From Fidelibacterota bacterium (GTDB taxonomy: Bacteria; Fidelibacterota; Marinisomatia; Marinisomatales; JABMOV01): a stretch of DNA of 33,158 nucleotides. The translations under genes and the position numbers were made by a program. The stretch is taken from assembly GCA_046861395.1 (NCBI GenBank), contig JBHHUC010000023.1, forward strand, positions 1-33,158. Reading direction: 5' to 3'. Below, piece after piece: positions 1 through 33,158 of this stretch; position 1 is the stretch's first letter, and every line of letters starts with the position of its first letter. The notes under the pieces were generated by a model. It was not told the DNA's origin and made no database searches. It saw nothing but the letters and a program-made list of their open reading frames with translations.

Positions 1-1
1 T

Positions 2-307
2 GCACAGGGTGGCGGTCTGGCCATGTATTTTCCGTTTATCCTTATCATGTTTGTAATCTACTTTTTCATGATACGTCCCCAGGCCAAGAAACAAAAGGAA
101 AAGCAGGCCATGCTGGATGCCTTGCAAAAAGGTGATAAAGTCATTACCATTGGCGGACTGCATGGTACCGTCGCCGGATTCAAGGAAAAGGGGCGTCTGG
201 TTGTATTGAAAGTCAGTAAAAACAGTGATATTGTTGTGAACAAATCTGCTATTGCCGGCCGGTTGGGTGCGGTAGATGATCATGAAACAAGCGCGATAGA
301 AGGATAG
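2..307 (+). CDS. yajC: Preprotein translocase subunit YajC (5' end probably outside the window)
   Basis: One TM segment followed by IRPQAKKQKE and LQKGDKVITIGGLHGTV, the YajC signature. The frame is open back to base 2 (AQGGGLA precedes the ATG at 23). Confidence 0.93.
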   Translation, partial: AQGGGLAMYFPFILIMFVIYFFMIRPQAKKQKEKQAMLDALQKGDKVITIGGLHGTVAGFKEKGRLVVLKVSKNSDIVVNKSAIAGRLGAVDDHETSAIEG

Positions 308-312
308 TTATC

Positions 313-843
313 TTGGCCGTTCTCGACATTGTGAAATATGGTGATCCCATTCTGCGGAAGGTCTGTGCCCCGGTGAAAGATTTTTCCGGACTGGATCGTC
401 TGATCGAGGATATGTTCGATACCATGTATGAGGCAGAGGGTATCGGTCTGGCCGCCAATCAGGTTGGCTGGGATATGAATCTCTTCATCATTGACATTAC
501 CCATACGGAGGAAACAGACGAACCGATGGTATTCCTCAACGGTGAAATACAATCCGGTGAAGGTGAAAGTTCCTATGAGGAAGGATGTTTATCAATACCG
601 GAAGTCACATTTGAAATTACACGGCCGGAACAAATTTATTTTCGCTATCAGACACCAGATGAAGAATGGCACGAAGCATCGTTTGGCGGATTACTGGCCC
701 GGGCGATTCAGCATGAAATGGATCATCTTACGGGAAAAATGATCGTCGATCGAGTTTCAAAATTGACACGGATACAGTATAAGAAACAGTTAAAAGATCT
801 GGAGAAACAATCCCGTGCCAGATTGAAACAGGTGATGGGATAG
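313..843 (+). CDS. def: Peptide deformylase
   Basis: All three PDF motifs: GIGLAANQ, EGCLS and HEMDH. TTG start. Confidence 0.97.
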   Translation: MAVLDIVKYGDPILRKVCAPVKDFSGLDRLIEDMFDTMYEAEGIGLAANQVGWDMNLFIIDITHTEETDEPMVFLNGEIQSGEGESSYEEGCLSIPEVTFEITRPEQIYFRYQTPDEEWHEASFGGLLARAIQHEMDHLTGKMIVDRVSKLTRIQYKKQLKDLEKQSRARLKQVMG

Positions 844-877
844 GTTTCCGAAATATCCGGTTTCTGAATTCAATTAT

Positions 878-1801
878 ATGAAGATAGTCTATATGGGCAA
901 TCCCGAATTTTCGGTGGCGGGATTAAAAGCCCTTGCTGATAGTTCGCATATCATCCTTACAGTGGTGACCAATCCGCCCAAGCCCCAGGGCCGGGGTCGG
1001 GCGTTGCATCCGACTCCCGTGGCTAGGGCCGCCGAAGATTTGCATATTCCCGTAATCCCGTTACACGATTTGCGTGACCCGGCTTTTCATGACAGTTTGC
1101 AGCGGCTGAATCCTGATTTATTCGTAGTTGTCGCTTTTCGTATACTGCCTTCTGCTCTGATAGAACTCCCCGGCCGAGGTTGCATCAATCTCCATACGTC
1201 ACTCTTGCCAAAGTATAGGGGAGCCGCCCCTATTCAACGGGCCCTGATGAATGGTGACCGGGAAACGGGATTGACAACATTTCTGATTCAACCGCGAGTC
1301 GATAGCGGTGATATTTTATTGCAGAAACCAATTCCCATCCGGGACTCGGATGATTTCGGAACATTGTCCGAGCGTTTGAGTCGTTTGGGGGCAGACCTGT
1401 TGGTGGAAACAGTAAACCGGCTGGAAAAAGGTGATATCGTGCCCCAGGCTCAGGATAATTCCCAAGCCACGCCGGCTCCCAAAATCCGTCCCGATGATTG
1501 TCAGATTCACTGGGATCAACCGGCCAGGGTCATTCACAATCAGATTCGTGCTTTATCTCCCCGTCCCGGGGCATTTACGTTTTGGCGAAAATACCGGTTG
1601 AAGGTTTTCCAAACCTGTCCAAACGAACAGGATTTCGGTTTGCCAGCAGGACATATCATAATAAAGAATGACCGGGTATTGGTTCAGACCGGCTCCGGTT
1701 CTCTGGAGTTACTGGCCTTGCAAAGGGAAGGGAAAAAACGGGTGTCTGCGCTGGAATTCATACGAGGCTATGCTCTGAAAAGTGGAGATCTTTTAGGCTG
1801 A
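878..1801 (+). CDS. fmt: Methionyl-tRNA formyltransferase
   Basis: MKIVYMGNPEF N-terminus and NLHTSLLPKYRGAAPIQ motif; adjacent to def. Confidence 0.97.
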   Translation: MKIVYMGNPEFSVAGLKALADSSHIILTVVTNPPKPQGRGRALHPTPVARAAEDLHIPVIPLHDLRDPAFHDSLQRLNPDLFVVVAFRILPSALIELPGRGCINLHTSLLPKYRGAAPIQRALMNGDRETGLTTFLIQPRVDSGDILLQKPIPIRDSDDFGTLSERLSRLGADLLVETVNRLEKGDIVPQAQDNSQATPAPKIRPDDCQIHWDQPARVIHNQIRALSPRPGAFTFWRKYRLKVFQTCPNEQDFGLPAGHIIIKNDRVLVQTGSGSLELLALQREGKKRVSALEFIRGYALKSGDLLG

Positions 1802-1804
1802 ACG

Positions 1805-3127
1805 TTGGATCATCGCGAACATATCCTCAATATACTCCTTGGATTCTGGCGTACATTACCCCGCCTGAAAACGCACACTGAGGCTTACCTTGTCAAACAC
1901 AAGATACGTAGCCAAGAGCGTCGACGGATTGTAGCGTCCTGCAACGATATTGTACGCTGGATTTATTTTCTGGAGGCCTGGATCGAATATGCTTCAAAGC
2001 GCAAGATCACCCGGATAGATGAACAATTATTGACTCTGCTTCACCTGGCGGTTTATGAATTGAAATTGGATCCCAAAGTCCCCGATCATGCCGCGATTCA
2101 CTCGGCGGTTAAACTGGCCCAAAAGCGTGTCGGTTCCTATGCCAAGGGATATGTCAACGGCGTGTTGCGGTCCATTGCACGATTAAGCCGGGAAGATTTG
2201 AAAAAACAATTGAAACCGGAGGAATATTTATCCACCTGGTATTCCTTTCCGGACTGGCTAGTCAAGCGCTGGCAGCAACGCTTTGGTGACGATGCCATTG
2301 AAACGGTGCTGTCGGCGGCTAATCAAACGGCACCTCTTACTGCACGCATTCACTCCGGAAAAGTGCCACCTTCGGATTTTTTGGCATTCTGTGAGGAACA
2401 GGACATATCCATTACGCCCGAACCGGCTACAAACAATTTTTTCCGGGTGAATAACAACGGCTATCGGCTTTTTCAGTCAGAAGGTTTTCAAAAAGGATTC
2501 TGGTCCTTCCAGGACCGGGCCGCCGGGATGTTGGCGGAACTTCTGGATCCCCAGCCCGGGGATATTATCCTGGATGCCTGTGCGGCGCCTGGAACAAAAA
2601 CATTCTACCTTTGGGAATTGATGCAGGGAGCCGGTCAAATCCTGGCCAATGATATAATTCCTGAACGGGTGGAACAGGGGAAGGCTGACAACGAACGCCA
2701 GGGAGCGGATAATATTCACTGGTCATGTTCCGATGCAACTTCGGCCTCATTTCCGACCGTGGATAAGATTCTCGTTGATGCACCATGCACCGGAACCGGT
2801 GTTATCCGCCGGCGACCGGACATCAAATGGCGCCGGGATGAAGCATCGATCCCTGAAATGCAAACCCTGCAATTAGCTATTCTTTCAAATATCTGCCAGT
2901 ATGTAAAATCAGGTGGAATATTAGTCTATGGAACCTGCAGCATGGAACGGGAGGAGAACCAGGATGTGATCCGTATTTTTCTGGAGCGGCATAAGGACTT
3001 TTCGCTTGATGAGAATCTGCCCGAACCCCTGGTGCGATGGAAAAATACCGATGGTTCTGTGGAAACCTTTCCCCATCGCGATTCGTTGGATGGGATGTTT
3101 GGAGTTCGCCTGAAACGACATGATTAA
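1805..3127 (+). CDS. rsmB: 16S rRNA m5C967 methyltransferase RsmB/Sun
   Basis: NusB-like N-terminus (YVNGVLR), then LDACAAPGTKT, LVDAPCTGTG and LVYGTCS; def-fmt-rsmB synteny. Confidence 0.92.
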   Translation: MDHREHILNILLGFWRTLPRLKTHTEAYLVKHKIRSQERRRIVASCNDIVRWIYFLEAWIEYASKRKITRIDEQLLTLLHLAVYELKLDPKVPDHAAIHSAVKLAQKRVGSYAKGYVNGVLRSIARLSREDLKKQLKPEEYLSTWYSFPDWLVKRWQQRFGDDAIETVLSAANQTAPLTARIHSGKVPPSDFLAFCEEQDISITPEPATNNFFRVNNNGYRLFQSEGFQKGFWSFQDRAAGMLAELLDPQPGDIILDACAAPGTKTFYLWELMQGAGQILANDIIPERVEQGKADNERQGADNIHWSCSDATSASFPTVDKILVDAPCTGTGVIRRRPDIKWRRDEASIPEMQTLQLAILSNICQYVKSGGILVYGTCSMEREENQDVIRIFLERHKDFSLDENLPEPLVRWKNTDGSVETFPHRDSLDGMFGVRLKRHD

Positions 3128-3878
3128 TACATTCACACGATATATTATAACACTGGGAGTTCTGGGTGTGCTGGTGGCGATTGTGATGGATTCGGTCGTC
3201 ATGCCGGCCTATGTGCGGCATGGAGAAATCCACGTATTGTTAAATGTGATTTCCCGTGATGTTGACAAGGCGATCAAAAAACTGGAAGCGGAAGGCTTCC
3301 ATGCCACCATTCAGGATACATTATACACCAACCAAATGCCACCGGGACTGGTGGTGGATCAATATCCCAAACCCAATACGACCGTCAAACCCGGACGCAC
3401 GATTCGTTTGACCATCTCGGCACCTGAGAAGATGGTGGAAGTGCCCAATCTGATCGGTCAATCCCGGCGCAGTGCGGAAATTATTCTGCATCAGACCGGA
3501 TTATTAATCGATACCGTTTATACCGAATACAATCCCGATTATCCCAAGGGAACCGTCGCCTGGCAGTCTCCCCGGGGCGGTGATCTGATGAAAAAAGGTC
3601 ATGGTGTTCACCTGACAATCAGTGAAGGCTTACCGCCCAATTTTTTCCAGGTCCCCAATTTATTCGGATTGAGTAAAACCAAGGCCGAAGAAGAATTGAC
3701 GAAGGCCGGACTCCGGATCGGTAAGATATATTATCAGCAAAATACGGATTTGATTCCCTATACCGTTCTGGACCAATCGATAGAATCCGGTACCGTTCTG
3801 GAACAGCCTGAAACGATTGATATCACAATCAGCGTCCTTGACATGGATGATATCTTTAACCGCATCATCAATCAATAG
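3120..3878 (+). CDS. Membrane-anchored PASTA-domain protein (about three PASTA repeats, no kinase domain)
   Basis: N-terminal TM helix and repeated VPNLxG...A...L...GL...V..QxP..G..V units. Confidence 0.85.
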   Translation: MINTFTRYIITLGVLGVLVAIVMDSVVMPAYVRHGEIHVLLNVISRDVDKAIKKLEAEGFHATIQDTLYTNQMPPGLVVDQYPKPNTTVKPGRTIRLTISAPEKMVEVPNLIGQSRRSAEIILHQTGLLIDTVYTEYNPDYPKGTVAWQSPRGGDLMKKGHGVHLTISEGLPPNFFQVPNLFGLSKTKAEEELTKAGLRIGKIYYQQNTDLIPYTVLDQSIESGTVLEQPETIDITISVLDMDDIFNRIINQ

Positions 3879-3881
3879 TCC

Positions 3882-4472
3882 TTGACAGCGACTTCCTCCC
3901 AGATGAAAACCCTAATTTTCCGGAAATTGATTCATATGATCAATTTATGGATTCCGCTGGCCTATATTGTGATTACGAACCGGCTGTACTTCGGATTGAT
4001 CATGGCCTTCCTGTGTCTGGTTTCCATTGCCATTGATTTTGGTCGGTTGCGCGTTCCCATCCTGCGGAAAATATTTACGAAATGGTTTAACCCCCTCCTG
4101 AAGCCAGAGGAAATTCAGGGGCATTTTACGGGGGCAACCTGGGTTTTTCTGGGGGCAACGGTTACGGTGATTTTGTTTCCCCGGTCCATTGCGATTCTGA
4201 GTTTGTTCTTTTTATTCCTGGGTGATCCGATGGCGGCTATCACGGGGACCCGACTGGGCCGGATACGGATATTTCATAAATCCCTGGAAGGATTTCTGGG
4301 TGGTTTATTGGTCTGTTTTCTGATTGCCTGGGTATATCCGGCACCGGATATATTGATCCGAATGGAGGGGGCTGCCATGGCAATGTTGATCGAAATCATG
4401 CCTTTTCCCATCGATGATAATTTTTTAATTCCCGTGGGCAGTGCCTTCCTTATGTGGTTAGCGGTGAGTTGA
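3882..4472 (+). CDS. Diacylglycerol/polyprenol (dolichol) kinase-like membrane protein, CTP_transf family
   Basis: RKLIH, GDPMAAITG, KSLEG and DDN motifs in a highly hydrophobic protein. Confidence 0.78.
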   Translation: MTATSSQMKTLIFRKLIHMINLWIPLAYIVITNRLYFGLIMAFLCLVSIAIDFGRLRVPILRKIFTKWFNPLLKPEEIQGHFTGATWVFLGATVTVILFPRSIAILSLFFLFLGDPMAAITGTRLGRIRIFHKSLEGFLGGLLVCFLIAWVYPAPDILIRMEGAAMAMLIEIMPFPIDDNFLIPVGSAFLMWLAVS

Positions 4473-4473
4473 A

Positions 4474-6552
4474 ATGACCTTCTTGTCACCCTCCGTTTTA
4501 TTTGCCCTGGCGGCCGTCAGTCTTCCCATTATTATTCACTTGTTAAGCATTCAGCGTACGCGGGAAGTGGAATTCAGTTCGATTCGTTTCATCAAAGCGC
4601 TGGAACATGAGTCCATTCGCAAGCTCAAGCTCAAACACTGGCTGATTATTCTTTTACGCATGCTAATCATCGCTGCCCTGGTGATGATGTTTGCCCGTCC
4701 CGTACAAAAGGGATTTATCTCTGGAGCCCGTTCTGGAGAACAGGAAACGCAACTGGTCATTATTGTGGATAATTCCGCCAGCATGAACCTTCAGTCGGGT
4801 GATCATTCATTACTGGAAAAATCTTTGCAGTCGATTCCGGCCATCGTGTCAGCCTATCCCACATTGACACAAGTTGACATCTGGTCCCTTATTCCCAGAA
4901 AAAAAGTATATTCCGGTTCGGTGACTGATCAGAATCTACAACGCCGTCTGAGTCAGATTCTTCCCACCAGCCGGAAGGATAATCTCTGGACAATGGCCGA
5001 TTCAATCCTCAGTGAGACCGCAGCCGATGTCCCTAACAAGGAATGTTTTATCCTCAGTGATTTTCAGTCCTACCCACCTCGGGAAATAATGGCATCAGTC
5101 ACCGATTCCCTGGATACGCCGTGGCGGTTTTATTTTGTGACCCAGCCTCCGGTACAGCACAATTTATCCCTGCGCCGCGGCAGCGTGACGTCGAAGGTCC
5201 GCCTGCCGAATCAGATCATGAAGGTGGAAACGGAAGCGGTCAATGACGGTCGCCTTGATCTTCCCAGTCTTCCCATTGAACTTTATCTTAACGAACAACG
5301 GGTTGGCCAGGTCGTGGCCAATATCAATTCCGGTCAGACCAAGGATTTTATCTTTGAAGCCTTTCCCGGTAAATCCGGAACCATATACGGGCGGCTGGTA
5401 ATACCGGACGATGACTTCGATCTGGATAATCAATACACGTTTGAAACTGTGATTCCGGAACAGATTGCATGTACGGTAATCGGGAGTTCTCAGGATGAAA
5501 CATTCCTCATAGAAACAGCCCTGAACGCCATTGATAAGCAATCCGGCTTTATTTTTCTGGAGACACGAGTTTCCGGTATCATTGATCAGTTGTTTCTGGA
5601 TGAAACGGATGTTCTTATTTTGATTAACCCCGGCAGAATTACCGACCAGGCCATGCTCCAGATTCAGAATTTTCTCAAACGGGGCGGTGGTGTGATCTGG
5701 TTCATGGGTGATAATTATGATACACAACCGGATTCGCCCGTGTATTCCAGTCTTCACCTGCCGGAGGTAAAGGATTTCATCATCATGTCCGGAGATAACT
5801 TTATCCCGGTACAATATCATGAACCAGTCCATCCCCTGGTCGGCGAACTTGCGCTGCGGAAAATAAAAAGCGAGCTACCGGACGTATTCCGTTATTTGAA
5901 GGTGAGTACCAAGGAAAACGAATTTCAACCCATTCTGGAATTAGCCAACCAGGATCCATTCTTGGGTGAAATTCGTTTTGGTAACGGTCGTTTATTCGTC
6001 TTTACCAGTTTAATGGATCTGAAATGGAACGATTTGGCCATGCGGGGTTTTACCGTTCCGCTATTGCATCGTATGTTGACGTTGCTGGCTACCAACGAAT
6101 CCAACAATGCCTCTGTTTATGTCCACGAAAAGAAATGGATTCGCCTGGATCGGGATTTGATACATTCCCAGTGGACGGTTATTACGCCCAGCGGCAAGAA
6201 AATATTATACATTCCGGATTTCACGACTGAAATGCTTCCGGTGACTGATACGGATGAACTGGGATCCTACCGCGTTTTATCCGACGGTTTACCCTATGCG
6301 GCATTTTCCACGATTCTGTCCCCGGCCGAATATCCCTCGAACCGTGTCACGGAAGATCAGCTCAGGCAGGTTTTTTCATCCGATGATTATGTTCAGATCA
6401 TTGCCCCGGAATCATCATTGTCGGCGACGCTGAAAGATATTCGCCTGGGGAAATCCCTGTGGCGATATTTTCTGATTGCCGCTATTCTACTTTTTATCCT
6501 TGAAACATATTTAGGTCGGAAATCACCTGAAGGATTGATCGCAAAGAAATGA
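4474..6552 (+). CDS. BatA N-terminal domain plus vWA-domain membrane protein
   Basis: BatA-type start (FLSP...LPIIIHLL...FSSIRFI...ARP), vWA MIDAS-like DNSASM and ILSDFQ, and a C-terminal TM segment (LWRYFLIAAILLFILE). Confidence 0.82.
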   Translation: MTFLSPSVLFALAAVSLPIIIHLLSIQRTREVEFSSIRFIKALEHESIRKLKLKHWLIILLRMLIIAALVMMFARPVQKGFISGARSGEQETQLVIIVDNSASMNLQSGDHSLLEKSLQSIPAIVSAYPTLTQVDIWSLIPRKKVYSGSVTDQNLQRRLSQILPTSRKDNLWTMADSILSETAADVPNKECFILSDFQSYPPREIMASVTDSLDTPWRFYFVTQPPVQHNLSLRRGSVTSKVRLPNQIMKVETEAVNDGRLDLPSLPIELYLNEQRVGQVVANINSGQTKDFIFEAFPGKSGTIYGRLVIPDDDFDLDNQYTFETVIPEQIACTVIGSSQDETFLIETALNAIDKQSGFIFLETRVSGIIDQLFLDETDVLILINPGRITDQAMLQIQNFLKRGGGVIWFMGDNYDTQPDSPVYSSLHLPEVKDFIIMSGDNFIPVQYHEPVHPLVGELALRKIKSELPDVFRYLKVSTKENEFQPILELANQDPFLGEIRFGNGRLFVFTSLMDLKWNDLAMRGFTVPLLHRMLTLLATNESNNASVYVHEKKWIRLDRDLIHSQWTVITPSGKKILYIPDFTTEMLPVTDTDELGSYRVLSDGLPYAAFSTILSPAEYPSNRVTEDQLRQVFSSDDYVQIIAPESSLSATLKDIRLGKSLWRYFLIAAILLFILETYLGRKSPEGLIAKK

Positions 6553-7844
6553 AACCGGAATTACATTCTACCAAACGTCAGACGGAAACGGCTCTGGTGG
6601 TTGGCGTTGTGACGGGAGATACCACCGAAGCCATGGTCCATGAACATCTAGATGAACTGGCTCTGTTGGCGGAAACCGCCGGAGCGGAAGTCGTCGGTCG
6701 CGTCACACAGAAATTATCCCGGATAAATCCTTCCTATTTTATTGGCAAGGGGAAGGCAGAGCAAATTGTAAGTCAGGGAGAAGCTCTGGGTGTGTCTCTC
6801 ATTATTTTTGACGAGGAACTGAGTCCGGCTCAGACAAAGAATTATCAGGAATTGAGCCAGGCATGTAAAGTGATCGACCGGTCCGGACTTATCCTGGATA
6901 TATTTCGCAAGCATGCCCGGACCAAGGAAGCAAAGACCCAGGTTGAACTGGCCCAGTTGCAATACCTGTTACCTCGTTTGACGCGAATGTGGACGCACCT
7001 GGAACGACAAATGGGAGGTATTGGAACCCGGGCCGGGGCAGGAGAAACCCAGATTGAAGTTGACCGGAGAATATTGCGGACACGGATTGCCCGGCTACAA
7101 TCCGAACTGGTTAAAATTGACAAGGAGCGGGAAACTCAGAGTCAGGGACGTAAACGATTTTACCGTGTTTCACTGGTCGGTTATACTAATGCGGGAAAAT
7201 CAACCCTGATGCGGGCCCTGTCCGGTGCCAATGTATATATTCAGGACCGGTTATTTGCCACGCTGGACACGACCATTCGGCAATTAAAGCTGGATGGGGA
7301 CCACACGGTGTTGCTAAGTGATACGGTAGGGTTTATCCGGAAATTGCCCCATCATCTGGTTGCCAGTTTTCGCAGCACATTAAAGGAAGTGACGGAATCC
7401 GATTTACTGCTCATTGTACTCGATGCCGGTTCAGATCAGATCATCGATCATTTGGCGACAATTCAACAGGTCTTACAGGACTTGGATGCTGCCGAGCAGG
7501 AGGTATTAATCGTGTTGAATAAAATTGATACAATTGATATGGATACCAGACTGCCTTACCTGAATCAATTATTTCCCGAGGCCATTTCAGTATCAGCTCT
7601 GAATCATCTACGGATTGACAAACTGATTGAAACCATTAAGATGAAAATGGACAGCAGTTATCAAACGGTAGAGCTGTCTCTGCCCTACGACAGCGGTAAA
7701 GCCATGTCTCTGGTGCAAGAAGGCGTGGCGGTTATAAAACGGGAATATTCAGAGGAAGGTGTGACATTGACGATTCGTGGACCGGAACTGCGTATTGCTC
7801 AGATCCTTTCCCAAATAGAATATAAAAAAACCCGCCGTGGTTGA
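6549..7844 (+). CDS. hflX: GTPase HflX
   Basis: GYTNAGKST, LFATLDTT, DTVGFI and NKID GTPase motifs; HflX-specific EAKTQVELAQL and GETQIEVDRR. Confidence 0.97.
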   Translation: MKPELHSTKRQTETALVVGVVTGDTTEAMVHEHLDELALLAETAGAEVVGRVTQKLSRINPSYFIGKGKAEQIVSQGEALGVSLIIFDEELSPAQTKNYQELSQACKVIDRSGLILDIFRKHARTKEAKTQVELAQLQYLLPRLTRMWTHLERQMGGIGTRAGAGETQIEVDRRILRTRIARLQSELVKIDKERETQSQGRKRFYRVSLVGYTNAGKSTLMRALSGANVYIQDRLFATLDTTIRQLKLDGDHTVLLSDTVGFIRKLPHHLVASFRSTLKEVTESDLLLIVLDAGSDQIIDHLATIQQVLQDLDAAEQEVLIVLNKIDTIDMDTRLPYLNQLFPEAISVSALNHLRIDKLIETIKMKMDSSYQTVELSLPYDSGKAMSLVQEGVAVIKREYSEEGVTLTIRGPELRIAQILSQIEYKKTRRG

Positions 7845-7997
7845 TTCCAGAACCGTTGTTTGAAACGGTGGATGCCTCTCCCGTACAGCAAACTTCCTTG
7901 ATCCGCCGGAGCGAAAAGGCCTGTTTTTTGTACGAGAAGTTCAGCTTCCTAGCTAATGATACTTGAAGATTCTGGAAAAGCGAACCTGCGACGGGTT
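7829..7997 (-). ncRNA. ssrS: Probable 6S RNA
   Basis: About 170 nt that fold as one long rod on the minus strand. AACCCGTCG..GGTT pairs with AACC.CGGCGGGTT, TTCCAGAA with TTCTGGAA, and CTTCTCGTACA with TGTACGGGAG. A large central bubble separates the stems, and a U run follows. There is an upstream sigma70-like promoter. Called from size and structure, not from a covariance-model search. Confidence 0.8.
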
Positions 7998-8015
7998 ATG
8001 TTTGAAAGCTGGATT

Positions 8016-8043
8016 AAATTACAGTAATCAGTAAAATTGTCAA
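8016..8043 (-). promoter_or_regulatory. Sigma70-type promoter for the putative 6S RNA
   Basis: On the minus strand: TTGACA (8043-8038), a 16-nt spacer, then TAATTT (8021-8016). Confidence 0.6.
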
Positions 8044-8053
8044 ATACCTTTTT

Positions 8054-9328
8054 CTATTGTGTGACTTCATTCTCATTCGTGGCAATGGCCAGTGCGACCG
8101 ATGCATCACCGGTTACATTGGTAGTGGTGCGTAACATATCCAGGATTCGGTCCACCCCAAGAATCAGGGCAATTCCGGCACTGGGTACACCCACGGCTTC
8201 AAGTATGATGACCAGCATGATAATTCCGGCTCCCGGAACCGCAGCCGTACCGATGGAAGCCAGCACGGCGGTCAGAATTATGGTCAGCTGGGCAGCCAGC
8301 CCCAGTTCCATTCCCAGGGTCTGGGCAATGAATACTGCAGCCACGGCCTGGTAAAGGGCAGTTCCATCCATGTTTATGGTGGCTCCCAGGGGCAATACAA
8401 AGGATGATACTTCTTCCGATACACCCAATTCCTGCTCACAGGTTTCCATGGTTACCGGCAGGGTAGCACCACTGGAACTCGTGGAGAAGGCAACCAACTG
8501 AACCGGAACAATGGCTTGATAAAATGATTTCAGCGACGATTTTGTAAACATTTTAATGATGGATGAATATGTAATCAACATATGGACGGCCAGGCCCAGT
8601 ATGACAGTCAACATATAAAATCCCAGTGCACTGAGTAATTCCAGCACCTGGTTCAAATTGTTGCCGGCCACTTTGTTAATGGTTTCTGCGATGAGAGAAA
8701 AGACGCCGATGGGAGCCATTAACATGATAATGTCGACCAGCTTGATGATGACATCATTGAATCCGTCGAAAAAATTTAATACGATATCTGTTTTTTTATT
8801 TTTCACCTGAATTAATCCGGCTCCGAAGAGCAGGGCAACAAAGACGATTTGCAGCATATTCCGATTACTGGAAGCTGAAAAGAAAAAATTGCTGGGTACC
8901 ATATCCACAATGGGTTGCAGAGGACCGCGATCCTTAACTTGTTCAGCCTGTCCTGTCCGGGAACTCACTTCGGTCTGGTATGTTTGCTGGAGCGATTCCT
9001 TCATCGTCTCAGGCACTTTATCTCCAGGTTTGATTAAATTGACCAATACCAGTCCAATGGTAACCGCCACTGCGGTGGTTAGAATATACACGGCGATCGT
9101 TTTACCACCGATCCGGGACAGTTTTTTCATATCCGATAAGGAAGCCACACCTGTGATGAGTGATGTTAACACCAGAGGAATAGCAATAAATTTCAATAGA
9201 TTGATGAAAATAATACCGAATGGCGCCACCCAGTGCGTCGTAAATGATCCCAGTCCAGTCACTGTGCTAATTATGCCATAGATCGTTCCCAATACCAATC
9301 CAATAATGATTTTCCAATGCAGTTTCAT
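8054..9328 (-). CDS. Dicarboxylate/amino acid:cation symporter (DAACS, GltP/GltT family)
   Basis: AFSTSSSGATLP, LPLGATINMDGT and GVDRILDMLRTTTNVTGD motifs. Confidence 0.95.
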   Translation of the reverse strand: MKLHWKIIIGLVLGTIYGIISTVTGLGSFTTHWVAPFGIIFINLLKFIAIPLVLTSLITGVASLSDMKKLSRIGGKTIAVYILTTAVAVTIGLVLVNLIKPGDKVPETMKESLQQTYQTEVSSRTGQAEQVKDRGPLQPIVDMVPSNFFFSASSNRNMLQIVFVALLFGAGLIQVKNKKTDIVLNFFDGFNDVIIKLVDIIMLMAPIGVFSLIAETINKVAGNNLNQVLELLSALGFYMLTVILGLAVHMLITYSSIIKMFTKSSLKSFYQAIVPVQLVAFSTSSSGATLPVTMETCEQELGVSEEVSSFVLPLGATINMDGTALYQAVAAVFIAQTLGMELGLAAQLTIILTAVLASIGTAAVPGAGIIMLVIILEAVGVPSAGIALILGVDRILDMLRTTTNVTGDASVALAIATNENEVTQ

Positions 9329-9365
9329 GTGCTACTCTCTACCTGATTAATGAAATGAATTGACG

Positions 9366-9563
9366 TTATTCGTCTTTTTTAATTTTAGTATATGTTTGAT
9401 AAAATGTATCTCCGATTTTTCCGATTTCCTTCATGATAAACCCCGCCGGTTTATGTTTTGCTTTTTCCTTGCCTACCCGGAAAATATAATGAAAAACCGT
9501 ATCCAGTAGATCTTGGAAATGCGCCAGGGTGGAGCCAATATGTTCCGAAAGGGACTTATTCAT
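9366..9563 (-). CDS. Small hypothetical protein (65 aa)
   Basis: Overlaps the stop of the upstream gene by 8 nt and fills the gap between two co-oriented genes. No recognisable motif. Confidence 0.6.
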
Positions 9564-11655
9564 GCAGATAATCTAATGCAGTTTTCAAATTATTTGTAGG
9601 TTGCTGACAGATAAAATTATTGCAGATGTAGAATGTCGTTTTTTCATTGATCATTTTATAGGGTTCCAGCCAGGGAGCCAGCGCGATCAGATCCGTGGCA
9701 TTATCTGCTGTTTTTACGATAAGAACCGGGGCCGGTGTATAATCTTGATAGGCCTGAGCAATGAACCGGTCAACCTGGGCATTCCGCTTAGGGCTGACAA
9801 TAATGACTTCCTTTGATTGAAACAGGTTATCCATGTATCCTGTTATCATGGCCGTGTGTGCCGCCACAGATTCCTGAAGCTGATCGGAGAATGCCATCAG
9901 AATTTCATCGGCAATATTCGACCATTCCGATTTCCCGGTGATGTGAGCCAGACGGTAACTGTTCTCCACTGCCAGTGAATTCCCTGACGGTAAGGCGCCG
10001 TCATAACCGGTTTTGGGCCTTACGATCAAGGCTTCTCCCCGGGAGGAATTCAGGAAAAATCCTCCGCTGTTATCCATGAATTCGGATTTCAGAATTTCCG
10101 ATAAATCCAGGGCATGCTGTAAATAGGCCACATCCTGGAATGTTGTGTATAATTCCAGGTAGGCACTGATCATGAATACATAATCATCCAATTGTCCTGT
10201 CCCGTAGGCCTTTCCATTCCGGTAGGATTTGTGGAGGTGCCCATCGGGTGTACTCATCCTGGACCAGATAAAATCTCCTGCTTGCCGGGCGACCTGAAGA
10301 TAGGCGGGGTTGGAAAAGACAAATCCGGCCCGGGTCAATGCTTTGATCATCAAGCCGTTCCAGTCGGCCAGTATTTTATCATCCCGTCGGGGATGAATCC
10401 GCTGTGAGCGGTGCTCAAGCAGCTTGCGGCGGGCCGCTTCCATCATGCTGTCTGTGGGAAGGCGGGTAAGGTAGGGGATGTTTTTCCCGCTGAACGGCGC
10501 ATTGGGATGTTCGCGAAAATTGCCCTCTGGCCGGAGGGAATAGTAACGTTTCGCGAGCCGGGCTTCATCCTGATTCAGAATCTCTTCTACTTGTCGAACG
10601 GTCCAGACATAGTATTTCCCCTCCTCACCGTCACTGTCGGCATCTTCGGCCGAATAAAACCCTCCGTCCTGATCCCATAATTCCCGGCGTACATAAGTAA
10701 AAATCTCATCAACTACCTGTTGGTACAGCGGGTTGCGGGTCAATTCCCAGGCCTCTGTATAGGCCTGCAACAGAAGGGCCTGATCATAAAGCATTTTTTC
10801 AAAATGAGGAACCAGCCATTCCCGGTCGGTGGAATAGCGATGAAACCCATACCCGATCTGATCAAAGATTCCGCCCATTCGCATTTTTTGCAGCGTCGTT
10901 TCCACCATCTCCCGTGCCAGGGAATCATCATAATAATATGCGTAACGTGTCAGGTATACAAGATTGTAAGGTGAAGGGAATTTCGGGGCCGAACCAAAAC
11001 CGCCATGGGTTTTGTCAAATCTGTTTACAAGAATATTATAGGCCGTATGGATAAGATTGGTATCCGGCAGGGACGAACCGGAGGTCCGGGCATTGTCGGC
11101 TAGAAATTGCAGGACTTTGTCCACCGTGGCCTGGATTGAGGTCAGATCGGATTCCCAGGCAGATGCAATGGCCGGTAGAATTCGGAGTAATCCCGGTCGT
11201 TGACCACGGTCATGTTTCGGGAAATAGGTACCGGCGAAAAACGGCTCTTTATCCGGTGTCATGATGATAGTCAGCGGCCAGCCACCGGAACTGGTCATGG
11301 CCTGACAAACCGCCATGTAGATATGGTCGATATCGGGACGTTCTTCACGATCAACCTTGATACTGATGAAATGCTCATTCAGCAAGGCGGCTACTTCTTC
11401 ATCTTCGAATGATTCCTCTTCCATGACGTGACACCAGTGGCAGGTGGAATATCCGATGGAAAGGAAAATCGGTAAATTTTTCTCCCGGGCCATGGCGAAG
11501 GCTTCCTCACCCCAGGGATACCAGTGAACAGGGTTCCCGGCATGTTGTAAAAGATAGGGACTTTGTTCGTTTGCCAAGCGATTCAGGTGTTGTCCATTCC
11601 CCATTCCAATGACTCCAATATTCATTATGAAAAGAATTATGATTGATATTTTCAA
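9556..11655 (-). CDS. Thioredoxin-domain protein of the YyaL/SSP411 family
   Basis: [52 protein letters not shown] and [13 protein letters not shown]. The start codon is uncertain. Confidence 0.93.
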
Positions 11656-11807
11656 CGTCCGTTCTCGTTTATTTGTAGTATAAACACAGTAAAAAATATA
11701 GTCGTGATCATTACCGTTATTGTCATGTTTCTACCAAAATGGCGTAATTCTCCCGGAAATTCATGTCCGATTTGTTTCCGATACAGCATTAACTTCATCA
11801 CTTGAAA

Positions 11808-13565
11808 ATGAAAAAAGTGACGTCAAAGTATTTTATCACCTTTGTGATGACAACCGGGATTTTGGTCTATCTGATGCTTATAAGTGCACCGAATCAGCGC
11901 TATGAAAATATAGAGAAAGATTTCCTTGATTATTATTTCAAGGCCAATCCGATCAACAGCACCTGGATAGGAATACATACCTATGACGGGTTATTGCCGG
12001 ATTACGATACCCATCAGATCAGTCACCGTATCCATGAATTGGAATCATTCAATCAACGGTGCCAAACCATTGATGAGGCCGCTCTGGATTCCCGTTTACG
12101 CATTGATTATGCCATCTTGTGCCGGGCAATCGACGAATTACTGTTCCAACTCGAGGAATTGAGGGAGTATTCCTGGAATCCATTGCAATATACCTATCTG
12201 CTGGGTTTTGCATACGAATCCTTAACGGCCTATGATTTTGCTCCGGCTGCTGTACGCCGCCGGAATCTGGAATCCCGACTCGCGGCAACGCCGGGTTTCC
12301 TTGCGCAAGCCATGACCCATCTCAAATCCATGCCCGAACCTCATGTGCAAACAGCCCGTCGGCAGGTGCAGGGACTCATTCATTCCCTGGAACGTGGTTT
12401 CCCAAACCTTTGCGCCCAGGCTGGCGAATTTGATGAGCAGGATTGGCAGGATAGTCTGGACCGGAGTGTAAATGCTCTGAATGACTTCCTTAAGTTTCTG
12501 GATGCCTATGCCCAAGAGGGACAATTCAAATCTTTCCGGTTAGGTCCGGAGCTTTATACTAAAAAATTACATTATACGATTAATGAAAATCTAAATAGCG
12601 ATGAGATATTGTCTCGGGCGGAGGCCGAATTGCGCCAGATTCAAGGTGATATGATTACGATTGCTGAACCGCTCTATCATGACTGGTTCGGTGAAAAGCC
12701 CGATATGTCCAGTCATCAGGCTCAATTGAATATGGTTCGCCGGGTTTTGGACCGAATTGCCCAAGATCATCCTGAGCCGGATGCTATTCTTCCGACGGTT
12801 CGTAGTACCATTGATGAGTTGACGGCATTTATTCAGGAAAAGGGTATTCTGACCCTGGACGCCTCCAAGCCCCTGGAAATTCGCAAAACACCTGAGTATC
12901 AGCGCGGAATCTCTATTGCATCACTTCAAACACCGGGCCCGCTGGAGAAAAATTTGAATACTTACTACAATGTTTCTCCTCTACCGGAAGATTGGGATGA
13001 AACTCAGATCCAGTCATTTTTACGGGAATATAATACGATTGCGCTAAAGATATTATCCATTCATGAAGCGCTGCCGGGACATTATGTGCAGTTGTACTAC
13101 GCCGGTCGCCATCCCTCTCTGGTGCGTTCCATATTTTCTAGTGGCGTAATGATTGAAGGATGGGCTCACTATGCCGAAGGGATGATGATAGAGGCCGGCT
13201 TCGGGGAGGGAGACCCCCGGTATGCTCTGATTGAGAAAAAATGGAAGTTGCGCGGGATTGCCAATGCCATCATTGATCAAAAAACACATGCCGGCACATT
13301 AACCGAAGAGGAAGCACTCGATCTGATGATACAGGAAACATTTCAGGAGGAAGCGGAAGCAAAAGGCAAATGGCGACGGGCTCAATTAACTGCCACCCAG
13401 CTTTCCACATATTTTGCCGGCAATATGCTGATGTGGGATCTCCGTCGGGATTATGAGGAAATAATGGGGCCGGAGTTTTCCCTGCGTGCTTTCCATGAGA
13501 ATTTACTGGCCCAGGGATCGCTTCCCGTTCGGTTTCTGAGACAAATCATGTTGGAGGAACAATGA
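11808..13565 (+). CDS. DUF885-family protein (probable exported zinc peptidase-like protein)
   Basis: HEALPGHYVQ and EGWAHYAE motifs, a C-terminal FSLRAFH..LL.QGSLP pattern and an N-terminal hydrophobic segment. ATG at 11808 preferred over TTG at 11802. Confidence 0.88.
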   Translation: MKKVTSKYFITFVMTTGILVYLMLISAPNQRYENIEKDFLDYYFKANPINSTWIGIHTYDGLLPDYDTHQISHRIHELESFNQRCQTIDEAALDSRLRIDYAILCRAIDELLFQLEELREYSWNPLQYTYLLGFAYESLTAYDFAPAAVRRRNLESRLAATPGFLAQAMTHLKSMPEPHVQTARRQVQGLIHSLERGFPNLCAQAGEFDEQDWQDSLDRSVNALNDFLKFLDAYAQEGQFKSFRLGPELYTKKLHYTINENLNSDEILSRAEAELRQIQGDMITIAEPLYHDWFGEKPDMSSHQAQLNMVRRVLDRIAQDHPEPDAILPTVRSTIDELTAFIQEKGILTLDASKPLEIRKTPEYQRGISIASLQTPGPLEKNLNTYYNVSPLPEDWDETQIQSFLREYNTIALKILSIHEALPGHYVQLYYAGRHPSLVRSIFSSGVMIEGWAHYAEGMMIEAGFGEGDPRYALIEKKWKLRGIANAIIDQKTHAGTLTEEEALDLMIQETFQEEAEAKGKWRRAQLTATQLSTYFAGNMLMWDLRRDYEEIMGPEFSLRAFHENLLAQGSLPVRFLRQIMLEEQ

Positions 13566-15004
13566 TATACGGTATTGTCCTGGCTGTGTATCTGCTAGCC
13601 CTGATCAGTCTGGGGGTATACAAATCAGGAAAAATAAAAACGCAATCGGATTTTTCCGTGGCAGGACGGTCACTGACCCCCTGGGTATTGGTCGGTACCA
13701 TGTTGGCCACCTGGATAGGTACAGGATCCGTACTGGGAAACGCAGGAAAAGCCTATGAAACAGGGATTGCCGGATTATTATTGCCTCTGGGGGGCGTTCT
13801 GGGCATTGCTATTCTCACCCAAATTGCAGGGAAAGTTCGGAATTTCGAAAAATTTACCGTTCCGGAAATCATCGGTGATCGATATGGGCAAACGGCACGC
13901 TCGCTGAGTGTAGTTGCTTTGGTACTGGCTTATCTGGTTATCGTCAGTTATCAATACAATGCCGGTGGTGCCATCATTCAGACCATCTTTGTGGATCATG
14001 CGGGACAACCGCTACTCAGTACCAATGAAGCAACGATTCTCGCGGCAGTGTTCATTATTGCTTACACCATGCTGGCCGGATTGGTTAGTGTGGCGTACAC
14101 GGATGTGGGAAACGGTATTATCATGACGATTACCCTGATTATTGCTTTTCCCATTCTATGGGTCAAAGCTGGAGGCTGGGAGGGGATGACACTGGCTTTC
14201 GATCAAATGGGTAAACCGGAACACATGCAATTCTGGGGTGTCTATTCCACCATGGATATTGTCAATTTTTGTCTACCCCCGTTTTTATTGGTGTTGGGTG
14301 ATGCCAATATGTACCAGCGGTTCTTTGCCAGCCGCGATGCCAAAGGAGCCAAACAAGCCACTACTGTATTGATTATCGCCGTGCTTCTGATCGAACTCCT
14401 GATTATCGCTTCGGCCTGGGTGAGTTCCAGCATGATTCCCGATGCAGCGAACGGCCGGCATGTACTCATTTATGCTGCCCATCGGATTTTACCCTCTTAT
14501 GTCGGCGCCATCATGATGACAACCATTGTGGGAATAATAATTTCCACCGCCGATTCCTATTTACTGGTGCCGGCCACAACGCTCATCCGGGATATTTATT
14601 CCCAATACATCAATAAGGAAGCCAACGAAAAACGCATCGTTCTGTTAAGCCGGTTAGTCGTATTGGGACTGGGATTGCTGGCTTACGCCATATCGCGAGG
14701 ATTTGCCGAAAGTGCCGGATTTTTCGAGCGCGCTTTGTACGCCTATACAATCTATGGTGCTGCCATTACACCATCATTGGTGGCAGCGCTGTTCTGGCGT
14801 GGTGCCAATGCTACTGGAGCAATTGCATCCATTATCGGTGGTACAGTGATGACACTACTCTGGAAAGAAGCACCGTTTATCAGGCGAATCTTTCCTGACA
14901 ATGTCTATACTGCCACCGATGAAGTTCTACCGGCTATCATTGTATCCATTGCTTTATTAATCGTTTTTAGCCTCATGTCTTCAAAATACAGAAAATCTCA
15001 ATAG
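13562..15004 (+). CDS. Sodium:solute symporter (SSS) family transporter
   Basis: DFSVAGRSL, FTVPEIIGDRYG, GLVSVAYTD, YQRFFA and ISTADS motifs; many TM helices; ATGA overlap with the DUF885 gene. Confidence 0.92.
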   Translation: MIYGIVLAVYLLALISLGVYKSGKIKTQSDFSVAGRSLTPWVLVGTMLATWIGTGSVLGNAGKAYETGIAGLLLPLGGVLGIAILTQIAGKVRNFEKFTVPEIIGDRYGQTARSLSVVALVLAYLVIVSYQYNAGGAIIQTIFVDHAGQPLLSTNEATILAAVFIIAYTMLAGLVSVAYTDVGNGIIMTITLIIAFPILWVKAGGWEGMTLAFDQMGKPEHMQFWGVYSTMDIVNFCLPPFLLVLGDANMYQRFFASRDAKGAKQATTVLIIAVLLIELLIIASAWVSSSMIPDAANGRHVLIYAAHRILPSYVGAIMMTTIVGIIISTADSYLLVPATTLIRDIYSQYINKEANEKRIVLLSRLVVLGLGLLAYAISRGFAESAGFFERALYAYTIYGAAITPSLVAALFWRGANATGAIASIIGGTVMTLLWKEAPFIRRIFPDNVYTATDEVLPAIIVSIALLIVFSLMSSKYRKSQ

Positions 15005-15010
15005 AAAAAT

Positions 15011-15024
15011 TTGATACAGATCAT
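15011..15024 (+). promoter_or_regulatory. FNR/Crp-family-like operator upstream of the cytochrome operon
   Basis: TTGAT-ACAG-ATCAT matches 9 of 10 positions of TTGAT-N4-ATCAA. It abuts TTGACG (15024-15029) and lies upstream of -10-like hexamers (TATAGT at 15044, TAAATT at 15049). Confidence 0.6.
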
Positions 15025-15112
15025 TGACGACGATTTGTAATTTTATAGTAAATTTAAGTTCAATAATTAGTACAAGGACTAATTTAAGTCAGAAAAGGTA
15101 GATGGGTGAATT

Positions 15113-15982
15113 TTGAAATACGTCCATAATATATTGTTACCACTTGCGGCACTGAGCCTTGTTGCCATAGTGTGGTGGATTTTGTTTGAAACGGGGAATT
15201 ATTATGAATTGCCCATTGGGGAAAGGCCCCATCACGCGGTGCATCGCGAATTTAGACCCGGGGGTGTGGTTGGCCATGGACTGGGCATCGCCGGTAGTAC
15301 CATGATTATTCTGTTGCTAGTCTATTCGGCCCGGAAACGAATCAAACGATTTCGTAAATGGGGAAAACTCTCAAACTGGTTGAACTACCATATTTTTCTC
15401 GGTATTGCCGGTCCCATTCTAGTTACCTTTCATACTTCATTCAAATTTAATGGAATTGTTTCCATCGCATACTGGTCCATGGTCGCAGTGGCTTTGAGTG
15501 GATTCATCGGGCGGTATATTTATGTGAAAATTCCACGACGGATCAGTGGTAATGAAATCACAGCCAGTGAGCTAAATCAGCAACAGGATGAACTAACCAA
15601 ACAACTGGTAGTCGAATATTCCCTTTCCGCTGAACAAATTGAAAAACTGGATTCCATTGCCCAAAGTGCTGAAATCAACCGCCGGGGACTGTTAGGTGTT
15701 TTTATTTATTTATACCTGGATACCATCGGACGGATTCCGTTACGGCAAAAAATGCATGGTTTGGCTAAGGAATTACACTTATCCCGAGGGCAGATTCATC
15801 ATTTTTACCAACTGTTACGAAAGAAAATCGCCTTATCGCGGCATATCGCTTTCTTAAGCAGTGCCCAGAAATTATTTCATTACTGGCATGTCATTCACCG
15901 GCCTTTTGCCTATACGATGATCGTTATCATGATTATTCACACTATTCTGGCCATTACGTTTGGCTATACCTGGATCTGGTAA
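15113..15982 (+). CDS. Inner-membrane protein, predicted di-heme cytochrome b (ferric-reductase-like His pattern)
   Basis: About five hydrophobic helices, with two intramembrane His pairs each 14 residues apart (H93/H107 and H262/H276). TTG start. Confidence 0.7.
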   Translation: MKYVHNILLPLAALSLVAIVWWILFETGNYYELPIGERPHHAVHREFRPGGVVGHGLGIAGSTMIILLLVYSARKRIKRFRKWGKLSNWLNYHIFLGIAGPILVTFHTSFKFNGIVSIAYWSMVAVALSGFIGRYIYVKIPRRISGNEITASELNQQQDELTKQLVVEYSLSAEQIEKLDSIAQSAEINRRGLLGVFIYLYLDTIGRIPLRQKMHGLAKELHLSRGQIHHFYQLLRKKIALSRHIAFLSSAQKLFHYWHVIHRPFAYTMIVIMIIHTILAITFGYTWIW

Positions 15983-15983
15983 T

Positions 15984-17297
15984 ATGAGTACTGAGTGGAT
16001 TTTTACCTGGATTCTGGGCGGAATCATTATCCTCTTTTTCCTGATTCCCTATATAACAAGGATGCGCAAGAGAGAAAAGCAGCATCGTTCCCGGTTGGCC
16101 GAAACACGGTCCAAGGGCCAGGACAAGGCATTGATGCAACACCCAATCATCAATCAATCCCTGTGTATCGGGTGTGGCATTTGCGTGGATTCCTGTCCCG
16201 AGGGCGACGTGCTGGGATTGATCAATGGAAAGGCGACTATTATTCATGGCAGCCACTGTATTGGACATGCCAAATGCGCCGAGGCTTGCCCTCTGGGTGC
16301 CATTGAAGTCGGTCTGGGAGATATCAGCCAGCGACAGGATATTCCGCGGCTGAATGAGTCCTATGAATCCAACATCCGAGGGTTGTACATCATTGGTGAA
16401 TTAAGTGGGATTGCTCTGATAAAGAATGCCATATCGCACGGTAGTATCGCCGTGGACGATATTGCCAAAAAGAAAACAGATCATTCATTTGACTATGACA
16501 TTGTCATTGTCGGTGCCGGGCCATCAGGATTGTCTGCCGGTTTACGAGCCAAAGAATTGGGATTGAAATTTGTTATTATTGATCAGGATGAACCCGGCGG
16601 GACGATCCTGCAGTACCCGCGGAAAAAACTGGTTCTGGTTCAGCCAGTGGCCCTGCCCTTGTATGGTACACTGAAAAAAATGGAATATTTCAAGGAAGAA
16701 CTCCTGGATATTTGGCTTGATGTGATTTCTCAGGAAAAATTACCACTGGAAACACACCAGAAATTGACAGGAGTACTTCCGGATGGCGAAGGGTTTATTG
16801 TCCAAACGAATAAATCAAGTTATAGAACGCAGTTTGTCATCCTGGCACTGGGTCGTCGCGGTACACCGCGAAAACTGGGTGTAAAGGGTGAAGAATTGAG
16901 CAAAGTAATGTATAAACTGCTGGATGCCGAAACCTATAAACATACCAAGGCCCTGATTGTCGGTGGGGGAGACAGTGCAATTGAGGCAGCCATGGGATTA
17001 TCCTATCAGGAAGGGAATGAAGTAACGATTTCATATCGTAAGGCAAACTTTTTCCGCTTAAAAGCCCGCAATGAAGAACGTCTGGGGAAAGCCATAGAAG
17101 AGGGACGACTCAATGTCCTGTTTGAAAGTAATGTGAAGGAGATCAAGGCAAAGGAAGTGCTGCTGGAAACAAAAGAAGGTTCCATAACACTCGCAAATGA
17201 TTATGTCTTCATTTTCGCCGGTGGTGAATTACCCTTCCCCTTACTGAATAGCATCGGAATCGATTATGGCCAGTCCATCCAACCGGGGGCAAAATGA
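15984..17297 (+). CDS. Membrane-anchored ferredoxin-domain FAD/NAD(P)H oxidoreductase (thioredoxin-reductase-like fold)
   Basis: N-terminal TM helix; Fe-S motifs CIGCGICVDSCP and CIGHAKCAEACP; FAD motif VGAGPSG; nucleotide motif VGGGDSA followed by SYRK. The ATG at 15984 lies 1 nt after the upstream stop. Confidence 0.88.
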   Translation: MSTEWIFTWILGGIIILFFLIPYITRMRKREKQHRSRLAETRSKGQDKALMQHPIINQSLCIGCGICVDSCPEGDVLGLINGKATIIHGSHCIGHAKCAEACPLGAIEVGLGDISQRQDIPRLNESYESNIRGLYIIGELSGIALIKNAISHGSIAVDDIAKKKTDHSFDYDIVIVGAGPSGLSAGLRAKELGLKFVIIDQDEPGGTILQYPRKKLVLVQPVALPLYGTLKKMEYFKEELLDIWLDVISQEKLPLETHQKLTGVLPDGEGFIVQTNKSSYRTQFVILALGRRGTPRKLGVKGEELSKVMYKLLDAETYKHTKALIVGGGDSAIEAAMGLSYQEGNEVTISYRKANFFRLKARNEERLGKAIEEGRLNVLFESNVKEIKAKEVLLETKEGSITLANDYVFIFAGGELPFPLLNSIGIDYGQSIQPGAK

Positions 17298-18922
17298 TTG
17301 TCCGTTATTTGTTTCTTCTGGTCATTCTCAGCCAGTTATTTGGACAATTCTCGCCAGGACCCTTATCAAAATATCATTCATTCCTGGAAGGGAATTCCAA
17401 TTGTACTCAATGTCATGAATTGCGACAAAAGAAATTGTCGTCAGGGTGCCAGGATTGTCATACGCCACTGAAGATCAAGCTGACGGAAAAAAAAGGGTAT
17501 CATGCTGACAAAAACAAGAATTGCGGCGAATGCCACTCCGATCATAATGGTAAGGATTTTGAGTTGGTATATTGGCCTAAGAATATTAAAAATTTTGATC
17601 ACAGTGAAACAGGGTATGACCTGACAGGAAAACATCGTGATTTGAAATGCAATAAGTGTCACAATGTGGACCTGATCAAAGGCCGGGACATCATCGATTG
17701 GGCTGCTAAATACTCCGACTATCCTATTCTGGACCGCACGTTCCTGGGGCTGGAAACGGCATGCGCTTCCTGCCACGTGGATGTACATCAAAAAGAAGTT
17801 TCCAATGATTGTGAATCCTGTCATACGACCGGTGACTGGAAACAGGTTGTCAAGGATTTTGATCATGAAAAAGCGAAATACAAGCTGACGGGAAAACATT
17901 TAACCACGGACTGCGTAAAATGCCACACAAAGCATGAAGACCGCGATCCTGCCGTGATGCAATTAACCGGCTTGCAATTTGAAAATTGTATTCCTTGTCA
18001 TGCTGATACCCATAAGGAAGAAGTTTCGGACAATTGTACAGCCTGTCATACGACCGAAGAATGGAAGGATGCCAGGAAATCATTTGATCACCAGAAAGCA
18101 AAGTTCAATCTGATCGGTGCCCACCTGACCGTTTCCTGCGAAAAATGTCACAAACCCCATACCGACTGGCCAAAACCGGTCATACAGCTTGCACCACTGA
18201 AATATGATCAGTGTACCGCCTGCCATGAAGACATTCACAAAGGGACGTTCGGAAATAGCTGTGAATCTTGTCACGAAATTCAAAAATGGAAAGAAAACTT
18301 AAAGCCCTTTGACCATGCCAAAACTAAGTATCCCCTGCTGGGAAAACATACCAGTGTAACGTGTAAACAGTGTCACGATGTTAAACTGGGTCAGCTTCCC
18401 AAGTATGATACCTGCATCCAATGTCATAAGGATGAGCATGACGGTCAGTTCACTCAGCGCAGCGATAAGGGTGATTGCGCCCGCTGTCATACAGTGAAGG
18501 GATTCAAACCTACCATTTTTTCGATCCAAAAACATCAATCGGCCCGGTTGGCCCTGGAAGGCACACACCTTGCGGTTCCCTGTATTCAATGCCATAAACC
18601 TTACCTGACTGCGACAGGAAAACAGACCGTGCAATTTACCTGGCCGGATCCCAAGTGTAATGTTTGCCATGATGATATCCATCGCAATCAATTCCGGGAG
18701 AATCATCAGAATGCTTGTGATACCTGTCATGGTTTCATTTCATTTACAGCTTTAGTCTTCGATCATCAAAATTCTGCTTTTCCGTTGGACGGAAAGCATA
18801 AAAAAGTAAAGTGTGGCAAATGCCACGAGAAGGAACTGGACGATGCAGGATCCTTTATACGGTATCGTCCACTGGCACATCGTTGTCAGGATTGTCACAC
18901 TTTCACCGGAGAAATTCGATAA
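17294..18922 (+). CDS. Secreted multiheme cytochrome c with 20 CxxCH motifs
   Basis: Signal peptide, then SPGPLS..H; 20 CxxCH motifs counted by hand; tri-heme repeats FDH..(T/A).(F/Y).L.G.H...CxxCH; Lys-rich. Confidence 0.95.
   Translation: MIVRYLFLLVILSQLFGQFSPGPLSKYHSFLEGNSNCTQCHELRQKKLSSGCQDCHTPLKIKLTEKKGYHADKNKNCGECHSDHNGKDFELVYWPKNIKNFDHSETGYDLTGKHRDLKCNKCHNVDLIKGRDIIDWAAKYSDYPILDRTFLGLETACASCHVDVHQKEVSNDCESCHTTGDWKQVVKDFDHEKAKYKLTGKHLTTDCVKCHTKHEDRDPAVMQLTGLQFENCIPCHADTHKEEVSDNCTACHTTEEWKDARKSFDHQKAKFNLIGAHLTVSCEKCHKPHTDWPKPVIQLAPLKYDQCTACHEDIHKGTFGNSCESCHEIQKWKENLKPFDHAKTKYPLLGKHTSVTCKQCHDVKLGQLPKYDTCIQCHKDEHDGQFTQRSDKGDCARCHTVKGFKPTIFSIQKHQSARLALEGTHLAVPCIQCHKPYLTATGKQTVQFTWPDPKCNVCHDDIHRNQFRENHQNACDTCHGFISFTALVFDHQNSAFPLDGKHKKVKCGKCHEKELDDAGSFIRYRPLAHRCQDCHTFTGEIR
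17762..18436 (+). repeat. Intragenic tri-heme tandem repeat with a 225-nt period
   Basis: Equivalent CxxCH motifs begin at 17762, 17987 and 18212. DNA similarity persists (GAAGTTTC...CCTGTCATACGACCG...TGGAA in the first two units). Confidence 0.8.
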
Positions 18923-18928
18923 AACATC

Positions 18929-21757
18929 ATGTGGAAGAGAATCGTTATCGGAATCAGAGAATCGGCCAATCTCATTCTGTTGGGTATTATGCTAACCAGT
19001 TTGGGTCTGGGGCAGGAACGATCTTTCAATGTTGCCGGATATGATTGCGGGGATTGTCATGGCGCTGCAGGCTGGGAAATCCTTACCCTTTCCGGATTTA
19101 ACCATGACTTTACCCAATTCCCGTTAACCGGAAGTCATAAGGTTCAGGATTGCTCTGCCTGCCATGAGGGGAATACAATCCAGGAGAAACACGATTTTGA
19201 GCAAGTAACCGCTACCTGTTCTTCCTGTCACATTGATGTACATCAACTTAATCTTGGGCAGGATTGCCAACGCTGTCATGAAACCAATTCCTGGCAGGTG
19301 ACTACGCTGTCTTTCGATCATGAACAAACTCAGTTTTCTCTCCTGGGGGCTCACCGCAACGTAGCCTGTGAACAATGTCATACCGATAAACCCATGATTG
19401 ACTTTACGTCGGTAACGCCGGATTGCTGGGGTTGTCATGAGGACAATTATATGGCCGTAGCGGAACCCTCCCATGCCCTGGCACAGTTTGATCATGACTG
19501 CTCCGTATGTCACCAGCCGCGCCGCCGGTCCTGGACGCCTTCCGATTTTGATCATAATGAATTTTTCGAGCTCACCGGTGCGCATAAACTGGCTCAAAAT
19601 GATTGTTTTAAGTGTCACGAAGGTGTTTTTACCGGTACCCCCCGTGATTGTCGTCCCTGCCATGAAGCACAGTTTGTCGCGACGGGAACCGAAGCTTACC
19701 CCAATGCACCGCGGCATACGGAATCAGATTATTTCGCCGAGCAATGCGAAACCTGTCATTCCACCGTCGATTGGCTTCCGGTTGATTTTAACCATGCTGA
19801 AACGGGATACGAATTAACCGGTCTCCATCTCGTTGCTACCTGCGATCAGTGTCACGGAACAGCCGGGTATGATCTTCCTCAGGATTGTCATGGCTGTCAT
19901 CAGCCACACGGTATCGCAACCACGTCAATTCTGGACGGAACCTATGATCACGTTACCCATTTGCTTCCCGCCGACTGCACCCTCTGTCATTCCACCATCG
20001 GCTGGGATCAGAATCATTTTGAACATAGTACGTTTACGGGAGAAACCTGTGAGGATTGTCATTTAATCGATCATGCCGAATCCACGAACCCACCACATGG
20101 AAACGATAATATCCGGACCGATTGTATTGCCTGTCATGAGCCTGGAAACGGGTGGGAAATTCCCGACTTCCCTCATGACGCCACCCAGACCGATTACGCT
20201 TTGATCGGTATGCATTTATTGGCCGATTGCGAATTGTGTCATCCCAACCAGGTGTATAATACCACACCGACCGATTGTCAGAATTCAATCTGTCATGCTA
20301 CCCAATATACCCAGACGTCCAGTCCCGATCATCAGCTTTACGGTTACCCGGATGTATACTGCGAACAATGCCATCTTCCCATGGGATGGATTCCTTCCAT
20401 TTTTACTCATCCGGCGGATATTACAACCATCGAAACCTGTTCAGCCTGTCACACGCAGGAATATCAGGCGACCACCAATCCGGTACATGATGCGTCTCAG
20501 GGCTTTACCACGGATTGTGCCATGTGCCACATCAGTACGGAAACCTGGTTGGGCGCGGAAATGGATCATTCCAAAGTCACAGCCCCCTGTGCCGACTGCC
20601 ACATTGATAATTATAACCAAGCGCAGAATCCCAACCATGTGGAAAAACAGTATCCCACGGTCTGTGATCAATGTCATTTATCTACGACTACATGGTATGA
20701 TGCTTTTGTGGACCATTCCAATTTTACCGGCTCCTGCTATGATGCCAGTTGTCATTATAATGATTATCACAGTACCACGGATCCCAATCATGTCGACAAC
20801 CAATTCCCCACGACGTGTGATGATTGCCATCTGACGACCAATACCTGGCGAATGGAAGCCTACACCCATCCGGATTTGGGTTTGGACTGTATTATTTGTC
20901 ACCAGACACAGTATGAAGTGTCCACTTATCCCAACCATACGGACAATAATTTCAGTCCAAATTGTCTAGTGTGTCACGAGTCCACTAACACGTGGTTAAT
21001 TACGACTTACCCCCATACCGAACAGGTCCCCTGTGCCGTATGTCATATCGAAGAATATAATAATACTACCGATCCCAATCATGCCGCAAACAATTATGAT
21101 TTGAATTGCATTCTTTGTCATGTGGATCCCAACGCGACCTGGGGTGATGCAGTATTTGATCATTCGACAATTACGGCACCGTGCTGGGATTGTCACTCCG
21201 GTGATTATTTGGGTGTAACAAACCCGGACCACGCCGGGAATAATTATGACCATGATTGTACACTTTGTCATAACGGTACTGTGGACTGGAACGATGTAAC
21301 GTTTGATCATACTAACATTACTTCCGGTTGTGTGGATTGCCATCTGGGAGATTACCAGGACGTATTGAATCCAGACCACGCTGCCCAGGGTTATCCCCAG
21401 GATTGTGAATTGTGTCATAACACGGTGGACTGGAACAATGATTTCTTCAGTCATGCTTTCCCAATATTTTCCGGAGAGCACGCAGGAGAATGGTCCACCT
21501 GTATTGCTGAATGTCATATCAATCCGCAGAATTTTCAGGAATTTTCCTGTGGTTTGAATGGCGTGTGCCATGAACATAACGCCAGCAAAATGAATAGTGA
21601 ACACCAGGGCGAATCGGGCTACGTCTATGAGAGCTGGGCCTGTTATGATTGTCATCCCAATGGGGATGAAGATGACGGAGACGGAGATGGAGACGACGGT
21701 GATCGCCGCCGTCCGCCCAAACATTGGTTTGAAATAATAAAAAAGAGAAGATTCTAA
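18929..21757 (+). CDS. Large secreted multiheme cytochrome c (31 CxxCH plus 4 non-canonical CXnCH)
   Basis: Signal-peptide-like N-terminus; 31 CxxCH motifs plus CQNSICH, CYDASCH, CIAECH and CGLNGVCH; acidic and Thr/Asn-rich. Confidence 0.95.
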   Translation: MWKRIVIGIRESANLILLGIMLTSLGLGQERSFNVAGYDCGDCHGAAGWEILTLSGFNHDFTQFPLTGSHKVQDCSACHEGNTIQEKHDFEQVTATCSSCHIDVHQLNLGQDCQRCHETNSWQVTTLSFDHEQTQFSLLGAHRNVACEQCHTDKPMIDFTSVTPDCWGCHEDNYMAVAEPSHALAQFDHDCSVCHQPRRRSWTPSDFDHNEFFELTGAHKLAQNDCFKCHEGVFTGTPRDCRPCHEAQFVATGTEAYPNAPRHTESDYFAEQCETCHSTVDWLPVDFNHAETGYELTGLHLVATCDQCHGTAGYDLPQDCHGCHQPHGIATTSILDGTYDHVTHLLPADCTLCHSTIGWDQNHFEHSTFTGETCEDCHLIDHAESTNPPHGNDNIRTDCIACHEPGNGWEIPDFPHDATQTDYALIGMHLLADCELCHPNQVYNTTPTDCQNSICHATQYTQTSSPDHQLYGYPDVYCEQCHLPMGWIPSIFTHPADITTIETCSACHTQEYQATTNPVHDASQGFTTDCAMCHISTETWLGAEMDHSKVTAPCADCHIDNYNQAQNPNHVEKQYPTVCDQCHLSTTTWYDAFVDHSNFTGSCYDASCHYNDYHSTTDPNHVDNQFPTTCDDCHLTTNTWRMEAYTHPDLGLDCIICHQTQYEVSTYPNHTDNNFSPNCLVCHESTNTWLITTYPHTEQVPCAVCHIEEYNNTTDPNHAANNYDLNCILCHVDPNATWGDAVFDHSTITAPCWDCHSGDYLGVTNPDHAGNNYDHDCTLCHNGTVDWNDVTFDHTNITSGCVDCHLGDYQDVLNPDHAAQGYPQDCELCHNTVDWNNDFFSHAFPIFSGEHAGEWSTCIAECHINPQNFQEFSCGLNGVCHEHNASKMNSEHQGESGYVYESWACYDCHPNGDEDDGDGDGDDGDRRRPPKHWFEIIKKRRF
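20438..21455 (+). repeat. Seven tandem degenerate di-heme repeats of about 40-43 aa
   Basis: Unit: CxxCH-x3-Y-x4-(N/D)P(N/D)H-x7/8-CxxCH-x4/6-W-x6-H. Confidence 0.85.
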
Positions 21758-22579
21758 ATGACACCGGGATTTTCATCCATCCTTATTCTCTTTCTATCAC
21801 TGCAGCAGTCACCCCTGGTGCTGGAAAAATATGATTGTCAGGATTGCCACACTCCGGACAGTTGGAGGCCGCTGGCATCTCAGCGGAAATTCGATCATGA
21901 TTTGACGGCATTTCCCCTGACAAACATACATTCCACCGCCAGTTGCATTCAATGTCACATTGGTGCGTCTGTAGAAGATCTTCATAATTTTGAAAATGCA
22001 GATACCCGGTGTTCCAGCTGTCACATGGATATCCATTATGAAGCCTATGGCAGCGATTGTCAACGTTGCCATGATACGAAATCATGGGATTTCCTAAACT
22101 GGCAGTTCAGCCACGATCAAACCCTGTTTCCCTTGGTCGGTAAACACAGCAATGTTTCCTGCAATAATTGCCACGGAGAAAATGCTCATTTTCGAATCCA
22201 GAATATGACGATAAACTGTCTGGTTTGTCACCGGGATGTTTTTATTGATCAGGTTGCTAATGCCGGACACACTAATAATGAGGACTGTTTTCTCTGCCAC
22301 AACACCCGGGCCTGGTTCCCAAGCGACATGTCTCATCATGATATATTTTTTCCCATATATACTGGCGAACATCGAGGCAAATGGAATGGTTGTAATACAG
22401 AATGTCATTATGATATAAATGACTATAAAGTATTTTCTTGCGGACTGGAAGGAGAGGGTGGCATTTCCTGTCATGCCCACCGCAAACGTAAAATGGAGGA
22501 TGAACATGATAACCGAAGTGGATATTCATACAATAGTAATAAGTGCTATGACTGTCATCCCAAAGGAAAAGAAGATTAA
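21758..22579 (+). CDS. Secreted multiheme cytochrome c (8 CxxCH plus 2 non-canonical), short paralog of the upstream gene
   Basis: Eight CxxCH motifs plus CNTECH and CGLEGEGGISCH. The N- and C-termini align by eye with those of the 942-aa cytochrome. Confidence 0.93.
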   Translation: MTPGFSSILILFLSLQQSPLVLEKYDCQDCHTPDSWRPLASQRKFDHDLTAFPLTNIHSTASCIQCHIGASVEDLHNFENADTRCSSCHMDIHYEAYGSDCQRCHDTKSWDFLNWQFSHDQTLFPLVGKHSNVSCNNCHGENAHFRIQNMTINCLVCHRDVFIDQVANAGHTNNEDCFLCHNTRAWFPSDMSHHDIFFPIYTGEHRGKWNGCNTECHYDINDYKVFSCGLEGEGGISCHAHRKRKMEDEHDNRSGYSYNSNKCYDCHPKGKED

Positions 22580-24118
22580 ATGAGAATGTATTTTCTATTA
22601 GTGGCATTAATGACTGGACTGCTGGCCCAAGACCGGGTCACGATTCAGGGAAAAATAACCTATCTTACGGTGGATCAAGTTTACAGCGATGTGGGACAGA
22701 TCGATCAAGTGGAAATCGGTGATACGTTAACCGTTCTGCGCAAAAATAAAGAAATCGGGAGAATCATTGTTACCAATCTGGCCAGCAAATCCAGCGTTTC
22801 TTCGTCCATCGTTCCTACCGAGACCTATCAACTGGGAGACCGTGTTTATCTCGTCAAACAAATGGAGAAGAAGCCGGAGACCGACGTTCAGGATACGACA
22901 GCAGCGGAAGAGGAAAGTGCCACCGAAAAAGTGGAAGAGACCAAAGTGAATCGATTTCGTCACAGCGGGAATTTCAGTCTGCGTTATTCCCATGTGACGT
23001 TCGATGCAGGTACAAATTCGGACCGCGGTGTTTCCACGCTGCAGTACAATTTGAGTTCGCTCGGCAGTTTTCCGCTCACAATCGCCCTGTACGGACGAGG
23101 TGATTTCATCTCGGGGAATTACGCCCTGTACCAGGCTCGTATTACCTTGGGTAACCGGTCCTCGCTGTTCAACGCTCAGATCGGTCGTGTCTTTTCTTCC
23201 GAATTATCCGGTATGGGTGCCACCGATGGTGTGATGGCCAGCATTCATCCCGGGGAAAACATCAGTGCCGGATTTGTCTTTGGGATGCAACCGGATCCCA
23301 TTTCCCTGACCTTCAACCGGGACATCAAGAAAATGGGTTTCTTCGGGAGAGTGCAAAAGAAGACCGGTCGATTGACGGTATTGGGACAAACAGCCGTTGT
23401 GGGGCAATATTCCCGGGGCAATGTAGATCGTGAATTTCTGGTGCTCAAAGGCGTCATTCGCGGACGGTCCGCGTGGAGCCTGCGGGCCAATGCCACCGTG
23501 GACTATTACCGCAAACAATATATTTCCACCCGCCAGTCGTCCGCCCTGACCAACGGTGAACTGTCCCTACGAATTCGTCCCCTGAAGAGTCTTACCATTT
23601 CATCGCGTTTATCGACCAACCGGCTCATCATTTACCGGGAATCAACTACATCATTTGTGGATTCACTGTTTCAGGACGAATTGCGATCGGGATTATTTAA
23701 TTCCATTACCTACCGCCACTCGGTCATTGGGAAATTTGGTCTGGGCTTTAATATGAGAACAGGGAGTACCGACCGACCGTCGCTGGTGGGACGCTTTTCC
23801 TATGGAACCGGATCTTATCTGCAGAAATCCTACGGTGATTTTGTCCTCATGTATATTCAAAATTTCCTGATAACCGGACTCCGGACGCAATTGGGCTGGG
23901 GCCGCGAAGTGGGTGAAAACGGACATCTCTATTTTCAGTATGAATATTATACCTACGGGTATGGGAAATTGCTGACGGGCTATACCCAACATACATTTTC
24001 CGGAAACCTGACCCACCGTTTTGGTAAACGCTTCATTCTGAATACGTCCATTGAATATAACAATGAAGCGGCATTTTCCATCCTCTATCTGTACGCCGGA
24101 GCAACCTACCGCTTTTAA
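22580..24118 (+). CDS. Outer-membrane beta-barrel protein (putative porin of a porin-cytochrome complex)
   Basis: Signal peptide, a small N-terminal domain and an acidic linker, then about 380 aa of alternating amphipathic strands. It ends in a BAM-type signal (LYAGATYRF) and has no Cys. Confidence 0.8.
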   Translation: MRMYFLLVALMTGLLAQDRVTIQGKITYLTVDQVYSDVGQIDQVEIGDTLTVLRKNKEIGRIIVTNLASKSSVSSSIVPTETYQLGDRVYLVKQMEKKPETDVQDTTAAEEESATEKVEETKVNRFRHSGNFSLRYSHVTFDAGTNSDRGVSTLQYNLSSLGSFPLTIALYGRGDFISGNYALYQARITLGNRSSLFNAQIGRVFSSELSGMGATDGVMASIHPGENISAGFVFGMQPDPISLTFNRDIKKMGFFGRVQKKTGRLTVLGQTAVVGQYSRGNVDREFLVLKGVIRGRSAWSLRANATVDYYRKQYISTRQSSALTNGELSLRIRPLKSLTISSRLSTNRLIIYRESTTSFVDSLFQDELRSGLFNSITYRHSVIGKFGLGFNMRTGSTDRPSLVGRFSYGTGSYLQKSYGDFVLMYIQNFLITGLRTQLGWGREVGENGHLYFQYEYYTYGYGKLLTGYTQHTFSGNLTHRFGKRFILNTSIEYNNEAAFSILYLYAGATYRF

Positions 24119-24130
24119 GGGATAGGCTTT

Positions 24131-24472
24131 TCAGCGGTTCATCAGTCCAAGATAGAACCCGCTGCCCAGGCCGTACAGAACAATATCCCAACCGTCGGAA
24201 GTAAAATGGGCGGAGTAGCGGGGCAGGATTCCTTCAAACACAAGGGCGAGAATGAATCCAATGCCAATGACGTGTGCTGTGGGTAGTATGAAGTCCCGTT
24301 TAATCACCAGTCGTTGGACTACCAGTATGATGGTGCCCAGGATGGGTACGGCGAACAGATCGTCGATATAGGGCGCAATCAGCGAAGGAACCAGCGCCGG
24401 TGTAAGATAATGAATCCCGACGACTATGATCATCCCTGAAAACAGAAGGATGGTTCGCCGGGGAAGAATCAT
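24131..24472 (-). CDS. Small integral membrane protein of unknown function
   Basis: About four hydrophobic segments with YIDDLFAVP, FEGILP and DGWDIVLYGLG motifs; convergent on the porin gene. Confidence 0.75.
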   Translation of the reverse strand: MILPRRTILLFSGMIIVVGIHYLTPALVPSLIAPYIDDLFAVPILGTIILVVQRLVIKRDFILPTAHVIGIGFILALVFEGILPRYSAHFTSDGWDIVLYGLGSGFYLGLMNR

Positions 24473-24555
24473 ATATTGAGAAAAGCAATAACGGGAAGCA
24501 AAATAATCAGCATTCCGGCCGTAATGACGGTGGAACGGTTCCAGATATTTTTCAT
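24469..24555 (-). CDS. Putative 28-aa single-TM small protein
   Basis: MKNIWNRSTVITAGMLIILLPVIAFLNI. It starts 1 nt after the GNAT stop and ends in an ATGA overlap with the next gene. Confidence 0.5.
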   Translation of the reverse strand: MKNIWNRSTVITAGMLIILLPVIAFLNI

Positions 24556-24556
24556 A

Positions 24557-25174
24557 TTAAATCCTAGTCGCAAGTGGGGGATTGTTTTTCTGGTACGGTG
24601 AAGGCTCGGGATGTAAATCCCGGCGATAGTATTCAAATGTCTTGCCAGTACCTTGCCAGTTTTCCACCCGGTTAACAATTTGTACATCCCCCGAAAATTT
24701 TGATGATACTCCTACCTTAACATGTCCTGTAATATATCGGATTCCTTCCCGCTTTTTCGCCCAACTGATATAAACCCGTTTTAACATTTTGGCATATCCA
24801 TTGTCTTTATAGTCCGACATGATCACAAAAGCATAGGTGTATAATGTGTTGCGTTTGCCGAAATTGGGATCAGTATGAACCCAGGGCTCATTGCTCATTT
24901 CTTCAATGGGTACACCGATGATGTATCCGATGATTTCATTCCGGTAGCGGGCAATGAACGGCAGGGAGCCGGGTTTGTTGAAATAGCGATGGATGGTGGT
25001 ATTGGTCAATACGGCTTTTTCACCGTACTCTTCCGCCAGATGTTCCGAAATATCAATCAAGGCGGGGAAGTCCTCCTCTCCGATATGATTCAATAATTCG
25101 ATCTGGAAAACACCGCTGGAGGCAATGACCCGGGTCTGAGAGCGGTTTTCACTGTATAATGATAGTTGTTCCAT
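24557..25174 (-). CDS. GNAT-fold (N-acetyltransferase-like) protein
   Basis: FIARYRNEIIGYIIG strands, then LYTYAFVIMSDYKDNGYAKML, resembling the acetyl-CoA-binding motif A. Confidence 0.7.
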   Translation of the reverse strand: MEQLSLYSENRSQTRVIASSGVFQIELLNHIGEEDFPALIDISEHLAEEYGEKAVLTNTTIHRYFNKPGSLPFIARYRNEIIGYIIGVPIEEMSNEPWVHTDPNFGKRNTLYTYAFVIMSDYKDNGYAKMLKRVYISWAKKREGIRYITGHVKVGVSSKFSGDVQIVNRVENWQGTGKTFEYYRRDLHPEPSPYQKNNPPLATRI

Positions 25175-25316
25175 CCCTAAAAATTACAGTTGATTCTGCA
25201 AACCGGAGACAAGGAAAATTATTAATTTCCAATTACGGTGTTCCGTACTACTGATCTGGTGAAGTTTCTGTGTTATGCGTTCCATAATTCCGGTAAAGTG
25301 GTCGTAATTTTAATAA

Positions 25317-26120
25317 ATGAATTCGTTCACGCAACGCCTCTCAGCGCGCATTCGGAAATCACAGTCCTGGCTCTGTGTCGGTCTTGATATATCCCCGGAA
25401 GGATTAGGTGCGGCAAATCCTTCATTGCAAGAAGTAAAAGATCACTGCCGGAGAGTGATTTCCGCCACCCACGAATTGGCCTGTGCCTATAAGCCCAATC
25501 TGGCGTTTTTCGAACGGTGGGGGGCCGATGGTTTTGTCTGGTTGTCAGAAGTCCTGGCCGAAATTGGACCGGGTGTGATTAAGATCGGCGATGCCAAACG
25601 GGGCGATATCGGGAATACGGCACAACAATATGCCATGGCTTTTTTTGATCATTTTCAGTTTGATGCTATAACGGTAAACCCCTACATGGGAGAGGATAGC
25701 ATCAAACCTTTTTTAGACTTTCCGGGGAAAGGTGTTTTTATTTTAACCCGAACGTCAAATCCGGCAGCCGCCTTTTTCCAGAATCATAGTGAAGAGGGTA
25801 GCCCACTTTACATCAGTGTGGCTAAGGTATGCCAGTCCCTGAACCAAAATGACAATATCGGGTTAGTCGTTGGCGCCACGGCCCCGGCGGAGTTGAAACA
25901 AATCCGGGATTTAGTACCTGGACTGCCCTTGTTGATCCCGGGTGTCGGAACCCAGGGAGGGAACCTGAAAAGCAGTCTGCTAATCGGTAATAGCCAGGGG
26001 GATGCCATCATTAATGTTTCCCGGGGCATTGCCTTTGCCGGAGATATGTCGGAACGCGAAATCAATCGGGTCGCCCGACGCTATGTGGACCAAATGAGGA
26101 GATTAATGGATGAAGGATGA
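25317..26120 (+). CDS. pyrF: Orotidine-5'-phosphate decarboxylase (type 2)
   Basis: LCVGLD, YKPNLAFF, DAKRGDIGNT, GLVVGAT and LLIPGVGTQGG motifs. Confidence 0.96.
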   Translation: MNSFTQRLSARIRKSQSWLCVGLDISPEGLGAANPSLQEVKDHCRRVISATHELACAYKPNLAFFERWGADGFVWLSEVLAEIGPGVIKIGDAKRGDIGNTAQQYAMAFFDHFQFDAITVNPYMGEDSIKPFLDFPGKGVFILTRTSNPAAAFFQNHSEEGSPLYISVAKVCQSLNQNDNIGLVVGATAPAELKQIRDLVPGLPLLIPGVGTQGGNLKSSLLIGNSQGDAIINVSRGIAFAGDMSEREINRVARRYVDQMRRLMDEG

Positions 26121-26679
26121 AGCTGCTCATCAGCTATTTGTAAGAACAGGCGCTTTACTGGAAGGACATTTTATTCTGTCTTCCGGTCGTCACAGTGCGA
26201 CCTATTTTCAATGCGCCAAACTACTTCAGTATCCCGAGTATTTGGAACAAATGGCGCAGGAGATTGTTGTCCATTTTTCTTCCCATTGCATTGAAACCGT
26301 AGTGAGTCCGGCCATTGGCGGGATTGTAATCGGCACGGAAGTGGGACGTCAGCTGCGGGCCAAAACCATCTTTGCGGAACGGCAGGAAGGCCGGATGGTC
26401 CTGCGGCGGGGTTTTACCATTTCTCCGGGTGAAAAATTATTGATTGTCGAAGATGTCATTACCACCGGCGGTTCGGTAAAGGAAGTTATGGAATTGTGTC
26501 GCCATTATGGAGGGAATATCATCGGTGTAGGCGTCGTCGTAGATCGCAGTAACGGAACGGTCAGACTCCATGAGAATCAGTATGCTGTGACGCAACAGGC
26601 CACCGAATCATACGAACCGGATAACCTGCCGGACTGGTTGGCCGCATTACCACCGCAGAAACCGGGAAGCCGAAACTAA
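26110..26679 (+). CDS. pyrE: Orotate phosphoribosyltransferase
   Basis: GHFILSSGRHS and the PRPP-binding motif IVEDVITTGGS; overlaps pyrF. Confidence 0.95.
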   Translation: MKDEAAHQLFVRTGALLEGHFILSSGRHSATYFQCAKLLQYPEYLEQMAQEIVVHFSSHCIETVVSPAIGGIVIGTEVGRQLRAKTIFAERQEGRMVLRRGFTISPGEKLLIVEDVITTGGSVKEVMELCRHYGGNIIGVGVVVDRSNGTVRLHENQYAVTQQATESYEPDNLPDWLAALPPQKPGSRN

Positions 26680-26701
26680 CATTTTTTTGAAGGAGAGATA
26701 G

Positions 26702-27307
26702 ATGATTGGAAATATAAGCCTGATTTTCCTCGCTGTATTACTGGTTGTGGGGTGTACCAGTGAAGAAAAAGTAGGAGTGATATCAACCCGTTTTGGTGAT
26801 ATCATTGTGGAATTCTACCCTGATCTGGCACCTAAGCATGTGGAGAGTTTCCAGACGCTGGCCGAGGAAGGATATTATAACGGAACAATATTTCACCGGG
26901 TGATACCTGGATTTGTCATTCAAGGGGGTGACCCGAACACGAAAGGAACGAATAAAGCGTTATATGGCATGGGGGGACACGCCGGGAAATATTATGGCAT
27001 CGGTGAGGAAGACAACCCGGAAACCTGGATGTTGCCGGCCGAGTTTAACCCAACCCCGCATCACCGAGGAATTTTATCAATGGCCCGGTCCCGCGATCCC
27101 AATAGTGCCGGCAGTCAATTCTTCATTTGTGTTGCGAATGCCAATCAACTCGATAATCAATACACAGTCTTTGGGAATGTTATCCAGGGATTGGATGTTG
27201 TGGACCGCATTGTAAACCTGCCCCGTGATCAACGGGATAATCCACACGAGCGGGTTGAGATGACCGTGAAGATTGTACCTCGTTCAAGCATTAAATCGCT
27301 TGAATAA
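26702..27307 (+). CDS. Cyclophilin-type peptidyl-prolyl isomerase, probable lipoprotein
   Basis: FHRVIPGFVIQGGD, LSMAR and SAGSQFFI motifs; lipobox-like LVVGC; GAAGGAG ribosome-binding site. Confidence 0.93.
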   Translation: MIGNISLIFLAVLLVVGCTSEEKVGVISTRFGDIIVEFYPDLAPKHVESFQTLAEEGYYNGTIFHRVIPGFVIQGGDPNTKGTNKALYGMGGHAGKYYGIGEEDNPETWMLPAEFNPTPHHRGILSMARSRDPNSAGSQFFICVANANQLDNQYTVFGNVIQGLDVVDRIVNLPRDQRDNPHERVEMTVKIVPRSSIKSLE

Positions 27308-28211
27308 CCCTACAATTGGCATTGCTCTGGGTGGGGGAGGAGCGCGCGGAGCAGCCCACATCGGTGTTTTTCAAGCTCTGCATACCGGCGGTCTGGTTCC
27401 AGACCTGATTGCTGGGACCAGTGCCGGCGCTGTCATCGGTGGCATGTATGCCGCTACCCGTGATCCGTTTTGGATTGAAATGCGTTTCCGGGAATTGCTG
27501 GAGGATGACGTATTCAAACATTTGGGACTGGACCGGATGCTTGCCGACCGGAATCCCAATTCCGTTTTTGGTCAGGTGGCAAAGTATATCCAAAATCAAA
27601 TGGTTATTGTAACAGCCATGAACAAGGTGGCAATCTTGAAAAAGGAAAAACTGGAAGCGGTAATCAGGTTTCTGCTACCTGTAGAAACGTTTGAAGAACT
27701 GGATATCCCCCTAATAGTTATTGCCACGGATTTTAACTGCGGTGAACCGATAACATACACCGAAGGGGATCTGATTTCTGCCATCGTTCAAAGCTCTTCC
27801 ATCCCGGGCTTTGTCTCTCCCACGACGATTGATTCACAATTACTGCTAGACGGGGGAACTTCTACTCCCATTCCTGTTATAGCCTGTAAAGAACGGGTAA
27901 ATTTCACTGTCGCAATTGATATTTCTCGCGGGAAGCCAAGACCACTGAAGAAAATCAATATGCTGGAAATCATGACCCGGTCAGAGAGGATCACATCGCA
28001 GAAACTATGTGACACCCTAACCAAGGAAGCAGATTTTGTCATTCGTCCCGAAGTAAAAGGTTTACACTGGTCTCAGTTTGAGCGATTTGATGAATTGGTC
28101 ACAGCCGGAAAGGTAAAAGGGGAATCGAACCTGGATGAGCTATTCGCTGCAATTGCGGAGCGCAAATCTTGGAAATACAAAATAAAAAAATGGATGGGTA
28201 ATCTTGTCTAA
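27300..28211 (+). CDS. Patatin-like phospholipase (RssA/NTE family)
   Basis: LGGGGARGAAHIG, GTSAG and DGG motifs. The TTG at 27300, overlapping the upstream stop, is the likely start. Confidence 0.92.
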   Translation: MNNPTIGIALGGGGARGAAHIGVFQALHTGGLVPDLIAGTSAGAVIGGMYAATRDPFWIEMRFRELLEDDVFKHLGLDRMLADRNPNSVFGQVAKYIQNQMVIVTAMNKVAILKKEKLEAVIRFLLPVETFEELDIPLIVIATDFNCGEPITYTEGDLISAIVQSSSIPGFVSPTTIDSQLLLDGGTSTPIPVIACKERVNFTVAIDISRGKPRPLKKINMLEIMTRSERITSQKLCDTLTKEADFVIRPEVKGLHWSQFERFDELVTAGKVKGESNLDELFAAIAERKSWKYKIKKWMGNLV

Positions 28212-28254
28212 TACTGTTACTTTCCACGCCTTAAAGCGTCCAAGCAAAACGTAA

Positions 28255-30114
28255 ATGAAGAAATATAGTATAGCATTGAACTTCCTGTTACCCCTACTGC
28301 TTTGGGGGCAGCTGGAAAACCCCATTAAAATTACAGCTTCCATTGATCATATTCCCCGGGGCGGTGAAATGGTCAGGTTCACTGTTGTGGCTGCTATGGA
28401 AGAAGAATGGCATATCTATTCCGTCCATGAAGTGGCGGACGGTCCCTTACCCACGGAAATTGCGGTAACTGGGGATGCCATCGATCAGGTAGGACGAGTC
28501 GTTGAGCCCGAACCGATCCGGAAATTCGACGAAGGATTCAACACTAAAACCAGTTTCCATGCCGGGACGACGGAATTCATGGTTCCGGTTCTATTAAAAC
28601 AGGGATTGCCACCCGGTGAAATAACATTCAATATCCGGTTCTTTTATCAGGTCTGTAATGCTTCACTATGCTATCCACCCAAGGAAATTATTCTACCGGT
28701 GAAAACCATCATTGAGCCTGGACAGGTTCGAGAGGAATACAGTGATTTTACGGCTATTCCGGCCGGACTTTCCGGGGATGAATTGCTTGATTCCACGATA
28801 CAGGCCGGCATCATTCCTTTCATCCTGTTATCTCTTACGATGGGATTTCTGGCCCTACTTACACCCTGTGTGTTTCCCATGATTCCCATTACAGTATCCT
28901 TTTTCACTCATCAGGGTGAAAAAAGCAAAAGCTCACCTGTCAGGCAGGCCAGTATCTATGCCCTGGGAATTATCATGACTTTCAGTGTTCTGGGAATTAT
29001 TCTGGCTATCTTTCTCGGCGCATCGGGAGCCAATCAGTTGGCTGCCAACCCATGGGTGAATCTTTTTCTGGGAAGTCTCTTTGTATACTTTGCTCTCTCA
29101 TTATTCGGGATGTATGAAATACAATTACCGGAAGGTCTGCGCCAGTTTACCTTAAAACGCGAATCCAAAGCTGGCTATGCCGGTATCTTATTCATGGCCT
29201 TTACTTTTACGCTGACTTCCTTTACCTGCACTGTTCAGTTTGTCGGTTTATTGTTGGTGGCCGCCGCAAAGGGAATGTGGTTCTGGCCGGCCCTGGGTAT
29301 GGTGGTTTTCAGTGCCGCTTTTGCCTTGCCATTTTTCTTTTTGGCGCTCTTTCCTCAGTACCTGGCCCGTATGCCCAAATCGGGAGGATGGCTTAATGCC
29401 GTAAAAGTTGTGATGGGATTTCTGGAATTAGCCGCGGCCTTCAAATTTTATAGTAACACAGATCTCGTTTGGTCCTGGAATATCTTTACGAATACTTCCG
29501 TTTTGGCTCTTTGGACTGTTATCATGTTTTTTACTGGAATATATTTATTGGGAAAACTGCGTTTGCCTCATGATTCTCCGGTAGAAACCGTTAGTGTGCC
29601 GCGAATGTTGTTGAGTTTGTTTTTCCTGACGTTCAGTTTATATCTGGGTTCGGGACTAATGGGACGGCCGATTCATGGTCTGATCTATTCATACCTGCCG
29701 CCGAAAATTGCAAAATCGGGAGAAGTCGTATCGGTCAATGACAGCGTGGCAGAAGATTTGCAATGGATGACATCCCTGGACGAAGGTTTTGCAATAGCGA
29801 GGGCAACGGGAAAACCAATTTTCGTCGATTTTACCGGCTATACGTGTACCAATTGCCGCTGGATGGAATCCAATATGTTCACAGATCAACGAGTAAAAAA
29901 TTTATTCCAGCACTATGTTCTAGTTCAGTTATATACTGATGGGGGTGAAGGGTATCAGGAAAATCAGAAATATGAAATTGACCGGTTTGGTACGGCGGCG
30001 TTACCCTATTATGTCCTGTTGAGTCCGGAGGATGAAGTTTTAGGCGAATTTCCCGGAATGACACGCGATTTTAATCAATTTATCACATTCTTAAAGAAAG
30101 GTCTGGAAGGATAA
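28255..30114 (+). CDS. dsbD: Thiol:disulfide interchange protein DsbD (three-domain)
   Basis: N-terminal domain with QVCNASLCYPP, TM domain with LTPCVFPMIP and FTCT, PKSGGWL, and a C-terminal thioredoxin domain with DFTGYTCTNCRWME. Confidence 0.92.
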   Translation: MKKYSIALNFLLPLLLWGQLENPIKITASIDHIPRGGEMVRFTVVAAMEEEWHIYSVHEVADGPLPTEIAVTGDAIDQVGRVVEPEPIRKFDEGFNTKTSFHAGTTEFMVPVLLKQGLPPGEITFNIRFFYQVCNASLCYPPKEIILPVKTIIEPGQVREEYSDFTAIPAGLSGDELLDSTIQAGIIPFILLSLTMGFLALLTPCVFPMIPITVSFFTHQGEKSKSSPVRQASIYALGIIMTFSVLGIILAIFLGASGANQLAANPWVNLFLGSLFVYFALSLFGMYEIQLPEGLRQFTLKRESKAGYAGILFMAFTFTLTSFTCTVQFVGLLLVAAAKGMWFWPALGMVVFSAAFALPFFFLALFPQYLARMPKSGGWLNAVKVVMGFLELAAAFKFYSNTDLVWSWNIFTNTSVLALWTVIMFFTGIYLLGKLRLPHDSPVETVSVPRMLLSLFFLTFSLYLGSGLMGRPIHGLIYSYLPPKIAKSGEVVSVNDSVAEDLQWMTSLDEGFAIARATGKPIFVDFTGYTCTNCRWMESNMFTDQRVKNLFQHYVLVQLYTDGGEGYQENQKYEIDRFGTAALPYYVLLSPEDEVLGEFPGMTRDFNQFITFLKKGLEG

Positions 30115-30118
30115 ACAA

Positions 30119-30691
30119 ATGAAGAAAATCCAGTACTTAACTATACTCTTATTATTTATCGCTCTGATGGGCTGTGAGGCGCAGGGAAATACACCGGCCG
30201 GAAAATCACAATCCACACAACAGGCTAAGGAAATGCAACAGAAGACCGGGAAGATCATGGCCCCGGATTTCACCCTGGCCGATGTCAACGGGGAATGGGT
30301 TTCTCTTTCCGACTTCAAGGGAAAGGTCGTTCTATTGAATTTCTGGGGAACCTGGTGTGCGCCTTGTCGTCGGGAAATTCCTGATTTTATTAAATTATAT
30401 GATAAATACAATGGTGACGGTCTTGAAATAGTCGGGATTACACTTTCGTCAGGGTCGGCGGAAGATATTGCCCGCTTCATGGCGGATTGGAACATGAACT
30501 ACACAATTCTGACCGATATCAAGGGGAATGAAACACAGATTGTTACACAGAATTACGGTCAGGCCACCGGTCGTCCCATCAATGGTATTCCCACCACATT
30601 TATCATTAATCGACAGGGTGAAATCGTTAAAGCCTATGTTGGCCCCCGTACCGAGGAAATCTTTTACAATGATTTAAAACCCTATCTATAA
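30119..30691 (+). CDS. TlpA/ResA-family disulfide reductase lipoprotein
   Basis: APDFTL, LLNFWGTWCAPCRREIP and GIPTTFII motifs; lipobox-like LMGC. Confidence 0.92.
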   Translation: MKKIQYLTILLLFIALMGCEAQGNTPAGKSQSTQQAKEMQQKTGKIMAPDFTLADVNGEWVSLSDFKGKVVLLNFWGTWCAPCRREIPDFIKLYDKYNGDGLEIVGITLSSGSAEDIARFMADWNMNYTILTDIKGNETQIVTQNYGQATGRPINGIPTTFIINRQGEIVKAYVGPRTEEIFYNDLKPYL

Positions 30692-30788
30692 AGGCTTATT
30701 TCGGAGAGGATTGCTCATTGCCGTCCCTCCCTCGATCTTTATAACTTTCTTCCTAATTCATGCGAATGAAATGGGGAAAGGTGGACGT

Positions 30789-33158
30789 ATGAGCAATACC
30801 GGAAAGTTCATTAAGCGAAGAATCTTTTTCTTCGCTTTTTTTATGGGCCTGTTTGGTCAGGGGTACTGGCAACAGTCTCTTCATTACAAAATGGCAATTA
30901 CATTGGATCCTGATGCCGCCCGGGTCGACGGTCATGAAGAAATTGTGTACGCCAACAATAGTCCCGACACACTGCGGGAAATATACCTGAATCTCTATCC
31001 CCGGGCCTTTCGCAAGGGTTCGGTTAAAGACCAGGAGTTCAAACGTCAGTTAGGGGCATTGGGGCGGACTCGGACTTTTTTGGAGGGGAAAGAAGATGTT
31101 TATCATGATTATGAGCTGATACACGTAGAAGTCCGGCAGGGTGACATTTCGGGAAATACCTATAAAATAGATGATACGATTCTTTCCATTTCATTGCCGC
31201 GACCCTTGGCTCCTCTCGATACCGTGGTCCTGGTAATTGACTGGACGCATATTAATGGTGAAATGTTCGAACGGGCCGGAAAAATCGGTGATCATTTCAA
31301 TATGGCTCAATGGTACCCCAAACCGATGGTGTATGATGAACAGGGTTGGAATATCAATCCTTTTCATGCGGAAGGGGAGTTCTACGGTGAATTTGCCACT
31401 TTCGATGTTTCCTTCGATATTCCGGAAGATTATGTGCTTGCAGCAACTGGAATCGTCACCGAAGGGGATCCCGGCTGGCAGACGGTCACGTTTGATACAT
31501 CTCAGGTGTTCAGTGAATGGGTAGCCCGGTATGATTCCCTTAAAGCGGCTCAGGATTCCGACAAAAGAAGAACCGTGACTTTCCATGCCGAAAATGTCCA
31601 TGATTTTGCCTGGGTGGCAGCCAGGGATTTTATCTATGAACATGGCACGGTTGACGGGATTGATGTTCATGTGTTCTATTCCCAAAAAAATGGGACCAAA
31701 TGGAATACGGTCGTGCTGGAACGAGCGGTCCGGGCCATGGAATGGCTGAATTCACGGTTCGGTTCCTATCCCTATCCCCAAGTCTCGGTTACGGACCGTT
31801 TACGTGGCGGCGGCATGGAGTACCCCATGCTGGTCATGAATGGCAGTGATAGGGAAGGCTTGATTGTTCACGAAATCGGACATATCTGGTTTTACGGGAT
31901 TCTAGCCAATAATGAAATTGATGAAGCCTGGCTGGACGAAGGATTTACGTCATTTCAGACCCGGTGGTTTAATGCCTATCATTATCCGCCCTACGGCTAT
32001 GATATAAGTCAGTACAAACTTTCACCTTTTGCCCGGAAGTACCGCCGCCAGGTTTCCGATCTGCATCGCTCACAGTGGAATGCCATCCGTTTTCAGCTCA
32101 GTGGCTTGGATGAACCGGTAAGTCGCTCATCATATTTATATGATAACGGACAGGCCTATCGCGCCAATGTTTATACCAAGGCATCCTTAATGCTGCATGA
32201 ATTACAATATGTGCTGGGCGAATCATTGTTTTCCGCTGCCATGCAACATTACTTTGATACGTGGCAATTAAAACATGTGAACGAAAACAGGTTTATCAAG
32301 GCTCTTGAAGAAACAACACAGCAGGAGTTGGAATGGTTTTTCAATCCCTGGCTGCATGATACGCAAGTTCTTGATTACGCATTGGATTCCTGGCATACAC
32401 GGCAGACCGCGAAAGGCTGGGAAACATTCGTAACGGTTGCACGGAAAGGACAAAGATCCTTGCCGGTAACGGTTCAGGTTCGGTACGGCGAAGGCCTGAC
32501 TCTGAGTCAGAGAATCCCCGACTTCAAATGGAATTATTCGCATAATCTGGTGTTTCAAACACCGGATAAACCGCAGAGAATTGTCATAGATCCAGACAGT
32601 CGCAGCATGGATATCGATTTTCGCAATAATTACAATTCCGCCATGCCCCGGGAATGGATTCTGGACTGGGCGAATCGGAATTATACACCCCGGACGCATT
32701 ACGTGATGAAATGGTTTCCCCGGCTGGATTATCATCCGGTGGACGGATTACTGCCCGGAATATCTCTGGAACAATCCTATGCTTTCTGGGAAAAAACAAA
32801 AGTGGCATTGCAGTTTGGCACAGAATCATCCCGGATCTATGGTTTCCTGGATATGCAGCGTGAATTCAAATGGAGTCAACCCGGCACGAATTATTATTTG
32901 AATGCCCTTCGTTATAATGGATTTGCCATGGCCCAAATCCGGGTGAGTCACAGGTTTCCGAGAAGTTACTATCTTCCACAAGTCACTTTTGGAGGAGGAG
33001 TGGCCATGTCAGAGGGTTCTGATAATGTGGCCGCACCGTTGATTGATGAAGGCCGGGTGGTAAAGACATTTCTCTATTACCAATTCTCTTCCCGTTCGTT
33101 GACCTGGTTTACCCGCTTTGAAACCGCCGCAACGGATTGGTCGGACTGGTCATTTAAT
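30789..33158 (+). CDS. Secreted M1-family zinc metallopeptidase, truncated by the right window edge (missing from the ORF track)
   Basis: Translated by hand: signal peptide, YWQQ, YANNSPDTL, GGMEYPM and HEIGHIWFYGILANNEIDEAWLDEG (HExxH-x18-E, His codon at 31869). The motifs and the last codons of the window share one frame. Confidence 0.92.
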   Translation, partial: MSNTGKFIKRRIFFFAFFMGLFGQGYWQQSLHYKMAITLDPDAARVDGHEEIVYANNSPDTLREIYLNLYPRAFRKGSVKDQEFKRQLGALGRTRTFLEGKEDVYHDYELIHVEVRQGDISGNTYKIDDTILSISLPRPLAPLDTVVLVIDWTHINGEMFERAGKIGDHFNMAQWYPKPMVYDEQGWNINPFHAEGEFYGEFATFDVSFDIPEDYVLAATGIVTEGDPGWQTVTFDTSQVFSEWVARYDSLKAAQDSDKRRTVTFHAENVHDFAWVAARDFIYEHGTVDGIDVHVFYSQKNGTKWNTVVLERAVRAMEWLNSRFGSYPYPQVSVTDRLRGGGMEYPMLVMNGSDREGLIVHEIGHIWFYGILANNEIDEAWLDEGFTSFQTRWFNAYHYPPYGYDISQYKLSPFARKYRRQVSDLHRSQWNAIRFQLSGLDEPVSRSSYLYDNGQAYRANVYTKASLMLHELQYVLGESLFSAAMQHYFDTWQLKHVNENRFIKALEETTQQELEWFFNPWLHDTQVLDYALDSWHTRQTAKGWETFVTVARKGQRSLPVTVQVRYGEGLTLSQRIPDFKWNYSHNLVFQTPDKPQRIVIDPDSRSMDIDFRNNYNSAMPREWILDWANRNYTPRTHYVMKWFPRLDYHPVDGLLPGISLEQSYAFWEKTKVALQFGTESSRIYGFLDMQREFKWSQPGTNYYLNALRYNGFAMAQIRVSHRFPRSYYLPQVTFGGGVAMSEGSDNVAAPLIDEGRVVKTFLYYQFSSRSLTWFTRFETAATDWSDWSFN

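Follow-up and report, generated by a model that had tools for sequence, protein, structure and literature searches.

A PCC3-type porin-cytochrome operon with a ferredoxin-flavoprotein companion, a candidate NADPH-linked route to the cell surface

Described porin-cytochrome clusters and the layout of the operon

Cytochromes that cross the outer membrane within a barrel are the general principle of MtrCAB in Shewanella and Pcc/Ext in Geobacter, where electron entry is quinol-linked through CymA, ImcH or CbcL and the outer cytochromes are lipoproteins. PCC3, a putative porin-cytochrome c cluster, was defined from sequence by He, Barco, Emerson and Roden in 2017 (PMC5566968), has been surveyed in Gallionellaceae (PMC9900912) and is exemplified in Sideroxydans ES-1 by Slit_0867-0870 and Slit_1446-1449. 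Its inner-membrane protein (IMP) is proposed to exchange electrons with quinone in the portions of PMC5566968 used here, and several papers list PCC3, which is known from sequence, as a candidate iron oxidase tied to the quinone pool. In the NOX/FRD family, by comparison, cytoplasmic NAD(P)H electrons cross the membrane to an outside acceptor through two b hemes held by paired H-x13-H motifs on helices 3 and 5, and the donor enzyme can be a separate polypeptide, as for the two-component MsrQ, which is fed by a cytosolic NADH reductase according to the available part of PMC12525009.

The operon analysed here lies at positions 15113-24118 of the window, the whole 33,158-nt stretch of DNA under study, and comprises six tightly packed ORFs on the + strand, named A to F. 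The sequence-only reading had described six co-oriented genes with gaps of 6 nt or less or overlaps and about 65 c-heme sites, and recounting gave the same picture, with intergenic gaps from A to F of −23 (or +1), −4, 6, 0 and 0 nt and 65 c-heme motifs (59 CxxCH and 6 CXnCH) split 20/35/10 among C, D and E. Orthologues of A-F were found in relatives at 61-73 % identity with the order kept, indicating that the operon is not a product of chance. The CxxCH motifs of C, D and E numbered 20, 31 and 8, every Cys of the three proteins belonged to a heme motif, and their His residues (44, 80 and 23, respectively) were enough for bis-His ligation. An Rfam scan of the window returned no match, while promoter and terminator scans remained at chance level. 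The operon had also been called self-contained, which does not fully hold, as the sole CcmF homologue found in the host was on contig C19. A DsbD gene and a thioredoxin-like gene were observed 4 kb downstream of the operon, within the window.

The suggestion that related clusters might exist in other genomes proved correct, since A, C, D and, weakly, F are homologous to proteobacterial clusters with the PCC3 anatomy of PMC5566968; with four of the six gene types accounted for in this way, the unit has already been described in part. Judged by homology, the operon is a PCC3 member whose core of membrane protein, cytochromes and barrel is not new. The PCC3 IMP has about 300 aa, five TM helices, two WX3HX13H motifs and SGXXG, all of which were present in A (289 aa); its periplasmic cytochrome has about 21 hemes at a low residue-per-heme ratio, as compared with 20 hemes and 27 aa per heme in C; its second large repeat cytochrome has 10-85 hemes (median 34), as compared with 35 motifs in D; and its large outer-membrane barrel is matched by F, a predicted 22-strand barrel. 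In contrast, the published description of PCC3 has four genes and links the IMP to quinone, while here B lies inside the operon, a third cytochrome (E) is present, barrel F is shorter (512 aa) and lacks a TPR region, and the host does not belong to Proteobacteria. PCC4 and the porin-less IMP-cytochrome clusters have IMP motifs like those of A, but the periplasmic cytochromes of PCC4 carry 4, 5 and 10 hemes, as far as the consulted sections of PMC5566968 describe them. Membership of MtrCAB was rejected, with scores of 59.9 and 22.9 against 192.2 for TIGR03508 (decaheme DmsE) and no MtrB hit.

Gene C (17294..18922, + strand) encodes a 20-heme cytochrome c, identified by its 20 CxxCH motifs and PCC3 homology, with a cleavable signal peptide from which a periplasmic location would follow. 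C shared 28-34 % identity with the IMP-adjacent cytochrome of proteobacterial PCC3 loci, in which 21, 24 or 27 hemes were counted, and no solved relative was found for it by sequence. Gene D (18929..21757, + strand) encodes a 35-heme repeat cytochrome with 31 CxxCH and 4 CXnCH motifs (CX4CH twice, CX3CH and CX5CH) and a C-terminal tail that is acidic, then basic. It matched the second cytochrome at proteobacterial PCC3 loci with 22-30 % identity, which identifies D as a homologue of the variable-length PCC3 cytochrome labelled 'extracellular'; its orthologues carried 20-40 CxxCH. Gene E (21758..22579, + strand) encodes a 10-heme short paralogue of D (8 CxxCH, CX3CH and CX9CH) that shares N- and C-terminal blocks with it (40 % and 34 % over the two ends by tblastn). 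Of 13 complete relative loci, 12 had this gene, while loci of other groups mostly had a single D/E-type gene, and we read E as a lineage-specific addition. Unlike the outer cytochromes of MtrCAB and Pcc, neither D nor E had a lipoprotein Cys or lipoprotein signal, so their surface exposure is putative.

As had been read for the last gene, F (22580..24118, + strand, 512 aa) was modelled by AlphaFold2 as an outer-membrane beta-barrel, with 22 strands (pLDDT 77.9, pTM 0.59), a small N-terminal beta domain and a C-terminal Phe. Its best folds were the FimD usher and 22-strand TonB receptors (Z 17.2, rmsd 4.1, 369 aligned), MtrB was not among the best 50 matches listed in either fold search, and neither Pfam nor NCBIfam gave a match. 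The modelled N-terminal domain aligned with the plug regions of TonB receptors, suggesting that it might fill the lumen. Comparison with 9 PCC3 porins of proteobacterial loci, which are not the accessions of PMC5566968, gave an hhalign probability of 44.8 (E 2e-4), and an HMM of the F family matched one PCC3 porin at 1e-10 in a set of 11 sequences, pointing weakly to F as a distant homologue of the proteobacterial PCC3 porins.

The membrane protein and its flavoprotein partner

Gene A (15113..15982, + strand, 289 aa) was assigned as a PCC3-type IMP from motifs, hydropathy and charge bias. W-x3-H-x13-H occurred twice (89-107 and 258-276), together with SGxxG (129-133), and five hydropathy peaks indicated five TM helices with the N-terminus in and the C-terminus out by charge bias, TM4 being separated from TM5 by a cytoplasmic insert of about 120 aa. 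Residues H93, H107, H262 and H276 were invariant in 88 of 88 IMP members, in keeping with the di-heme-b-like protein of the sequence-only reading, and are predicted to bind an inner (H93/H262) and an outer (H107/H276) b heme. Weak Pfam matches at E≤0.05 among the 88 members were to DUF4405 (60), Ferric_reduct (35) and Ni_hydr_CYTB (22), while A itself scored 14.7 bits against Ferric_reduct, under the cut-off of 28; it would thus be a distant ferric-reductase/NOX-like membrane domain, of the same membrane superfamily as MsrQ (PMC12525009, in part). A shared 25-31 % identity with IMPs of proteobacterial clusters, and the IMP profile found no solved relative by sequence. A true NOX was rejected, as A ends after helix 5 and its partner B has a TrxR fold. 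In further contrast to NOX/FRD, the sixth helix could be replaced by the anchor of B, the donor pairs a ferredoxin with a permuted TrxR-type flavoprotein instead of an FNR-fold dehydrogenase domain, and the electrons would go to a cytochrome wire, where NOX/FRD proteins serve O2, chelated iron or MsrP.

Gene B (15984..17297, + strand) starts at TTG 15960 or, likelier, at ATG 15984 (437 aa, 1-nt gap to A). The TM-anchored Fe-S/FAD/NAD(P)H oxidoreductase proposed for it was recovered by Pfam, NCBIfam and PDB/fold matches, with one N-terminal TM followed by Fer4 and Pyr_redox_3 domains and an NADPH-type motif. Its ferredoxin part is of the 2[4Fe-4S] type, with a conserved His replacing one Cys of the second cluster (H95, present in 41 of 42 B sequences), and the NADPH-type residues R352 and R358 were found in 42 of 42. 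Charge bias, with a mean of 6.2 K/R after the TM and 0.3 before it, predicted a cytoplasmic location for the catalytic part, a topology check that agreed with the earlier reading. Residues ~168-433 aligned to ~2-270 of Bdr/TrxR/FNR targets (Z 22.6, rmsd 2.8, 262 aligned for the Bdr fold), and by sequence and modelled fold the flavoprotein domain is a circularly permuted member of the TrxR/FNR/Bdr type. The C-terminal piece absent from the permuted domain matched weakly upstream: in a permutation test, residues 118-165 gave one weak match in PDB, to the C-terminus of a TrxR (E 0.26), and nothing useful among the host's own ORFs. The best sequence and structure matches of B were TrxR-type ferredoxin-NADP+ reductases (FNRs) and Bdr (YpdA), which likewise have the FAD/NADPH fold without CxxC, while B stands apart by its permutation, its fused ferredoxin and its membrane anchor. 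A TrxR-type FNR would have FAD and NADPH motifs without CxxC and would work with a 2[4Fe-4S] ferredoxin; the motifs and fold of B fit this, making it a candidate for such activity. Thioredoxin reductase was rejected for B, since a redox-active CxxC was found in 0 of 42 sequences (0 of 21 proteobacterial ones), as was YpdA/Bdr, with a TIGR04018 score of 161.1 against a cut-off of 339.9.

All 38 proteobacterial genomes with the IMP encoded B, and none of the 42 without it did; the gene lay within 10 kb of the IMP in 35 of the 38 and within 1 kb in 26. Among 276 genomes of the host phylum, 69 had the IMP and 66 had B; all B-positive genomes were IMP-positive, and the 3 with IMP and without B were cut by contig ends. 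In metagenome IMP loci with at least 8 kb downstream, B, a cytochrome and F occurred together in 13 of 13, and loci with F had B in 21 of 21, so that the pair of flavoprotein and cytochrome b is kept with cytochromes and barrel, as the sequence-only reading required. A scan of genome contigs with B alone found one locus only. IMP followed by the same C-family cytochrome was seen across phyla. The porin of locus L031 was a 775-aa TPR gene, and a 942-aa gene there was rejected as the porin, being an ankyrin protein; in five relative loci, an FNR-type NAD-binding gene had been added inside the operon. Trees of IMP and B agreed only partly (patristic r 0.72; 22/31 and 25/36 supported splits shared).

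Of 120 long B homologues, 62 were fused to the IMP (61 B-IMP, one IMP-B), and others were fused to a cytochrome (31 B-hydrophobic linker-cytochrome, 5 cytochrome-TM-B). All 36 of the latter had a hydrophobic stretch between B and the hemes, and because these linkers resemble internal signal peptides the fusions show topology and not binding. Other C-terminal parts were seen in 21 of the 120, one of which matched the F family and 20 neither barrel profile; P0127 was discounted as a triple B-IMP-cytochrome fusion, as its second His motif looks frameshifted. A prediction of the A+B complex, with hemes and Fe-S clusters riding along, scored 0.01 (mark 0.32), the controls not being folded. Taken from these genome comparisons, the new part is B as a constant and previously overlooked companion of PCC3. 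We found no paper that counts B or Slit_0866 into PCC3; the text of PMC5566968, as far as available, mentions 'other redox-active proteins' without names there, and its Supplementary Table 6 has an entry 'other redox protein' (412-805 aa), likewise without a name, next to IMPs.

Electron route, direction and the quinone pool

We propose a split NADPH-oxidase-like module that feeds a PCC3-type conduit and exports NADPH electrons to the surface, a reading on which our judgement is evenly balanced. It builds on the anatomy and motifs, on how B and F fold, on co-inheritance and fusions, and on the topology read from charge. The FNR-type NAD-binding gene added in five relative loci speaks for it as well, as do the conventional quinone-linked cytochrome entries (NapC/NirT, NrfD and cytochrome-b types) that the host encodes separately. 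Cytoplasmic NADPH would be oxidised at the FAD of B, whose Fe-S clusters would relay electrons one at a time to the inner b heme of A. From there A would carry them across the membrane to its outer heme, and the 20-heme C would span the periplasm. D and/or E would then lead them out by way of barrel F or alongside it, the final acceptor being a metal oxide, humics, a second cell or a chelated metal that is reduced for uptake, and quinone would not be obligatory as an intermediate. We infer the A-B and A-C contacts, the binding of cofactors, the direction, the quinone bypass and the external partner. Gene order, read earlier as a map of this inside-to-outside path, follows it only roughly, given that the cytoplasmic enzyme B is second and that the order is not conserved across loci. 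Outward flow seems the likelier direction because electrons would lose energy on leaving NADPH and the membrane potential would drive them the same way, as it does in NOX; such flow would make the system a reductant valve or reductive service instead of an energy-conserving respiratory loop. Since PCC3-type wires travel with an NADPH-type flavoprotein, they probably carry electrons straight from cytoplasm to cell surface.

A could instead be a quinone-active cytochrome b that joins the wire to the menaquinone pool, with B as an NADPH side branch to the same hemes or quinone, an arrangement we consider unlikely while giving it real weight. It is the model for the same IMP in the relevant part of PMC5566968, 22 of 88 IMP members weakly match the cytochrome b561 family of quinone-reactive hydrogenase subunits, and MsrQ binds ubiquinone, although the bound quinone is not the donor there (PMC12525009, in part). 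MenB and UbiA-family genes were present in the host, which can make menaquinone given that MenB is encoded; a search of its genome (94 % complete) for PF02621, which marks the futalosine pathway, was negative. The second PCC3 cluster of ES-1, Slit_1446-1449, has no B beside it (the flanking genes Slit_1445 and Slit_1450 encode an HD hydrolase and an aldolase, respectively) and was the better detected of the two. Against a side branch, B occurred in all IMP-positive genomes not cut by a contig end and is often fused to the IMP, which suits an obligatory partner.

TrxR-type FNRs normally run from ferredoxin to NADP+, and PCC3 is common in iron oxidisers, both of which would fit a conduit that draws electrons inward from external solid or low-potential donors for B to reduce NADP+ for biosynthesis. 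We regard such wiring as improbable, as electrons drawn from Fe(II)-type donors would have to climb against redox potential and membrane potential alike to reach NADP+. Slit_0866, a B-family protein adjoining the type PCC3 cluster of ES-1, was detected as protein, and at the late time point magnetite gave higher levels of it than Fe(II)-citrate (log2 +2.35, q 0.018; +2.55, q 0.003; only 5 peptides), and the IMP of CL21 PCC3_2 rose in cells able to oxidise iron, changes that fit uptake as well; the cytochromes of Slit_0867-0870, in contrast, were largely undetected. Inward flow also fits poorly with the presence of the full operon on plasmid pEMTOL02 of Emticicia oligotrophica DSM 17448 (A/B pair EMTOL_RS21090/21095), a Bacteroidota heterotroph, and with the ES-1 PCC3 clusters themselves, whose transcripts fell on Fe(II)-citrate relative to thiosulfate in the part of PMC8788666 available. 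Another use of A and B would be to send reductant to the periplasm for heme attachment to, or upkeep of, the large cytochromes, with F exporting or anchoring D and not conducting electrons. The ccsA gene directly upstream of the Emticicia operon, cytochrome c biogenesis homologues in five further loci (L040, L081, L092, L147 and L153) and the DsbD and thioredoxin-like genes of the window speak for it; biogenesis genes were confined to those few of about 120 loci screened, many of them short, while the conserved succession of IMP and C-family cytochrome and the lack of an IMP or B homologue at the host's other multiheme clusters argue against it, making this the most doubtful of the readings considered.

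Significance for PCC3 clusters

The NADPH-export reading can be extended to PCC3 across Proteobacteria, Marinisomatota, Bacteroidota and other phyla, which may be a five-component NADPH-oxidase-like machine, a quinone-bypassing reductant exporter and not the iron oxidase it is commonly scored as in genomes of iron oxidisers; we offer this tentatively, as a possibility just short of an even prospect. A constant NADPH-type partner changes the PCC3 hypothesis, in that cytoplasmic reductant may leave through the conduit with no part played by the respiratory chain. If true, this would define a distinct class of Gram-negative extracellular electron transfer in which NADPH is wired directly to the exterior, would offer in the operon a compact NADPH-to-electrode module, and would change the interpretation of PCC3 in iron oxidisers and in the quarter of sampled Marinisomatota genomes that have it.

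Operon anatomy and the PCC3 core

Re-reading of the window sequence bore out the six ORFs, intergenic gaps and heme counts of the sequence-only reading for the operon at 15113–24118 on the forward strand (genes A to F). A (15113–15982) encodes an inner-membrane protein (IMP), B (15984–17297, ATG 15984 being the more likely start) a ferredoxin/flavoprotein, and C (17294–18922), D (18929–21757) and E (21758–22579) cytochromes of 20, 35 and 10 hemes; for F (22580–24118), which had been proposed to be an outer-membrane barrel, the structure model gives 22 strands, in agreement with that proposal. The three cytochromes contain 59 CxxCH and 6 CXnCH motifs with no Cys left over, and the short E is a paralogue of D. 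The GC content of the operon is close to that of the flanking DNA, and the named database matches of A and F are Marinimicrobia, Fidelibacterota and FCB proteins, which makes Marinisomatota the probable affiliation of the host. The operon is real and well conserved.

In the text of He et al. (2017, PMC5566968), the predicted porin-cytochrome c cluster PCC3 consists of a porin, an extracellular cytochrome, a periplasmic cytochrome and a five-helix IMP of about 300 aa that carries SGXXG and two WX3HX13H motifs, and all of these IMP features are present in A. The operon is a variant of the PCC3 cluster, and the earlier expectation that related clusters may exist in other genomes was correct, since its core matches PCC3 of that paper. 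At the proteobacterial loci reached through homologues of A, C shares 28–34% identity with a 21–27-heme cytochrome and D 22–30% with the second cytochrome (11–69 hemes), and F appears weakly homologous to the porins, which bear TPR. Charge bias orients both helix 3 and helix 5 of A from inside to outside, so that H93 and H262 would lie at the inner face and H107 and H276 at the outer face, as do the heme ligands of NOX. Besides these four putative ligands, A has the near-invariant H55 (85/88), H256 (86/88) and H259 (87/88).

The C-terminus of D (21640–21757) comprises an acidic stretch and then a basic, Trp-containing tail, similar in most close orthologues. A small hydrophobic 113-aa ORF without a Pfam match converges on the operon (24131–24472, reverse strand), and DsbD and a thioredoxin-like gene lie 4 kb downstream (28255–30691) in housekeeping surroundings.

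Association of B with the conduit

B belongs to the conduit. A full orthologue was found in 15 of 40 relatives, adjoining A in 15/15, and 13 relative loci kept the same order through to F (E in 12 of them), confirming that the flavoprotein/cytochrome b pair is conserved beside the cytochromes and barrel. Among 276 genomes of the host phylum, 69 carried the IMP and 66 B; all B-positive genomes were IMP-positive, and the loci of the three IMP-positive genomes without B are cut by contig ends. The IMP was rarer in Proteobacteria (5/401, 17/301 and 19/61 genomes). In the proteobacterial genomes searched, B was present in 38/38 IMP-positive genomes (of these, four went into the IMP profile and one into the B profile, and related genomes are not independent of one another) and in 0/42 IMP-negative ones, a selection from the IMP-negatives of the 301- and 61-genome sets. 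The two genes lay within 1 kb in 26 of the 38, within 3 kb in 32 and within 10 kb in 35, B being mostly divergent from the IMP. From at least 562 metagenome IMP loci the 80 best were taken; B was found in 43 of these, in 13/13 with at least 8 kb downstream and in 21/21 reaching F; the 37 loci without it all had less than 8 kb downstream. Paired IMP and B trees agreed moderately (r 0.72, 69 loci). The idea that gene order maps the inside-to-outside electron path had to be abandoned, since B lies before the IMP, after it or after F, depending on the locus.

In Sideroxydans ES-1, the type cluster Slit_0867-0870 adjoins Slit_0866, which the proteomic data accompanying PMC12016527 annotate as a FAD pyridine nucleotide-disulfide oxidoreductase of 430 aa. 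Late in growth its level was higher on magnetite (few peptides). Its five peptides correspond to segments of the B family, and the main text of the paper passes over it. The second ES-1 PCC3 cluster (Slit_1446-1449) has no B-like neighbour. Emticicia oligotrophica plasmid pEMTOL02 carries, consecutively, ccsA, the IMP, B, 23- and 40-heme cytochromes and F.

In some relatives B is separated from the first cytochrome by an additional NAD-binding gene of FNR type (loci L019:11659-12525, L022:5339-6157, L024:11654-12511, L047 and L048:12215-13081). The three that were scanned contain PF00175, one also matching the ferric-reductase NAD-binding family, and a second input or flavin supply is possible. 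Three relatives (L020:2-664, L021:3-2513, L024:14905-15897) have, directly upstream of the operon, cytochromes whose C-terminal sorting domain is of the Por secretion (T9SS) type; these are candidate secreted end partners.

Architecture and fusions of B

In B, a single TM helix precedes a basic stretch (mean K/R 6.2 after versus 0.3 before the TM, 42 sequences), which places the remainder in the cytoplasm. In its ferredoxin domain, His replaces one Cys in 41/42 sequences; in the other motif the second Cys is variable in 14/42. Structure comparison superposed residues ~168-433 on ~2-270 of Bdr, TrxR and FNR. B's end lacks the final ~50 residues of this fold, which are weakly matched at ~121-165, so B is circularly permuted. 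GGGDSA and the NADPH-site arginines are kept and CxxC occurs in 0/42 sequences, so that B looks like a membrane-anchored ferredoxin-NADP+ reductase with its own ferredoxin, not like a disulfide reductase, presumably preferring NADPH by motif analogy.

The 120 long B homologues listed comprised 61 B-IMP and 1 IMP-B fusions, 31 B-cytochrome and 5 cytochrome-TM-B fusions, 1 doubtful triple fusion and 21 others. In the 31 B-cytochrome fusions (e.g. P0121, P0125, P0155), 13–37-heme cytochromes follow a linker resembling an internal signal peptide, which suggests that these fusions are polyproteins cleaved by signal peptidase. About 20 long homologues (P0195-P0212 and similar), some named Myxococcota, have long proline-rich, often TPR-bearing C-terminal extensions, which gave no match to two barrel profiles.

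Proposed electron path and alternatives

The simplest path would run from NADPH to FAD, Fe-S, the inner and then the outer heme b, C, and D/E with F. We give an even chance to export of electrons along it without obligatory quinone. A separate cytoplasmic donor has a precedent in MsrQ, whose bound quinone is described in PMC12525009 as not the donor. A quinone junction seems rather unlikely to us. The host has MenB, heme-copper oxidases and one transhydrogenase subunit, and its multiheme clusters linked to NapC, NrfD and cytochrome b are separate from the operon; quinone routes exist elsewhere in the host, and quinone independence of the A–F conduit is therefore advanced as a hypothesis. As to direction, export is favoured on bioenergetic grounds and would spend, not build, membrane potential; the expression data for PCC3 in iron oxidisers point both ways, and we regard uptake of electrons to NADP+ as quite improbable. 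To a role in maturation we assign a low probability.

Multiheme clusters outside the operon lie on host contigs C39, C71, C88 and C8 (L126, L128, L127, L133). One combines a 17-heme gene of NapC/NirT type with genes for 7 and 11 hemes, a MerR regulator and an unannotated gene of 389 aa; another holds NrfD/Fe-S and a 10-heme gene. A third is an NHL-repeat cluster whose cytochromes have paired CXXCH motifs, and in the fourth a 9-heme gene adjoins cytochrome b.

Passages in more recent papers continue to present PCC3 as an untested four-gene cluster (10.1101/2025.02.27.639646, PMC9900912, PMC8788666, PMC12016527, PMC13386937). In our literature searches, mostly at listing level, no paper counted the flavoprotein among the components of PCC3. 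The words 'pyridine' and 'thioredoxin' are absent from the main text of PMC5566968 (the comparison covers its text and part of its supplement), and in its Table S6 redox proteins without a name adjoin IMP clusters that lack a porin. The gain is an overlooked fifth component of PCC3, B, together with the test that B makes possible.
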